Source of the DNA: an uncultured Desulfobacter sp.
GTDB taxonomy: Bacteria > Desulfobacterota > Desulfobacteria > Desulfobacterales > Desulfobacteraceae
Assembly (NCBI GenBank): GCA_963665095.1
Contig: OY762069.1
Span: 6,336,001 to 6,400,000, forward strand
Reading direction: 5' to 3'
Length of the DNA stretch: 64,000 bases
Shown here: piece after piece, positions 1-64,000 of the stretch
Layout: each line of letters begins with the position of its first letter
How positions within the stretch are numbered: the stretch's first letter is position 1
Translations under genes and position numbers: made by a program
Notes under the pieces: generated by a model
The model's input: only the letters and a program-made list of their open reading frames with translations
What the model was told of the DNA's origin: nothing
Databases searched by the model: none

Positions 1-2
1 AC

Positions 3-92
3 TATATTGTGGTGGCTCGGGCTATATCCTATCCTGACAATGAACCGGTAGATCTGCCGACTATCGGGAGCACGTTTATTTGCCGGGACTAA
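3..92 (+). CDS. 3' end of a gene running in from before the window; same C-terminal Tyr-rich domain as the next two genes
   Basis: Frame from nt 3 reads YIVVARAISYPDNEPVDLPTIGSTFICRD*, near-identical to the end of 1811..3430 (YIVVVRAVTDPDNEPADLPIIGGTVTCSE*). Not in the ORF track. Confidence 0.85.
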   Translation, partial: YIVVARAISYPDNEPVDLPTIGSTFICRD

Positions 93-182
93 TTATTTTT
101 ATCCGTTAACGCCCTGGAAAAGAAAGATTCTGGTAGATGTTTTTACCCAAAGTATCCATGTCTCAGAAACATAATGTTTCCC

Positions 183-210
183 TTGACTTTTTGTCTTTTG
201 GGGTGATATT
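183..210 (+). promoter_or_regulatory. possible sigma70 promoter
   Basis: TTGACT-N16-GATATT, about 190 nt upstream of the ATG at 403. Confidence 0.35.
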
Positions 211-402
211 GCGAAAGTCGTTTCAACGGGTAAGGAAGATCATGTGTCCTGTCTGAGGGGAGCATGAGTTCTTGTATTCAGTATGTTGTAAATGTCCTTA
301 TGAAAAATAGATAAGTTCCACACATCAGGCTGAATCGAAAGGCTGGTGGCTTTGTCATCTGTATAGCTCAATATGGGGCATTATTATCTCAAGGAGAAGA
401 AG

Positions 403-1416
403 ATGGGAAAAATTAGATGGATTTTTGTAATGTTGATTGTGTTTTCAATGTTCTGTACAGCAGCCAATGCTGCGGAGGATCTTACCGACTGGTCGCACTA
501 CACGGAAGATGAAGGTTCTTACTTTACCGTATCCGGGACAACAGCAACCATTAGCCAGACCAGTTTGGCCGATGGCTGTCCATGGTCAAGAATATCCAAA
601 TATTATGAGAATGCAACAGGCATTATGGCCACAGTAAATGTGAGCGACATCAATACTGACTGTTCTGAAGCTTATGGTCATGTTGGATTGAGAAAAAATG
701 TTGCGAGCACATCATCGGGAACCCTGATACTGGCTGAGATTGATGTTAATGTTTATGAAGGTGCCCATAGAATAAGATACCGACTTCGGGAAAGGACTGA
801 AGATGGTACTACAGTGGCCGTCTTGACCAATTCATTTTTCGGAAGCTTTGATGGCGGTATGTGGGAAACAGGTGAGGATGTTGTCATTGGATTGGGCGTT
901 GTTGGAAACGATGTCTGTTTTTATGCATCTGAAAGCGAAATATTGGCTAAAATAACCCTGGATTTTGAGGTATCTCCAGTCGAAAGAAGCTTGGAGATAA
1001 CCGGTTGTGCAGAATCCGGCGGCTCTATTTCAGCAGAGGTCAGCAATGTCACCGTGTTATATGGGGAATTCCCTGGTGAGTCTGAGGGCACCGGGGCTAC
1101 TGATGGGGTAAAGGTAACTGATGTGAATGTTTCCGGCACATACCAGGTGGGCAGCCCCATGACCATTTCAGCCACAGCATACAATGAATCCGGCGGGACT
1201 ATTTACTACAGATTCGGCATTGTAAAGGATTATGGAACGGCCAGCTATGATCCCTCCACCTGGACAGCCATCTCCGATTACACAACAAATGCGAGAACTG
1301 TTTATACATTTACGGAAGCGGGCAGCTATATCTTTACCGTGACCGCGAGCCTGTCTCCCGAGGAGCCGTCTGAACCCAAACCCATGCTTGGCGGCTGTAT
1401 TACCATTACTGAGTAG
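403..1416 (+). CDS. secreted protein with C-terminal Tyr-rich (triple-tyrosine/Y_Y_Y-like) beta domain
   Basis: AAGGAG RBS before ATG 403; signal peptide MGKIRWIFVMLIVFSMFCTAANA; C-terminal domain TIYYRF..DYGTASYD..W..ISDY..YTFTEAGSYIF..PMLGG. Confidence 0.75.
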   Translation: MGKIRWIFVMLIVFSMFCTAANAAEDLTDWSHYTEDEGSYFTVSGTTATISQTSLADGCPWSRISKYYENATGIMATVNVSDINTDCSEAYGHVGLRKNVASTSSGTLILAEIDVNVYEGAHRIRYRLRERTEDGTTVAVLTNSFFGSFDGGMWETGEDVVIGLGVVGNDVCFYASESEILAKITLDFEVSPVERSLEITGCAESGGSISAEVSNVTVLYGEFPGESEGTGATDGVKVTDVNVSGTYQVGSPMTISATAYNESGGTIYYRFGIVKDYGTASYDPSTWTAISDYTTNARTVYTFTEAGSYIFTVTASLSPEEPSEPKPMLGGCITITE

Positions 1417-1475
1417 GATGGTGTTCCCCCAGATACCGGGGAAATGAAGGCTGGCTTGTAGAAGCCCTGGATAAA

Positions 1476-1516
1476 AAAGTAAGAAAGCGGTTGTTTGACA
1501 ACCGCTTTCTTACTTT
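1476..1516. terminator. intrinsic terminator-like hairpin
   Basis: AAAGTAAGAAAGCGGTTGT-TTG-ACAACCGCTTTCTTACTTT, perfect 19-bp arms downstream of 403..1416. Confidence 0.8.
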
Positions 1517-1810
1517 ATGGGATATGGGAACCGGCTAAATGCTTTGATTGATACCCCGAAACAAGCCCTGCCCGCAGTTGGCTGTCGGATATGTCATGGC
1601 GTTTCATAAAAAAAATTGTATCCGTTGGGGGCATGAATCCCATGGTACTTTTGTGGCCTTCCGGTCCTTGACAATTTCTATATTAATAGATAAAGGAATT
1701 CAAAGTCATTCTGGTGTGTTGAAATTTTAATGTTTCTATACGTAATACGGGCTTGCCCTTTGGGGGTGCAGCTTTTCCAAGAGCCCCGAAGAGGAAAAAG
1801 GAATCAGGCT

Positions 1811-3430
1811 ATGAGCAGATCTTGGTGGCACTATTTTTTAATTGGTTTTGTTTTGTTTTTTTTGTCGTCGAATGCGTTTGGCGGGGCATGGCTGTCTCCA
1901 AAAATTGAGACGGATGCTGATGCAGACGGCTTTAGCGACAGCACTATCTATTACTTTTATAATGACGACTGCACGCTGTCAGAAATGAGAACGGATGCTG
2001 ACGGTGACGGTACCATTGATTCGTATTCATACACGACATATACATATAACAGTGGCGGATATTATGTCATTGTTAAGCTTGAGCAGGATCTTGATGCCAA
2101 CGGCACTATTGACCAAATTATATACACGTCGCAAAACGCTGATGGAACCCTGATCGTGACCGAGAATGACAGTGATGCTGACGGCACCATAGACTCTTTT
2201 ACCAGTGCCTGTCTTGACGATGGGAATGTGCCGACAACTATGGAATATTATGAAGGCTCAGGAGCCTATGACGGTGGCGGCACTCTTACGACGATTCATT
2301 ATTATACCTACGATGCCCAGTGCAATAAGATTCAAGACGAGTACGACAGCGATGCCGACGGCCAGGTGGATGAAATCACCTATACCGACTATGATGAAAA
2401 ATGTCGCCCCATAACCGTAAAAGTTGACTCAGACAATGACGGTGAAAATGAGACCATTACCCAGCATGCCTATGATGAGGGTGGACTTGTTTGCAGGACT
2501 GAAATTGATAAGGAAACAGTGACCTACGGAATCACCATTACAAGTAATTTTGTTTACGAGATGGTGAACACATATAATGAAAGCGGATATAATACAAAAA
2601 TTGTAACCACTATGACCGGCTCTCAAACGATGTATGGTCAGACAGTGGAAGTTGAGCCCACCACAATTATTAGTTCTACGACCTGGGTGTATGATGAAAC
2701 TGCCGAATGTGAACAATGTGATGACCCTTATGCTTCTGAATGCGGGTGTCCGGATGGATCGGGCGGAGACGATGGTGAACAAATAGACTCGGGAGACGGC
2801 ATATCTCCTGTCTCCGCAAGGATTACAGGTTCATTTGCATCCGGGGATCCTGTGACCGTGACCGTATCTGGATCGGCAGAATCTGGAGAAACCCTGTACT
2901 ATAAATTCTACTACTGTGCCGGTCATGGTACGGATGCTTATGAGACCAACCCCTGGGTTGTCATGCAGCCTTATTCCACATCCGCTACCTGTGAATACAC
3001 GTTTCCGGAGGACGGTAATTATATCGTTGTCGTCCGGATAGTGACCGATCCGGACAATGAACCGGAAAATCTGCCGATTATCGGTGGGGTTGTAAGCATT
3101 GGCAGCTCGGACAATCCCCGGATTGAACAGTTGTCGTCAGGTGTCTCAGGAACCGTCTCTCCCAACACTCCGGTCACCTACACCATCACAGCTTCGGATT
3201 CGAGAGGAGACGCTGTATATTATAAATGGTTCTACCGTGCCGGTTACGGTACGGACGCGTATGATACCAACCCCTGGGTCGTTGTTCAGCCTTATTCCAC
3301 GTCCAGTTCCTGTGAGTACACGTTTCCAGACGAAGGCGATTATATTGTGGTGGTCCGGGCCGTGACCGATCCGGACAATGAACCAGCGGATCTGCCGATT
3401 ATTGGCGGTACGGTCACCTGCAGTGAGTAA
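1811..3430 (+). CDS. secreted acidic protein with DxDxDG repeats and two tandem Tyr-rich C-terminal domains
   Basis: Signal peptide from ATG 1811 (MSRSWWHYFLIGFVLFFLSSNAFG); repeats DADADG, DADGDGTID, DLDANGTID, DSDADGTID, DSDADGQVD, DSDNDG; two ~100-aa copies of YYKF/WY..AG.GTDAY.TNPWVV.QPYSTS..CEYTFP..G.YIVVVR.VTDPDNEP..LPIIGG. Confidence 0.8.
   Translation: MSRSWWHYFLIGFVLFFLSSNAFGGAWLSPKIETDADADGFSDSTIYYFYNDDCTLSEMRTDADGDGTIDSYSYTTYTYNSGGYYVIVKLEQDLDANGTIDQIIYTSQNADGTLIVTENDSDADGTIDSFTSACLDDGNVPTTMEYYEGSGAYDGGGTLTTIHYYTYDAQCNKIQDEYDSDADGQVDEITYTDYDEKCRPITVKVDSDNDGENETITQHAYDEGGLVCRTEIDKETVTYGITITSNFVYEMVNTYNESGYNTKIVTTMTGSQTMYGQTVEVEPTTIISSTTWVYDETAECEQCDDPYASECGCPDGSGGDDGEQIDSGDGISPVSARITGSFASGDPVTVTVSGSAESGETLYYKFYYCAGHGTDAYETNPWVVMQPYSTSATCEYTFPEDGNYIVVVRIVTDPDNEPENLPIIGGVVSIGSSDNPRIEQLSSGVSGTVSPNTPVTYTITASDSRGDAVYYKWFYRAGYGTDAYDTNPWVVVQPYSTSSSCEYTFPDEGDYIVVVRAVTDPDNEPADLPIIGGTVTCSE
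2896..3409 (+). repeat. intragenic duplication (~190 nt; copies ~2896-3088 and ~3215-3409)
   Basis: Shared DNA such as ACCAACCCCTGGGT, CAGCCTTATTCCAC and GTGACCGATCCGGACAATGAACC occurs in both copies. Confidence 0.85.
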
Positions 3431-3434
3431 TTAT

Positions 3435-3477
3435 TCAGCCCTGAAGACCATGCCGGAAGCATGGTCTTCAGGGCTGA
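3435..3477. terminator. hairpin between convergent genes
   Basis: TCAGCCCTGAAGACCATGC-CGGAA-GCATGGTCTTCAGGGCTGA, perfect 19-bp arms. Confidence 0.75.
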
Positions 3478-3565
3478 CACATTGAAATACCCCTGTCAGC
3501 CGGTACCATGCCATTCGGCCAACCTTTGATAAAGCAGCAGCTGGTATCAACGGCATTAAACAAGT

Positions 3566-4768
3566 CTACCATGCATAGTTGGTATGGCTCATCCAGTAAC
3601 CACATACCATACCGTTATCATGCAAAAGCAGGATGATGTCATCCGGAGCAATCCTGTCAATAAGATCTGAATAGAACATGTCGGTTTCATTTTTTTTCAG
3701 CCGCATGATGTCGATATGAAAGGTTTCCTTATATGCCGGAGCCAAATCTTTAGCAATATATTTACCAAACGAATCGGAAAGTATAAGAAGGCGGCGCTTT
3801 GTTATAGGGAATTTGGTCCTGTAACAGGAAAAATCCACGGCTGTTTCGTAGTATCCTTCAAGCAGTTTTGCCAAATACGTATTATCAGATGTTATACCAT
3901 ACTCATCATAGTTATATTCCCAGACTCTGATTGGATATTTGAATCCCAAGATGTTGCTGGTATCACTGAAAGATTCTATAAGAGAAGCCTGTGACGAAAA
4001 ATTTTCATCCATTTGTATTCCCAGCTTTGACAGTAGCGTGGCGGCAAACAAATGTGTACTTTTTCCACTCCAGTGAAAATTCTGCTTGGGGTAAAAATAC
4101 GGTTCGTATTTATGTTTTGCAAACAGTTCATAAGGGTAAAAGACAAGTACGTTTTTTCCCTGCATTGTTTCCATAATTTCGTGGATTGCATTTTTATGCC
4201 TGGAAAATTCCAGACAATCGGCAACCAGGTTTCCAGGGACTGAATTTGGCAGTTTTTCAGGATATAACACAGGCTTTGATACAGGGGCTGCAATTGTCAC
4301 CCTGTATCCTCTCGAGGTCAGGCTGTCAATAAATGAGAGAAGTGCTTCCATATATCGCTGTTTTGGCTTTTCTGCCCTCCCCTGCCTGCACAGCGTGTTA
4401 AAAACACCATATTTTTGCCCTGATCTGTGGTCATTCATGAAAATAAACCCATCTTTGCCAATTGTTATCCGGGAAGCCGGGGTGTCTTTAAACAGGTTCA
4501 GTAAAAGTTTCCGGTAGAACCGGTTTGCGAAGAGTGAAAAACCCATATGATCATTTAGAAAACTATTGAACCTGCTAAAAAAGATCTTTGGATGAACAAC
4601 ATCCTGTATTGGGGGAAGATCAGTAAGTGTTCGTTTTTCCCATTTTGATCTTGCATCATGGTCCGTGAAAAAAAGACCACTGACCGAAGGGGACAAAAGC
4701 ATTAAAACAACCGCAATCATGATAAGTTTGGCCGGCCACGATAGGCAGATATTCTTGGGATCATCCAT
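3566..4768 (-). CDS. AlgJ/AlgX-like SGNH polysaccharide O-acetyltransferase
   Basis: N-terminal TM, EKRTL..LP, IGKDGFIF, P.K..LYPE.LP, FHWSGKS and SDSFG motifs; starts immediately after the MBOAT stop. Confidence 0.8.
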   Translation of the reverse strand: MDDPKNICLSWPAKLIMIAVVLMLLSPSVSGLFFTDHDARSKWEKRTLTDLPPIQDVVHPKIFFSRFNSFLNDHMGFSLFANRFYRKLLLNLFKDTPASRITIGKDGFIFMNDHRSGQKYGVFNTLCRQGRAEKPKQRYMEALLSFIDSLTSRGYRVTIAAPVSKPVLYPEKLPNSVPGNLVADCLEFSRHKNAIHEIMETMQGKNVLVFYPYELFAKHKYEPYFYPKQNFHWSGKSTHLFAATLLSKLGIQMDENFSSQASLIESFSDTSNILGFKYPIRVWEYNYDEYGITSDNTYLAKLLEGYYETAVDFSCYRTKFPITKRRLLILSDSFGKYIAKDLAPAYKETFHIDIMRLKKNETDMFYSDLIDRIAPDDIILLLHDNGMVCGYWMSHTNYAW

Positions 4769-4769
4769 G

Positions 4770-6182
4770 TTAAAAACGAAAATAGATAAAAGGGTTATAC
4801 GTACCGGCCAGGATATACATTGAACAGACAAGAAAGACCAGTAGTGCCGTAAAAATTACTATAACACTATTTCGTCTTCCCAGCGGCCGGTGGTCCTCTA
4901 TTCCGGGTAAAACCTTAGCCCTGCCAAGACAATTTTTTATTGCAGGCGATGAAAATATCATGCCGGTGACGGCAAAGAACAAATTCTCATTGGTCACAAG
5001 CTGGGCAAAACCGATGGCAGTAACGCCGGATTGATGCAGACCGAAAATCGATAAAATGAAGGTGGATGCCTGTTCAAACGTCTCCGACCTGAATAAAATC
5101 CAGCCTATGATCACCATGGTTAAAGTATAGAGATGGGCAACCGGTTTAAATGTTTTTGTCAAAAAGCTTTGCAGCCGAATACGTTCAATAATAAGCAGGC
5201 AGCCATGATACATTCCCCAGGCAATGAAGGTAAAGGATGCACCGTGCCATAATCCGCAAAGAAAAAACACAGCAATAAGGTTAGAATAGGTTCTGAGTTT
5301 TCCCTTCCGGTTGCCGCCAAGGGGAATATAAAGATAGTCACGGAACCAGCTTGATAAAGATATGTGCCATCGACGCCAGAATTCGGTAATGGATTTTGCC
5401 GCATAAGGAAAATCAAAGTTAACTGGAAATTTAAACCCCATAAACAATCCTATTCCGATTGCCATATTGGAGTATCCTGCAAAATCAAAATAAATCTGAA
5501 GGGTGTAGGCAACAGCCCCGATCCAGGCAGTAGATGTTGTCACCTGGTCAAGTTGAAGAGAAAAAACTGTATCGGCAACTTTGGCAACATTATTGGCAAT
5601 AAGAACTTTCTGGGCCATTCCAAGAACGAAAAACAAGATCCCATCCCTTACCTGAAGGCCGGTAATGGTTCTTTTTTTCAAAGCATCAGCTACCGAGTCG
5701 TACCGAACGATGGGCCCTGCAATAAGCTGTGGAAACATCGTGATGTAAAGCCCAAGGTCCAGTAACGAGGCCTTTGATGCAAGGCGGCGGTGTACATCAA
5801 AAAGATAGGATATTGATTGGAAAGTAAAAAACGAAATTCCCAGAGGCAGGGCCGGTATGAGTGCTTTGCTTAGCTGGCAGCCGAAAATGTCATGTATAAA
5901 AAATGAAAAATATTTGAAATAAAAAAGTATTGCCAGATTTGAAAAGATCCCGGCAGCAAGTCCTGCATTTGACAGCTTTGGGTTGTCCCGGGAAATCAAA
6001 ATACCAAACAGATAATTCATTGCTACGGAAGACAGCAGCAATACAACATAAGCACCTTCTCCCCAGGCATAAAACAATAAACTGAATACAAAAATAGTAA
6101 TATTCCTGCAGGGTAAAATAGTATAACATATTAAAAATAATGGAAAAAATAAAAAAAGAAAGGATGTGGATGGAAACAGCAC
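4770..6182 (-). CDS. algI: MBOAT family O-acyltransferase (AlgI/PatA/DltB-like)
   Basis: LPLGISFFTFQ, FPQLIAGPIVRY, QIYFDFAGYS, EFWRRWHISLSSWFRDYLYIPLGG, GLWHGA and C-terminal NPFIYFRF. Confidence 0.9.
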   Translation of the reverse strand: MLFPSTSFLFLFFPLFLICYTILPCRNITIFVFSLLFYAWGEGAYVVLLLSSVAMNYLFGILISRDNPKLSNAGLAAGIFSNLAILFYFKYFSFFIHDIFGCQLSKALIPALPLGISFFTFQSISYLFDVHRRLASKASLLDLGLYITMFPQLIAGPIVRYDSVADALKKRTITGLQVRDGILFFVLGMAQKVLIANNVAKVADTVFSLQLDQVTTSTAWIGAVAYTLQIYFDFAGYSNMAIGIGLFMGFKFPVNFDFPYAAKSITEFWRRWHISLSSWFRDYLYIPLGGNRKGKLRTYSNLIAVFFLCGLWHGASFTFIAWGMYHGCLLIIERIRLQSFLTKTFKPVAHLYTLTMVIIGWILFRSETFEQASTFILSIFGLHQSGVTAIGFAQLVTNENLFFAVTGMIFSSPAIKNCLGRAKVLPGIEDHRPLGRRNSVIVIFTALLVFLVCSMYILAGTYNPFIYFRF

Positions 6183-6438
6183 AGCTTTTAAACATTCACC
6201 CCGGGTTAAACTATGTCAGGGCCCCATGAGGCCATGTAAAAATGAGACGATAAGGTCATTAGTGATTTACCAGACAACCTCGGTAAAGTCTACTTGATTT
6301 TAACCAAAGGTAGAAAATTGGAGCTACTGGCCAGAATTTTTTTGACACACCACCTGGAAGGTGCCTGGATAACATACATATTCAATGGTGGCATTGTAGA
6401 CACCGTGCCCCCCCCCTGCCGGTCTGCTTTGGGTCTCA

Positions 6439-7086
6439 TCAGAGAGTATCCTGCTTCACGGAAATTGTTTTTAACCCGGCATCTATATAACCGCCTAAGG
6501 TAAACACCCGGAGTACCTGTCCCTCCCGTATGACGGTCATTTCAATTAATTCATTTTCAGATCGCTCTTTCATTAGCGTTGTCAGCTCCATGGGACCTTT
6601 TTCAATGGGGACATTATCGTATTCAATGATGATATCTCCTTCTTCTATGTCAGCCCAGGGTAAATCGTTATCCCGCGGAACAGATGTTACTTTGGCTCCG
6701 AGAATTTCTTTTGGGGGCTGTTTTTCCTGGGGGATTGAGGGCAATGGCATTTTTCCTGATTCTGGAAGAAAATAGATCTGTGTTATTTGGGTTTCGTTAT
6801 ATACGAACGCCGGATGAACACCAGGGATATTGGAGGCCAGCTTAAGAAGAAGCGCGTTTTTTGTGTCTGCTTTCACTGAAAAATTAAGCGGCGTTGGATT
6901 TGGGGGGGTAAGATCCGTGACAGTGATTTTGAAATTGTTTTTAATTTCTTGGAAAATTTCCTTTTTCATGCACGACTTGCATTCAAAATATGGCGGGTTG
7001 GTGCTGTAGCGCAGCTGGCTGGTGGCGAATACTGATAACGCCGTTGCAAGGACAAAAATAAGAGGGAGTAACAGTCGTGTTTTCAT
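6439..7086 (-). CDS. exported PDZ-domain protein
   Basis: Signal peptide MKTRLLLPLIFVLATALSVFA; C-terminal GAKVTSV..ADIEEGDIIIEYDN..MTVIREG PDZ pattern. Confidence 0.7.
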   Translation of the reverse strand: MKTRLLLPLIFVLATALSVFATSQLRYSTNPPYFECKSCMKKEIFQEIKNNFKITVTDLTPPNPTPLNFSVKADTKNALLLKLASNIPGVHPAFVYNETQITQIYFLPESGKMPLPSIPQEKQPPKEILGAKVTSVPRDNDLPWADIEEGDIIIEYDNVPIEKGPMELTTLMKERSENELIEMTVIREGQVLRVFTLGGYIDAGLKTISVKQDTL

Positions 7087-7366
7087 ATTCAGGTATAATA
7101 ATTGTTTTTCAAACTGCTGATGTTTTCTTCGGCAAAGAGCGTTTGACAGGTTACAGGCAACGATGCTCTGCAAAATCAATCCAGAAATACTGCCAATGAG
7201 ATCTGATCATAGCCTGAGTCCTTCTATGGAAGTTAAATATTTACATGTCCCACTGAAACCTGTCCAATGTCAAGACGGAAATTGCATTTTTGGATCGATA
7301 TTAATAGATCCGTGCATTTAACCGGTTTGTAAAAAACTTATCAGTTTTTTGAGGGGCAGAGGTTGA

Positions 7367-7403
7367 AAACAAGGCGGGCCGGCAGCTGGTCCGCCCTGTT
7401 TGT
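7367..7403. terminator. hairpin downstream of the alcohol dehydrogenase
   Basis: AAACAAGGCGGGCCGGCAGCTGGTCCGCCCTGTTTG, imperfect GC-rich stem with A/T tails. Confidence 0.55.
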
Positions 7404-7413
7404 TTTGATGCAG

Positions 7414-8415
7414 CTACCGGAACAGCACCACCCTGTAATGGGCTTTGCCGCTTCTTAAACGGCTAATCGCTTGGTTTATTTGCTCAAACGGGAATTTTTC
7501 AATAACCGGCTTGATTCGATGAGCGTTGGCGAACGTCAGCATTTTGGCAATGGTGGAGGGACTGCCCACAGGAGATCCTGAGACCGAACGCTGACCGTTG
7601 ATCAGCGAAAAAACGCCGATGTCCAGAGGGGCGAGGGTGGTACCGACAAAATGCAACCGCCCCTTAGGGGTCAACGTGCTCAGGTACAGGTTCCAGTCCA
7701 GTTTGACGCTCACTGTGGATATGATAAGGTTAAAGCGGCCGGTGGCCTTTGCCACAGCCTCGGGATCACGGGAATTCAGTGTATGGTGTGCGCCAAGCTC
7801 CAGAGCTTCCTTGATTTTTTCCTCACTGGAGGTAAATGCGGTCACCTCACAACCCCAGGCATTTAAAAACTGCAGGGCCATATGCCCCAGTCCGCCAATC
7901 CCAATGACGGCCACATGATCCGTGGGCTTGATATCGAACTGGATCAGGGGGTTGAACACGGTGATGCCACCGCAGAAGAGGGGGCCTGCTGATTCAAGGT
8001 CTGTGCCTTCAGGGATGGGAAGGACCGAAACAGCTGATGCGCGGACCTTATCAGCAAAACCGCCGTGGTGTCCGACAATGGTGGGCTGAGCATATGCGCA
8101 CAGGTTGTGGTCACCGCTGCTGCAGCTTGCGCAGGCATTGCAATATCCCGAATGCCAGCCTAAGCCCACTGTCTGGCCCGGTTTAAAACCAGTGACATTT
8201 TCACCTGTCTGGGAGACAGTGCCCACCACTTCATGGCCCGGGACCACCGGGTACCGGGTGATGCCCCAATTATTGTCAATGATGCTCAGGTCACTTTGGC
8301 AGATGCCGCAGAATGCCACGTCAATCTCTACTTCATCTGGCTTGATGGGGCCGGGATCATATTCAAAGGGTTCCAGTTCTCCGCCTGCTTCCATTGCTGC
8401 ATAAGCTTTAATCAT
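7414..8415 (-). CDS. ahr: Zn-dependent NAD(P)H alcohol dehydrogenase/aldehyde reductase (Ahr/YjgB, CAD-like)
   Basis: CGICQSD, PGHEVVG, structural-Zn C..C..C.......C, PLFCGGITV, GIGGLGH; AGGAGG RBS before ATG 8415. Confidence 0.85.
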   Translation of the reverse strand: MIKAYAAMEAGGELEPFEYDPGPIKPDEVEIDVAFCGICQSDLSIIDNNWGITRYPVVPGHEVVGTVSQTGENVTGFKPGQTVGLGWHSGYCNACASCSSGDHNLCAYAQPTIVGHHGGFADKVRASAVSVLPIPEGTDLESAGPLFCGGITVFNPLIQFDIKPTDHVAVIGIGGLGHMALQFLNAWGCEVTAFTSSEEKIKEALELGAHHTLNSRDPEAVAKATGRFNLIISTVSVKLDWNLYLSTLTPKGRLHFVGTTLAPLDIGVFSLINGQRSVSGSPVGSPSTIAKMLTFANAHRIKPVIEKFPFEQINQAISRLRSGKAHYRVVLFR

Positions 8416-8467
8416 GAGTGTGCTCCTCCTTTTTTCTCTTTTCAAAAGACAATAAACATTGTATATA

Positions 8468-8487
8468 AAATTATAAGTTTATAATTT
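8468..8487. promoter_or_regulatory. palindromic operator candidate (TTATAA-N2-TTATAA)
   Basis: AAATTATAA-GT-TTATAATTT between divergent ahr and usp; related sites at 11559 and 15493. Confidence 0.55.
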
Positions 8488-8582
8488 AAATATCAATTAA
8501 CTTGGATGAAATCAAATGAAAAATATCAGACATGTGCTTACCCGCTTCACTCTCAACCGTTCATACCGGAGGCGTGCATAAT

Positions 8583-8978
8583 ATGAAAATGATGATCGGG
8601 TATGACGGTTCCAAGGCTGCAAAGAATGCCCTGGCCCTGGCAAAAGAGCATGCCAGCGCGTTTAATCCTGAAAAAATTTACATTCTTTACTGCCTGGAGG
8701 GGGATTCCCAGGAACAGGTCCGCCAGCTGGACATTGCCCAGCAGCACCTGGATTTTGCCCGGGTATTTCTGGATATGCCCGAATCGGTCTGCGAGGCGGG
8801 TTTGTCCGTAAGGAATTTATCACCGGGAGAGGCCCTGGTTGAGTTTGCCAATCAAAAAGGAATCAATGAAATTTTTATCGGCGTCAAACGAAAATCAAAG
8901 GTCGGCAAGCTGATTTTCGGATCTGTGGCCCAGTATGTGATTCTGAATGCCGGATGCCCGGTGATGACCACCCGGTAA
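8583..8978 (+). CDS. universal stress protein
   Basis: MIGYDGS, IFIGVKRKSKVGKLIFGSVAQYVILNAGCPV; GGAGG RBS. Confidence 0.9.
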   Translation: MKMMIGYDGSKAAKNALALAKEHASAFNPEKIYILYCLEGDSQEQVRQLDIAQQHLDFARVFLDMPESVCEAGLSVRNLSPGEALVEFANQKGINEIFIGVKRKSKVGKLIFGSVAQYVILNAGCPVMTTR

Positions 8979-9000
8979 CACAGATAAAGAGCGCCAATAT

Positions 9001-10593
9001 ATGTACCAGTTAACTCAACGACAAAAGATCATGACCTTTTCCGGTGTCATCATGGCCATGTTTATGGCAGCTCTGGATCAGACTGTCATTAGTACGGCCA
9101 TGCCACGCATCATCGCAGACTTAGGGGGCTTCAGCCAGTATACCTGGGTCTCCTCCGCCTATATCATTGCATCAGCCGTGATCATGCCAATTACAGGACG
9201 ATTGTCAGACCTGTACGGCCGTAAACTGTTTTATCTTTTAGGGATGATCATTTTTCTTTTATCTTCGGTTGCCTGCGGCATGAGCCAGGATATGACGCAA
9301 ATGATCGCAAGCCGTGCTGTCAAGGGGCTTGGGGCGGGCATCATGATGGCTACCGGATTTACTGTGATTGCGGATCTTTTTCCCCCGGCCCAGCGGGGGA
9401 AATACACAGGATACGGATCTGCTGTTTTCGCAGTCTCCTCCATTATCGGCCCGACCCTGGGCGGTTATATTACAGATATGTTTTCCTGGCAGTGGGTGTT
9501 TTTCATCAATATTCCCTTCAGTTTACTGGTGATCGTACTTTTTATACTTTTTTTCCCTGATATTCCTCCCCAGGCTACGGACGGAAAAATTGACATTTTC
9601 GGGGTACTGCTGCTTACCCTGACTATTGTGCCGTTTATGACCGCTTTGGCTGCCGGCCGTGGCGATCCGGTATTGTCCGGGGTGAGGCACTGTGCCCTGT
9701 TTGTCTTTTCCGGCCTGATGCTGGTATGTTTTATATGGAATGAATGCCGGTTTAAAAATCCCATTATCCCCATGGGGCTGTTTAAGAATCAGATTGTTTT
9801 AATTTGTTACGCGGTGACATTTTTGACCGGGTTCAGTATGTACGGCACCATCGTTTTTATTCCCCTTTATTTTCAAGGCGTCCTGGGCGCAACTGCCATG
9901 ATTTCGGGTAATTTTTTAACTCCCATGATGCTGGGACTTGTGCTTGGCAGTATCGGGTCCGGACAGTTGCTGGCCCGTACTGGCGGACACTATAAAATTC
10001 AGGGCATTACCGGCATTGCCGTACTTTTTACAGGCCTTTACCTGCTTACCCGGATGGGGGCTCAGACCGATTTGGGTACTGCGGTTTTCAATATCAGTCT
10101 GACCGGATTAGGACTTGGGATCGCCATACCGCTTCATACCATTGCGGTTCAAAATTCGGTACCATACCATATGCTCGGGGTTGCCACTGCCACAACGGCT
10201 TTTTTTCGTTCCCTGGGCGGCGCAACCGGGCTTGCTGCGCTTGGCGCTATAATGAATTATAGATTTTCAGACGCATTTCTGGGGGCATTGCCCGGCATCC
10301 TGCCTAAAGGCGTTCTTGTTGACCGGTTAACGCAGGTGGCCATGTCGCCGAGGGTGCTGGTGGACCCGGACATACAGGCCAGGTTACAGATATATATCAT
10401 GGAGGTGACATCCCATGGGAACGCCGTTTTTCAGGATATTATATCTGTGCTGAAACAGTCGCTTCAGTATGCCCTGTCTGAAGTGTTTTTCATTGGTATG
10501 TGGGCGGCAGGCGTGGCCTTGCTGCTCTCTGTTTTTCTCAAAGAAATCCCTTTGCGCAGGCAGCATCAGCCATCCGGACAGACAAAAGCATGA
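9001..10593 (+). CDS. MFS DHA2 (EmrB/QacA) efflux transporter
   Basis: ALDQTVISTAMP, GRLSDLYGRK, GPTLGGYITD; about 14 hydrophobic segments. Confidence 0.9.
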   Translation: MYQLTQRQKIMTFSGVIMAMFMAALDQTVISTAMPRIIADLGGFSQYTWVSSAYIIASAVIMPITGRLSDLYGRKLFYLLGMIIFLLSSVACGMSQDMTQMIASRAVKGLGAGIMMATGFTVIADLFPPAQRGKYTGYGSAVFAVSSIIGPTLGGYITDMFSWQWVFFINIPFSLLVIVLFILFFPDIPPQATDGKIDIFGVLLLTLTIVPFMTALAAGRGDPVLSGVRHCALFVFSGLMLVCFIWNECRFKNPIIPMGLFKNQIVLICYAVTFLTGFSMYGTIVFIPLYFQGVLGATAMISGNFLTPMMLGLVLGSIGSGQLLARTGGHYKIQGITGIAVLFTGLYLLTRMGAQTDLGTAVFNISLTGLGLGIAIPLHTIAVQNSVPYHMLGVATATTAFFRSLGGATGLAALGAIMNYRFSDAFLGALPGILPKGVLVDRLTQVAMSPRVLVDPDIQARLQIYIMEVTSHGNAVFQDIISVLKQSLQYALSEVFFIGMWAAGVALLLSVFLKEIPLRRQHQPSGQTKA

Positions 10594-10641
10594 CTTTACG
10601 TTTTTCGCAACCGAATGTACGGGTGTCCCATTTTTGTCAGT

Positions 10642-10670
10642 TTGACAAATAATCGCGTCAATGGTAGCTT
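10642..10670 (+). promoter_or_regulatory. sigma70 promoter of gntR
   Basis: TTGACA-N17-TAGCTT with extended TG; overlaps the inverted repeat TTTGTCA-GTT-TGACAAA. Confidence 0.6.
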
Positions 10671-10701
10671 TCATGCGGTCTTTGAAAGGAAACAAAAAAA
10701 T

Positions 10702-11466
10702 ATGAAACAGCCAAAAGAGATTATCCCCCTTTACGGCAGGGTGGCAGCGATTATCGAAAATAAAATCATTTCCGGGCAGTATGCTCCGGGCGATAAACTG
10801 CCCACAGAAGATGAGCTGGTAACCTACTACGGAGTCAGTAAAATCACCATCAGGGGCGCGCTTTCCAGGCTGGAAGAGAGCGGGTATATCAACCGCATAC
10901 GGGGAAAAGGCACCTTTGTGACAGACAGTATCCCGTCGATTACCCAGACAGTCTCCTCCAACCTGCAGCAGACCATCCAGTTGGCCGGATTCATGAACAT
11001 CATCAGCGTTGAAATGGATGTGGTCACCGTAAAGTTCAGCCGGACCCCCAAAGATATCTGCAACTTTTTCAACTGTTCCACTGAGGATCAGGTGCTTCGG
11101 GTACAGCGGGTGATTTCGCCGGGTAAATTTTTCTATTATTACGATAATTACATGCCGGTCTCATATGCCGACTATTTTTCAGTAGATGAAATCAAAGAAA
11201 AAAAATCCCTGCAGACCATTTTACGAGAAAAAATGAATCTCAAGGTGACCAAAGGCGATATGTACCTGCAGGCCCTGCCCTCTGATCCTGATATTTCCCA
11301 GAAACTGCAATGCCCCTCTTTTGAACCCCTGATCAATGTCCAGACCCAGTTCTGGCACAAGGACAAAGAGCCGTTTGAACTGCTCAATATTTATTTCAGG
11401 TCATGCTATTTCAAATACAAGGTCGAACTGGATATCAACCTTGCGGAGAACTATAAGGAAAAATAA
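10702..11466 (+). CDS. GntR family regulator (HutC/UTRA type)
   Basis: LPTEDEL..YGVSKITIRGALSRL..RGKGTFV wHTH followed by a UTRA-sized C-terminal domain. Confidence 0.88.
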   Translation: MKQPKEIIPLYGRVAAIIENKIISGQYAPGDKLPTEDELVTYYGVSKITIRGALSRLEESGYINRIRGKGTFVTDSIPSITQTVSSNLQQTIQLAGFMNIISVEMDVVTVKFSRTPKDICNFFNCSTEDQVLRVQRVISPGKFFYYYDNYMPVSYADYFSVDEIKEKKSLQTILREKMNLKVTKGDMYLQALPSDPDISQKLQCPSFEPLINVQTQFWHKDKEPFELLNIYFRSCYFKYKVELDINLAENYKEK

Positions 11467-11543
11467 ACACCTGTCATTAACCTCCTTTCTTTTCCCTATC
11501 CATTTGCTGTCATAGCCTTTTTTAAAAAAACTGAAAATATCTC

Positions 11544-11590
11544 TTGACCAAGATTTAATTATAAGATTATAAAGTTATAACTTTAGAGTT
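11544..11590 (+). promoter_or_regulatory. sigma70 promoter overlapped by phased TTATAA repeats (operator candidate)
   Basis: TTGACC at 11544; TTATAA-GA-TTATAA-AG-TTATAA-CT-TTAGAG from 11559 with 8-bp periodicity covering the -10 region. Confidence 0.6.
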
Positions 11591-11628
11591 TATATGTATT
11601 TTATTAACTTCAACATAAGAGGGATATT

Positions 11629-12732
11629 ATGGACGCAAGCAAAAACCTCAGTGAACAGAAACAATGGGCAAAGGAAAATTATAAGGGTATGTCAACTTTG
11701 ATTTTCCCGTCATTTACGCCGGACTTCAAGGAGATCGACGAAGAAGGTGTTCGTCTGGATGTACGCAACAGCGCCAAACACGGATTCGGCGCTGTGATGA
11801 CCTTTCCGGTGGGTGTTACACCTGAACAGCACGCCCAATTTATTAATGTCATGTGTGATGAGGCCAAAAAGGTGAACATTCTGGCAGGGGACGTCATTGG
11901 CGAAGCCACAGAAGAACTGGACCTGGCCCAGATCAAGGTAAATGAAGATAATGGGTGCTCGCATCTGCTTATCAATCCGGACCGCAGCGGCCTGGCTCAG
12001 ACCGACGATGAACTCTATGAAAAGTACCGCAGACGCATTGAATCCACCTCCCTGCCGGTCTGGATTTTCGCCATGGAAGCACCTTACTACCGCAAGTTCG
12101 GCCCCAGTGGGGTACCGCTTAATGTCTTTGACAAACTGGCGAATCTGCCCAATGTGGTGGGTATTAAGCTGTCCCACCCCCTTTCCATCGGCACCGCATT
12201 CCTCTGTGCTGAGATGTTTTCAGACCGTCTTCTGGTCAGTCCGGTTAATTTTGAACTGATGCCGTTACTGATGAAACATTACGGGGTTCAATGCTCAGGC
12301 CAGTGGTCCTGCGAAGCGATTCAGTCTCCGGAAAAACCCTATGCCGTGGATATGATGAATCTTATGATGGAAGGTAAATTTGATGAAGCGTTTAAAATAT
12401 ACCATAAGATCCAGCCGGCCCTGAATGACTTTTTCTGGCTTCAGGCCCCGTGCATTCTTAAGCACACCAGCCCCTGGCAGCATCGCAAATATATTCAGTG
12501 GTGCGTTGGCGGCAACGGGGGGTTGATGTACATTGCCAATCCCAGATATAAACACTACAACGTGCCAACCCTTGATCAGGCTGCCCGGGATCATATTAAA
12601 AACTGGTTCAGGAAAATCGGAATCGAACCTGCGTCGGCACCGGAGGAAGAGTTCATGGTGGGAAAAGCTGCCTATGCCAGAGGCGTCAGGGAGCCGGATC
12701 TGACAGCCGTCCAGTACTACAGAATGGATTAG
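11629..12732 (+). CDS. DapA/NAL-superfamily class I aldolase-like protein (paralog 1)
   Basis: PSFTPDFKEIDEEGVRLDV start and Schiff-base motif LPNVVGIKLS; lacks the DHDPS GTTGE motif. Confidence 0.75.
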   Translation: MDASKNLSEQKQWAKENYKGMSTLIFPSFTPDFKEIDEEGVRLDVRNSAKHGFGAVMTFPVGVTPEQHAQFINVMCDEAKKVNILAGDVIGEATEELDLAQIKVNEDNGCSHLLINPDRSGLAQTDDELYEKYRRRIESTSLPVWIFAMEAPYYRKFGPSGVPLNVFDKLANLPNVVGIKLSHPLSIGTAFLCAEMFSDRLLVSPVNFELMPLLMKHYGVQCSGQWSCEAIQSPEKPYAVDMMNLMMEGKFDEAFKIYHKIQPALNDFFWLQAPCILKHTSPWQHRKYIQWCVGGNGGLMYIANPRYKHYNVPTLDQAARDHIKNWFRKIGIEPASAPEEEFMVGKAAYARGVREPDLTAVQYYRMD

Positions 12733-12785
12733 AACAACACCGCATGTGTTTGGGGATGAAACATTCAAAAGAGGAGTGGTAACTG

Positions 12786-14315
12786 ATGCCCACGTTAGCC
12801 GGACTGTTGCGCAGTGGCTGTGAAAAAGAATTCGCCAGAACAGCGCTTGCTTTTTTTCGTTCAGGAGAGACGGAATCCTGCCTCTCCTTTGTCCAGCTCG
12901 ACCGGGACGCCTGCCGCATGGCGCATTTTCTATGCAGCCAGGGGATTCATAAAGGGGACCATGTGGCCCTCATGATGGATAAATCCTTATTTTTTGTGAC
13001 AGCTTATATAGCGGTTCAAAAAATCGGAGCGGTTGCCATTCCTTTTAATCCTGAATACAAATCGTCTGAACTGGCCTATCTTTTGAAAGATTCAAACCCG
13101 GAACTGCTGCTGGCCTCTGCTCATCTTGAAAAGACCATAGCCGGAGCCTGTTTGGATGTAAAAACCATGTATGTCGACACCCGTGTGCCATACGAACAGA
13201 CAGACCTGTTCAAAGAGTTACCCAGCGGGTTCGACATACCGGAACTTTCCGCCAGTGACCCCGCCTTAATCATATATACCTCCGGTACCACCGGGAACCC
13301 GAAAGGTGTGATCTTGAGCCAGGACAACCTTTGCAGCAACGCGCGAACCATTATGGAGGCCTGGCAGATAACGGAAACCGACTGCCTGCTCCATGCACTG
13401 CCCCTGTTTCACATCCACGGCCTCTGCTTTGCTCTGAACACCTGCCTGATCGCCGGCAGCACCATCCTGCTGACGGACAGGTTTGATGCCGGCGTTGTTC
13501 TGGATCTGCTGAAAAACCGGAACCGGGAACAGGCCTGCTCCATTTTTATGGGGGTCCCCACCATGTACCGGCGTCTGGTAGACGGCATGGATGGGAAATC
13601 CGTGGACCTGGGGCACCTCCGGCTGCTGGCGGTTGGATCGGCCCCGCTGCTGGAAAAGGACTTTGAGCGAATTTCACATGCCTTTGGGAGCGAACCGGTG
13701 GAACGGGAAGGCATGAGCGAAACCGGTATGAACTTCAGCAATCCCCTGAATGGTGTCAAAAAACCAGGCTCCATTGGCCTGCCACTGCCCGGCCTTGAGG
13801 TAAGGGTGGTGGATCCAGACACCTCAGAGGATGTGGCTGTGGGAGAGATCGGAGAGTTCCTTCTTAAAGGACCCAATATATTCCAGGGATATCTGAACAA
13901 ACCGGAGGAGACAATAAAGGCATTTGATCATGGATGGTTTAGAACCGGCGACCTGGGACGAAAAGATGCGGACGGGTACTATTTTTTAACGGACCGGCTG
14001 AAAAATATTATTATCTCCGGTGGCGAAAATATTTCTCCAAAGGAAATTGAGAATGTTATCAACCGGCTTGAAGATGTAACGGAAGTCTGCGTGGTGGGTA
14101 TCAAGGACCCCCAATGGGGAGAAAAAGTTGTTGCCGCCATCGTGAAAAAAACCGATGCCGCTGTCACGGCCCATGACGTTAAAGAAATCTGTAAAACCCA
14201 TCTGCATGACTGGAAATGTCCCAAAGAGATCCTGTTTCTTGAGCAGCTTCCCAAAAACGCCATGGGAAAAATACTTAAGGAAAAAGTTCAGGAAAAATTT
14301 TTATCACCGGCATAA
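12786..14315 (+). CDS. acyl-CoA synthetase, MatB/ACSF3-like
   Basis: YTSGTTGNPKG, LHALPLFHIHGL, FMGVPTMY, EREGMSETG, FRTGDLG, PKNAMGK. Confidence 0.88.
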   Translation: MPTLAGLLRSGCEKEFARTALAFFRSGETESCLSFVQLDRDACRMAHFLCSQGIHKGDHVALMMDKSLFFVTAYIAVQKIGAVAIPFNPEYKSSELAYLLKDSNPELLLASAHLEKTIAGACLDVKTMYVDTRVPYEQTDLFKELPSGFDIPELSASDPALIIYTSGTTGNPKGVILSQDNLCSNARTIMEAWQITETDCLLHALPLFHIHGLCFALNTCLIAGSTILLTDRFDAGVVLDLLKNRNREQACSIFMGVPTMYRRLVDGMDGKSVDLGHLRLLAVGSAPLLEKDFERISHAFGSEPVEREGMSETGMNFSNPLNGVKKPGSIGLPLPGLEVRVVDPDTSEDVAVGEIGEFLLKGPNIFQGYLNKPEETIKAFDHGWFRTGDLGRKDADGYYFLTDRLKNIIISGGENISPKEIENVINRLEDVTEVCVVGIKDPQWGEKVVAAIVKKTDAAVTAHDVKEICKTHLHDWKCPKEILFLEQLPKNAMGKILKEKVQEKFLSPA

Positions 14316-14353
14316 ACCCGGTCACAGCATAAAACCATGGGGAAATAAACAAT

Positions 14354-15439
14354 ATGGCTGATAAAATAGGTATAAGCACGCATAAAGCATGGGCTCTGGA
14401 ACATTACAAGGGAATGGAAAATCTGTTGATGCCCTCCTTTTCTCCGGATTTTTCGCATCTGGATGAACAGGGCATTCGGTTGGATGTAAAAAACAGTATC
14501 CGCCACGGTTTTTTCTCCGTAATGGCGACACCGGTGGGTCTCTCTAGTGATGAAGAGAACCTTCAATTTATCAAAACCGTATGCAGCGCGGCCAAAGGCA
14601 GCATTATGGCCGGGGTCATGGTGGCCCACAGGAACCTTGACGCCGATTTGGAGATGATCCGGCTCTCCGAAGAGTTCCGGGCCACCCATCTGTTTATCTG
14701 GCCGGCTTACAGTCTTGCCGGCGTAACGGATGTGGATGAGGCCTATGCTATTTATCTTGAACGTATTAAAGCCACCCGGCTGCCTGTGGTATTGTATGCC
14801 AACTTTACCTGTTTTAAGAACCTGGGATACGGATTGGCGCTGTTCCACCGCCTGGCAGACCTCCCCAATGTGGTGGCCATCAAACTGACCCAGCCCATGA
14901 ACCTGTCACTGGCGTTTCATCTGTGCCAAACCTTGGGGGACAGGCTTCTCATCGGTCCGGTCAACCTGGATTTTGTTCCCATTCTGGCGAAATATTGCGG
15001 GGTCCAGTGGAGTGGGCAGTGGAATGTGGAGGCGGTTCAAACTCCTGACCACCCCTATGCTGTCGAGTTGATGCGTCACCTGAATAAGGGGCGGATGAAT
15101 GAGGCCATGGCCGCCTTTCGGTCCCTGGAACCGGCTTTGGCTGCATTTTACGAACTCCAGGCGCCATTGATCAAAAAGGGAGTGCACCCCTGGGCCCATA
15201 TGAAATACTTCCAGTGGTGCGGCGGAGGCAACGGCGGCCTGATACGGGAAACCGACCCCTTAAAGGGCAAAGTGCCCATACTGGATGATACAGGTCGGGT
15301 CGCCATCCGTCAGGCGTATCAGAAGGCAGGCATCAATGTTGAGAAGGCGGTGGATGCCTCGTTTCCCACGGGGCGGGCCGCCTTTTCCCGGGGCATCGCC
15401 CCTGACGGGATGGTCCTGCCATCCTTTTACAAACCATAA
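14354..15439 (+). CDS. DapA/NAL-superfamily class I aldolase-like protein (paralog 2)
   Basis: Colinear with 11629..12732; LPVVLYAN and LPNVVAIKLT. Confidence 0.75.
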   Translation: MADKIGISTHKAWALEHYKGMENLLMPSFSPDFSHLDEQGIRLDVKNSIRHGFFSVMATPVGLSSDEENLQFIKTVCSAAKGSIMAGVMVAHRNLDADLEMIRLSEEFRATHLFIWPAYSLAGVTDVDEAYAIYLERIKATRLPVVLYANFTCFKNLGYGLALFHRLADLPNVVAIKLTQPMNLSLAFHLCQTLGDRLLIGPVNLDFVPILAKYCGVQWSGQWNVEAVQTPDHPYAVELMRHLNKGRMNEAMAAFRSLEPALAAFYELQAPLIKKGVHPWAHMKYFQWCGGGNGGLIRETDPLKGKVPILDDTGRVAIRQAYQKAGINVEKAVDASFPTGRAAFSRGIAPDGMVLPSFYKP

Positions 15440-15469
15440 AGGAGGGTTGGACCCAATTTAAGAATTCCC

Positions 15470-15506
15470 TTGAAAATAAATATATAATATAATTATAACT
15501 TTATAT
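15470..15506 (+). promoter_or_regulatory. promoter/operator candidate upstream of the ABC operon
   Basis: TTGAAA at 15470, TATAAT copies, and TTATAA-CT-TTATAT at 15493. Confidence 0.5.
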
Positions 15507-15586
15507 ATTTAGGATAGGTATCAACACCCTGACAGGCAAACAACGGTATCCATCTGCCGCCTTGCCATTAAAGAAAGGAGAGACCC

Positions 15587-17251
15587 ATGAAATCAGCTCG
15601 AACCATGTCCAGCAAACTTGCATTTATCAGGACGCCGGGTTGTTTGATCGCGGCATTGTGTCTGTTTTTTGCCCCTGCGTTTTCATCGGCCAACCAGATC
15701 TATGAGGGGGAAGCGGCATTCAGCGGCCGGTACGAAGCGCGGATGAAAGGCCAGACGCCGGTGTACGGAGGAACTTTGCGCTCCCACATGCAGACCGAAC
15801 CCCGCTCCCTTGACCCCCATATGGATACCTCCTCTTCCACAGTCCTGGTCTCCAACGTTGCCTACAACGGCTTGCTGCGGCTGGCCCCGGACATGAAAAA
15901 TATTGAACCGGACCTGGCTGAAAGCTGGCAACAGATTGATGACCTCACCTATGAATTCAAGCTGCACCAGGGGGTACGCTTCCATAACATCCCCCCGGTC
16001 AACGGCCGGGAAATGACATCTGCCGACGTCAAGTACAGCTTTGAGCGCATCATGGGAATGTACGGGAAAAAATCCCAGTTCAAACACTCCTATTATTTTG
16101 CCGACAAGATTGAATCCATTGAAACCCCGGATAAATACACGATTATCTTTAAGACAAAAAAACCCTATGCGCCGTTTATCGCCTATGTGGCATCCAACTG
16201 GACCAAGATTGTTCCCAGGGAAGCCGTGGATGAATTCGGAGATTTAAAACGCAAAATGATCGGAACCGGCCCGTTCATGCTTAAAGAGTATCTTAAAGGC
16301 TCTCATATGCTGTTTGTGAAGAACCCCGATTACTTTGTAAAAGAGCGCCCCTACCTGGATGCGGTTCATTTTAAAATCATTAAAAACCGGAAAGTGGAAG
16401 TCGCTGCCTACATGGCCAATGAGCTGGATGTGGGCCGGGTGAATGTTAACGATCTTGCCACCATCGCGGAAAAATCCCCTGAGACCATTTTGTTAAAATA
16501 TCCCAATATGTTTACCTGGACCCTGCGGACGCCTGCCTGGCTCGGGGAAAAAGGCATACAAAAACCCTTTGATGACATACGGGTCCGCCAGGCCATCGCC
16601 CACGCCATTGACAAGAAAAAATTGATGTACCTGGCCTCAAGCCCCGACGGCATCATTCAGGTCGGGCCTGTTCCCAGGCAGTTTGTGCCCTGGGGGTTGC
16701 CTGAATCGGATCAATGGGAGTATAACCCCCAAAAAGCCAGGGAGTTATTGACCCAGGCCGGTTATCCTGACGGATTTGAAACAGAAATTATCACCTTTAA
16801 CCTGGCATACATGGTCAAGCCCATGCAGGTCATCCAGCAAATGCTCCAGCAGGTTGGCATCAAAGCAAAACTCAATCCCATGGATCCGGCCCAGTACCTG
16901 AACGCCACCTACCGGTACAAATACCAGATGGCGCTGCACATGACCACCACGGGGTTTGATCCGTCAGAATGGCTGGTTCCTTATTTCGGCTTCCCAAAGA
17001 GTGCCACTTATTATAAATGGGGAAATAAAGAGCTTTGGGAACTGATTGCCAAACAGGAATATATCATGGATAAAAATGCCCGGGTAAAAGCTGTCGCCGA
17101 TATCCAGCGCAAGATTGTGGAAGAGTGCATGAGCCAGAGCCTGTATACCCAGATTTCCATCCGGGCGTTCAGGCCCAATATCCATCTGCGGCATTACATG
17201 CATCCGTCTTCCGAAGGCATCCATGAATTTGACTGGATAGAAAAACAATAA
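15587..17251 (+). CDS. ABC transporter substrate-binding protein, family 5 (DppA/OppA-like)
   Basis: SLDPH, EPDLAESW, GVRFH, DVKYSFER, GTGPF, DIRVRQAIAHAID. Confidence 0.9.
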   Translation: MKSARTMSSKLAFIRTPGCLIAALCLFFAPAFSSANQIYEGEAAFSGRYEARMKGQTPVYGGTLRSHMQTEPRSLDPHMDTSSSTVLVSNVAYNGLLRLAPDMKNIEPDLAESWQQIDDLTYEFKLHQGVRFHNIPPVNGREMTSADVKYSFERIMGMYGKKSQFKHSYYFADKIESIETPDKYTIIFKTKKPYAPFIAYVASNWTKIVPREAVDEFGDLKRKMIGTGPFMLKEYLKGSHMLFVKNPDYFVKERPYLDAVHFKIIKNRKVEVAAYMANELDVGRVNVNDLATIAEKSPETILLKYPNMFTWTLRTPAWLGEKGIQKPFDDIRVRQAIAHAIDKKKLMYLASSPDGIIQVGPVPRQFVPWGLPESDQWEYNPQKARELLTQAGYPDGFETEIITFNLAYMVKPMQVIQQMLQQVGIKAKLNPMDPAQYLNATYRYKYQMALHMTTTGFDPSEWLVPYFGFPKSATYYKWGNKELWELIAKQEYIMDKNARVKAVADIQRKIVEECMSQSLYTQISIRAFRPNIHLRHYMHPSSEGIHEFDWIEKQ

Positions 17252-17260
17252 GGGAAAACC

Positions 17261-18205
17261 ATGGTCCGCTATATTATACGAAGGCTGCTGCTTTTAATCC
17301 CCACCCTGTTTCTGGTATCGTTTGCCGTATTCGGCATGATCCGAATGATCCCCGGCGATATCGTGGAGGTCATGGTGTCGGAGCAGGGCTATGCGGATGA
17401 TGAAGAAGAGCTTCGAAAGATTCTGGGCGTTGACAAACCCCTGGTGCACCAGTACCTGATCTATATGAAAAAGGTGTTCCAGGGAGATCTGGGCCGATCC
17501 TTATGGAGCGGGGAACCTGTGGTTAACGAAATTGCCAGAAGATTTCCGGTGAGCATCACCATGGCCTGTATGGCATTGTTGTGGACCGTGGTTGTCGGCA
17601 TATCCCTGGGCGTGTTGTCCGCCCTGTTCCAGGATACCTGGCTGGACTACATCCTGCGAATTTACGCCATTGGCTGGCTGTCCATCCCCGGGTTCTGGGT
17701 GGCCACCATGGTGGTGGTATTCGGATCCATGTACCTTGGATGGGTGCCTGCCATGAACTACACCCCGTTTTTAAAAGATCCCATGGCCAATCTGTCCCAG
17801 TTTTTTGTGCCGTCCGTGATTCTCTCCCTTGTATTGTCCGCCAGCATCATGCGTATGACACGCACCATGATGCTGGAGGTGATGCGGGAAGACTATATCC
17901 GCACGGCCCGGGCCAAAGGGCTTTCCACCTGGACCGTGGTGCTGCGCCATGCATTAAAGAACGCCATGATCCCCGTGATCACCATTATGGGGCTGCAACT
18001 GGCCTTTTTGTTCGGCGGCACCATTATCATGGAGCATGTATTTCTTCTGCCCGGCATCGGTTCTTACATGTTGGAAGCAATTACATGGCGGGATTATCCG
18101 GTCATACAGGGCATTGTCCTCTTTGTGGCCTCTGCCCTGATGACCATCAATCTGATTGTGGACCTGCTGTATGCAGTGTTTGACCCGAAAATCAAGTACG
18201 CTTAA
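17261..18205 (+). CDS. peptide/nickel-type ABC permease (DppB-like)
   Basis: YIIRRLL, GDLGRS and EAA loop DYIRTARAKGL. Confidence 0.92.
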   Translation: MVRYIIRRLLLLIPTLFLVSFAVFGMIRMIPGDIVEVMVSEQGYADDEEELRKILGVDKPLVHQYLIYMKKVFQGDLGRSLWSGEPVVNEIARRFPVSITMACMALLWTVVVGISLGVLSALFQDTWLDYILRIYAIGWLSIPGFWVATMVVVFGSMYLGWVPAMNYTPFLKDPMANLSQFFVPSVILSLVLSASIMRMTRTMMLEVMREDYIRTARAKGLSTWTVVLRHALKNAMIPVITIMGLQLAFLFGGTIIMEHVFLLPGIGSYMLEAITWRDYPVIQGIVLFVASALMTINLIVDLLYAVFDPKIKYA

Positions 18206-18206
18206 C

Positions 18207-19142
18207 ATGCAAAGAACAATAATGACGCAGTCAAAATTTGCTAAAACCGTTGCAGTCCAGGGAAATAGCGACATTGACCTGCCCAGACGGCATCATTGGA
18301 CCATTGACCTGATCATTCAGTTGTTTAAAACCAAACCCCTGGGTGCCGTGGGGGTGGTGATCATTCTGGGAATGACGTTTATGTCAGTTTTTGCCCCCTT
18401 TATTGCCCCCTATGATCCCAATGAAATTATTGGAATGAACATCAACAAACCACCTGGGGGGCAGTTTCTTTTCGGGACAGACGCCCTGGCCCGGGACTAC
18501 TTCAGCCGGGTGGTATATGGTGCCCGGGTCTCCCTTCAGGTGGGGTTCCTTGTGGTTTTTTCCCAGGTATTGATCTACACCACTGTCGGCACCCTTTCCG
18601 CCTATATCGGCGGCATCTTTGACACTCTGATGCAGCGGGTTGTGGATGCTGTGATGTGCATTCCCTGGATGGTATTCATGCTCATGGTCATGGCGGTACT
18701 GGGCTCGGGCAAACAGAACGTCATCATTGCCCTGGTTCTGGTGGGGTGGGCCGGGCCCTCCCGAATTATCCGGGGGACGGTACTGGCAGTGAAGAAGAGT
18801 GAATATGTCCTGGCGGCAAGGGCTGTGGGCTGTCCCAAGTGGTCTATTGTGATGCATCATATCCTGCCCAACATCACTGCACCTATTATTGTCATGGCCA
18901 CCCTGGGCCTGGGTAATATCATCCTGGCAGAGGCGGCGTTAAGTTTTTTAGGCATGGGAATCCAGCCGCCGGACCCGTCCTGGGGCAGAATGCTCAGCAA
19001 GGAAGGCATGTACTATATGACCGAGGCGCCCTGGCTGGCCATATTCCCCGGAATTGCCATCAGTCTTGCTGTGTTCGGATTCAATATGACGGGTGATGCC
19101 TTAAGGGACCTTCTGGACCCGAAACTGAACGGAACAAAATAA
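18207..19142 (+). CDS. peptide/nickel-type ABC permease (DppC-like)
   Basis: FGTDALARD..SRVVYGARVSL, EYVLAARAVG, GDALRDLLDP; start 18207 or 18222. Confidence 0.9.
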   Translation: MQRTIMTQSKFAKTVAVQGNSDIDLPRRHHWTIDLIIQLFKTKPLGAVGVVIILGMTFMSVFAPFIAPYDPNEIIGMNINKPPGGQFLFGTDALARDYFSRVVYGARVSLQVGFLVVFSQVLIYTTVGTLSAYIGGIFDTLMQRVVDAVMCIPWMVFMLMVMAVLGSGKQNVIIALVLVGWAGPSRIIRGTVLAVKKSEYVLAARAVGCPKWSIVMHHILPNITAPIIVMATLGLGNIILAEAALSFLGMGIQPPDPSWGRMLSKEGMYYMTEAPWLAIFPGIAISLAVFGFNMTGDALRDLLDPKLNGTK

Positions 19143-19178
19143 AAAAATACCTGAACAATTCATAGGCCAAGGACCATC

Positions 19179-20171
19179 ATGACCCAACTGAATTCCAGAC
19201 AAAGCCCCCTGCTTGATATAAAGGATTTGAATGTACGATTTAAAACCCGGGATGGCCTGGCATACGCCCTGAACGGGGTCTCTTTGCAGCTTCATCAGGG
19301 AGAATTTATCGGCATTATCGGCGAGAGCGGCAGCGGCAAATCCCTGACCGCCATGTCTGTGATCCGCCTGATCCAGACCCCGCCGGGTATTATTACGGCC
19401 AACCGCCTCAATTATAACGGACTTGATATTTTAACGGCATCGGAAAAACAGATGCGAAGGATTCGGGGCAATGAGATTGCCATGGTCTTTCAGGATCCCA
19501 TGACCTGCCTCAATCCGGTTCTGACCATCGGGCTGCAGATGAAAGAGATCGTCAGTCTTCATATGGGGTTAAAAGGCGCTGCCCTGGAAAAGGCCTGTGT
19601 GCGCCTTCTGGAACAGGTGGGCATCTCTGCAGCCCAGAAGCGGATGAAAGCCTATCCCCATCAGATGAGCGGAGGCATGCGGCAGCGGGTAATGATTGCC
19701 ATGGCTATTTCCTGTAATCCTGCCATTCTTTTGGCAGACGAACCCACAACCGCTCTGGACGTTACCATCCAGGACCAGATCATCCGGCTGATACGCTCTC
19801 TGGCAAAAGAGATGAATATGGCCATGGTGCTGATTACCCACAATTTCGGGGCGGTGGCCGGCAGCGTGGACCGGGTGATTGTCATGTATGCCGGACGGAT
19901 TGTAGAATCCGGTACAACAGAAATGATTTTTCACTCTCCCAGGCATCCTTACACCCGGGCCCTTTTAAAATCCATTCCCAGCGTGGCTGGCCAGGGAAAC
20001 AGACGCCTGCATACCATACCGGGCCATCTGCCCAACCCCTTAAACCAGCCCAGGGGATGCAGTTTCATGCCCCGGTGTACCCAGGTTATGGATAAATGCA
20101 ATACAGCTGTTCCCCAATTACTTGAGACAGAAAGCGGACATCAGGCTGCCTGCTGGAGGTTACACCCATGA
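19179..20171 (+). CDS. ABC ATPase (DppD-like)
   Basis: GESGSGKS, SGGMRQR, DEPTTALD and C-terminal Cys cluster. Confidence 0.93.
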   Translation: MTQLNSRQSPLLDIKDLNVRFKTRDGLAYALNGVSLQLHQGEFIGIIGESGSGKSLTAMSVIRLIQTPPGIITANRLNYNGLDILTASEKQMRRIRGNEIAMVFQDPMTCLNPVLTIGLQMKEIVSLHMGLKGAALEKACVRLLEQVGISAAQKRMKAYPHQMSGGMRQRVMIAMAISCNPAILLADEPTTALDVTIQDQIIRLIRSLAKEMNMAMVLITHNFGAVAGSVDRVIVMYAGRIVESGTTEMIFHSPRHPYTRALLKSIPSVAGQGNRRLHTIPGHLPNPLNQPRGCSFMPRCTQVMDKCNTAVPQLLETESGHQAACWRLHP

Positions 20172-21148
20172 ACTCGGATACCTTGCTGAATGTGAAGGAT
20201 ATGAAGGTCCATTTCCCTGTGAAAGCCGGATTTCTTTCAAAGCAAAAACCCCAGGTAATCAAAGCGGTGGACGGGGTCACCTTCAGCCTTGAAAAAGGCG
20301 AAACCTTAGGCCTTGTGGGAGAGAGCGGCTGCGGCAAATCCACCACTGCCATGGGAATCCTGCAGCTTCACCGCCCGTCGTCCGGAACCGTCATGTTTCA
20401 GGACCGTGAATTGACACAGATGGACGAGGAGACCCTTCGGAAATACCGCCGGCATATGCAGATTATTTTCCAGGACCCCTATGCCTGTCTGAATCCGCGC
20501 ATGTCTGTTCTGAAAATCATTGAAGAGCCGTTGCGGGTTCACAAATTTTGTAAAACCAGAAAAGAGCAGCGACAGCGGGCTTTGGATCTGATGCAGGCGG
20601 TGGGCTTAAGTCCTTTGTATGCCAACCGGTATCCACACGAATTCAGCGGCGGCCAGCGCCAGCGCATCGGCGTGGCCAGGGCCCTGGCAGTCCAGCCGGA
20701 GTTCATTGTCTGTGATGAGCCCGTATCCGCCCTGGACGTCTCCATCCAGGCCCAGATCATCAATCTTTTAGAGGACCTGCGGGAGCAGTTCAACCTTACC
20801 TATTTATTCATTTCCCACGATTTGTCCGTGGTCAAACATATCTGCCACAGGGTGGCTGTGATGTACCTGGGTAAGATTGTGGAAACTGCGGGAAAAAAAC
20901 ACTTGTACGATAATCCTGCCCATCCCTATACCAGGGCACTTCTTTCCTCGGTTCCCATCCCGGATCCTGTGCTTGAGAAACAAAGGGTTTCCGATATTTT
21001 GAAAGGCGAAATACCAAGTCCCTTGTCCCCACCCCAGGGTTGTCACTTTCATCCCCGGTGTCCTGAAAGCCGCTCCATCTGTTCAACCCAAATGCCCGGG
21101 CTACGCAAAATTGCGCCAGGGCATTGGGCTGCCTGCCATATGGTCTAG
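20168..21148 (+). CDS. ABC ATPase (DppF-like)
   Basis: GESGCGKS, SGGQRQR, DEPVSALD; ATGA overlap with the previous gene. Confidence 0.93.
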   Translation: MNSDTLLNVKDMKVHFPVKAGFLSKQKPQVIKAVDGVTFSLEKGETLGLVGESGCGKSTTAMGILQLHRPSSGTVMFQDRELTQMDEETLRKYRRHMQIIFQDPYACLNPRMSVLKIIEEPLRVHKFCKTRKEQRQRALDLMQAVGLSPLYANRYPHEFSGGQRQRIGVARALAVQPEFIVCDEPVSALDVSIQAQIINLLEDLREQFNLTYLFISHDLSVVKHICHRVAVMYLGKIVETAGKKHLYDNPAHPYTRALLSSVPIPDPVLEKQRVSDILKGEIPSPLSPPQGCHFHPRCPESRSICSTQMPGLRKIAPGHWAACHMV

Positions 21149-21228
21149 GCCGTTTTCAATTGAAGCGGGTATCCTTTAAAAAAAAGGGCACCTGCGCGGT
21201 ATGGGCGCATCCGCGTCCCGGTCCCGGA

Positions 21229-21951
21229 TTACGACAGGATCTCTCCTTTTGACGATATTACGGTTGTTTTTAGTGGGATGGTAACGCCTGCCTTTTCCAT
21301 GGCCTTTTCAATAATTTTCGGCATACCCGAGCAGCAGGGCACTTCCATAACCACCACGGTGACGGACTTGATGCCGTCCCGGGCAAAGATCTGGGACAGC
21401 TTTTCCACATAGAGCGCGGTATCATCAAATTTGGGGCAGCCGATCATCACCGCCTTTCCGGTAAGGAAATCCCTGTGAAAGGAAGGATAGGCCACCGGCA
21501 CACAGTCCGCGGCAATGAGCAGATCCGTCCCTTTTAAAAACGGCGCTCCCGGTGGTATCAGCCGGATCTGCACGGGCCAGTGTCTAAGATTGGACGTCCC
21601 GCCTGACCCATGTTGGCCCGGTGTCCCTGCCGGGGACGGCCCGGCCATGGGAAGTATCTGAACCTGTGAGGAGGGACAGCCACAGGCCAGGGGCTTTTCT
21701 GATTCCTGTTGCTTTAGCATTTCATGCACGGCCTCTTCATCAAAGGCATCTGCCTCGCGCTCAACAATACGAAGCGCGTCTTTGGGGCACTCTCCTAAAC
21801 AGGCGCCTAACCCGTCGCAATATTTGTCGGCAACAACTTTTGCCTTACCATCTATGATCCGGATGGCCCCTTCGGCGCATGACGGCACACAGGCACCGCA
21901 GCCGTCGCATTTTTCCTGGTCTATTTCTATAATTTTACGGATCTGCTTCAT
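21229..21951 (-). CDS. 4Fe-4S dicluster protein of the type found next to hcp
   Basis: CDGCGACVPSC, CDGLGACLGEC, CGCP, WPVQ, ADC, GCPKFD, MEVPCC. Confidence 0.85.
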   Translation of the reverse strand: MKQIRKIIEIDQEKCDGCGACVPSCAEGAIRIIDGKAKVVADKYCDGLGACLGECPKDALRIVEREADAFDEEAVHEMLKQQESEKPLACGCPSSQVQILPMAGPSPAGTPGQHGSGGTSNLRHWPVQIRLIPPGAPFLKGTDLLIAADCVPVAYPSFHRDFLTGKAVMIGCPKFDDTALYVEKLSQIFARDGIKSVTVVVMEVPCCSGMPKIIEKAMEKAGVTIPLKTTVISSKGEILS

Positions 21952-22032
21952 GGCATCCCTCCTGTGTTCTATCCTTATATATCAGGCATGGCTGCCCGGA
22001 ACAAAAAGCTTTGGGCAGCGCACAACGTTCTT

Positions 22033-22095
22033 TTATTTTCCGGTGATGGTGCCGCCCTGGTTTTTGGCTGCTTCCTGGCATTGAAAACAAAACAT
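22033..22095 (-). pseudogene. hcp: hybrid cluster protein remnant (20 codons only)
   Basis: AGGAGG RBS, then [20 protein letters not shown], matching the Hcp N-terminus ([23 protein letters not shown] in Desulfovibrio); the third Cys position is GGC and the rest of the gene is absent. Confidence 0.85.
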
Positions 22096-22180
22096 GGTGA
22101 CGCCTCCTGTCCTAAACGTTGATATTATTTACTTCTCCTTACTTTTAAACCCAGACTATCATTGGCCCGAAATTAAAACC

Positions 22181-22194
22181 TTGATCTGGATCAA
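22181..22194. promoter_or_regulatory. Crp/Fnr-family (HcpR/Dnr/Fnr-type) binding site
   Basis: Perfect TTGAT-CTGG-ATCAA about 85 nt upstream of the hcp remnant. Confidence 0.8.
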
Positions 22195-22404
22195 GATGCA
22201 TAATTTTTTTTAAAGGAGGTGAAATTTTGAGGTCAGTAGAGATATTTCTATATTTTCAGTACAGGTCTTAAGCGTCTGGTACAGAAAAAAGAGACGAATT
22301 TAAAATTTTATGCAAATAATCAGGTGATTGGCATAACGAAAAGGGCTGGCCTTTAATCTTGTTCAGGGTTTTCCATGAAAAGAGCGGTTGATGTGGTGCT
22401 GTTT

Positions 22405-22599
22405 TCACGTCATATGTCCTTTAAATGCCTTTGTAAATGGATCACAAGGGTCATTGAACTGGGAAATAAGGCTGCTGCCATTTTCCACAAACCCAACGGA
22501 AAGCTCTTCATGGGAGTGCCTTCGTAGGGAAAATTCAGGGTCGATCCCGGTCTTGATTTCAATAAAGGGAAGACCGGGGGTTCTTTTTATCTGGGCCAT
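22405..22599 (-). pseudogene. truncated AraC-family regulator (N-terminal cupin fragment)
   Basis: MAQIKRTPGLPFIEIK..RRHSHEELSVGFVENGSS resembles AraC ligand-binding N-termini; stops at 64 aa with no HTH. Confidence 0.55.
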
Positions 22600-22610
22600 T
22601 ATCGCAGGAA

Positions 22611-23276
22611 TTACTTTATCACCGGGTGGCCTTGGCGAGCCCAGTCTTTTATGCCGTAGCGAAGGTTGTAGACCCGGGTAAAGCCGGCTCTCATCAAAAG
22701 GTGAGACGCCACGGTACTGCGGTTGCCGGTGGCGCATACCACCAGAACGGGCTCCTCTTCATTGCCTGCAAGCTGTTCCATTCGGGAAAAGAGTTCCTGT
22801 ACCGGAAGAAGTGTCGATCCTTCTATGTGGCCTGCGGCAAACTCCTGGGGTGTGCGGACATCCAGAATGAAGGGGCTGGACTCTTCGATTAGCCTTACGG
22901 CTTCTTCTGCCGTAACTTTTCTGTAGCCAGGACCTTCCAGCTCTATGACCTCGAGGGTGCCTTTCCGTTCCCCCAGGGTAAAGGCAAAGGTCCCGCTCTC
23001 TTTCACCTTTACGTAAGCTGTCTGCCCGGCCGGTCTGGGCATGGTGATATCTATGGAGAGATCCGGCACCTGGAAACGAAAAGAGCCACTCTGGGAAAAG
23101 TCAAAGACAATGTAGTCACCCCGGTAAACCGTAAACGCCAGGGGGTCGGGACCGGCATCCACGGACAGGCGGCGCAGTCCGTCTTTGAGTATTCCTGACA
23201 GGTTCCCTGCATCCTGTGCTGAAGTCCGGGTGAACAGCAGGGAAAGCAGAAGAGAAAACAGTGTTACTTTTTTCAT
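22611..23276 (-). CDS. exported rhodanese-domain protein with N-terminal beta (cupredoxin-like?) domain
   Basis: AAGGAG RBS, signal peptide MKKVTLFSLLLSLLFTRTSA, LDVRTPQEFAAGHIEG and active-site CATGNRS. Confidence 0.82.
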   Translation of the reverse strand: MKKVTLFSLLLSLLFTRTSAQDAGNLSGILKDGLRRLSVDAGPDPLAFTVYRGDYIVFDFSQSGSFRFQVPDLSIDITMPRPAGQTAYVKVKESGTFAFTLGERKGTLEVIELEGPGYRKVTAEEAVRLIEESSPFILDVRTPQEFAAGHIEGSTLLPVQELFSRMEQLAGNEEEPVLVVCATGNRSTVASHLLMRAGFTRVYNLRYGIKDWARQGHPVIK

Positions 23277-23599
23277 AGCAGGCTCCTTGTATTTTCTGTC
23301 TAAGAAACAAGGTAATACCTGAATTTCCGGTTGTCGAGTGCTCTTCTGCCTCCAATTCCCAGCTTGACGTATCTGTCCACCGTGGCCAGTTGCCAGATGC
23401 ATGGCCTGGAGGTTTATCCGGTCGGCAAAGTCATACATCATCTGGGCAACGGTGGCGATAGGCTGGCCGGTCCCGGGGGGCAAAGGTATGGAGGGTAATT
23501 GCCTGCCATTTCAGGTTAAGAATCTTTTTTAAGAAAATTAGCTGGTTATCCGTGTTTGCAACGGTGGCAAAGATTAGATTTTTTCCCGAATAGTTCCCC

Positions 23600-23628
23600 T
23601 TGACTTTAAATATTTCATATTTTATATC
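23600..23628 (+). promoter_or_regulatory. sigma70 promoter candidate
   Basis: TTGACT-N17-TATATC upstream of 23697. Confidence 0.5.
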
Positions 23629-23696
23629 GAAGCCTACGCGGAGGATGCAATTTCACAAAGCTGGCTGTTTTTCTTTTATATCCGGAGGGTAGAGGA

Positions 23697-25700
23697 ATGT
23701 ACAAACACTTGTTCAGCCCGATCACCATCAACAAACTTGAAATCAAAAACCGAATTGCCTATCCCTCACTGGGTTTGATGTATTCCCATGACGGTAAACT
23801 CAATGACCGATATATCCAGTTTTACCGGGAACGAGCCCGGGGCGGGGCCGGAATTGTTACCGTGGGACCGGTGGGAGTGGATTTTCTTGGCATTGGCGCA
23901 CTTGGTCTCTCCATAGCCAGAGATGAAGACATCCCTGACTTTGCGCACCTGGCGTCAGTCATTAAGAACGAAGGTGCCCGGTCCTGGGTGCAGCTGTTTC
24001 ATGCCGGTGCCTATTCCATACCGCTGCTCATCAACGGAGAACAGCCTTTGGCTCCGTCAGCTGTTTATTCCAATTATTCCAGAACAACGCCAAGGGAGAT
24101 GACCATTGACGATATTAAAAATACCCAGGAAAATTTTGCCAGGGCCGCTTTGCGGGTAAAGGAGGCCGGTTTTGACGGTGTGGAGGTTATCGGGTCCGCA
24201 GGCTATCTGTTGACGCAGTTTCTCTCTCCTTTAAAAAATCAGCGCACGGATGAATACGGCGGCAGCTTTGAGAACCGGTGCCGTTTTGCCAAAGAGTTGT
24301 TTCTCGGTGTGCGAAAAGCCGTGGGGCCGGATTATCCAATGACAGTGCGGATGGCAGGAAATGATTTTGTGCCCGGCTCCAACACGGATACAGAGACACC
24401 AAAAATCGCCAGAATGTACGCCGACTGTGGGGTCGACGCCATTAATGTGACCGGCGGGTGGCATGAATCACGCATTCCCCAGCTTCCCATGGAAACCCCG
24501 AGAAGCGTTTATGCCTTTCTGGCCCTGAACATCAAAAAAGAGGTCTCAGTTCCGGTGATGGCCTCCAACCGCATCACCACACCTGAAATTGCCGAACAGG
24601 TTATCCGTGACGGATACGCAGACATGGTCAACCTTGGCCGGGTGCTGATCGGTGATCCTGAGTGGCCCATTAAAGCGTTTGAGGGCCGGGCCGATGAAAT
24701 CCGACCCTGCGTGGCCTGCAACCAGGGGTGCACGGACCAGATTTTTTCAGCACAGCCGGTCTTTTGCATTGGCAATCCCCAGGCAGGATTTGAAGGGGAA
24801 CGGCAACTGGTCAAAACCAAGGCCCCTAAAAAAGTTATGGTTATCGGAGCTGGTGCCGCCGGCCTTGAAGCGGCTGTGACAGCCCATAAGATCGGTCATC
24901 AGGTGACACTGTTTGAAAAAGATGATGACATTGGCGGTCAACTCTGGATTGCAGGTGCTCCCCCGCATAAACAGGAACTTTTAGGTTATATCCGGTATTA
25001 TCGCGCCATGTTGAAAAAGTACGAAATTCCCCTCAGGCTAAAGACGGAAGTCACACCGGAGGTGATAACGGCTGAAAAACCCGACGCAATTATCCTGGCC
25101 GAGGGTGCGACGGCTTTGATACCGCCCATAGACGGGATTGATGATTCAAGTGTTATCAGTGCCTGGGATGTATTGCGCAACTCCCCGCTTCTCGGAAAAG
25201 AGGTTGCCGTTATCGGCGGGGGAGCCGTCGGCCTTGAAACGGCTTTGTTTGTTGCCCATAAAGGCACCCTGACCCCGGAAATCCTTCATTTCCTATTTAC
25301 CTACGAAGCACAGACTCCGGAGCGGCTGCGGGAACTGATGTTCAACGGGACTTCCAGAGTCACTGTCTTTGAAATGCTGCCCAAGGCGGGCAAGGATGTG
25401 GGTAAGTCCACCAAATGGGTACTAATGGGCAATCTGGAACGTTTTAATGTCAGGGTTATGACCAATACCAGGGTAACCGGAATTGCAAACGGCAACGTTA
25501 CGTATGTTTCCGATAATGGCACCCGTACCGCTAAATTTGATAATATCATCATCGCTTCCGGTTCACGCCCCGAAACAAAAATGACACAGAGTATTGCCGG
25601 GATGGGCATTCCTTATAAGACAGTGGGTGACTGCACCCAGGTCGGCAAACTCAATGACGCCATCCACGGTGGCTTCCTGGCGGCCCTGGAATTGCATTAA
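23697..25700 (+). CDS. fadH: NADH:flavin oxidoreductase / 2,4-dienoyl-CoA reductase (FadH-like)
   Basis: OYE barrel (ERARGGAG, QLFHAG, GYLLTQFLSP, NQRTDEYGGS), CVACNQGC..C 4Fe-4S motif, GAGAAG and GGGAVG Rossmann motifs. Confidence 0.85.
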   Translation: MYKHLFSPITINKLEIKNRIAYPSLGLMYSHDGKLNDRYIQFYRERARGGAGIVTVGPVGVDFLGIGALGLSIARDEDIPDFAHLASVIKNEGARSWVQLFHAGAYSIPLLINGEQPLAPSAVYSNYSRTTPREMTIDDIKNTQENFARAALRVKEAGFDGVEVIGSAGYLLTQFLSPLKNQRTDEYGGSFENRCRFAKELFLGVRKAVGPDYPMTVRMAGNDFVPGSNTDTETPKIARMYADCGVDAINVTGGWHESRIPQLPMETPRSVYAFLALNIKKEVSVPVMASNRITTPEIAEQVIRDGYADMVNLGRVLIGDPEWPIKAFEGRADEIRPCVACNQGCTDQIFSAQPVFCIGNPQAGFEGERQLVKTKAPKKVMVIGAGAAGLEAAVTAHKIGHQVTLFEKDDDIGGQLWIAGAPPHKQELLGYIRYYRAMLKKYEIPLRLKTEVTPEVITAEKPDAIILAEGATALIPPIDGIDDSSVISAWDVLRNSPLLGKEVAVIGGGAVGLETALFVAHKGTLTPEILHFLFTYEAQTPERLRELMFNGTSRVTVFEMLPKAGKDVGKSTKWVLMGNLERFNVRVMTNTRVTGIANGNVTYVSDNGTRTAKFDNIIIASGSRPETKMTQSIAGMGIPYKTVGDCTQVGKLNDAIHGGFLAALELH

Positions 25701-25806
25701 GCCAGTACCAACATATTGATTTCCCTTAGAGTCTTCTGTCGTTGTCCTGTTTCTCCTAAAGTTGCCCAGCACTGAATAAAGGGACATTCATCAGGCATAG
25801 CCGACC

Positions 25807-25847
25807 CTTCAAATCAGCGGTTCAAAGGCAGAACCGCTGATTTGAAG
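25807..25847 (+). terminator. terminator-like hairpin
   Basis: CTTCAAATCAGCGGTTC-AAAGGCA-GAACCGCTGATTTGAAG, 17-bp arms, T-run shortly after. Confidence 0.7.
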
Positions 25848-25918
25848 CCCTGGCTTTTTATATGGTGAAGTGAACAAGGTATCGCTTTAATATTAAGAAA
25901 AATTGGGGAGAAATTGGG

Positions 25919-27472
25919 ATGATAGAGTGCAGCAATGCAGACGTTATCAACAGTTCAAGAGCCCGATGCAGATCGTTAGGAATCAATTTAAAGGCAAAAC
26001 AGGCACCGATTGTATTTCAAAAAAAATCCAATTATTTAAATCTGCCGCGCATACGGCTGATTATAGAAGCGGCGAGCGCTTGCCTGTGCAGCCTGGAGCA
26101 CCGGAACGATCAATTTGATCATGCCATCACCGTGACTGATGAAAAGGGAACAATCATTTACATAAAAGGCACGGAAAACATGCTTGCGGAGGTGCGGACA
26201 TATGGTCTGGTTGTCGGTGGGCTCTGGGATGAACGCTCCATGGGCAATAATGCCATGGGAACCGCATTGGAACTTAACAGTCCCGTCTCCTTTGTCGGTG
26301 ATGAGCATGTTGTTGAAATTGCGAAAAATTATGGGTGTTCTGCCGCGCCGTTTTATGAATCCGATTCAGGTGAGCTGATGGGGTGTGTGAATATCAGCTG
26401 CAGGGCAAAAGATTTTCATACCAGCACAATGCTTGCCGTAATGGCGATAAGTGATTCCCTGCAGCAACGGCTTAAGCCCTCAATTCAGACATGTTTTGAT
26501 CCACAACGGCTTTCAGGTGATCGTTTAACCGGTACCCAGAGAAACTGCTGTGCTAAATATGTCAACAGATCACGGCAAATGCGGAAAATTTTTTCAAAGG
26601 CGCAGCGCGCGGCTCTTTTTGATTCAACAAAGATGATTTTAGGAGAGACCGGTGTTGGTAAGGAAGTTCTGGCAAAATTTATCCATGAAAGCAGTCCCCG
26701 TCGGGAACAGAAGTTTATTGCCGTCAATTGCGGTGCGATACCCCATGAATTGGTGGAAAGTGAGCTGTTCGGATATAATGGCGGCTCATTCACTGGGGCA
26801 AAGCGGGATGGCAGATCCGGGAAATTTGAGCGGGCAAACGGCGGAACGATCTTTCTGGATGAAATAGGCGAGATGCCGTATAACGCCCAGTCTAAACTGC
26901 TGCGGATTATTGAGGATAAAAAGTTAACCCGGCTGGGCGCCAACCGTCCCATACCTTTAGACGTACAAATCATCACCTCCACAAACCGCGACCTTAAACG
27001 TATGATCCAAGAAAAACTGTTCAGGGAAGACTTGTATTATAGGCTGAAAGTGGCGCAGTTTTGTATTCCTCCGTTAAGGGAAAGACCAGATGATATACCG
27101 ATACTGGTTCAGTATTTCCTTGAGACCATCGGCGTGAAACTCGGAATGCCAGTAAAAACCTTTTCACCGGAGGCAATGAAAGCCCTTGTTTCATATCATT
27201 GGCCGGGGAATATTCGGGAGCTGAAGCATATTATAGAAGAAGCCTGCATATTTTCCCAAAGTAACATAATTGATGTCGGGGAGCTGAATGAAGATATCCC
27301 CATATTGCAGTCTCACCCTCCGTTAGATGAAAAAGAGAGAATTATTGCTGAAATTGACCGGTGTAAGGGCAATAAGTCAAAGGCGGCTAAAAAATTAAAT
27401 ATTTCACGGGTGACGTTATATAGAAAAATGTCAAAATATGGTCTTTCGATCAAAAAAGGAAATGAATTGTAA
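25919..27472 (+). CDS. sigma-54-dependent activator, AcoR/AcxR-like (GAF + AAA+ + Fis HTH)
   Basis: GAF W.E..MGNNAMGTAL..EH..CSAAP; GETGVGKE, ESELFG..GSFTGA, FLDEIGE, FREDLYYRL, WPGNIREL; HTH NKSKAAKKLNISRVTLYRK. Confidence 0.9.
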   Translation: MIECSNADVINSSRARCRSLGINLKAKQAPIVFQKKSNYLNLPRIRLIIEAASACLCSLEHRNDQFDHAITVTDEKGTIIYIKGTENMLAEVRTYGLVVGGLWDERSMGNNAMGTALELNSPVSFVGDEHVVEIAKNYGCSAAPFYESDSGELMGCVNISCRAKDFHTSTMLAVMAISDSLQQRLKPSIQTCFDPQRLSGDRLTGTQRNCCAKYVNRSRQMRKIFSKAQRAALFDSTKMILGETGVGKEVLAKFIHESSPRREQKFIAVNCGAIPHELVESELFGYNGGSFTGAKRDGRSGKFERANGGTIFLDEIGEMPYNAQSKLLRIIEDKKLTRLGANRPIPLDVQIITSTNRDLKRMIQEKLFREDLYYRLKVAQFCIPPLRERPDDIPILVQYFLETIGVKLGMPVKTFSPEAMKALVSYHWPGNIRELKHIIEEACIFSQSNIIDVGELNEDIPILQSHPPLDEKERIIAEIDRCKGNKSKAAKKLNISRVTLYRKMSKYGLSIKKGNEL

Positions 27473-27504
27473 ACCGTCATCTGTAAACCGTTATTATATA
27501 GCGC

Positions 27505-27592
27505 CTGAACAAGAACCCCATGTTTGGTGTTTGGACGCAAGGTTGCCCAGATGCAGGGCGAAAGCAAAGCTTTAACCGCAAGCGTACTTCAG
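27505..27592. repeat. half copy of the palindromic intergenic repeat at 50388-50535
   Basis: About 85% identical by eye to 50388-50474; ends at the apex (GTACTTCAG) of the full element. Confidence 0.85.
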
Positions 27593-27854
27593 AATGCCGC
27601 GCATGTGTTTAACTCTCCATCAGCGTATCAAAAGACAAACAGCCCACTGTGATTATCCTCAAGTGTAACATGTGTAAAGTTCAGTGTTTCGCCGGGATGT
27701 AACATTTCGTGCATACCAGGGTCTGTTTTTGATTTTTTTTCATTTTATAATTTCAAATTAAAAAATAATAACCATTGGATATATGAAAATATAAGCTATT
27801 AAATCAATGGGATATGGTTATAAATAATCCGGGGATAAGGATGGGATAAAAAAG

Positions 27855-27870
27855 TGGCACAGATCATGTA
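27855..27870 (+). promoter_or_regulatory. sigma-54 promoter candidate
   Basis: TGGCAC-AGATC-ATGTA (good -24, variant -12) between the activator and the carboxylase genes; TGTAACA motifs at ~27664 and ~27698 and an AT-rich spacer lie upstream. Confidence 0.5.
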
Positions 27871-27993
27871 GTGTTGGACCTAATGCCGGTGGCCACGGTA
27901 AAGCCGCATTTATATTCGGAAATATTCTGACAGGTGATGCGTGCAGGTGTTCGTAAACTTCCAACCAAATAGAATGAGGAGGTAAGTTTCGTT

Positions 27994-29445
27994 ATGGTTA
28001 CTGATTTTAAAAAGCCCTTGGGCGGCACATTGCAGTTGGTGGATGAAACACTGCGTGATGGTACTCAAAGCCTGTGGGGCATGATGATGAGCTACCACAT
28101 GATGGAGCCGGTCATCAATGAAATGGCCCAGGCCGGCTATTATTCCGTCAATCTTCCGGTGCATGTGGCCCAGCCTTTGATCAGCGTTCGTTTCTTTAAA
28201 GAAGACCCCCGGTATCTGTTCCAGATGTTCAAAGACAAACTGGACAAACTGGACACGAAAACCAAGATTATCATAGTTTCCATGGGCATGGCCCTGGACA
28301 TCACGGGAACGGTTGAGAACACAACCATGGTAAGACTGGTCACCAGGCAACTGAAACAATGGCTGCCCAACATCAGTCAGTATCAGTTGATGTGCGGGGT
28401 AGGCGACGAGATTAAAAACACTTTTCCGATTCTGGTGCCAATGCTTCGCTCCCTGGAGATGGAGCCGATCCCCTATCTGGCCATCGGTCACAGTCCCCGT
28501 CATACTGATGAATTTTACGCCAGCAGGGTAAAACATCTTGTTGATACATATAAGCCCATAAGTATCTGCCTTAAGGATGTTGACGGATTGCTGGTTTCGG
28601 ATCGTCTGCGGACACTTATTCCTGCCGTACAGAAAGTCGCCGGGAATACCCCCCTTGAACTCCATATGCACGGCATGAACGGCCAGAATACGTATAATGC
28701 CGTGGTGGCCATGCAGATGGGTATCCGGAAATTTACCACCTGCTGCCCGCCCCTGGCCTACGGCTCTTCCCATCCGTCGGTTTTCAATCTGATCCATAAT
28801 GCGGAGCAGCTTGGCATAAACCACACCATGGACAGGGAAAAGCTTAATATCATAGAGGAACGTCTCACGAAAATTGGCTCAGCCTTTGGGCACCCTGTGG
28901 ATAATCATCCCATGCCCTTTGATCTGTTTTGCTACAAACACCAGGTGCCCGGAGGCGTGATCTCCAACCTCACCACACAGTTGACCCAACTGGGGATTAT
29001 GGACAAGCTGCAGGAGGTGCTGGAGGAAATTCCTCGTATTCTGGTTGATCTGGGTCATCCTGTTATGATTACCCCGTTCTCTCAGTATATTGTCGCCCAG
29101 GCGGTTCTGAATGTGCAGATAGGCCGCTGGGAACAGTGCCTTGACACCATGGTTGAGTTTGCCGCCGGTATTTTCGGGGTTGAAGAGGCAGGCGTTCCTT
29201 ATATGGATCAGAATCTGCGGGATAAACTTTTAAGCCTTCCCCAGGCCAAAAAGATTAAAGAAAAAGCAGATAACCTCATGGAGTACATCCATTCGGAACC
29301 CTCCGTGGAAGAGTGCAAGAAAAGATTTGGTCTATCCCCCAATGATTCAGATGAAGATCTTGTCATGAGAGTCCTTCTGCATGGCGGCGAAGAGATGAAG
29401 CACATCACCCCTGGTGGACCTGATGCGTATAAAAAATATTTATAG
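27994..29445 (+). CDS. biotin-dependent carboxyltransferase (PycB/OadA/5S-like, divergent)
   Basis: ETLRDGTQSL, KDVDG, HMH, HQVPGGVISNL and MITPFSQ motifs. Confidence 0.85.
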   Translation: MVTDFKKPLGGTLQLVDETLRDGTQSLWGMMMSYHMMEPVINEMAQAGYYSVNLPVHVAQPLISVRFFKEDPRYLFQMFKDKLDKLDTKTKIIIVSMGMALDITGTVENTTMVRLVTRQLKQWLPNISQYQLMCGVGDEIKNTFPILVPMLRSLEMEPIPYLAIGHSPRHTDEFYASRVKHLVDTYKPISICLKDVDGLLVSDRLRTLIPAVQKVAGNTPLELHMHGMNGQNTYNAVVAMQMGIRKFTTCCPPLAYGSSHPSVFNLIHNAEQLGINHTMDREKLNIIEERLTKIGSAFGHPVDNHPMPFDLFCYKHQVPGGVISNLTTQLTQLGIMDKLQEVLEEIPRILVDLGHPVMITPFSQYIVAQAVLNVQIGRWEQCLDTMVEFAAGIFGVEEAGVPYMDQNLRDKLLSLPQAKKIKEKADNLMEYIHSEPSVEECKKRFGLSPNDSDEDLVMRVLLHGGEEMKHITPGGPDAYKKYL

Positions 29446-29474
29446 ACAGAAACACAACAAGGAGATCAACGGTT

Positions 29475-29741
29475 ATGAGTGAAGTCAACGAAGACGGTTT
29501 AGTGCCCATTGAAGCGTCGGTAAGCAGTGTTTTTTATCGCAGGCCCAGTCCTGGCGAACCCCCTTTTGTTGAGGAAGGCGATAAAGTTGATGAAGATACC
29601 ATCATCTGTTTACTGGAGATAATGAAGTGTTTTCGTTCCATCAGCGCCGGTGTCAAAGGGACAGTAGAAAAGGTCCTGGTGGAGAGCGGGGTCCTGGTAC
29701 AGAAAGGAGAGCCGGTAATGCTTATCAGGCCGGCAGACTAA
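29475..29741 (+). CDS. biotin carboxyl carrier protein
   Basis: FYRRPSPGEPPFVEEGD and biotinylation motif EIMKC. Confidence 0.9.
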   Translation: MSEVNEDGLVPIEASVSSVFYRRPSPGEPPFVEEGDKVDEDTIICLLEIMKCFRSISAGVKGTVEKVLVESGVLVQKGEPVMLIRPAD

Positions 29742-29760
29742 CCCCGAAAGCTAAAAGGTG

Positions 29761-29794
29761 TGAACTGATGGCCACGAACACTGGCCATCAGTTC
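29761..29794 (+). other. intra-operon stem-loop
   Basis: TGAACTGATGGCCA-CGAACAC-TGGCCATCAGTTCA, 14-bp perfect arms, no U-tract. Confidence 0.65.
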
Positions 29795-29865
29795 ATCAGA
29801 AAAACTGACATTAAGTTAAGGTTGGATGCGAAATTTCTTTTAGAAATGACGAGGTGAATAATTTA

Positions 29866-31230
29866 ATGAAAAAAAGAAAAATACTTATTGCCAACAGGGG
29901 TGAGATTGCCGTCCGCATTATCAAAGCCTGTAAGGAAATTGGCATTCAGACGGTGTTGGTTGTTTCAGAAGCTGATACCCAGAGTATGGGAGCTAAGCTT
30001 GCGGACGAGGTTGTCTGTATCGGGCCGCCCCAGTTTCATTTGAGTTATCTTGATATACAAAAAATTATAACAACGGCTCTGGAGACCGGTGCCGATGCCA
30101 TTCATCCAGGCTATGGCTTCCTTGCTGAAAACCCTGAACTGCCTGAAGCCTGTGAAAAAAACGGGATCATCTTTATTGGACCCAACGCCAGGACAATGAG
30201 GCAACTGGGGGATAAAATAAGTGCAAGGGACCTGGCCTTTAAAAGCAAGGTTCCCATGGCGGTGGGCAGTGGTGGTCTTCACAGTTTCCAGGATGTGGAA
30301 GCACAGGTCGAAAAGTTGGGTTTCCCTGTGATATTTAAAGCCGCTGCCGGTGGCGGCGGGCGTGGAATGCGTGTTGTCTTGGAGCCAAAAGATTTAAAAC
30401 CTGCCTTTGATATGGCGTCAAATGAAGCGTTGCAGGCGTTTGGTGATGCCACGCTATTTGTGGAGCGGTATGTCCAGAATGCCAGGCATGTGGAGGCACA
30501 GGTGATTGCAGATAATTTTGGGAAAGTCATCCATGTGGGCTTACGAGACTGTTCTCCCCAGCGGCATCACCAGAAAGTCATTGAAGAAGCATATCCCCAT
30601 GACCTGCCTGATGATTTAAGGAACAGCATCCTGGAATCGGCCGTAACGCTGATTTCCAGTATCGGCTACAATAATGCAGGTACTGTGGAGTTTCTGGTCG
30701 ATAAGGATCGCAATGAATTTTACTTTATGGAAGTCAACACCCGCATCCAGGTGGAACACCCTGTTACCGAGGAGATAACTGGTATTGACCTGGTAAAAGA
30801 GCAGATTCAGGTGGCCTTCGGGGACCCTCTTTCACTGAACCAGGAGGACGTGAAATTCAAGGGGCATGCCATTGAGTGCCGGATAACGGCAGAAGATACC
30901 AAAGATGATTTTATGCCCTGCCCCGGGATCATAGAAAAATTCGTTGTGCCTGACACAGATACAATACGGGTGGACACCCACTGCTATGAGGGGTACACCA
31001 TCAGCCCGTACTATGACTCTTTAATTGCCAAGCTCATTGTTAAAGGCGATACCCGGGAAGATGCACTGGAAAATATGAAAATCGCATTAAAGGGGATTGA
31101 GATAGAAGGCGTGGAGACGAATATACCTTTCCTGAATTTTATCATTGACCAGCCTGATTTTATTTCAGGCGATATCCATATTAAATGGATAGAAAACAAA
31201 GTGTTACCCAGTTTTCTGGCGTTAAACTAA
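29866..31230 (+). CDS. biotin carboxylase (AccC-like)
   Basis: ILIANRGEIAVR, HPGYGFLAEN, GGGGRGM, RDCS.QR, EVNTRIQVEHPVTE. Confidence 0.93.
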   Translation: MKKRKILIANRGEIAVRIIKACKEIGIQTVLVVSEADTQSMGAKLADEVVCIGPPQFHLSYLDIQKIITTALETGADAIHPGYGFLAENPELPEACEKNGIIFIGPNARTMRQLGDKISARDLAFKSKVPMAVGSGGLHSFQDVEAQVEKLGFPVIFKAAAGGGGRGMRVVLEPKDLKPAFDMASNEALQAFGDATLFVERYVQNARHVEAQVIADNFGKVIHVGLRDCSPQRHHQKVIEEAYPHDLPDDLRNSILESAVTLISSIGYNNAGTVEFLVDKDRNEFYFMEVNTRIQVEHPVTEEITGIDLVKEQIQVAFGDPLSLNQEDVKFKGHAIECRITAEDTKDDFMPCPGIIEKFVVPDTDTIRVDTHCYEGYTISPYYDSLIAKLIVKGDTREDALENMKIALKGIEIEGVETNIPFLNFIIDQPDFISGDIHIKWIENKVLPSFLALN

Positions 31231-31263
31231 AAATTTCCAAACAGGGTTCAGGCGGGGTGTCTT

Positions 31264-32028
31264 ATGGCTAAAGGGGTGAAGCGCCGTTACCGGCAGATTG
31301 AAAAAATTGAAGCAAAAGAAAATCACGGCACATACGGGCAATGGCGAAAGAATTTTTGCATCGAATATCAGGCGCTTCTTGCCCGGTCCCGGGATAATAC
31401 CTACAACGCGCTTCTGAAAAGGCTTGCTTTGAAAGGCGAGAAAATAACCTGCCACAAGGGGTGTACCCATTGCTGCTTTCACTATGTGGCGGTGCCGTTG
31501 GCACATGGTATGGTCATTGTGGATTACTTATATAAACAACGGCAGAAACTAAAACAGTTTATTCAGAGCTATGATAAATGGCGTCATCAAGGTCTGAATA
31601 TTTCAAACAGGATCGACCGGGAAAGAGCCCGGGCCTTTTCACTGTCCATGCCGGTTAACGACATAATCGCAGGTACCAGGCCCTTGTCGGCCCAGTACTT
31701 TGAAGCGAATATTACCTGCCCCTTTCTTGTAAATCAAACTTGTCTGATTTATAATATTCGACCGTTTCCCTGCTCAGGGCAATACTCCGTGACGCCTCCT
31801 GACTTGTGTGCCCCTGACATAGCAGATAAAGCGGTTATATATCAACTTGTACATGACGATGAAGATCTGATTAAATTCCTGGAACTGGCAGGGGCTGACC
31901 TTATGGTTAATGAAATGACGCTGCCAATAATGGTATACAGACTTCTTACCCAAGGGGCGTCATCTGTTCTGGATTCGTTAGATGTTCAAAACCGCGTTGG
32001 TTCATCCCGGAAAGTTGCGGCGTATTAG
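31264..32028 (+). CDS. YkgJ/UPF0153 Cys-cluster (Zn/Fe-chelating) protein
   Basis: CHKGCTHCC and CPFL...CLIYNIRPFPC. Confidence 0.8.
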   Translation: MAKGVKRRYRQIEKIEAKENHGTYGQWRKNFCIEYQALLARSRDNTYNALLKRLALKGEKITCHKGCTHCCFHYVAVPLAHGMVIVDYLYKQRQKLKQFIQSYDKWRHQGLNISNRIDRERARAFSLSMPVNDIIAGTRPLSAQYFEANITCPFLVNQTCLIYNIRPFPCSGQYSVTPPDLCAPDIADKAVIYQLVHDDEDLIKFLELAGADLMVNEMTLPIMVYRLLTQGASSVLDSLDVQNRVGSSRKVAAY

Positions 32029-32160
32029 AGGGCTTAAGGTATCCCGGCTCCCTTTCTTTTAATCTTAAGTTCGGTTTGTCCTTCTGGTGTGCCTACGGGA
32101 AAAATTTTAGATCCGCGTTAAGAGTATTTAAACAACACTGAAATGTAAAGGAGCTGAAGC

Positions 32161-33072
32161 ATGTCTAAAAAAAGAATTATAAACTGTGCCATCACAGGAT
32201 CAATTCATACCCCGAGTATGTCCCAATATCTTCCCTGGAAACCGCAGGATATTGCCCGGCAGGCAATTGATGCGGGCAATGCTGGCGCGGCTGCAGTGCA
32301 TATTCATGCCCGGAATCCTGAAAATGGCTCCCCAACCCCGGATCTGGACATTATGAGGCAGATTGTGGAAACCATTCGCGCTGAATCCGATGTACTGCTT
32401 TGCATAACAACCGGTGGCGGCGTGGGCATGACTGTGGAACAACGGGTGGCTGTTGTGCCGGAATTTAAGCCGGAATTGTCATCAATGAATGCGGGAAGCA
32501 TCAATTTCGGCCTGTTTCCTTTGGCAAAGACAATAAAAAACCCCACCTTTGAATGGGAGAAAGCCTATCTGGAAGCATCCTATGATTTTATCTTTAACAA
32601 TACCTTCAAGGCCATGGAAGGCATGTGCACCATCATGCGGGAAAACGGTACAAAACCGGAACTGGAGGTTTATGACACAGGTCACCTGTATAATATAAAA
32701 TATCTTTTAAAGCTTGGCCTTCTTGAAGAACCCATTTATCTGCAGTTTATTACAGGCGTACTGGGCGGGATCGGCGCTTCTGTGCATGACCTTGTAAATC
32801 TTCATGATACTGCGGAGCGTCTCTTTGGAAAGGGTAATTACAACTGGTCCGCTAACTCGGCAGGGCGGATGGAATTTCCGCTTTGTACAACCAATTTGTT
32901 TCTTGGCGGCCATGTCAGGGTCGGCATGGAAGACAATCTTTTCCTCTCTAAAGGGGTGCCCGCCAAGAGCAATGCGCAATTGGTGGAAAAGATGGTGCGC
33001 ATTATGGGTGAATTTGATTTCGAGCCGGCCTCCCCGGATGAGGCCAGGGAAATTTTGAAATTGAGAAAATGA
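32161..33072 (+). CDS. beta-keto acid cleavage enzyme (BKACE/Kce, DUF849)
   Basis: CAITGSIHTP, HIHAR, TTGGG, PELEVYD, HVRVGMEDN. Confidence 0.9.
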   Translation: MSKKRIINCAITGSIHTPSMSQYLPWKPQDIARQAIDAGNAGAAAVHIHARNPENGSPTPDLDIMRQIVETIRAESDVLLCITTGGGVGMTVEQRVAVVPEFKPELSSMNAGSINFGLFPLAKTIKNPTFEWEKAYLEASYDFIFNNTFKAMEGMCTIMRENGTKPELEVYDTGHLYNIKYLLKLGLLEEPIYLQFITGVLGGIGASVHDLVNLHDTAERLFGKGNYNWSANSAGRMEFPLCTTNLFLGGHVRVGMEDNLFLSKGVPAKSNAQLVEKMVRIMGEFDFEPASPDEAREILKLRK

Positions 33073-33104
33073 GAGCGCTAATCAATTAAAACAAGGAGGC
33101 CAGG

Positions 33105-34253
33105 GTGGATTTTGACCTAACCAAAGAGCAGGAAATGGTTCGCAAGGAAGTCCGGAAATTTGCCCGGAAGGAAATTGCGCCCATTGCGGCAGAGCTTGAC
33201 GATAAAGAGGAATTTTCTGTAGAGTTGACCAAAAAGATGGGTGACATCGGTCTTTTCGGTATGTTTGTCTCTGATGAGTATGGCGGCCAGGCCATGGACT
33301 ATATCTCTTATATCATTGCCGTTGAAGAGGTGGCGCGTATAGACGGATCACAGGCCGCAACCATTGCAGCGGGCAACTCACTGGGGATCGGCCCCCTCTT
33401 TTACTTTGGTACAGAGGCGCAAAAGAAAAAATATCTGCCCAGGCTTTGTACCGGAGAGGGACTGTGGGGATTTGGACTGACAGAGCCCACGGCCGGCTCC
33501 GATGCCGGCGGATCCAAAACAACCGCAGTGCTGGACGGGGATGAATGGGTGATCAACGGGTCGAAAATATTTATCACCAATGCGGCCTGTGAATTGACCA
33601 TGGGAGTCACGGTTCAGTGCATCACAGGAACCCGGGACAACGGGAAACCCGAATATACCTGTATTATTGTTGAACCTGGCACTCCGGGATTCAAGGCCGT
33701 TCCCATGCATAAAAAAATGATGTGGCGTGCCTCCAATACGGCAGAGCTCTATTTTGACAATGTCCGGGTGCCCAAGGAAAACATTCTGGGTAAAAAAGGG
33801 GACGGATTTCGTCAGATGCTGTCCACCCTGGACGGGGGACGGCTTTCCATCGGCGCCATGGGACTTGGCGGGGCACAGGGGGCCTTTGACATCGCCCTGA
33901 AATATGCGAAAGAAAGGCATCAGTTCAACCAGCCCATTTCCAAATTCCAGGCCAACGCCTTTAAGCTGTCTGACTGTGCCATGGAGATCGAATGTGCCAG
34001 AAACCTTTTGTACAAGGCATGCTGGCTTAAATCCAATCATCGCCCCTTTGGTAAGGAAGCAGCCATGGGCAAGCTTTATTGTTCCGAACTCATGGGCCGG
34101 GTGGCTAACCATGCCGTACAGATACACGGCGGCTACGGGCTCATGAAAGAGTATCATGTGGAACGGTTTTACCGGGACCAGAAGCTCCTTGATATCGGGG
34201 AGGGCACTTCAGAGATCCAGAGGCTGGTTATTTCAAGATACATTGGGTGTTAA
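33105..34253 (+). CDS. acyl-CoA dehydrogenase (short/branched chain type)
   Basis: LTEPTAGSD, NGSKIFITN, GGYG, IGEGTSEIQR; AAGGAGG before the GTG start. Confidence 0.92.
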   Translation: MDFDLTKEQEMVRKEVRKFARKEIAPIAAELDDKEEFSVELTKKMGDIGLFGMFVSDEYGGQAMDYISYIIAVEEVARIDGSQAATIAAGNSLGIGPLFYFGTEAQKKKYLPRLCTGEGLWGFGLTEPTAGSDAGGSKTTAVLDGDEWVINGSKIFITNAACELTMGVTVQCITGTRDNGKPEYTCIIVEPGTPGFKAVPMHKKMMWRASNTAELYFDNVRVPKENILGKKGDGFRQMLSTLDGGRLSIGAMGLGGAQGAFDIALKYAKERHQFNQPISKFQANAFKLSDCAMEIECARNLLYKACWLKSNHRPFGKEAAMGKLYCSELMGRVANHAVQIHGGYGLMKEYHVERFYRDQKLLDIGEGTSEIQRLVISRYIGC

Positions 34254-34279
34254 TCATCCTTCAATAATTAGGAGATACC

Positions 34280-34915
34280 ATGGAAAAAGAGGAAAAATTC
34301 CCCTACATCAATGCGGACTATTTTGAAGGCCTCACCGGAGACATCCAGGACGGGGACTCCGGAACGCTGGATGACGTCGGTGCCCGGATTAAACACCTTA
34401 GAGAGGAGAGGGGGCTTACCCTGCAGTCGCTTTCTGATTTAACCGGATTTGACGTGTCCCGGCTTGAGGCCATTGAAAGTGGAGAATTCAAACCCCAGCT
34501 TGGCATGATTATGAAACTGTCCAAGGCCCTTGACCTTGCAGTGGGCAGACTGGTGTCTGGGGTGGGAACAAGCCTTTACGCCATTACCCGGAAAAACGAG
34601 AGAAAACCCATTGCAAGATCTGCCTCCAAAATCGGCAAAAAACATGAGTATGCCTATATGAGTCTGGCCCCGGAAGTTCAGGGCAGGCACATGGAGGCAT
34701 TAATCGTCCAGTTGGAACAAAGCCAGGAAAAAGAAATTTCCGTTCACAACGGCGAAGAATTTATTTTTGTCCTTAATGGAGAGGTTAATCTGACCATTGC
34801 AAAGGAGTCCTATGATCTTGAACCGGGCGACAGCGCCTATTATTTATCAACCACCCCCCACTACATCACTGCAAAAACAGAAAAAGCCACCATACTTGCA
34901 GTGCTGTATGAATAG
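34280..34915 (+). CDS. XRE-family HTH regulator with cupin domain
   Basis: IKHLREERGLTL HTH; HNGEEFIFVL..GDSAY..PH cupin. Confidence 0.88.
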   Translation: MEKEEKFPYINADYFEGLTGDIQDGDSGTLDDVGARIKHLREERGLTLQSLSDLTGFDVSRLEAIESGEFKPQLGMIMKLSKALDLAVGRLVSGVGTSLYAITRKNERKPIARSASKIGKKHEYAYMSLAPEVQGRHMEALIVQLEQSQEKEISVHNGEEFIFVLNGEVNLTIAKESYDLEPGDSAYYLSTTPHYITAKTEKATILAVLYE

Positions 34916-34952
34916 GTATATGTTGTGACAAAAACTAGTTAGGACTTGGGAA

Positions 34953-35774
34953 ATGAAAAAAAATATACACACATTGTTTTTTAGCGCTACCGGTACAACA
35001 AAGCAAATTGTAACAGGTATTGCAAAACAAATTGCCAAAAACGCCGGCGAAGAAATTGCAATCAGTCATATCGACTTTACACTGCCTAAAATTCGGGAAA
35101 AATCTTTTTCCTTTGGCAAAGAGGATCTTGTTATTGCAGGTGTTCCGGTTTACGCCGGGCGCGTACCCAATGTGCTGCTCAAATTCTTAAACACCATTGC
35201 CGGTAACGGTGCAACGGCAGTGGCAATTGTCCTTTATGGAAACCGTCATTATGATGACGCATTGATAGAGTTCAAGGATATTCTGGAAGCAGACGGTTTT
35301 AATGTTATCGCCGGTGGCGCGTTTATAGGTGAACACTCCTTTTCAACCACCCTTGGCGCAGGCAGGCCCAACCAGCAGGATATGACCATCGCTGCGGAAT
35401 TTGCAGATAAAATTTATGATAAACTGAAGATGCCGGATGAGGATTCCCCGGTGGTGGTAAAAGGAAATCAACCCTATAAAAGCTATTACATACCTAAGGA
35501 CCAGGATGGAAATCCGGTAAGTATTCTCAAGGTCATTCCCAAAACAAATAATGACTGCACGGACTGCAAGCTGTGCAGTGAGGTTTGTCCCATGGGATCA
35601 ATTGACGCCGGCGATGTTTCCAAAATAACAGGCATATGTATTAAATGCTGTGCCTGTATCAAAAAATGTCCTGTTGGGGCAAAGTATTTTGATGATGACA
35701 ATTATCTATGGCATAAAACTGAACTGGAGGAGAAGTTTACTGATACACGGCGGGAACCGGAATATTTTGTCTGA
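34953..35774 (+). CDS. EFR1-type flavodoxin-ferredoxin fusion
   Basis: FSATGTT, PVYAGRVP, YGNRHYDDAL, CTDCKLCSEVCP and CIKCCACIKKCP. Confidence 0.85.
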   Translation: MKKNIHTLFFSATGTTKQIVTGIAKQIAKNAGEEIAISHIDFTLPKIREKSFSFGKEDLVIAGVPVYAGRVPNVLLKFLNTIAGNGATAVAIVLYGNRHYDDALIEFKDILEADGFNVIAGGAFIGEHSFSTTLGAGRPNQQDMTIAAEFADKIYDKLKMPDEDSPVVVKGNQPYKSYYIPKDQDGNPVSILKVIPKTNNDCTDCKLCSEVCPMGSIDAGDVSKITGICIKCCACIKKCPVGAKYFDDDNYLWHKTELEEKFTDTRREPEYFV

Positions 35775-35777
35775 TCA

Positions 35778-36431
35778 TTATATTTCCAGGGCGATGTGAT
35801 CAACTATCGCCCTTATTTCACCAAGCCTTGCCGGAATATCCCGGGCACCAAGGATGTCAGAGATCAGGCAGAAGGTTGTGGCCCCATGGGCAGCCACGGC
35901 ATTTATGTTCTCCCGCTTGATGCCGCCGATGGCTGTAAATGGAATGTTTTTAAGGGATGCGGCATGTTCAATCAGGGGAAAACCAACCGTGTCGCTGGCA
36001 TCTTTTTTGGTCTGTGTGGCATAGACCGGTCCCACACCGATGTAGTCCACCTGGTCGTCAATGGCCTTTGCAATCTGTTCCGGGCTGTGGGTGGAACAGC
36101 CCACCATGAGATGGGGGTAGCGTTTTTTGACCAGGCCTGCGGGCAGGTCCTCCTGTCCTAAATGGACCCCGTCCGCTCCGGATAAAAGCGCAATATCCAG
36201 AAAATCATTCACGATAAAAGGAATACCCGCTTCCCGGGCCATGGCCGCAATTTGTGAGCATTCGGCAAGCATGACGCCCCGGTCCTTTTCATGGGCCTTT
36301 TCCCGGTACTGAAGAATATTTACCCCCCCTTTGATCAGCATGTCAGCCGTGTGAATATTGGACCTGCCAAGTGAGAAAGCTTCTCCTAAAATACCATATA
36401 TACCTTTGGGAAATTTATCTCTTAAATCCAT
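35778..36431 (-). CDS. thiE: thiamine-phosphate synthase
   Basis: QYREK, IVND, DGVHLGQED, GCSTHS, GPVYATQTK, AIGGI. Confidence 0.92.
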   Translation of the reverse strand: MDLRDKFPKGIYGILGEAFSLGRSNIHTADMLIKGGVNILQYREKAHEKDRGVMLAECSQIAAMAREAGIPFIVNDFLDIALLSGADGVHLGQEDLPAGLVKKRYPHLMVGCSTHSPEQIAKAIDDQVDYIGVGPVYATQTKKDASDTVGFPLIEHAASLKNIPFTAIGGIKRENINAVAAHGATTFCLISDILGARDIPARLGEIRAIVDHIALEI

Positions 36432-36455
36432 TTACGCTTCCTGTCGTTGACCGGG

Positions 36456-37301
36456 TTACACAGAGACCAGCACCAGAGATACAAAGGCCGCGCCTACGCC
36501 TGCCCACTGCAGGGGCAAAAGGCGTTCCTTGAGGAATATAACCGCGAGCAGCACTGTGGCGGCCGGATAAAGGGAGCCTAAAACAGCGGCAATGTCCAGG
36601 CGGCCGGTGCGGGCTGCCATGGAAAACAGACAGTTGCCGCAGGCATCCAGGACGCCGCCAAGGACCACAAAAGACCACTGGCCTGACGCCGGCAGGCAGG
36701 GCTTTTTTGTGACTCCCATGAATATCAGCAGAAGAGATACGGAAAAGACCCTTGCACTGACCAGGGGCCAGAAAACAGACTGATCATTGGCTTTGTCAAT
36801 CAGGATGAAAAACAGCCCGAATGCAAGCCCGGATAAAAAGGCGATCACAAATTCATTCAGGGTCATCCGGAAGGCAATATCCCCTGATGCCAGAAGCCAG
36901 ACCGCCACAACAAAACAGACAAACCCCGCCATTTGCATCAAAGAGGGCAGGCCGATGTGAAACATGGTGTATCCCACAGGCAAAAGGGCGGTTAAAACTG
37001 CGGAGAGAGGTGCTACAATCCCCATGCGTCCGGTGGACAGGCCATGGTAGAGGGCCAGAAGCCCGCATATTCCCAGGCTGCCTGCCAGCCCGCCGTAAAG
37101 CAGGTGGGAAACCTGCGGCAGTGCTTCTGAAACAGCAAGTGCGGCAAACAGCATGACAACGGCGCCAATGATCTGGCAGAAAAGTACCACAGCAAAAATC
37201 CGGCCTTTTCTGGAGGCCAGTCCACCGTTAAAATCACCTGCACCCCAGGCAAAGGCACTGGCCAGTCCGTACAGGATCGCTATGGGTTCCGATGTCATCA
37301 T
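36456..37301 (-). CDS. EamA/DMT family transporter
   Basis: About 10 TM segments, WGAGDF.GG, SLYPAATVLLA..LKERL. Confidence 0.85.
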   Translation of the reverse strand: MMTSEPIAILYGLASAFAWGAGDFNGGLASRKGRIFAVVLFCQIIGAVVMLFAALAVSEALPQVSHLLYGGLAGSLGICGLLALYHGLSTGRMGIVAPLSAVLTALLPVGYTMFHIGLPSLMQMAGFVCFVVAVWLLASGDIAFRMTLNEFVIAFLSGLAFGLFFILIDKANDQSVFWPLVSARVFSVSLLLIFMGVTKKPCLPASGQWSFVVLGGVLDACGNCLFSMAARTGRLDIAAVLGSLYPAATVLLAVIFLKERLLPLQWAGVGAAFVSLVLVSV

Positions 37302-37410
37302 CCGGCCCTTATACAGCAGAACTTTTAAAAAGTCATCCGGTCTTTCCATGCCGGGCAGGAAAAAGATTGGGGGGACCCTGGGGTGCCCCATGCAGTATTG
37401 TCACAAGTGG

Positions 37411-38148
37411 CTAATGGGTCAGAATCATGGAGATAAATCCGGCAGCCCTTTCCGTCTGCGGATTGTCGAAAAACTCATCTGGTTTTCCCGTTTCCACGAT
37501 CTGCCCCTCGTCCATAAACACCACCCGGTCCGCCACTTTTTTGGCAAACCCCATCTCATGGGTGACCACGCACATGGTCATTCCTTCGCTGGTCAGATCG
37601 GTCATGACATCCAGCACTTCACCGATCATCTCCGGGTCAAGGGCAGATGTGGGCTCGTCAAAGAGCATGATCTCAGGAGACATGGCAAGGCCCCGGGCAA
37701 TGGCCACCCGCTGCTGCTGGCCGCCGGAGAGCTGGGCCGGATATGCGTCTGCCTTGTCGGAGAGCCCCACCCGGGCCAGTTTTTCCATAGCCACCTGCCG
37801 GGCTTTGGCTTTAGGTACTTTTTTCACATTCACCGGGGCCAGCATGATGTTCTGCAGCACAGTCATATGGGGATAGAGGTGGAACTGCTGGAAGACAAAT
37901 CCGATCTCTGCCCGCAGTTTGGTCAGATTGGCGGAGTGGTCATGGACATCAATGCCGCAGACATTGATCTCTCCTTTGGCAATATCCTCCAGGCGGTTGA
38001 TGCAGCGGATCAGGGTGGATTTCCCGGATCCTGACGGCCCGCAGATGACAAGCACCTCCCCTTTGGGTACGGTCAGGTTGATGTCCTTGAGAACATGGAG
38101 CTTGCCAAACCATTTGTTCACATTTTTAAATTCAATGATATTTTCCAT
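37411..38148 (-). CDS. polar amino-acid ABC ATPase (GlnQ-like)
   Basis: [39 protein letters not shown]. Confidence 0.93.
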
Positions 38149-38164
38149 TTTCCTGTCCTTATGC

Positions 38165-38818
38165 TTATACCGCCATTTTCCGTTCCAGGTAGTTGGACAG
38201 AAGAATCAGGGGGTAAGAGATGACAAAATAAAGAATGCCCACCAGGGAAAAGACCATCAGCCCTTCGGGAATCCGGATCACCGTGACCCAGCCCACCCGG
38301 GTGAGGTCCATGACGCCGATGACCGACACCACAGATGTGTCTTTAATTAGTAAAACATATTGTCCCACCAGCGGGGGCAGGATCACTTTCATGGCCTGGG
38401 GAAGAATGACCAGGCGAAGCTGCTGGGTCAGGGTCAGGCCCGAGGAGATGGCTGCCTCCCATTGTCCCCTGGGAATGGAGGAGATGCCGCCGGCCACAAT
38501 TTCACAGATAAATGCCGAGCCCATAATGGCCATGGCCAGAAGAGCGGCCGGAAAGGCCTCAAGCTGCAGTCCCCACTCCGGTAGAATAAAAAAGATGATA
38601 AACACCTGAACCACAAAAGGCGTTCCCCGGACAAAGGCGACATAGACGCCGATAATTCGTTTCAGCAGCTTGTTTTTTCCGGCCCTGAAAATGCCGAGTA
38701 TGAATCCTAAAAGCGTACAGGAGACAAGGGATATAAATGCGATTTGCACCGTCATCCAAAGCCCTTTGAGAAAAAAAGGAAAAATTTCCACAAGCTTTGA
38801 AAAATAGAAGGGGATCAT
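38165..38818 (-). CDS. polar amino-acid ABC permease
   Basis: RGTP..VQ, GQWEAA..GL, LIKDTS. Confidence 0.92.
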
Positions 38819-38819
38819 A

Positions 38820-39488
38820 TCAATATGCCTCCCTGAAGATCAGTTTTTTCTGTGACCAGCCAGCCAGGGCGCTGAGTACGAAGTAGATACACATGTAGAA
38901 AAATGCCACGGTGAAAAAGGCTTCCGTTGGCATGAAGCGTTCTGATGTTAACGTCTGGCCGCACCGGGTCAGTTCGGCCACAGAGATCAGCGAGAGCAGG
39001 GCGGAATCCTTGACCAGGACAATGGCCTGGCCTAACAGCGGGGGGATGGTGACCCCTAATGCCTGGGGAAGAATAATGAACCGCATGCGCTGGACATAGC
39101 TTAAGCCCGATGCGATTCCCGCCTCCATCTGGCCGTTGTCCACCGATGAGATGCCTGCCCGGATAATTTCAGCCACATAGGCGCCTGAGTTGAGCATCAG
39201 GGCAAGGATCCCGGTCTGGATTTCAGGGATTCTCACCCCTAAAGTGGGCAACCCGAAATAGAAAAAATAGATCTGTACCAGAAGCGGCGTGGACCGGATC
39301 AGCTCAATATAGGCAATAGCCGGTATCTTCAGAAATTTATAGGGAGAAATCCGGCAGGCACAGGCCACAATACCCGTGGCCAGGGCAAGAAATATGGAAA
39401 TAATGGAGATCAGAAATGTGGCGCTTAACCCCTGCAGAAACAAAGGCAGATACTCAATGATGATCCTGAAATTGAAATTTTCCAGCAT
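38820..39488 (-). CDS. polar amino-acid ABC permease
   Basis: RSTPLLVQ, AEIIRAGI, GQMEAG, LVKDSA. Confidence 0.92.
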   Translation of the reverse strand: MLENFNFRIIIEYLPLFLQGLSATFLISIISIFLALATGIVACACRISPYKFLKIPAIAYIELIRSTPLLVQIYFFYFGLPTLGVRIPEIQTGILALMLNSGAYVAEIIRAGISSVDNGQMEAGIASGLSYVQRMRFIILPQALGVTIPPLLGQAIVLVKDSALLSLISVAELTRCGQTLTSERFMPTEAFFTVAFFYMCIYFVLSALAGWSQKKLIFREAY

Positions 39489-39610
39489 ACATGCAACCCC
39501 GTGAAATGTTATTTTTAAAACCAGGCAGGCCTGTCTGTATGACGGTCTGCCCGGTTTCATTCACAAGCCGGATTACCGGGCGTCGGGCGCCGGGTAAGGA
39601 TCCGACATGA

Positions 39611-40405
39611 TTAATGGTCTTTTTTCCACTCAGTGCCTTCCATCCAGTAGGAGATATTTTTGTCATATTCCCCGTTGGCACGGACGGTTGAAAAGTAAAG
39701 ATTGATCCACTGCCACAGGTTCACGGATTCGTGACGTACGGCAAAGGCAAGGGGGTCTTTGCCCTGGCCCAGACGTTTGTCCAGAAGGCGTACGGAGTTG
39801 GGCGGAAAATCAGGCAGCACTGTCAGAACTGCCAGGTCATCATTGACGCCTGCATCAATGTGTCCGGCAACCAGCGCCTGAACCACCATGCGGCCGCCGC
39901 CTTTATATGATTTGATTTTGGCGTTGGGCAGGTATTTTTTTGCAATGGTTTCACCGGTGGATCCCAAGAGAACGCCTACGGTAACGTCCGATTTGTTCAC
40001 ATCTTCAAGCGTTTGGTAGGGTTTGTTCGTGGCAGTGAAGATACAGGGCTGTACATAGATCCAGGGATCGGTGAAGGAGATCTTCAACGCCCGTTTCAGG
40101 GTCGGTGTCATGTCAGCGGCTAGAATGTCCGCCTTTCCGGAGAGCAGAGCGGGAATCAGACCGTCCCAGTCAAAATCAAGGATTTTAAGTTTAACGCCCA
40201 TGGCATCGGCCATTCCCTGGGCAAAATCAACCATGGAACCTGCCGGTACGCCGGTTTTATCCACAAAGGCATAGGGGGGCGCCCCGGATTGCACGGCCAC
40301 TCTGAGCTCTCCGCGTTTGACGATGTCTGTCAGGGTGCCTGCAAAGCAGATACCGGCGGACAGCACAGTGATGACAGCAGCAAACATCAAGGTTTTCAGT
40401 TTCAT
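39611..40405 (-). CDS. polar amino-acid ABC substrate-binding protein (family 3)
   Basis: Signal peptide; RGELRV, PPYAF, WDGLIPAL.SGK.D, MT.T.KR..F. Confidence 0.9.
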   Translation of the reverse strand: MKLKTLMFAAVITVLSAGICFAGTLTDIVKRGELRVAVQSGAPPYAFVDKTGVPAGSMVDFAQGMADAMGVKLKILDFDWDGLIPALLSGKADILAADMTPTLKRALKISFTDPWIYVQPCIFTATNKPYQTLEDVNKSDVTVGVLLGSTGETIAKKYLPNAKIKSYKGGGRMVVQALVAGHIDAGVNDDLAVLTVLPDFPPNSVRLLDKRLGQGKDPLAFAVRHESVNLWQWINLYFSTVRANGEYDKNISYWMEGTEWKKDH

Positions 40406-40460
40406 TTTTTTCCTCTCCTCTTCTCTTCTTTTAATTGGTATTAAATACGGTGTCAGGATC

Positions 40461-41627
40461 TTATTCCAGAACCGTCAGCTCCTCGTCAATCCGGATTCCT
40501 TTTTCTTTCAGGGCGTCCATGAATGGTTTTACCGGAATATGAACCGTGGGGGAGAGTACCCCTTTTTCAGTGATCATACCGGAGGCAATCATGCGGGCGG
40601 CAATGGCGGCGGTATAACCCACGCCTTTGCTCATGCCCATGATGCCGGTGTCAAGATCCCGCTCAATGACCATGGTGTAGGTCAGGCGGCTCTTTTTACC
40701 GTTCATCATCCCTTCAAATATATTGATCATCACCACCAGGTCCTTTTCATCCGGGCCGTATTGCAGCTTGGGCCCCAGGTGCTTGTCCAGCATGTCCATG
40801 GGAGAACAGTCCAGTCCTGCCACAGATTCTTCTGATGTCAGGCCCAGTTCTTTCATGGGGCGCCAGAATTCACACCAGCCCGGCCAGCGCAGGGAGTACC
40901 GCCCGGTATCCCGGATGGTGGAAGTAACACCTAAAAGGTCTGTGAAAAAGACGGCATCCCCGTTGGGATAGGCCTCTAAAGGCCCTAAACCTGGCACATC
41001 CAGCATATGGATATTGGCCGGATCATAGAGCGTGCTTTCGGGGATATCCACCACGTCTCCATCCTTGATGACTCTTGCATCCCTGTTCAATGCACTTAAG
41101 ACCCCCCGCCAGATCCAGGAGATTTTGTAATTCAGCGGATTGGTGCAGGCGGATTTTTCCGGAAATCCGCCGCAGTAGGAGTTGACCAGGGTCAAAGAGT
41201 CAAACCGTCTGCCGGCATCCCCGTAAATCACCAGGTCAATTCCCGGGTCAAGGCCGCATTCCGGCAGAATGGTGATGCCCGCTTTTTTTGCCCGTTCATC
41301 CAACGCTTTTGAGGCATGGGCATAGTTGGTGTTGACCACAGACGTCCGGGTCTCCATGGCTGCCTCGTAAATGGACTCCTTAAAATCCTTGGGGAGAAGA
41401 TCAATGACGATATCCACGTCATTATAGAGGCGGACCAGGTTCTCCTTTTTCTTGGCATCAAGACAGACCGCTTCAATTTTCTCCATGGGTGTAAAGGGTT
41501 TGATGGCTTCAAGTGCCCGGGTGTCAAGGTCAGCACAGATGATTTTTTCCACTTCCGGATCCTGTGCCAGGTCACTTACAGCTGTACGGCCCTGGGTGCC
41601 GCATCCGCCTAAAACAAGTACTTTCAT
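40461..41627 (-). CDS. saccharopine dehydrogenase / lysine 6-dehydrogenase family protein
   Basis: VLGGCGTQG, CGLDPGID, SYCGGFP, YKISW, SLRWPG. Confidence 0.85.
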   Translation of the reverse strand: MKVLVLGGCGTQGRTAVSDLAQDPEVEKIICADLDTRALEAIKPFTPMEKIEAVCLDAKKKENLVRLYNDVDIVIDLLPKDFKESIYEAAMETRTSVVNTNYAHASKALDERAKKAGITILPECGLDPGIDLVIYGDAGRRFDSLTLVNSYCGGFPEKSACTNPLNYKISWIWRGVLSALNRDARVIKDGDVVDIPESTLYDPANIHMLDVPGLGPLEAYPNGDAVFFTDLLGVTSTIRDTGRYSLRWPGWCEFWRPMKELGLTSEESVAGLDCSPMDMLDKHLGPKLQYGPDEKDLVVMINIFEGMMNGKKSRLTYTMVIERDLDTGIMGMSKGVGYTAAIAARMIASGMITEKGVLSPTVHIPVKPFMDALKEKGIRIDEELTVLE

Positions 41628-41695
41628 ATGTTGCTCTCTATTGGATTGATTGTATCTGAAAGCCCTGTGGTGTGAGGAACTTGCAGATGTTGCAG

Positions 41696-41729
41696 CGGGC
41701 AAAACCGGCAGTCTGGCCGGTTTTGCCCG
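41696..41729. terminator. hairpin after gntR
   Basis: CGGGCAAAACCGGC-AGTCTG-GCCGGTTTTGCCCG, 14-bp arms; no clear U-tract. Confidence 0.55.
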
Positions 41730-41734
41730 GGCCG

Positions 41735-42394
41735 TTATAATCTGCCGAACAACTTATTAAATGTGGTTCGGACATGGTCTCTCATCAGTTCTCCGGCACG
41801 GGCCGCATCCTGTTGCTCAATGGCCCGGACAATGTCGATGTGCTGCCGGGGGCTGATCCGCTGGGGACCAGGGGTGTTTCCCATATAAGCGACATCAAAA
41901 AAGCAGATATAGGTATGGGATCTCCAGAAGCTGTGCCGGCAGTAATGCTCAATATAGGGATTGCCGCTGAACCGGGCAATTCCCATATGGAATGCTTCGT
42001 TCAAAGAGAGGCTGGCCATCTGGGTCTTTTCATCGGCAAGGCTGCCGAGCTCACACTCTTTTTCCAGGCACTCCTTAAGGAAATCGATATCGCCGGTATC
42101 GGCATTCTCGGCAGCGCCGGATGCGGCAAGGCCTTCAAGATGCTCTCTGATAAAAAAAACATGTCTGGCATCCTTAGGATCTGGCAGTGGAATAAAGCAT
42201 CCTTTTTTCTTTTTTTTATCCAGGAACCCTTCGGCCACAAGTTGACCCAGTGCATGGCGCACAGGCGTCCGGCTAAGGCCTAAGGACTCGGCAAGCTCGG
42301 TTTCCAGGATAAATTCGCCCGGCTTGAACTGGTTGTTCAAAATCAGTTCAATGATCTTTTTATAGACAAATTCATCCAGATTTTTCCCGGCCAT
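41735..42394 (-). CDS. GntR family regulator (FCD type)
   Basis: ETELAESLGLSRTPVR.AL; NEAFH, HIDIV.AI, MRDHV. Confidence 0.9.
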   Translation of the reverse strand: MAGKNLDEFVYKKIIELILNNQFKPGEFILETELAESLGLSRTPVRHALGQLVAEGFLDKKKKKGCFIPLPDPKDARHVFFIREHLEGLAASGAAENADTGDIDFLKECLEKECELGSLADEKTQMASLSLNEAFHMGIARFSGNPYIEHYCRHSFWRSHTYICFFDVAYMGNTPGPQRISPRQHIDIVRAIEQQDAARAGELMRDHVRTTFNKLFGRL

Positions 42395-42421
42395 TGACAC
42401 ACTCTTTTTTAAATTTAACAA

Positions 42422-42458
42422 TGATGTGTACATAAATAAATACATTGATGTGTGTCAA
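42422..42458 (-). promoter_or_regulatory. promoter with direct-repeat operator candidate
   Basis: TTGACA on the minus strand (42453-42458); TGATGTGT at 42422 and 42446. Confidence 0.5.
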
Positions 42459-42651
42459 GTGGAATTTGTTAAAACTTTGCACGAATTTGAAATGGTGCGC
42501 AGATCAGGGCCTCTTTTTGATACAAGCGGCTTAATGCTTCCCGCAGCAGAAATTCAGGTTCCCTGGCCAGTGCAGAAAATTCATTTAAGAAAATGAATTT
42601 TCATGCTTTTGAAAAGACTCTTCAGGAAGGAACTGATGAATTTACCGCCCG

Positions 42652-43548
42652 CTAACAGATAATTGTCAGACCGGACACTTCCGCTATTTTCAAGGCCGCA
42701 CGGTATTCTGCCACGGTAACCGGTCTTGAAAACGCTGCGACTTCAAAGGCCCGGTGCATGGGCCGGTATTGGGACATGACGTTGATGGTGCAGGTTTTTG
42801 AAATTTTTTTGGAGAGAAAATCTACAATCTTCCGGGTACCAGCCATCTCTTCAGGCAGTACCAGGTGGCGAACCAGAAGGCCTGAAATAGCAGTGCCTGA
42901 TATGTCTGTTTTCAGATCCCCCACCTGGCGGAACATCTCCCGGATGCTTTGGACGGCGATGGCCGGATAATCCGGGGCACTGCAGGCGTTGCGTGCAATT
43001 TCCGGATCCCAGAATTTGAAATCCGGCAGATAAATATCCACAATCCCATCCAGGATTTTTAAGGTCTCAAGGCTTTCATAGCCGGAGGAGTTGTATACCA
43101 GGGGCAGGGTCAGCCCGCCGGCTGCGGCGATATCCAGCGCTTCAAGAATATAGGGTAAAAAGTGGCCCGGGGTGACAAGGTTGATGTTGTGGCATCCTGC
43201 TTCCTGGAGATGCAGCATGATGGCGGCCAGTTGTCTGGTTTCAGCCCGTTCTCCCTCCCCCTGAATACTGATCTCATAATTCTGGCAGAAAATGCACCGC
43301 AGGCTGCAATGGGTAAAAAAGATAGTGCCTGAGCCCTTTGTGCCGGACAGCGGGGGCTCCTCCCCAAAATGGGGACAAAAGCTGTGGATCTGCAGATGGG
43401 CACCTGCGCCGCAAAAACCTGTCTGGTTCCGGGGGCGATGTGCCCGGCAGGCCCTGGGGCAAAGGGTACACTCGTCCATGAGCGCAAATGCCTGGGCAAT
43501 TTTTTGTTTTAACCGGCCCTGGCTTCTGGTTGTCAGGTAGCGTGGCAT
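42652..43548 (-). CDS. pflX: radical SAM protein, PflX-like
   Basis: CTLCPRAC, HFGEEPPLSG, CSLRCIFCQN, RHLVLP, MSQYRP. Confidence 0.85.
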   Translation of the reverse strand: MPRYLTTRSQGRLKQKIAQAFALMDECTLCPRACRAHRPRNQTGFCGAGAHLQIHSFCPHFGEEPPLSGTKGSGTIFFTHCSLRCIFCQNYEISIQGEGERAETRQLAAIMLHLQEAGCHNINLVTPGHFLPYILEALDIAAAGGLTLPLVYNSSGYESLETLKILDGIVDIYLPDFKFWDPEIARNACSAPDYPAIAVQSIREMFRQVGDLKTDISGTAISGLLVRHLVLPEEMAGTRKIVDFLSKKISKTCTINVMSQYRPMHRAFEVAAFSRPVTVAEYRAALKIAEVSGLTIIC

Positions 43549-44000
43549 CCTTTGTTTTCCGTGATAAACCGCACCATAAAATCTTTGCTGAATTCGACGG
43601 TCTCAATACTTAAGGGCTCGCACAGATGCGGGGGATTATCCTCTTTAAATCCCTGGGGGCGCAGAATACTGCAGGACAGAGATCCAAATTTCTGTTCAAA
43701 CTGCCGGGCAAACTCCCTGCATTGATCCACAATGGTCTCTTTGGCCAATTTTCTGTCTTTGCCCATAATACCGATGAACATCAAAGTGCCCTCAACCAGG
43801 CCACACTGGGCACCGTATCTTCCGGCACCATGCATGCCTGTGGCTGCCGCAATAACCTGATCAGACAAGTCAAAGGAAAAAACTTCAGCAAGGATTTTCA
43901 AGGTTGTGACCGCACAGTTGAAATCATAAGCCCGGTAATAGGTTTGTACCCGGTCTTTAATGGGGACTTCCCGGAATGCGGTATGCGTTGTTTCTCTCAT
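43533..44000 (-). CDS. C-GCAxxG-C-C family putative redox protein
   Basis: FNCA, QCGLVEG, FGSLSC, HLC. Confidence 0.8.
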   Translation of the reverse strand: MRETTHTAFREVPIKDRVQTYYRAYDFNCAVTTLKILAEVFSFDLSDQVIAAATGMHGAGRYGAQCGLVEGTLMFIGIMGKDRKLAKETIVDQCREFARQFEQKFGSLSCSILRPQGFKEDNPPHLCEPLSIETVEFSKDFMVRFITENKGCHAT

Positions 44001-44273
44001 AGAAAGTATTTATATAGATCTGTAAAAAAAACGGCAAGAGGACATACCGGGCTGTCAAGGCAATGGCATAAAATTTGTCTCCCGGATCTTGGCTGTCCAC
44101 CGCCTCTCCGCCGGCATCCGGCAAAGACCGAGACCGATTTGCCGCAAGTTGGATTTGTTTATCCGGCGTCGGGCACCCGGACACAGGCCGGATCGGATTA
44201 AACTGCAGTTTCGCCAATTAATTGGAATTTCGATTTGAGTTTTATTTGCAGTTAGAATGTTATCGGTATGTAA

Positions 44274-45452
44274 TCAGGATTTTTCTGAAACCGGAACCAT
44301 ATCCTCGTCCGGTTTTTCACAATGAAACTTCTGAAGATATTTGGGAAGCCGGTCAAACACCTCTATTGGCGTTTTGGGGAGATGTTGACTGTCAATAATC
44401 AGGTTTTGACGTTTGCTGACAGGACTGGAAAGATTAATGATTTTACCCGGTGTTTCAATAGTTTTGCCGGCTTGATCGGTAAATATAATTACTTCAGGCC
44501 CCTGACTGTCTACCACGTATACGGACTGGCCGTTCTCCAGAGTCAGAATACTTCCCGCAGGGCATGTACCGATCTCCTTGACAAATGAATAGAGAATAAG
44601 TTGCAAAATGGGATCACGCCCCGAATAGTCCTTAAAAATCGTATTGACCACTTTGGTTGGATTCACTGCCTCGCCATAGCTTCGTTTCAAGGTCATGGCC
44701 GTATATTTGTCCGCAAGTTTGCAAATTTTAACATAGGGCGGCAGATCTGAAAGGGAGTGGAGATCAGGATATGCATTGGGCTCATTAAGATAGATTGCTG
44801 CGTGGTGGTATTTGATAATATTTTCCACATAGACGTCGTAAATACCATTTACTGCCAGAAATGACATCCCGTATTTCCCCACATGCTCTTTCATTTCCTG
44901 GTGCTCTCTGGCACTTAATCCGCTTTGTTTGTTCAGCAGGGGGGGATGGATCATTATTTTGCCCATATCGTGGATGAGATAACCTATGGAAATGTTGCGC
45001 ACAGCTTCAGCAGGGTAATAGGAGAACTGTGTCATCTCATCCGGACGACGGTGTTTCAAACTTTCTTTGAATTGGGCAGTGAGCATCTTGTTGATATACT
45101 GTGAAAACAGCTCGTTGAACCTGTTTAGTACAAGGGTTCCGGTATAACAGACTCCCACTGAGTGCTGGAAAAAATAGTCATCAGTGGAAAAGTAGTCTCT
45201 CATGCTGCTTAAAATCAATCGATCTGTCTCAAAGAGCATTTTCATGATTTTGTTTATGGAATCAAGATTTTTTTTAAGATCGATATTGTCCGGTGCACTG
45301 TTCCCTTCGTTTTCTTGGGCATCTACCAATAACAGCCGTTTCTGGCGATCGACCAGGTCGCTAAATAATTGTCTGGCCTGTTTGTATTTTTTTAGAAATT
45401 TTTTTTTGGAGGCCATCATCTCACGTATCTTCTGTTCAGCGTTAACCGACAT
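44274..45452 (-). CDS. HD-GYP-like protein with degenerate motifs
   Basis: HSVGV, HDMGK, YHH..AYP, ADKYTAMT..RSY. Confidence 0.75.
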   Translation of the reverse strand: MSVNAEQKIREMMASKKKFLKKYKQARQLFSDLVDRQKRLLLVDAQENEGNSAPDNIDLKKNLDSINKIMKMLFETDRLILSSMRDYFSTDDYFFQHSVGVCYTGTLVLNRFNELFSQYINKMLTAQFKESLKHRRPDEMTQFSYYPAEAVRNISIGYLIHDMGKIMIHPPLLNKQSGLSAREHQEMKEHVGKYGMSFLAVNGIYDVYVENIIKYHHAAIYLNEPNAYPDLHSLSDLPPYVKICKLADKYTAMTLKRSYGEAVNPTKVVNTIFKDYSGRDPILQLILYSFVKEIGTCPAGSILTLENGQSVYVVDSQGPEVIIFTDQAGKTIETPGKIINLSSPVSKRQNLIIDSQHLPKTPIEVFDRLPKYLQKFHCEKPDEDMVPVSEKS

Positions 45453-45785
45453 GGTTCAATCCCCTCCCTTTTTTAAAATTTGAAAGATACAATGAATGAT
45501 TAACTGATTTTATACCCGGTTTTATATATTTAGCGCAAGCTCTTAGCGACGACGGAGAATTGGCGCAACCATATGCCGAGATATCTGGGTGCTGTTGCGA
45601 TACACCTGGGCTGAGCGGTTCAATTAAACCATTTACGAAGTATGCTAAACAGTGGTAAAAATTTTAACTGATAAGTTCCAAGGTTCTTCAGGCACTATAT
45701 AGGGAGAACCGCCTCAGATCAGCGGCAATGATAGATATGCGAAAATCACACGTTTACCTGTTTCTATAAATAAACGGATGAGAAT

Positions 45786-46277
45786 ATGGAAAGAACGAAA
45801 ACAATCTCCTGGGATGACCCCGGAAAGAACAAGAGGTCTGTAATAAATTCGATTTCAGGGTTAGAATATCTGTCAGGGATAAAAGAAGGTCAAATCAGCC
45901 CGCCACCGGCTGCAAATCTTGTGGGCTACAGACTTTGTGATGTTGATAAGGGGTATGCCGCGTTTGAACTGAACCCTGGAGAATATCATTATAACCCGTT
46001 TGCGACCGTTCATGGCGGCATCCTGTCTGCATTGCTTGATTCAACCATGGCGGCTTCAGTGATATCAACGCTTCCTGCCGGCTTCAGCTGTTCAACAATT
46101 GAGCTGAAAGTCAATTTTATCAGACCTGTGACTGTTGAAACAGGTGTATTAAAGTGTGAGGCAAGACCAGTACATACCGGAAAAAAACTGGCCACAGCTG
46201 AGGGCAAAGTAAGAGATGAGAATGGAATATTACATGCCCATGGGGTCTGTACCTGCTCTATCTTCCGTGTTGCATGA
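45786..46277 (+). CDS. PaaI family thioesterase
   Basis: NPFATVHGG..LLDS, TIELKVNFIRPV. Confidence 0.9.
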   Translation: MERTKTISWDDPGKNKRSVINSISGLEYLSGIKEGQISPPPAANLVGYRLCDVDKGYAAFELNPGEYHYNPFATVHGGILSALLDSTMAASVISTLPAGFSCSTIELKVNFIRPVTVETGVLKCEARPVHTGKKLATAEGKVRDENGILHAHGVCTCSIFRVA

Positions 46278-46351
46278 AACAATGGAAAAGAGCCGGTTGA
46301 TCTCTATTGCTGCTGACATGACTCGATTTATTCCTTAAAGTAGGGGGGGAA

Positions 46352-47107
46352 ATGAAAAAATTGGGGGTTTGTCTCCTGTTGGCCGGTTGTTTGACCGGGC
46401 TGTGGCATGTGCAGGCGGTTCGCGCCAAAACCATTACAATGGCCTTTGAAAAGGAACCGGATAAGGAACCCTTGTTTATGCTGGCACAAATGCTCTATAC
46501 CGAAGCCTTTAAACGCTTGGGGATGACCTTTGCCTATCGCGTTTATCCGGGGCAGAGGTGTTCGGTCATGGCCAATACCGGACGGGTTGATGGTGAGCCG
46601 GGCAGGTTTATCGGCTACAGTCAGATTTGCCCCAATATGGTTCGCGTGGAAGAATCAGTTGCAACACTGCATGAAGCCGCATTTGCCAAAGATGCGTCCA
46701 TTTCTCTGAATGGCTGGGAAAGTTTAAAAGGCACTGACTTAAGGGTGGCGTATATTCTTGGTTGTCAGGCCGAAGAGGTGTATTTGCCAAAAGTGGTACG
46801 CCCGGAAAGACTGTCAAGGGTGGCAACGATTGAGCAGGCGTTGATAATGCTTGATGCCGGACGTACAGATGTTTTAATTCAGACGGAGTCATCGGTGATG
46901 GCCGTTTTGCTGACGCCTAAGTTCAAGGATTTTAAGATTGTCAAAGTAGGAATCATGGAAGAGCTTGATGTCTATCCGTTCCTGCACAAAAGACATGCTG
47001 AGCTGGCACCGAAACTGGCCAGAGTGTTAAAAGAGATGAAAGCCCAAGGGCTACTGGAAGAGAACAAACGCCACATGTGGCAGTTGTTAAAAAGAAGAGA
47101 TCCTTAG
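46352..47107 (+). CDS. orphan periplasmic substrate-binding protein (family 3-like)
   Basis: Signal peptide; EAFKRLG, P..R...ANTG.VDGE, GRTDV, YPFLHKRH..L. Confidence 0.75.
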   Translation: MKKLGVCLLLAGCLTGLWHVQAVRAKTITMAFEKEPDKEPLFMLAQMLYTEAFKRLGMTFAYRVYPGQRCSVMANTGRVDGEPGRFIGYSQICPNMVRVEESVATLHEAAFAKDASISLNGWESLKGTDLRVAYILGCQAEEVYLPKVVRPERLSRVATIEQALIMLDAGRTDVLIQTESSVMAVLLTPKFKDFKIVKVGIMEELDVYPFLHKRHAELAPKLARVLKEMKAQGLLEENKRHMWQLLKRRDP

Positions 47108-47206
47108 GATCAGTATTTTTTTACCAGAGTGAACACAAGCTTGATGAGGCCGGAATGAACCGTCCTGAATTAATGTCCGGTCAGTTTGATTTTGCAGGAG
47201 AACAGG

Positions 47207-47617
47207 ATGAAATTATCCGATCACATAACCGTATCAGATACTTGTATTGAGTTTCATCCCATCCGGTCCCGGGGGCCGGGTGGGCAGAATGTGAACAAGG
47301 TCTCTTCCGGGGTTCACATCCGATTTGATATCCGGGCGTCGGATCTTGCCGACCATATTAAGGAAAAGCTTTTGTCGCTTAATGACAGGCGTATCACCCG
47401 GGACGGGATCATTGTGATTAAAGCCATGTCCTTTAGAAGTGCGGAAAAAAACCGGCAGGACGGCGTGGAACGTCTTGTCGAACTGATACGGCAGGTTGAC
47501 CGCCCTGTGAAGCTGCGAAAATCCACCCGTCCCACCCGGGCATCCAATACCCGGCGTCTTGATTCAAAATCCCGGCGCAGCAACATTAAGGCGTTGAGGA
47601 AAAAAATTAACATTTGA
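47207..47617 (+). CDS. arfB: alternative ribosome rescue factor B
   Basis: RSRGPGGQNVNKV with a basic C-terminal tail (TRPTRAS..RRLDSK). Confidence 0.93.
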   Translation: MKLSDHITVSDTCIEFHPIRSRGPGGQNVNKVSSGVHIRFDIRASDLADHIKEKLLSLNDRRITRDGIIVIKAMSFRSAEKNRQDGVERLVELIRQVDRPVKLRKSTRPTRASNTRRLDSKSRRSNIKALRKKINI

Positions 47618-47685
47618 TACATCCTTAGACATCGCACAAAAATAAATAGTACATCTTGCTTGCCCTTTGCCCTATATACTGTGTT

Positions 47686-47726
47686 GCACCAAACGTTTAA
47701 TAATCTTGCTATTAAACGTTTGGTGC
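47686..47726. promoter_or_regulatory. perfect 17-bp inverted repeat (operator or hairpin)
   Basis: GCACCAAACGTTTAATA-ATCTTGC-TATTAAACGTTTGGTGC. Confidence 0.55.
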
Positions 47727-47954
47727 GCCTTGTATATGGATCAAAATTCAGCGCAATATGCTATTTATTTCCGCGCAATGCCTTAATCGTTGTTACGTAT
47801 CCCTGCTGTTTTATTAAATCAGTTGTAAAGCCGGCAGGCCCTCCTGTCTGTATATGTTTCACAAAATCTTAGTGTTTTAGTAACATTAATGTAATATTCA
47901 GCTGCTATTTTAGGCGCAATCAAACAGTCGCATTCCACACAGGATAAATTCATT

Positions 47955-50363
47955 ATGATTGCAGCCGTTAAACATAAAGCAAGCCCGGTTGTGCCTGCTA
48001 ACAGTACAAAGCAGGATATAGAGCGCATCAGTGCTGCCATCGGGGTCAATATGCAGACGACCGATGGGTTTATCCGCTCCCTTCCTTTTGTCGGGGGTGA
48101 CGCCACGGCCGGTGCAGAAAACGAGTTCCAGGCCGTAGTTTCAGGAAAGCGCGAAAATGTGGACCTGGCCCGGGTCATTGAAACTTCCAACTACTATCGA
48201 AACCTTGTGGCGCAGGCCAGGGCAGGGGAAACGCCCGAGCGCCGCGTCATGGCCCTGGAGCGCCTGCTCAAGGAAAAAGACGGGCATAATTGGGAAAACT
48301 CCTGGGTATGGTTCCCCCGCCGGGTGCTCAATGGATTTGCCAACCAGGTGTTTAACCAGGATCTTAAAGCGGATAAGTCCATGGCTGCATCCGGATACCG
48401 CAGGGATGCCGGGTCTTTTGTGTTTGACCGAAACGGGGAACACCAGGTCCGGGTGCCGGTCTCTTATCTGCTGAAGCTGGCTTTGGCGGATGTGATCGGA
48501 GAGGAGACTGGCGTTCCTGATCCGGTGAAATTCTGGGGTCAGAGAATGCTGGCCCATTTTTCCAATGATAACAGCTCGCCGGAGCTCTTTTCCTTTTACC
48601 CGGTCAGGGCAGATGCTGCGGGCGGGTTAGGGGAAAAATTGGCCGGTGAAACCCTGATCCGGTTTCTGCTGACCCAGGCCCTGGTGGCCTATGCCGGAAG
48701 CAAGTTTGAGCTGAATGAGAACGGCCAGACAGTAAAGGTTTTTTTTTCCGCCACGCCACCCGGGGATCAGAAGCGCCTTAACGACGTTATTTCCGATGCC
48801 TTTTACCGGGAACTGTTTATGAGTCCCTGCCTGTCCGGCTGGGACAAAGGCGAGGATAAAAAAGAGTACATGAGCGTCTGCCACAAGGTCCTCTCCCGTA
48901 GCCAGATCAATGCCGTTACCCAGCTTAAGGAGGCCGGGATTATTACCTCCAATCTGGTTGTGCTGCCCAATACCTCCAACGTCAGCCTGGCCAACAACGG
49001 CACCCATGTGAGCCTGGGCAGCATTAAACTGTCCGGAAGTCTTTCCGATCCGGGGTCCGGACTTACAGAGCGGGATGAGAAATTCACAGGAGACCTGGCC
49101 ATTAAAATAAGTGAGCATTTTTTGCCCCTGCTGGCCACCACCTATTCAGCTGCGCCCCATCGATTTGATTATGAAGAGTTCCATCCTGAAAGGGTCTTGG
49201 GTTTCATCCCCCATGAACTGACACACACCCATCTTCGGATGATCTGGCGGCGCTGGAAGAAAAAAGCGGCCATTCAGGTGATGGGGCGCTCTCTGACGCC
49301 CTTTGGTCCTGTGTGGCTGGATCGATTTATTGCCAGAGCCTTCCGGCTCAAAGGCGATTTTGTACCGGACGGCCGCCTTATTGATTATTTTACCTCGGTG
49401 ATGAGTACCTTCCAGAGCCCGGCCCTGAACGGCCGCCCGGAAAGCGAGGCGCACCTGAAAAGGGATCTTACCGAGATGGGGGTGTTTGACGAACGAATGG
49501 CCCTGTATCAGCTGGTCCGGTTGAGAAAATATCACCAGATGGGTTATTCCGGGTTTGAACACCGGTATTTCAGCGTGTTTGAAGATATTGTCGGGGATAT
49601 GGGCAGAGCGGCCGACCTGCAGGTTCTGATCACGGCGCTGGCTCAGAAATATATCTATTCACAAGCTGTGGACCACGCAATGATACCCGATTATCCGTCG
49701 GTTGAAAGCGAACGGCGTCAGATTTTTTTCTGTACAGCCATCGGGATCCCCACCTTTTTTGTAAAAACACATACCCGGAATCAGTTTTTGTTGAAAATTT
49801 TGAAAACTACGGCAAAAACCCGGGCCAGTCGCAGATATCCAGGATATACCCGGGTGCTGGTTAAAGAGTACCAGCGTGCCTTGATACAGGTGATTAGACA
49901 GGACGGAGCCGATCTGGTGGAGGCTTTTAATCTTTCATTCCATCTGGATGACCTCGAAAGAAGGATCAGCTCCCCGGCGACCCATGCCGCATGGGGGCGG
50001 ATCACCTCCGGGATTCTTTCGGACACCACTAAAAACAGCCCCATGGCCATGCCAGGTCGCGCCTTTAACTCACGGGCGGAACAGTATTACGGAAAAACAT
50101 TGCTGTGCGAGCATATCCGACAGGCGCTTGAGTTTTTGGGAAAAGCCTTGGAACAAATGGACCTCTGGGCTCAGTACCGGGACACCTCCTATGGTCAGGC
50201 CATTGAGAAGATTCTCGGCAGCCAGGATCTGCTGCAGTTTTTAAAAGCCATGCGACAGGATTTTATGGACGGCACCTGCGAACCTGCCACACTTAGAAAG
50301 TTTATCTATCTGACCATTCTTGTAATCAGCCGGGAGATGCAGACCTGGCAGGACAGTGAATAG
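47955..50363 (+). CDS. large uncharacterised protein, probable glutamate-cysteine-ligase (GCS2/YbdK)-fold carboxylate-amine ligase
   Basis: Ordered motifs TAGAENE, NGTHVSLG, HFLPLLATTYSAAP and LYQLVR..GFEHR. The ORF itself is secure; the fold call is by eye. Confidence 0.6.
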   Translation: MIAAVKHKASPVVPANSTKQDIERISAAIGVNMQTTDGFIRSLPFVGGDATAGAENEFQAVVSGKRENVDLARVIETSNYYRNLVAQARAGETPERRVMALERLLKEKDGHNWENSWVWFPRRVLNGFANQVFNQDLKADKSMAASGYRRDAGSFVFDRNGEHQVRVPVSYLLKLALADVIGEETGVPDPVKFWGQRMLAHFSNDNSSPELFSFYPVRADAAGGLGEKLAGETLIRFLLTQALVAYAGSKFELNENGQTVKVFFSATPPGDQKRLNDVISDAFYRELFMSPCLSGWDKGEDKKEYMSVCHKVLSRSQINAVTQLKEAGIITSNLVVLPNTSNVSLANNGTHVSLGSIKLSGSLSDPGSGLTERDEKFTGDLAIKISEHFLPLLATTYSAAPHRFDYEEFHPERVLGFIPHELTHTHLRMIWRRWKKKAAIQVMGRSLTPFGPVWLDRFIARAFRLKGDFVPDGRLIDYFTSVMSTFQSPALNGRPESEAHLKRDLTEMGVFDERMALYQLVRLRKYHQMGYSGFEHRYFSVFEDIVGDMGRAADLQVLITALAQKYIYSQAVDHAMIPDYPSVESERRQIFFCTAIGIPTFFVKTHTRNQFLLKILKTTAKTRASRRYPGYTRVLVKEYQRALIQVIRQDGADLVEAFNLSFHLDDLERRISSPATHAAWGRITSGILSDTTKNSPMAMPGRAFNSRAEQYYGKTLLCEHIRQALEFLGKALEQMDLWAQYRDTSYGQAIEKILGSQDLLQFLKAMRQDFMDGTCEPATLRKFIYLTILVISREMQTWQDSE

Positions 50364-50387
50364 AATTTCCCTTCCAATAATCACCAT

Positions 50388-50535
50388 CTGAACGAAAATC
50401 CCGTGCTTGGTGTTTGGACGAAAAGTTGCCCAGATGCAAGGCGCAAGCAAAGCTGCAACCGGAGCGTACTTCAGTACGTGAGGATTGCAGCTTTGTGCAG
50501 CAACGCCGCAGGTGGGTGACTTTTCGTCCAAACAC
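50388..50535. repeat. palindromic intergenic repeat (MITE/REP-like), full copy
   Basis: Inverted arms GTGTTTGGACGAAAAG (50410-50425) and CTTTTCGTCCAAACAC (50520-50535), inner CAAAGCTGCAA/TTGCAGCTTTG and CGTAC-TTCA-GTACG; partial second copy at 27505. Confidence 0.85.
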
Positions 50536-50707
50536 TAATTACCATCATTGCGTTTCGATTGTTGCTTGACCAAAGTATAACGCTGTTATAGATCTGGCAC
50601 AGCCCTATGCTGTTCTATGCATGCTGCTCCCTGATCAGCGAACAGATCAAGGAACAGGCCGCAGGGAAAACACCCTTAACCCTTTGCCCGATTTAACGGA
50701 AGGAAAA

Positions 50708-51724
50708 ATGATGGCCCCTCAAGCACTGCACAAAACCGCGATTATTATTGACAACACCTGTCCTCTGGCTGTGCTGGATCAATTCCATGACAATTACCGC
50801 AATGGCGGGGTTACAGCCATAGCCGCCACTGTCGGGTATGGCGTGCCGGGGCTCGGCAATCTGGACTTTACCATGAAGAATCTTGGCAAATGGCATGCCT
50901 GGATGCGTGAGAAAGAGCGCAACCTTTTGCATGTAACCCGGGTGGAACATCTTTTTCAAGCCAAAGAGCAGGGAAAGCTTGGAATTATTTTTCATTTCCA
51001 GGGCAGCATGCCTTTTGGGGATGATGTGAACACAGCCAGTCTTTATCACCAGCTTGGAGTGCGGATGTGTCAGCTCTGCTACAATGAAAAGGATCTGGTC
51101 GGCTGTGGCTGCGCGGTGGAAGAGGATACCGGGCTGACCCCTTTTGGGCAGGAGCTGATTGCTGAAATGAACCGCCTTGGCATTGTGGTGGACTGCGGTC
51201 ATACCGGAGAGAAAACCACACTGGATGCCATTGCCGCATCAAGCAGTCCCGTGGTTATCTCCCACGGAAATGCCCGGGCCGTATGCCATAACCGCAGAAA
51301 TCTCAGTGATGACCTGATCCGGGCCATTGCCGAAAACGGCGGTGTGGTGGGATTTAACGGCTATCCGGGCTTTGTGGCAGACAAGGAACGGCCCTCCCTG
51401 GACGATCTTCTGGACCATGTGGACCATATGGCCTCCCTGGCAGGGCCGGAACATATCTGTCTGGGTATGGATTATTTTGAATATCAGGCCGGGGCAACAG
51501 ATGATGTCACCGCCGGCCAGATTTACGACTTTCTCATTGAATCCGGGGCCTGGAATAAAACCGATTATCCACCACCGCCCTGGCATTTCCCCCAGGGTGT
51601 TGAAATGCCTGAAAAGCTGTGGAATTTAACTGCCGGCCTTGCCCAAAGAGGGTACAGCCCGGAGCAGATCAAAGGCATTCTCGGACTCAACATGCTCAAG
51701 GTGTTTGAGACGGTCTGGAAATAG
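50708..51724 (+). CDS. membrane/renal dipeptidase family (M19) protein
   Basis: QLCYN, GLTPFG..LIAEMNRLGIVVD..H, ISHGN, RNLSD, GMD. Confidence 0.87.
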   Translation: MMAPQALHKTAIIIDNTCPLAVLDQFHDNYRNGGVTAIAATVGYGVPGLGNLDFTMKNLGKWHAWMREKERNLLHVTRVEHLFQAKEQGKLGIIFHFQGSMPFGDDVNTASLYHQLGVRMCQLCYNEKDLVGCGCAVEEDTGLTPFGQELIAEMNRLGIVVDCGHTGEKTTLDAIAASSSPVVISHGNARAVCHNRRNLSDDLIRAIAENGGVVGFNGYPGFVADKERPSLDDLLDHVDHMASLAGPEHICLGMDYFEYQAGATDDVTAGQIYDFLIESGAWNKTDYPPPPWHFPQGVEMPEKLWNLTAGLAQRGYSPEQIKGILGLNMLKVFETVWK

Positions 51725-54674
51725 CTTTTTCTTCCTTGTCACTGCCTGTTGTTTCTTTTAATTTAAAGGAACAAACTTTTGTGTTGGACAGGCTTGCGGC
51801 AGAGTCTGAAATACCTGACAGATTGATATTGATATCTGTGATAAAATCAATGCCGTCCATGTCCTCGGTAATTGTTACAGCTTCCGGGGAATTCAGGGAC
51901 GGGTATGCCCCGCAGGCCTCTGCTTCATCACACAGATATCCGTCATTATTGGAATCTGTGCCAGCATAAACAAGGAGAGATTTATTATAATAATCACCTG
52001 TCAGGCTGAATTCATAAACCCCGTTTTCACCGGCGGATGAGAACTGGTCCACTACCTGGTAGGTATCCGGATCGATCAGAATCACATAATGATAACCGCC
52101 ATCCGTGGTGGCCGAGTAATCCCCCACCCGCATGGTGACGGAAACAGTGGCATCATTCTGGCTGGAACCTGAAAAGGTAATGGTGCCTGAATAGGACCCA
52201 TTGGAAAGTCCGGAGCGGTCCACTGTGATTGTATACGTACCCAGACTGGTGCTGTCAGTGTCTGTGGCTGTAACGGAGAGCCAGGACGAGTCTGAAACAG
52301 CGCTGCTCACGGTTAATGTGCCCCCGCTCAGGTTGGAAACCGTTACCTCACTGCTTGTCAGGGCCGTTCCAAAGCTGATGCTGGAGGGACTGACTGTCAT
52401 GATTGCCGGGATATACCCGTTTTCAGCACTCTCTTTTGCCACTGTCACGGCTTTTTCAGCATCAATCATCCCGTAACCAAAGTAATTGTCCCGTCCGGAG
52501 TCCCCCAGGTCCCGGGTAAGATATCCCCCTGCCAGAAGACCGTCGAATTCCTCCGGGGTCAGGGCCGGATAAATGCTTTTCATCAGTGCCGCGACCCCTG
52601 CTACATGGGGTGTGGCCATACTGGTGCCAGACATGTTTTCATAGGTGTAGGTGAAGGTCGTACCACTTTTGTCCCCGCAGGTGCTGTACACCTGGGCAGA
52701 TGACGATCCTCCCGGGGCTGCCACATCAACAGTGCTGCCGTAATTTGAATAGGAAGCAAATGTCTGGCTGCTGGTTACCGCGCTTACCGATACCACACCG
52801 TCATAGGCGGCTGGGTAGGAATTTTCAGAGGATGCATCGTTGCCGGCAGCCGCAACAACAATGATGCCCTGTTCCCGGACCTCATCATAGATTTCCTGCT
52901 CATAGCTTGTGGCACCTTCACCGCCAAGGCTCATATTAATAATATCTGCCGGATTATCAGGAACCGTGCCGGAATCGTTATCAAGACCGGCGGCATACTT
53001 GACGGCCTGCATAACATCGTAGGTGGTGCCTCCGCCAATGCCCAGGGCACGCAACGGCATGATTTTTATGTTCCAGGCCACGCCGGCGATCCCGGGACTT
53101 TCATCTGCCTCCGTATTGGACTCTGCAGCGATGATGCCTGCCACATGGGTGCCGTGAAAGGAACAGTCCGCATCATTGTCATCATCCCCGGTATCATCCG
53201 GGTTGTCATCAATACCTGATTCATCATCCCCTGAGATGCTGTCTTCCGAAATAAAGTCATATCCGTCCACAAGCTGGTCATTGAGGTCCGGATGGCTGAG
53301 CAGCACACCGGTATCCACGACAGCCACAATCACATCGCTGGAACCTGTGGTGATATCCCAGGCCGCCTCAAGGTTGATTAAAGGAAGGTTCCACTGGTGT
53401 GCTGAATAATACTCATCATTGGGTGTTGCCAAGGCCTTACGAATATAGTTGGGCTCTGCATATTTCACACCGGACTGCTGGCGTAACCCCCGGATCATCC
53501 ACAGGGTTTCCAGTTTTTCTCTGGTCTCGTCATCCATATTGCCAGGGGCCACACTGCGCTGGAATGCGTCGCCCACCCCCAGTTTTTCAAACAAAGTATC
53601 TTTATCCGCATATTCTTTGGGGGCTAACAGTTTGTCCCGGCTGGCACGGCCTGCTTTTGTGGAAAACCCCAAAGCAGATACAGCTTTGGGTTCTGCTGCA
53701 GATGAGGCACTGACCCCAGTGCTGTCATCTTCAAACCGGACCAGAATCTCTCCGGGCACAAAATTATCCTTAACGCGCAACTGCCCGGTATTGGCGATTT
53801 CAGCCTGTCCGAGAATCAGTGCATACATGGTGAATGTACGGATGACACCGGATTCCACTGCTACCACGCGGACATAATAGATGCCGTCCGATGGTACAGT
53901 CAGAGAGGCAATACCATTGCTGTCGGTTGTGGTTGATCCCACAAGGGACTGGCTGCTGTCATACAGATACAGATCCAGTTCAGATGTCCGGGTATCTTCC
54001 ACCATGTACAGGGTGACAACCAGGCCTTCGGTCAGTTCGATCTGATAGTAATCCTCATAATCGCCGCTGAAGGAAAATCTATCCCCGAATGAGCCGGTAA
54101 AGTTTACATTCACAAACCCGCTGACCGTGATCAAATCATCCGAGACAGATATCTCCTGAGCCGCGTCAAAGGAGTCATTGGAGGTATATGAGGCATTGGG
54201 GTCATTGACATCACTGTCTTCAATCATATTCTGTGCAGAGGTAATTGTCCCGGAGACGGTTCCATTTTCCGGCGTATCATTTTCCTGTACTTCAATTTGT
54301 TTTGAGGTACTGCCTGTGGCGCCGCCATTATCGGTAACCGTTAGCTGCACGGTATATGTCCCGGCTGTCTGAAACGCGTGCAGCACGGTTTCTCCACTGC
54401 CTGAATCTCCGTCGCCAAAGTCCCATTGAAAGGTATATATCGTTCCATCGCTGTCAGTGGAGTCGGACCCGTCAAATTCCATCTCCTCTGTGGCAGTGCC
54501 CACCTCTGGTGATATGCTGAATGACGCTGCCGGTGCCGCATTGTCTGAATCAGAGCCGCCACCGCCTCCACTGTTACAGCCGGTGCTTAAAAGGATGATA
54601 CCGGCCAGCACAGCCAGAATGGATTTATTTTTAATTATGAACGTCCATGGTTTCAATATGGTCATAACAGCCAT
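51696..54674 (-). CDS. S8 subtilase lipoprotein with PKD, PPC-like and BACON-like domains
   Basis: Lipobox LSTGC; PKD WDFGDG; catalytic VVDTG, HGTHVAG, AAGN and GTSMATPHVAG. Confidence 0.9.
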   Translation of the reverse strand: MAVMTILKPWTFIIKNKSILAVLAGIILLSTGCNSGGGGGSDSDNAAPAASFSISPEVGTATEEMEFDGSDSTDSDGTIYTFQWDFGDGDSGSGETVLHAFQTAGTYTVQLTVTDNGGATGSTSKQIEVQENDTPENGTVSGTITSAQNMIEDSDVNDPNASYTSNDSFDAAQEISVSDDLITVSGFVNVNFTGSFGDRFSFSGDYEDYYQIELTEGLVVTLYMVEDTRTSELDLYLYDSSQSLVGSTTTDSNGIASLTVPSDGIYYVRVVAVESGVIRTFTMYALILGQAEIANTGQLRVKDNFVPGEILVRFEDDSTGVSASSAAEPKAVSALGFSTKAGRASRDKLLAPKEYADKDTLFEKLGVGDAFQRSVAPGNMDDETREKLETLWMIRGLRQQSGVKYAEPNYIRKALATPNDEYYSAHQWNLPLINLEAAWDITTGSSDVIVAVVDTGVLLSHPDLNDQLVDGYDFISEDSISGDDESGIDDNPDDTGDDDNDADCSFHGTHVAGIIAAESNTEADESPGIAGVAWNIKIMPLRALGIGGGTTYDVMQAVKYAAGLDNDSGTVPDNPADIINMSLGGEGATSYEQEIYDEVREQGIIVVAAAGNDASSENSYPAAYDGVVSVSAVTSSQTFASYSNYGSTVDVAAPGGSSSAQVYSTCGDKSGTTFTYTYENMSGTSMATPHVAGVAALMKSIYPALTPEEFDGLLAGGYLTRDLGDSGRDNYFGYGMIDAEKAVTVAKESAENGYIPAIMTVSPSSISFGTALTSSEVTVSNLSGGTLTVSSAVSDSSWLSVTATDTDSTSLGTYTITVDRSGLSNGSYSGTITFSGSSQNDATVSVTMRVGDYSATTDGGYHYVILIDPDTYQVVDQFSSAGENGVYEFSLTGDYYNKSLLVYAGTDSNNDGYLCDEAEACGAYPSLNSPEAVTITEDMDGIDFITDININLSGISDSAASLSNTKVCSFKLKETTGSDKEEKAISRPSQTP

Positions 54675-54909
54675 TTCCCTTTCCTGTTGGATACAAAGGT
54701 GGAATTGTTTTTGAGGTTGTTAAAATTTTCTTTGAAACTGCCAGATGGAAAAAACCGGGTAGATTTGTTCAGTACTCCTATATTCACGTATTGCACGGGT
54801 TCTGTCAATATTTGGCTGGCAGAACTGCCACATTCAGCCACCCAGGCACGTGTGATCTATCTATGCTGAGGTAACATATTTTGTCAAGAAGGGGGGAAAG
54901 AATAAAGTC

Positions 54910-54958
54910 TCATGGGTCCGTCTCCGAACCCATGATCGTCCGTTTTGATCATGGGTCC
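54910..54958. repeat. three alternating copies of TCATGGGT (+,-,+)
   Basis: TCATGGGTCCG (54910), ACCCATGATC (54928) and GATCATGGGTCC (54947), downstream of efpL. Confidence 0.6.
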
Positions 54959-54977
54959 GAATCAGGCAGGGGATAAA

Positions 54978-55544
54978 TCAGGCCCGGGACATGTATTTTC
55001 TGGTTTCGGTATTCACCTTGACCATCTCGCCGGTGTCAAGATATTCCGGTATCTGGATTTCAACTCCGTTGGACAGGGTGGCGGGTTTTGTTCTGGCTGT
55101 GGCGCTGGCACCTTTGATGCCGGGGGCTGTTTCAGTAATTTCAAAAACAAGTGAAGCAGGAATTTCAATGGCTGCCAGGTTGCCGTCAATGAACATCCCC
55201 ACAATATCCTCCATGCCGTCTGTGAGCCATACCAGCTGGTCTTCAATGGCATCCTCGGCAATCATGTACTGGCCGTATTCCACTGTGTCCATAAATACAT
55301 GCAGATCCCCGTCCGGATAGAGGTACTGCACAGATTTTCTCTGCAAGTCCACGTCGTCCAGCATATCCGCACCCTTATACGACTCTTCATATTTCTGACG
55401 GGTTTTGATACTGCTGAATCTGACCTTGTAAAGGGTGACAGCCCCCCTTGCGGACGGTGTTTTTACATCAATATGTTTGACCAGATGGGGCTCGCCGCTG
55501 ATACTGACTACCTGGCCTTTTTTTAAATCACATGCTTTTGGCAT
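54978..55544 (-). CDS. efpL: elongation factor P-like protein EfpL (YeiP)
   Basis: Tip loop TPSARGA (Arg rather than KPGKG), PGIKGASATARTKPATL..G, YMSRA; AGGAG RBS. Confidence 0.9.
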   Translation of the reverse strand: MPKACDLKKGQVVSISGEPHLVKHIDVKTPSARGAVTLYKVRFSSIKTRQKYEESYKGADMLDDVDLQRKSVQYLYPDGDLHVFMDTVEYGQYMIAEDAIEDQLVWLTDGMEDIVGMFIDGNLAAIEIPASLVFEITETAPGIKGASATARTKPATLSNGVEIQIPEYLDTGEMVKVNTETRKYMSRA

Positions 55545-55752
55545 ATTGGTTTCTCCTGTAATATGGGGATGGTCCTGCTTTGACAACATGTCGTCCTGCG
55601 CTCAAATGCTGCAGATATTTTTTGCCTGTTTACCAGTCAAAAGGGTCCAAGGCAAGTTTTATTCAATCTTCTTGACTGTTATTTGTTTTTTTGCGTTAAT
55701 AGCCTGGCATAAATTAGAGATGCCGTAACATTATGAATTAAAGGAGTTTTTA

Positions 55753-56979
55753 ATGGCAAAGGAAAAAGTGGTTCTGGCATATTCCGGCGGGCTTGATACG
55801 TCGGTAATCCTTAAATGGCTGCTGGAGCAGGGATACGAAGTTTTTGCATACATGGCTGATATCGGCCAGGAAGAAGACTTTAAAGCGGCTGAGCAGAAGG
55901 CCCTTAAAATCGGTGCCTCAAAGGTGTTTATTGAGGATATGAAAAAAGAGTTTGTCACCGATTATATATTTCCCGTTTTTAAATCAAACACCGTATATGA
56001 AGGCCGCTATCTTTTAGGAACCGCCATTGCCCGGCCCATCATTGCCAAAAAGCAGATTGAAATCGCCAATAAAGTGGGTGCCCAGTATGTGTCCCACGGC
56101 GCCACCGGCAAAGGAAACGACCAGGTCCGGTTTGAGCTCTCCTACTATGCCCTGAATCCGGCCATCAAGGTGATTGCCCCGTGGAAAGATAAAGGTTTCC
56201 TTGACGCCTTCCAGGGCCGGTCTGACCTTCTGGCCTATGCGGAAAAGCATGGAATTCCAACCAAACAGACCGCAGCCAAACCCTATAGTGAGGATGAAAA
56301 CCTGCTGCACATCTCCCATGAGGCAGGTATTCTCGAAGACCCGGGCGCTGTATGTGATGAGAGCATTTATTCCAGGACTGTTTCCCCGGAAAAGGCCCCG
56401 GATACGCCCACCCGCATTACCATTGAATTCAAGGATGGGATTCCGGTGAAGGTGAAGAACCTGGAAGACGGCACCGAGAAAACAGACGCCCTGGAATTGT
56501 TTGAATACTTAAATACACTGGGTGCTGAAAACGGTATCGGCCGTCTGGACATGGTGGAGAACCGGTTTGTGGGCATCAAATCCCGCGGTGTGTATGAAAC
56601 CCCGGGGGGAACCATCCTGCACGAGGCCCACAAGGACATTGAAGGCGTTGCCATGGACCGTGAGGTGATGCGGCTTCGTGACATGCTGGCAGCCAAACTC
56701 GGTGAACTGGTTTACTATGGGTTCTGGTTCAGCCCGGAAATGGATTTTCTCATGGCCGCCATGGACAAAAGCCAGGAACTCATCGACGGCGAAGTAACAT
56801 TGAAACTGTTTAAAGGGGTGGCCTATCCCATCTCAAGGACCTCGCCTTCATCCCTTTACAACCAGGATCTCTCCTCCATGGATATCACCGGCGGCTACAA
56901 CCAGGAAGATGCCGAAGGTTTCATCCGCGTTAACGCCATCCGCCTGATGGCCCACAGGGACATTACTTCCAGAAACTGA
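55753..56979 (+). CDS. argG: argininosuccinate synthase
   Basis: [40 protein letters not shown]. Confidence 0.97.
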
Positions 56980-56995
56980 TATTGCTTCAACTGCG

Positions 56996-57026
56996 TCCGG
57001 CACAGGCCCTAAACGTCTGTGCCGGA
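56996..57026. terminator. hairpin between convergent argG and marR
   Basis: TCCGGCACAG-N11-CTGTGCCGGA. Confidence 0.5.
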
Positions 57027-57065
57027 TGATGCATAGCACTTCCGTGGGTTTTTTCTGATGGCTGA

Positions 57066-57608
57066 CTATGGCTGGAACCGTCTGCCTTGGAATGGGCCGT
57101 GTCCATGGTGGCGGGGCCTGCGTCCAAGCCTGCGATGTCCGTGAGAATGGGACGGGGCATCCGATTCGCTCTTTAATGATTCAATGAGTTTTTCAAGAAT
57201 TTTTTTCAACTGTTCCTGTTCTTCAGAGTTGAGACAGGCGAACATGCTGTTTTCATTGTTCATGCCGGCGGATGTCATCTCCTGACACCCATCAGGCTTT
57301 GACAACGGAATTGTGGAAATGATAAAGCCTCTTTTATCTTCAGGGTTTTTTTCCCGTTTAATAAAACCGCTCCGCTCCAGTTTGCCTATGATTTCGCTTA
57401 AAGAGGATGAGCGAATATCAAGCAGCGCCATCAGCTCCTTCTGTGTTATCTGACCCCGCTCCCTGATGATAGAAAGGGTTCGGGCCTGGGCATGGTTCCC
57501 ATGGTCGTGTCGGTGGGAAATTCTTGCCATCATTCTATAGGTCATCCGGAACAGGTGGGCCAGATTCCGGTCACCTGTTTCCGGGATTGTCGATTCACCC
57601 ATTCCCAT
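57066..57608 (-). CDS. MarR family regulator with His-rich segments
   Basis: ITQKEL..LDIRSSSLSE.IGKLE..GFI.R....DKR. Confidence 0.88.
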   Translation of the reverse strand: MGMGESTIPETGDRNLAHLFRMTYRMMARISHRHDHGNHAQARTLSIIRERGQITQKELMALLDIRSSSLSEIIGKLERSGFIKREKNPEDKRGFIISTIPLSKPDGCQEMTSAGMNNENSMFACLNSEEQEQLKKILEKLIESLKSESDAPSHSHGHRRLGRRPRHHGHGPFQGRRFQP

Positions 57609-57614
57609 ATTCGT

Positions 57615-57899
57615 TTAGCATCCCTTGCCGGAAGATTCAAAAAAAGCCTCTCCCTTTGGGCAGCCAGGTGCACTGGCGGGGCAGTGGTTTTTGCAAAGGG
57701 GACAGGCATCCAGGGTAATGCCGGTATCCATTGGCCGGGGCATGACTGGTATTTCGTCCGGTCTCTTTAATGTATGTAAAAAGCCCGTGGAGGCTCCGCC
57801 TCCACGACCAAAGCCCTGTCCAAAACCGTGGTGGCGTCCGTGTGTTCCCCGGCGTCCTCCGCATCTATCTTTTCTTCCGTGTTTTCTGTTTCCAAACAT
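57615..57899 (-). CDS. small Gly/Arg/His-rich protein with C-terminal Cys cluster
   Basis: AAGGAG RBS; GRHHGFGQGFGRGGG; CPLCKNHCPASAPGCPKG. Confidence 0.75.
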   Translation of the reverse strand: MFGNRKHGRKDRCGGRRGTHGRHHGFGQGFGRGGGASTGFLHTLKRPDEIPVMPRPMDTGITLDACPLCKNHCPASAPGCPKGEAFFESSGKGC

Positions 57900-57921
57900 A
57901 GTATCTCCTTGTAATGAATTG

Positions 57922-58003
57922 GTAGTATCAAAAAGGAAGGTGCCTTCCTTTTTGATACTACTATATGCAATTATGGGAGATTGTCAATACAGGAAGGTAC
58001 CTT
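57922..58003 (-). promoter_or_regulatory. promoter flanked by two palindromic operator candidates
   Basis: 19-bp perfect IR GTAGTATCAAAAAGGAAGG-TG-CCTTCCTTTTTGATACTAC (57922-57961); second core AGGAAGGTACCTT at 57991; TTGACA-N16-TATAGT on the minus strand between them. Confidence 0.7.
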
Positions 58004-58030
58004 TATATTTATAAGCCTGTTTGACACTCA

Positions 58031-58333
58031 TCAGACTTTAAAATGCTTTACCAGGTTATTGAGGTTCGCGGCCAGATCCGCGAACTCAGCTGATTTGCGG
58101 TCTACGGTGTTGCTCATTTCGGCCATATGGCCGGCTGCCTGATTCACATCGGCAATATCTTTTGAAATCTCAGCTGTCACAGAGGCGCTTTGGTTGACAT
58201 TCCCGGTCACATTCTGAATACCGGTGGACACCTGATGAATATTTTTAGCAATTTCCTTTGTCACAGATGATTATTCGTCTATGGCAGCCGCAATGGATGA
58301 GACGATATCATTCACGTCAGAAATTATTTTTGT
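58031..58333 (-). pseudogene. methyl-accepting chemotaxis protein C-terminal remnant
   Basis: TKIISDVNDIVSSIAAAIDE*SSVTKEIAKNI..LNNLVKHFKV; in-frame TAA (58271-58273) at the Gln of the EEQS motif; N-terminal part absent. Confidence 0.85.
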
Positions 58334-58343
58334 GTCTGTTCCT

Positions 58344-58625
58344 TTAGTATCCTCTCCTTCTGAATGACTTCTTCTTTTTTTTGCCTCCGGAATCGGCGTG
58401 GTTGATTTTAATAGGTTTTTTATCAATTATGTTGCCGTTCAACGCCTTGATGGCTTTATCCGCTTCAGAATTGCTTGGCATTTCCACAAACCCGAACCCT
58501 TTGGAAAATCCCTTAAATCTATCTTTTATAATTTTAACACTTTCAACTTCGCCAAAAGCTTCAAACATCTGCCTGAGCGTATCTTCTGTCATTTGTGGCG
58601 TCATATTACCGACATAAATTTTCAT
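58344..58625 (-). CDS. RRM RNA-binding protein
   Basis: KIYVGN (RNP2), KGFGFVEM (RNP1) and basic tail. Confidence 0.93.
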   Translation of the reverse strand: MKIYVGNMTPQMTEDTLRQMFEAFGEVESVKIIKDRFKGFSKGFGFVEMPSNSEADKAIKALNGNIIDKKPIKINHADSGGKKKKKSFRRRGY

Positions 58626-58860
58626 ATATACCTTCCTTTGTTTCAAAGTTACGGCCTAACAGGCGCATGTCAGTCCCCGGCAGCTGATACTTTTTTCAAG
58701 GCCGTCTGTCTGCTTTATATTGGGCTGCTGAAGATATCCCAAGTTTATCCGTTTCTCCATTGGTATCCTGGAACTGCAGCGTATTCCTGAACATCCGAAT
58801 ATTCATATTGCCGATTTCCAGGGGTGTATTACGAATGCGCACCTCGGACACGGGAATCCT

Positions 58861-59013
58861 TTATTCCTGTTCTTCCGGGTGGCCGTCTTCAAGGTCAGCT
58901 TCGGTTTTTGTATCCTTTTTTTCGGCCCTTCGCCGACGTTTCTCTTCTTTTTTCTTTTTTTTGTTCAGCTCCTTTTGCCTTTTCTCCCAGGAATATTGAT
59001 TTCGGACTGCCAT
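58861..59013 (-). CDS. 50-aa Lys/Arg-rich small protein (not in ORF track)
   Basis: GGAGG RBS; MAVRNQYSWEKRQKELNKKKKKEEKRRRRAEKKDTKTEADLEDGHPEEQE*. Confidence 0.75.
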   Translation of the reverse strand: MAVRNQYSWEKRQKELNKKKKKEEKRRRRAEKKDTKTEADLEDGHPEEQE

Positions 59014-59099
59014 GTCCCTCCATTTGGGTTCATCTGTTAAGTGCCTGCAGAAAATCGGGCTCAGTGACGCCGTTTTTCACAGGAACGGTTTATGGCCAT

Positions 59100-60224
59100 T
59101 CAGGCCGGTATTAAAGATTCTTCTGTCATTTTTTTGCCAAGAGCCTTTTCAATCAGTGCAATGGCTTTATTGTCTTCCGCAGATGCAAAGGTATAGGCCT
59201 GACCGGAAAGATTGGCCCTGCCGGTTCGACCGGTTCTGTGAATATAGGTTTCCACCGTATCCGGCAGATCATAGTTGATCACATGGGAAACCCCTGAAAC
59301 ATCAATTCCTCTGGCCGCAATATCCGTTGCCACGAGTATTTTGAACGCACCGTTGCGAAAACCCTCCATTGCCCTGCGTCGCTGGTTCTGGGATAAATTC
59401 CCCTGCAGGGACACGGCATTAAATCCTGATTTTTTCAACTGGACGGCAAGGCTTTTCGCCTTATGCTTGGTCCGCGTGAATACAATGGTGCTGACCATAC
59501 CATTTTGGGTGAACAATGTTTTGAGCAATGCTGTCCGCTTATCCCTTTGAACCTTAAACCGGCCATGGGCGATGCGGGTTACAGGCTTTGTATGATTGAT
59601 CTGAACCCTGACCGGGTTGTGTAAAATATCCTGGACCAGATTGCCGATGGGTTTCGGCATGGTGGCGGAGAAAACCAGAGACTGGCGCTGTGTGGGCAGA
59701 TACTTGATAATCCGTCTGATATCGGGCAGAAATCCCATGTCAAGCATCTGATCCGCTTCATCCAGGACCAGAATGTCGACCCCTTTAAGCGTCAGTGCTC
59801 TGTCATTTATAAGATCCAGCAGCCGTCCCGGGCAGGCCACAACAATATCCACCCCTTTTTTAAGGGTTTTGATCTGAAGGTGTTTTCCAACCCCACCGTA
59901 AACAGCCGCACTTTTAACAGAGGTATGAATTGCCATCATCTTTATGCTTTCATGAATTTGCTCGGCAAGTTCCCGGGTAGGGGCCATGATCAGAACTGAC
60001 GGTGACGCGGGTGATGGGGTCGAAGGCCTTTTTAGCAAATGCTGGAGAATGGGCAAAACAAAAGCAACCGTTTTTCCGGTTCCGGTCTGGGCAAGGCCAA
60101 GTATATCTTTCCCGTTAAGAATAGGGGGGATTGCTTTCTGCTGGATGGGGCTGGGATGGGTGTAGCCCGCATCATGAATGCCTGACAGGATGTCAGGAAG
60201 AAAATTAAACTGGGTAAAACGCAT
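59100..60224 (-). CDS. DEAD-box RNA helicase (RhlE-like)
   Basis: AQTGTGKT, PTRELA, DEAD, SAT, ARGID, HRTGRTGRA; CAGGAG RBS. Confidence 0.93.
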   Translation of the reverse strand: MRFTQFNFLPDILSGIHDAGYTHPSPIQQKAIPPILNGKDILGLAQTGTGKTVAFVLPILQHLLKRPSTPSPASPSVLIMAPTRELAEQIHESIKMMAIHTSVKSAAVYGGVGKHLQIKTLKKGVDIVVACPGRLLDLINDRALTLKGVDILVLDEADQMLDMGFLPDIRRIIKYLPTQRQSLVFSATMPKPIGNLVQDILHNPVRVQINHTKPVTRIAHGRFKVQRDKRTALLKTLFTQNGMVSTIVFTRTKHKAKSLAVQLKKSGFNAVSLQGNLSQNQRRRAMEGFRNGAFKILVATDIAARGIDVSGVSHVINYDLPDTVETYIHRTGRTGRANLSGQAYTFASAEDNKAIALIEKALGKKMTEESLIPA

Positions 60225-60523
60225 TAAAACTCCTGAATGCAGACATTTTGGACGCAAACCCTTATTGGCGGGCTTAAAGACCTTCTATCTGCTTACATAT
60301 AATTTAGGTGAAAAAAGATAAGCTGAAGATAAAAGGCACATCTCAACTTAAAGAAGACATAAAAAGCGTATCCAACAACATCTTCATACTGTTTCCACGG
60401 TTAAGTATCAGTAAAAACGTCAGCGTTAACGTACGGTGTTTGTCAGACAACGCGGTCAGCGAGGTGTGCCTGAAAGAAAAAAATCTGACAGGAAATTTGC
60501 CTTTACTGGCATTCGGACGATTA

Positions 60524-60551
60524 ATCATACACAAAGGTTTGAAAATTGCAA
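60524..60551 (-). promoter_or_regulatory. sigma70 promoter candidate for the helicase operon
   Basis: TTGCAA-N16-TATGAT with extended TG on the minus strand, about 300 nt upstream of the ATG. Confidence 0.55.
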
Positions 60552-60672
60552 GGAGAATAACTATTCAGGATTTCGTTGATTTGTACAAATCAGGGGCCTG
60601 ATGCTGGCCATATTGGCTCCTTGCACACAAGCCCTGATTTGTTAAGCCCAACAATTTAACAAAAAACTCAAC

Positions 60673-60704
60673 AAAAAACAGGGGGCATACAATATGCCCC
60701 CTGT
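60673..60704 (-). terminator. intrinsic terminator
   Basis: ACAGGGGGCATA-CAA-TATGCCCCCTGT with a T-run on the minus strand. Confidence 0.8.
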
Positions 60705-60813
60705 CAGGAGCGGCTGCAATATCGGGGGATACCCTAAAAGCGCATGATACCAGCGGATGAAAGTTCTCTCAAAGAGATTGTTGGTTCAGCCCGGCAACTG
60801 CCTGGCAGGGGGC
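60696..60813. ncRNA. candidate structured RNA (long irregular hairpin)
   Basis: Nested helices: GCCCCCTGTCAGG/CCTGGCAGGGGGC, CGGCTGC/GCAACTG, CGGG/CCCG, TGA(T)ACCAGCGG/TTGTTGGTTCA, TCTC/GAGA. Confidence 0.45.
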
Positions 60814-60887
60814 TGCTGAAAATTGATCGCCCGATTCAGGTGTATGATGCCCGGTCATCAATTCACCAGGCCAGTTACCCCGACGCT

Positions 60888-62699
60888 CTATCCGCCAAAT
60901 GAGGCATCATCAATCTCAACCGCTGCAGCACAGCCTTTACTGATTGATGTAAGACTGCCCATGGTCACCGGCAGTACTGTATTGATGAAGAAATCCGCAT
61001 TTTTGATCTGTCCCTGGTAAAAGGGGATGTCTTTTTTCGCATGTTTCCCGGCAAGTTTGGTGTCTGCCACCTGGGCGCGCCATAACAGCATCCAGGCCAT
61101 GACAATATCCCCTGTGGCGTTCAGGAACGGTGTGGCATGGGCAAACGCTGTTTTAAATTCCAGAGACATGGCCTGTTTCCCGAGCTGCATGGCCACCTCT
61201 CCCAGGCGGCCGACTGCTGCCATAAGGTCATCTGAGAAGGGTTTGAGTCCCTCTGACCGGGCCGCATCCTGGCAGGTTTTCTGAATTTGTCCCAGCAGTC
61301 CGGCAAAGACCATTCCCTTGTTCATGCCAAGCTTTCTGCCCAGAAGATCCATGGCCTGAATGCCATTTGTGCCTTCATACAGGGATGCGATCTTGGTATC
61401 CCGCATGATTTGTTCAACTGGGAATTCCTTGATATAGCCGTATCCGCCGTACACCTGGATGGCCTGGACACTGATCTCAAACCCTTTATCAGAACCCAGG
61501 GATTTGATGATGGGGGTCAAAAGTCCGATCTCTGCATCACAGGCCTTTTTTGCCTCTTCGTCATCCGTGCAGCGCATTTTGTCAAACAGGGTCTCCACAT
61601 AGTAAATCAGGCTGCGCAGGCCTTCAACATAGCACTTCATCCATAACAGCATGCGGCGTACATCCGGGTGGCGGATAATGGGGACCTGGGCTGGTGCGTC
61701 TTTGCCCGCACCAAGTTCTGCGCCCTGAAGCCTTTGCCTGGCATAATCCAGTGCGTACAGATAGGCTCCGGAACCGGCATACAGGCCCTGGAATCCCACA
61801 TCCTGGCGGGCTTCATTCATCATGTTAAACATGATCTTCATCCCTTTACCCTCTTCGCCCAGCAGGTATCCTTTGCACAGGCCTTTGCTTCCAAAGGAGA
61901 GGCTGCAGGTGGCGCTGCCGTGGATGCCGGTTTTCTCTTCGATGCCGGTGGTGACCACATCGTTAGGTTCGCCCAGGGTGCCGTCGTCATTCACCATGAT
62001 TTTGGGGACGATAAAAATAGAGATGCCTTTGGTCCCTTCCGGAGCGCCTTCCACCCTGGCTAACACCGGATGGACGATGTTCTCGCACAGATCGTGATCG
62101 CCGTTGGTGATGAAAATTTTATCACCGGTGATGGAGTAGGAACCGTCTTCATTTTTTACAGCAGAGGTGGTCAATGCCCCCACATCAGATCCGGCACCCG
62201 GCTCGGTCAGTACCATGGTGCCGCCCCAGGTGCCTTTGTACAGTTTTTCAAGATAGAGATCTTTTTGTTCCTGAGTGCCGTGCAGCTGAATCATTTTTCC
62301 GGTTCCATGCCCCATCTGGCCATAAGCCACAAGTGATCCGCTGGCGCCTGACAGGTATTCCCGGGCAGCCCGGTCTATGATGTGGGGCAGCCCCTGTCCT
62401 CCCACCGCAACATCTTCGCACATGGAGGTGAATTCGTTTTCCAGCAGCAGTTTAAAGGGCTTGTGAAAGCTTTCGGGAACCGTTACTTTCCCATCTTTGA
62501 AGGTGACACCGATGCGGTCGCTGTCAACATAGGTGGGTAAAAGCTCTTTGATGGCAAAATTGCGTGCCTCATTGATGATCATATCAAAGGTTTTGCGATT
62601 GAGGCCGGAAAAGGCTTTTTCTTTAGCCAGGGCTTCAGTATCAAGCTGTTCATACAAAACAAATTCAATGTCTCTTCGATCTGCGATCTGTTGCGCCAT
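60888..62699 (-). CDS. long-type (~600 aa) acyl-CoA dehydrogenase
   Basis: TMVLTEPGAGSDVG, KIFITNG, GGYGY, LYEGTNGIQAMDL. Confidence 0.92.
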   Translation of the reverse strand: MAQQIADRRDIEFVLYEQLDTEALAKEKAFSGLNRKTFDMIINEARNFAIKELLPTYVDSDRIGVTFKDGKVTVPESFHKPFKLLLENEFTSMCEDVAVGGQGLPHIIDRAAREYLSGASGSLVAYGQMGHGTGKMIQLHGTQEQKDLYLEKLYKGTWGGTMVLTEPGAGSDVGALTTSAVKNEDGSYSITGDKIFITNGDHDLCENIVHPVLARVEGAPEGTKGISIFIVPKIMVNDDGTLGEPNDVVTTGIEEKTGIHGSATCSLSFGSKGLCKGYLLGEEGKGMKIMFNMMNEARQDVGFQGLYAGSGAYLYALDYARQRLQGAELGAGKDAPAQVPIIRHPDVRRMLLWMKCYVEGLRSLIYYVETLFDKMRCTDDEEAKKACDAEIGLLTPIIKSLGSDKGFEISVQAIQVYGGYGYIKEFPVEQIMRDTKIASLYEGTNGIQAMDLLGRKLGMNKGMVFAGLLGQIQKTCQDAARSEGLKPFSDDLMAAVGRLGEVAMQLGKQAMSLEFKTAFAHATPFLNATGDIVMAWMLLWRAQVADTKLAGKHAKKDIPFYQGQIKNADFFINTVLPVTMGSLTSISKGCAAAVEIDDASFGG

Positions 62700-62947
62700 G
62701 TGTCTGAACTCCTTTTTTAGATGTGGGAATATCTGCCCGGGCGATTTCGATTCAAAGGTGAAAACCGTGTTTACCTGTCAGGCAATTGAAGTTTCTATAA
62801 TCAAAAAGACATCAGAATACAATAGGTTTGATATAAGAAAACCAATTTGTATGAATTTTGTTAATGCAAAGACATGAACAATAGTAATCCTGGTTTATGT
62901 GCGGACGCTTTGGTTTGGCACCACCAGCGGCATGCCGCACAGAAGAA

Positions 62948-63391
62948 TCAGCCTTTCAATGGCTTGAGTGTGACAATGGATTTGGTTACAGTTGCTGATG
63001 CTACCAGGGTGTCACCGCTGAAGGCCCGGGCCTGACAGAATGCAAGTCGTTTGCCCATTTTCAGGGTGTTTCCTTTAAAGGTCAGGGGGCTGTCTCCAGG
63101 TGCAGGATTCAGTACAGAGACATGGATGTCATGGGTAACCGCATTTTCATGGTCAGCCAGCATAGCTATCAGGGAAACATAGGCTGCCACGTCCAGAAGG
63201 GAGTACAGTATGCCACCATGGACAACATTGGCAACATTAATGGTGTTTTCAATGTTTGTGACGGAAATTTCAGCTTTTCCAGGTTCATGACTGAGAACTT
63301 TAAGACCTACAAATTGATGAAAGGGAAGATTTGATGTCAGGTTGAGCCGCCGCTCAAATTCGCCTGTGCTCATGGTCTGTTTAAAGTTCAT
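62948..63391 (-). CDS. PaaI family thioesterase
   Basis: NVANVVHGGILYSLLD hotdog motif; start uncertain. Confidence 0.85.
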   Translation of the reverse strand: MNFKQTMSTGEFERRLNLTSNLPFHQFVGLKVLSHEPGKAEISVTNIENTINVANVVHGGILYSLLDVAAYVSLIAMLADHENAVTHDIHVSVLNPAPGDSPLTFKGNTLKMGKRLAFCQARAFSGDTLVASATVTKSIVTLKPLKG

Positions 63392-63701
63392 AGGGATTTT
63401 TCCTAAATCAGGGTAAAAAAAGAGTCTGTTGGATATAGGACAGGCGTTTCTTTCTGTCAACCAAAGTCTGGTATCCTGAATCCGCTTTCTGATCTTTGGG
63501 ACAAACGCCCCCTTGACGTATGTAAATGATTTATTTTAAGAACTTTCTCAATTTCAGTATCTTATTTTATCCGGGGTATGCTATACACCTAACCTTAGCT
63601 TGGCACTGTTACCCTTTTGGAATTCATTTTTGTTATGCCGGGTTTAAATGAATTTTACCTAAAATGTCACATGATTATAACTTTTTAATACAGGTGAACC
63701 A

Positions 63702-64000
63702 TTGAAATTAACCATGTACAACACCCCGGTAATACGTCCGGTGATTAAGGCCCTGTGCGCATTCTGCCTCAGGCTGACCGGCTGGAAACTGAAAGGGGCG
63801 CCGCCAGTGGAAGACAAATACGTCCTGATTGCAGTGCCACACACCAGCAACTGGGATTTTCCCATATCCTTGTCCATGGCCTTTGTATATGGGTTTGATA
63901 TGCACTGGATGGGTAAGGCCTCCCTGTTTAAAAGCTGGCGGGGTCCCATAATGAAATGGATGGGCGGTATTCCAATTAACCGGGCCTGTGCAAACAATGT
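63702..64000 (+). CDS. PlsC-family acyltransferase, 5' part (runs off the window)
   Basis: Plus frame reads (M)KLTMYNTPVIRP..GWK..YVLIAVPHTSNWDF..GKASLF..MGGIPINR, with the HxxxxD motif. Not in the ORF track; start TTG 63702 or ATG 63714. Confidence 0.88.
   Translation, partial: MKLTMYNTPVIRPVIKALCAFCLRLTGWKLKGAPPVEDKYVLIAVPHTSNWDFPISLSMAFVYGFDMHWMGKASLFKSWRGPIMKWMGGIPINRACANN

Follow-up and report, generated by a model that had tools for sequence, protein, structure and literature searches.

Organization of the locus

The window (the whole 64,000-nt stretch of uncultured Desulfobacter sp. DNA analyzed here) contains a rare candidate gene cluster for ketone carboxylation, the features of which are collected in Table 1. 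All eight genes named in the original prediction proved real and intact, with uninterrupted, co-oriented open reading frames on the + strand, and their family assignments match profile searches, with qualifications for the GAF domain of the activator, the YkgJ-like protein, and the sigma-54 site.

Table 1. Features of the candidate carboxylation cluster, in window coordinates.
Feature	Position	Strand	Remarks
Perfect 17-bp hairpin	25807..25847	+	100% complementary; between upstream old-yellow-enzyme gene and activator
Sigma-54 enhancer-binding activator	25919..27472	+	GAF-like N-terminus, AAA+ domain (GSFTGA), Fis HTH
Dispersed ~95-bp repeat	27495..27593		45 genome matches of at least 60 nt; present in genus genomes too
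Candidate enhancer, two TGTAACA sites (27664, 27698), 34 nt apart	27664..27704		
Candidate sigma-54 -24/-12 promoter TGGCACAG-ATCATGTA	27855..27870	+	GT at -12
Stand-alone pyruvate-carboxylase-type TIM-barrel carboxyltransferase (CT)	27994..29445	+	
Minimal 88-aa BCCP	29475..29741	+	EIMKC biotinylation motif
15-bp hairpin without U-tract	29760..29796	+	Between BCCP and BC
Biotin carboxylase (BC)	29854..31230	+	NF006367 above cut-off
YkgJ/CxxCxxCC-like Cys-cluster protein	31264..32028	+	
BKACE (kce), long TGSIHTP type	32161..33072	+	PF05853, 334 bits
Acyl-CoA dehydrogenase (acd, ACD)	33105..34253	+	Orthologue of first gene of native genus operon
XRE-cupin regulator	34280..34915	+	Native acd operon member, 68-75% to genus orthologues

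The perfect hairpin upstream of the activator is a probable terminator and left boundary of the cluster. It separates the cluster from an old-yellow-enzyme gene, which was weighed as a possible pathway gene and rejected; the genus orthologues of this gene sit elsewhere, and such a gene adjoins none of the 24 close CTs but nine distant ones. The dispersed repeat lies outside the pathway, and the hairpin between BCCP and BC is possibly a site of mRNA stability or processing. The 132-nt gap between ykgJ and kce is confirmed. No + strand terminator was called in any intergenic gap from 27994 to 34253, the sigma-70 and terminator scans being within the range of shuffled sequence (18 vs. 14.4 and 14 vs. 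11.3, respectively). With GC and GC3 values of 0.45-0.49, against 0.487 for the genome, the cluster shows only a weak foreign signal.

An initial caveat that kce, acd, and the XRE gene might form a separate core locus holds for acd and XRE, which are genus core, but not for kce. The window ACD is 88-90% identical to the first gene of the genus operon acd-ech-CT-hmgL-XRE-aacs. Judged from synteny, it is isovaleryl-CoA-dehydrogenase-like, and acd-XRE are relocated native genes of this leucine-type operon. Neither the window CT nor the window kce has an orthologue in the 24 genus genomes.

Activator and promoter

The AAA+ and HTH domains expected of a GAF-type sigma-54 activator were found, but the GAF domain has no Pfam match; the N-terminus does align with the Pfam-GAF region of activators adjoining homologous CTs. 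Over the shared part, the protein is 48-51% identical to the CT-adjoining activators in loci L018 and L032, and some 130 central residues found in homologues are missing from it.

The predicted sigma-54 site TGGCACAGATCATGTA at 27855 is conserved in some homologues, but reads GT rather than GC at -12. A consensus scan alone performs at chance level (75 matches vs. 77 expected). Of 21 upstream regions from homologous loci, 5 have the site at -136 to -139, although these five are highly similar to one another and thus not independent. The arrangement of a TGTAACA pair followed by a sigma-54 site is unique to this locus within the genome, and TGT[AT]ACA clusters lie upstream of CT in L018, L024, L104, L105, L107, L032, and L106, suggesting that the window pair is a probable enhancer. 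It is rearranged relative to homologues, with the pair itself and the -24 box retained.

The carboxyltransferase and its partners

The window CT retains R21, D22, Q25, K194, H224, H226, and T360, that is, the metal and catalytic set (RD..Q, K, HxH, Thr) of PycB, OadA, and 5S, and also W28; in a few CT homologues D-x-K is replaced by ED. It has the same fold as PycB, OadA, and 5S (Foldseek TM 0.74-0.80) at about 23-25% identity, the canonical proteins forming their own clade, and no solved structure is nearer to it by sequence or fold than 5S/PycB. The substrate-site motifs ExWGGATFD and LLRG are lost, with the Arg replaced (at about M97). GGA[TS]F and LLR[GA] are present in 16 of 16 canonical CT rows of our comparison, whereas LLR[GA] occurs in none of 99 divergent rows; RDxxQxxW and the TP motif are common to all 99, Xcc/Acv-type stand-ins included. 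We take the LLRG-motif Arg to be the binder of the substrate carboxylate in pyruvate-type CTs; a literature search returned no paper to cite for this pyruvate-binding Arg. The best NCBIfam score of the CT (185.6) falls below the cut-off of 402, and the genome encodes a separate, canonical PycB/5S-like protein elsewhere. The pyruvate-site motifs are also missing from many proteins of anaerobe genomes that bear the name oxaloacetate decarboxylase alpha or pyruvate carboxylase B, and these names are probably wrong.

The phylogeny was a quick, midpoint-rooted IQ-TREE run with SH-aLRT support only on 60 of the 115 CT rows, in which synteny-based stand-ins (L109, L123, and L091; none for Hpe) took the place of published Xcc/Acv sequences. 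The window CT falls outside the canonical clade and, with 100% support in this quick tree, in a clade separate from the stand-ins. Its clade is only 26-32% identical to the stand-ins, which are 51-59% identical among themselves, and the close kinship with XccA that had been supposed was not borne out, the identity to an Xcc-type stand-in being only 28%. A pattern search matched 336 GTDB stretches. A literature search of main texts, with subscription papers thinly covered, returned no description of this clade; the hpe homologue clusters of a PNAS supplement (Fig. S5), which lay outside that search, may include it.

The window BC is 70-82% identical to BCs adjoining close CT homologues. The YkgJ-like protein scores below the Pfam cut-off (PF03692, 21.8 vs. 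23), but its assignment is upheld by ESM Atlas clusters (0.97) and by the invariant Cys motifs CxxxCxxCC and CPFL..C..Y..RP..C. A ykgJ-like gene adjoins CT in 11 of the 24 close loci and in 18 of all 77 (L136-L140 being duplicates of other surveyed loci), and its product probably assists the carboxylase, as an accessory protein or in metal handling. With AcvA/B/F-like queries from L123, a phenol kinase and HAD phosphatase gave no tblastn matches at 1e-8 in the genome and the 77 homologous loci; monomeric MarK-type kinases lay outside this search. A UPF0261 partner was likewise not found in either.

Among the close homologues, L030 and L034 adjoin (R)-alcohol-dehydrogenase-like SDRs, a thiolase, and acetoacetate-CoA-ligase-family enzymes that are 51-54% identical to ligases of Xcc/Acv-type clusters vs. 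43-44% to the housekeeping ligase, and L033 adjoins Apc-like (acetophenone-carboxylase-like) genes. These neighbours suggest that the substrate is a ketone and the product a free beta-keto acid. The original prediction stands in part: the CT motifs argue against a pyruvate or oxaloacetate enzyme, and the neighbourhoods fit conversion of a ketone to a beta-keto acid.

The BKACE keeps its Zn and catalytic residues (H47, H49, E169, R253, E257, and D258) and scores above the Pfam cut-off. It has the Zn ligands, catalytic Glu/Arg/Asp, and TGSIHTP N-terminus in common with BKACE15 (PDB 8RIO/8RIP), which can use beta-ketopentanoate, beta-ketohexanoate, and 3,5-dioxohexanoate (PMC11961710).

Proposed pathway and alternatives

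With a probability of about one half, we read the locus as a catabolic module under sigma-54 control, patchily acquired or kept, that acts on a methyl ketone of neutral, non-phenolic type and in which carboxylation would be followed by BKACE cleavage. By family, BC carboxylates biotin on BCCP with HCO3- and one ATP. The metal-containing CT would then enolize R-CO-CH3 through its conserved Arg/Gln/metal site, with the conserved Thr relaying a proton, to give R-CO-CH2-COO-. From its family and linkage, the Zn-dependent BKACE is predicted to convert this and acetyl-CoA to R-CO-CoA and acetoacetate. Beta-oxidation would take up the acyl-CoA, perhaps by way of the neighbouring native ACD. A thiolase and the acetoacetate-CoA ligase encoded elsewhere in the genome would recycle the acetoacetate, and an accessory role is probable for the YkgJ-like protein. 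The envisaged bypass of CoA ligase and thiolase is not supported as a saving, because the acetoacetate co-product would still require activation and thiolysis. R is more probably aliphatic, or hydrophobic in some other way, than hydroxyaryl. It counts against the reading that unactivated aliphatic ketones enolize less readily than the aryl ketones of HpeCBA (see below). More speculatively, and improbably, the displaced isovaleryl-CoA-dehydrogenase-like gene may have been recruited for a branched acyl-CoA, e.g., from 4-methyl-2-pentanone.

It is conceivable, if rather doubtful, that the ketone carboxylase is real while its neighbours kce and acd are unrelated to it, the beta-keto acid going to a CoA ligase (acetoacetate-CoA or other) and thiolysis as in Xcc/Hpe. 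The predicted CT-BKACE link does recur at homologous loci but is not obligate: BKACE adjoins close CT homologues in 4 of 24 loci, two of them with a CT-type promoter and enhancer layout, and the other 20, some on short contigs, show none. BKACE is absent from both of the close loci carrying a ligase, and the route of L030 and L034 runs through a ligase and a thiolase. The closest kce relatives (71-77% identity; 8 matches, spread over 7 of the 301 Syntrophales-order genomes) sit in acyl-CoA/beta-oxidation clusters without CT, and a close CT is present in only one of these genomes, where it lies on a different contig; among the matches listed, kce lies within about 10 kb in one of eight genomes with a close CT. 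Since the window BKACE type is common in Syntrophales-order genomes (110 of 301), the two may have come to lie together in catabolic islands by chance. The displaced native origin of acd-XRE and the acetoacetate-CoA ligase at C1:4256355-4258301, separate from the cluster, also favour unrelated neighbours. Against them, the order CT-BCCP-BC-ykgJ-kce-acd recurs in L106 with different, non-orthologous kce (51%) and acd (39%) alleles, and kce is as patchy in the genus as CT. Furthermore, kce of L105 and L106 is preceded by TGT[AT]ACA sites and, about 135 nt further on, a sigma-54 site, like the CT promoters, although their kce genes are 89% identical and so represent one event; the window's ykgJ-kce gap has no such promoter.

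It is unlikely that the CT acts on another carbonyl. Candidates are aldehydes, alpha-keto acids bound in a remodelled pocket, ketones that are cyclic or derived from steroids, and 1,3-diketones, among them acetylacetone, whose terminal carboxylation would yield 3,5-dioxohexanoate. In favour of such a substrate, homologues are automatically named oxaloacetate decarboxylase or 2-oxoglutarate carboxylase, the pocket-lining loops are highly variable across the family, and 10 divergent paralogues in one Desulfobacterales genome imply many substrates. The best NCBIfam model for kce, NF053538, is a 3,5-dioxohexanoate:acetyl-CoA acetone transferase, but kce scores 400.8, under the equivalog cut-off of 430. 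The presumed carboxylate-binding Arg is missing from every divergent row, and the cluster has no OadB/OadG-like or 12S-like gene, which likewise tells against another carbonyl. Finally, a silent or decaying acquired island, which the activator deletion, the GT at -12, the rearranged enhancer, and the lack of a bioB above cut-off in the genome could signal, is very improbable when set against intact frames, conserved catalytic residues, the retained enhancer pair and -24 box, and the birA and bioY-like genes of the genome.

Beyond the methyl ketone module itself, we tentatively suggest, as less likely than not, that the window CT clade is a large radiation of kinase-independent biotin ketone carboxylases by which energy-limited anaerobes (sulfate reducers, Smithella/Syntrophales) would activate unactivated aliphatic methyl ketones with one ATP rather than two. 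The YkgJ-like protein would then be an accessory, and BKACE would be regulated together with the carboxylase and cleave products of many substrates.

Comparison with known systems

Like HpeCBA of Rhodococcus rhodochrous GD02, AcvCDE of Sphingobium SYK-6, and XccABC of Aromatoleum, the window encodes a separate BCCP, BC, and pyruvate-carboxylase-type CT. The Xcc/Acv-type stand-ins have RDxxQxxW and the loss of GGATF/LLRG in common with the window CT, and BC identity in this comparison is about 49-50%. The published CTs form one clade with 42-55% mutual identity, whereas the window CT is 26-29% identical to the stand-ins. The window also differs in its minimal BCCP, its ykgJ-like gene after BC, its order CT-BCCP-BC, and the lack of a detectable kinase (HpeHI/AcvAB), HAD phosphatase, or UPF0261 in the genome or 77 loci.

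In SYK-6, and as rebuilt in Pseudomonas, AcvCDE and VceA/VceB carboxylate a ketone and then convert the free beta-keto acid to acyl-CoA with acetyl-CoA; this route is aerobic and uses a phenolic substrate, and in SYK-6 vceAB lie apart from acv and are dispensable. VceA is presumably a BKACE-family protein. Bisphenol-degrader plasmids cluster thioesterase-BKACE-UPF0261-BCCP-BC-CT-HAD, with a BKACE only 31% identical to the window's; the literature search found nothing on this cluster. The form of the route is therefore not novel, as had been thought: HpeCBA has been purified and carboxylates aryl methyl ketones with one ATP, but needs a phosphorylated substrate (PMC9618137), and AcvCDE with acetyl-CoA-dependent VceA takes a ketone to acyl-CoA in vivo (bioRxiv 2022.04.28.489975). 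The Xcc cluster, too, is under sigma-54 control (PMC4630880).

What appears new is a kinase-free CT clade in a sulfate reducer (the genome carries dsrA above cut-off), similar chemistry being known from lignin-degrading aerobes; the search of main texts found no biotin ketone carboxylase described in sulfate reducers or Smithella. The locus offers a compact three-enzyme system for assaying ketone carboxylation and cleavage and, if the reading is true, a simple catalyst that fixes CO2 onto ketones by forming a C-C bond. Ketone carboxylation at a cost of two ATP has been judged unfeasible for sulfate-reducing bacteria (PMC7888143), and a one-ATP biotin enzyme without phosphorylation would be a second solution to ketone activation. 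Desulfococcus biacutus and Desulfosarcina cetonica face the same physiological problem and, unlike the carboxylation proposed here, solve it by TDP-dependent formylation (PMC7888143).

Gene cluster and regulation

The cluster in the window is a genuine feature, and its seven open reading frames plus an XRE-cupin gene form a co-oriented set of eight intact genes (table). A methyl ketone would be carboxylated by the carboxyltransferase (CT), BCCP and biotin carboxylase (BC), and the beta-keto acid cleaved with acetyl-CoA by the BKACE encoded by kce. The host genome, a single 6.9-Mb contig, has dsrA above cut-off; a search of this whole genome found no bioB above cut-off, birA and bioY-like genes are present, and dependence on biotin uptake is possible. 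A ~95-bp dispersed repeat in the window matches the genome 45 times over 60 nt or more; many genomes of the genus have shorter matches to it.

Features of the carboxylase cluster and related loci (C1, contig of the host genome; L-numbers, loci with CT homologues)
Feature	Location	Domain call or content	Gap to next gene (nt)
activator	window 25919-27472	sigma-54 activator	521
dispersed repeat	window 27495-27593		
CT	window 27994-29445	PYC_OADA, HMGL-like	29
BCCP	window 29475-29741	biotin-lipoyl	112
BC	window 29854-31230	biotin carboxylase	33
ykgJ	window 31264-32028	weak CxxCxxCC (YkgJ-like)	132
kce	window 32161-33072	BKACE	32
acd	window 33105-34253	acyl-CoA dehydrogenase	26
XRE-cupin	window 34280-34915		
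operon part	window 33105-34915	acd-XRE	
operon part	C1:2514195-2517779 (2.514-2.518 Mb)	ech-CT-hmgL	
operon part	C1:4256355-4258301 (4.256 Mb)	ligase	
canonical CT copy	C1:6679339		
birA, bioY-like genes	near C1:2.97 Mb		
further BKACE gene	C1:6401804-6402625		
further BKACE gene	C1:559417-560226		
two adjoining carboxylase types	L033:596-8558		
bisphenol plasmid cluster	L091:3552-10321 (NZ_CP047221.1)		
bisphenol plasmid cluster	L121:2579-9348 (NZ_AP018819.1)		
long BKACE frame	L132:4475-6544		

In the window, the sigma-54 site TGGCACAG stands at -139. Of 21 homologous upstream regions, 5 have it between -136 and -139; these five are close relatives of one another, and TGT[AT]ACA sites precede it in each. 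Neither element occurs in TetR-associated loci. Enhancer-type pairs at most 45 nt apart occur twice in the genome, with a sigma-54 site after the window pair only. In two related loci, L105 and L106 (kce 89% identical), kce has its own sigma-54 site and the same enhancer ~135 nt upstream, an arrangement that suggests co-regulation with CT. No promoter of that type precedes the window kce, so its expression would depend on read-through; no plus-strand terminator was called in the cluster gaps.

Carboxyltransferase and its predicted substrate

The window CT has the 5S/PycB/OadA fold (predicted model pLDDT 84; TM 0.74-0.80), shares 23-25% identity with canonical proteins and scores far under all NCBIfam cut-offs. 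Across 28 aligned CT homologues, R21, D22, Q25, H224, H226 and T360 never vary, and K194 rarely does. In alignment, ECWGGATYD of transcarboxylase 5S lies opposite NLPVHVAQPL, and LLRG opposite VSMG. Among 115 aligned CTs, all 16 canonical rows carry both GGA[TS]F and LLR[GA]; LLR[GA] is found in 0/99 divergent rows, and RDxxQxxW in 99/99 divergent and 0/16 canonical rows. The LLRG arginine presumably binds the carboxylate of pyruvate, a role for which a literature search gave no citable paper. Since the canonical core is kept, the LLRG motif lost and a separate canonical copy encoded elsewhere in the genome, we infer a substrate with an enolizable carbonyl and no alpha-carboxylate. We put the probability that the enzyme is a ketone carboxylase at about 0.75; whether such a carboxylase is coupled to the window BKACE is evenly balanced.

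Distribution and neighborhoods

No orthologue of the window CT was found in 24 same-genus genomes; nine of 401 genomes of the host's order match it at 1e-45 (one other at >50% identity), and a copy of 66-69% identity occurs in 8 of 301 genomes of Smithella's order. A GTDB pattern scan confirmed 336 stretches, 72 of them returned as loci, and a metagenome scan gave 5. The 24 close loci (CT at least 52% identical; several loci short) form 13 groups at 85%. Eleven of them have a YkgJ-like gene, four a BKACE gene (L017, L024, L105, L106; 9/77 loci overall), two an acetoacetate-CoA-ligase-family gene (L030, L034) and one Apc-like genes (L033), so CT homologues are sometimes linked to BKACE (DUF849). 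L106 repeats the window order activator-CT-BCCP-BC-ykgJ-kce-acd with unrelated alleles (kce 51%, acd 39%), L105 has bioB, birA and bioY inserted before kce, and L024 places kce-acd-hbd-thiolase-activator upstream of CT. The order in L030 is SDR-CT-BCCP-BC-ligase-thiolase; for the SDRs of L030 and L033 the best model is (R)-alcohol dehydrogenase, with scores below cut-off. As ligase plus thiolase and BKACE represent alternative uses of a free beta-keto acid, their alternation is the best argument for that carboxylase product.

Several other arrangements were observed. L033 holds two carboxylase types next to each other, a complete acetophenone-carboxylase-like (hydantoinase-type) cluster being followed directly by biotin CT-BCCP-BC. 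One Desulfobacterales genome has 10 divergent CT paralogues; expansions occur in genomes G043 (L047-L049, L053, L057, L061, L066, L069) and G320 and at L036, L043 and L046, and their size and tandem CT triplets with a common BC suggest one BC serving many substrate-specific CTs. On Rhodococcus plasmids and in betaproteobacterial genomes (L089, L111, L114, L115, L116), a PEP-utilizing protein, AMP-binding enzyme, PPDK-like protein, BCCP, BC, CT and thiolase recur, another unstudied branch whose substrate is probably phosphorylated.

BKACE and the core-locus question

The window BKACE keeps the Zn ligands and catalytic Glu169, Arg253 and Asp258 (E171 and R254 are the BKACE15 residues in the accessible text of PMC11961710), and its closest structures are 3LOT, 3E02, 3E49 and 8RIO. 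Its type is akin to BKACE15, for which the available source text gives aliphatic beta-keto acids as substrates, and unlike the bisphenol-plasmid BKACE (31% identity), which favors a non-phenolic R group without fixing it. The window type is common in Smithella's order (110/301 genomes); seven of the eight genomes there with a close CT have it, and among the matches listed it lies nearby in only one of the eight. The closest kce relatives among the matches listed (71-77%) are set amid acyl-CoA dehydrogenases, ligases and ETF without CT. These findings mark BKACE as one optional module downstream of the carboxylation; the accessible part of NetSyn describes no carboxylase-linked BKACE cluster. 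The predicted bypass of CoA ligase and thiolase would alone save no energy, as acetoacetate would still need activation and thiolysis; its benefit would lie in substrate generality.

At the DNA level, similarity to genus relatives begins at ~33090, just 5' of acd, leaving kce outside; the BKACE nearest to the window kce within the genus shares 40% identity with it. In three relatives the native order is acd-ech-CT-hmgL-XRE-acetoacetate ligase, by domain content a leucine/isovalerate-type operon; the host has it in three places, the third being acd-XRE behind kce. The early caveat that kce-acd-XRE might be a separate core locus thus holds for acd-XRE, native and rearranged, and fails for kce, which is patchy like the carboxylase. 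The ech-CT-hmgL part now lies downstream of CoA-transferase-like ORFs (by sequence appearance only). The host has two more BKACE genes, whose types differ from that of the window kce (33-35% identity). One lies just past the window end, next to a tripartite transporter and a 3-hydroxyacyl-CoA dehydrogenase-like gene. Open frames of ~680-700 aa containing BKACE, in L132 and several Syntrophales-order genomes, are possible fusions with a further domain.

Comparison with known ketone carboxylases

Among described enzymes, we take VceA to be a BKACE. Ketone carboxylation by Xcc entered the original prediction only as a proposal; HpeCBA has since been purified and, in the accessible text of PMC9618137, carboxylates 4-phospho-acetophenone and 4-phospho-acetovanillone, converting about one ATP to ADP, and is inactive on unphosphorylated ketones. 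Partial texts of bioRxiv 2022.04.28.489975 and 10.64898/2026.08.18.745639 report similar carboxylation by AcvCDE in SYK-6, acetyl-CoA-dependent conversion of the beta-keto acid to aroyl-CoA by VceA, and a functioning AcvCDE-VceA-VceB route in Pseudomonas; VceA is entered as a CoA ligase in the available portion of PMC12624787.

Synteny stand-ins replaced published sequences: L109 (Xcc-type: sigma-54 regulator, ligase, UPF0261, BCCP, BC, CT, HAD, two SDRs, thiolase; agreeing with gene names in the accessible part of PMC4630880), L123 (Acv-type, acvABCDEF order) and L091/L121. With the Xcc/Acv-type stand-ins, which share 51-59% among themselves, the window CT has 26-29% identity. In a quick tree of 60 CT rows, with no bootstrap and no firm root, it groups with 100% support in a clade of 18, which is nested among further unstudied CTs and stands away from stand-ins and canonical enzymes. 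Kinase-like and HAD-like queries had no match in the host genome or the 77 loci. Together these results place the window CT outside the Hpe/Acv/Xcc group, against the supposed close kinship with XccA. Kinase-free homologues had already been glimpsed, as the accessible text of PMC13101465 notes clustering of kinase with carboxylase homologues in just 52/836 cases.

Xcc-type clusters L109, L110, L113, L118, L091 and L143 have a UPF0261 (Tm-1-like) gene directly before BCCP and no two-subunit phenol kinase seen nearby; UPF0261 may be a kinase substitute or a carboxylase helper. Plasmids of Sphingobium yanoikuyae YC-JY1 and Sphingomonas bisphenolicum AO1 carry thioesterase-BKACE-UPF0261-BCCP-BC-CT-HAD, a candidate native route by carboxylation plus BKACE for 4-hydroxyacetophenone, a bisphenol A intermediate; a literature search found no paper on this cluster.

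For sulfate reducers, the accessible text of PMC7888143 reports ketone activation by TDP-dependent formylation and terms carboxylation unfeasible; the available portions of 10.1101/2024.03.22.586352 and PMC11575180 add nothing further on the clade or route. Literature searches found no account of the CT clade and, in keeping with the original prediction, no route of this form in sulfate reducers. The form of the route is not itself new, its chemistry and two-step logic being precedented in aerobes. The window CT is Hpe/Acv/Xcc-like in predicted action, yet lies outside that group.
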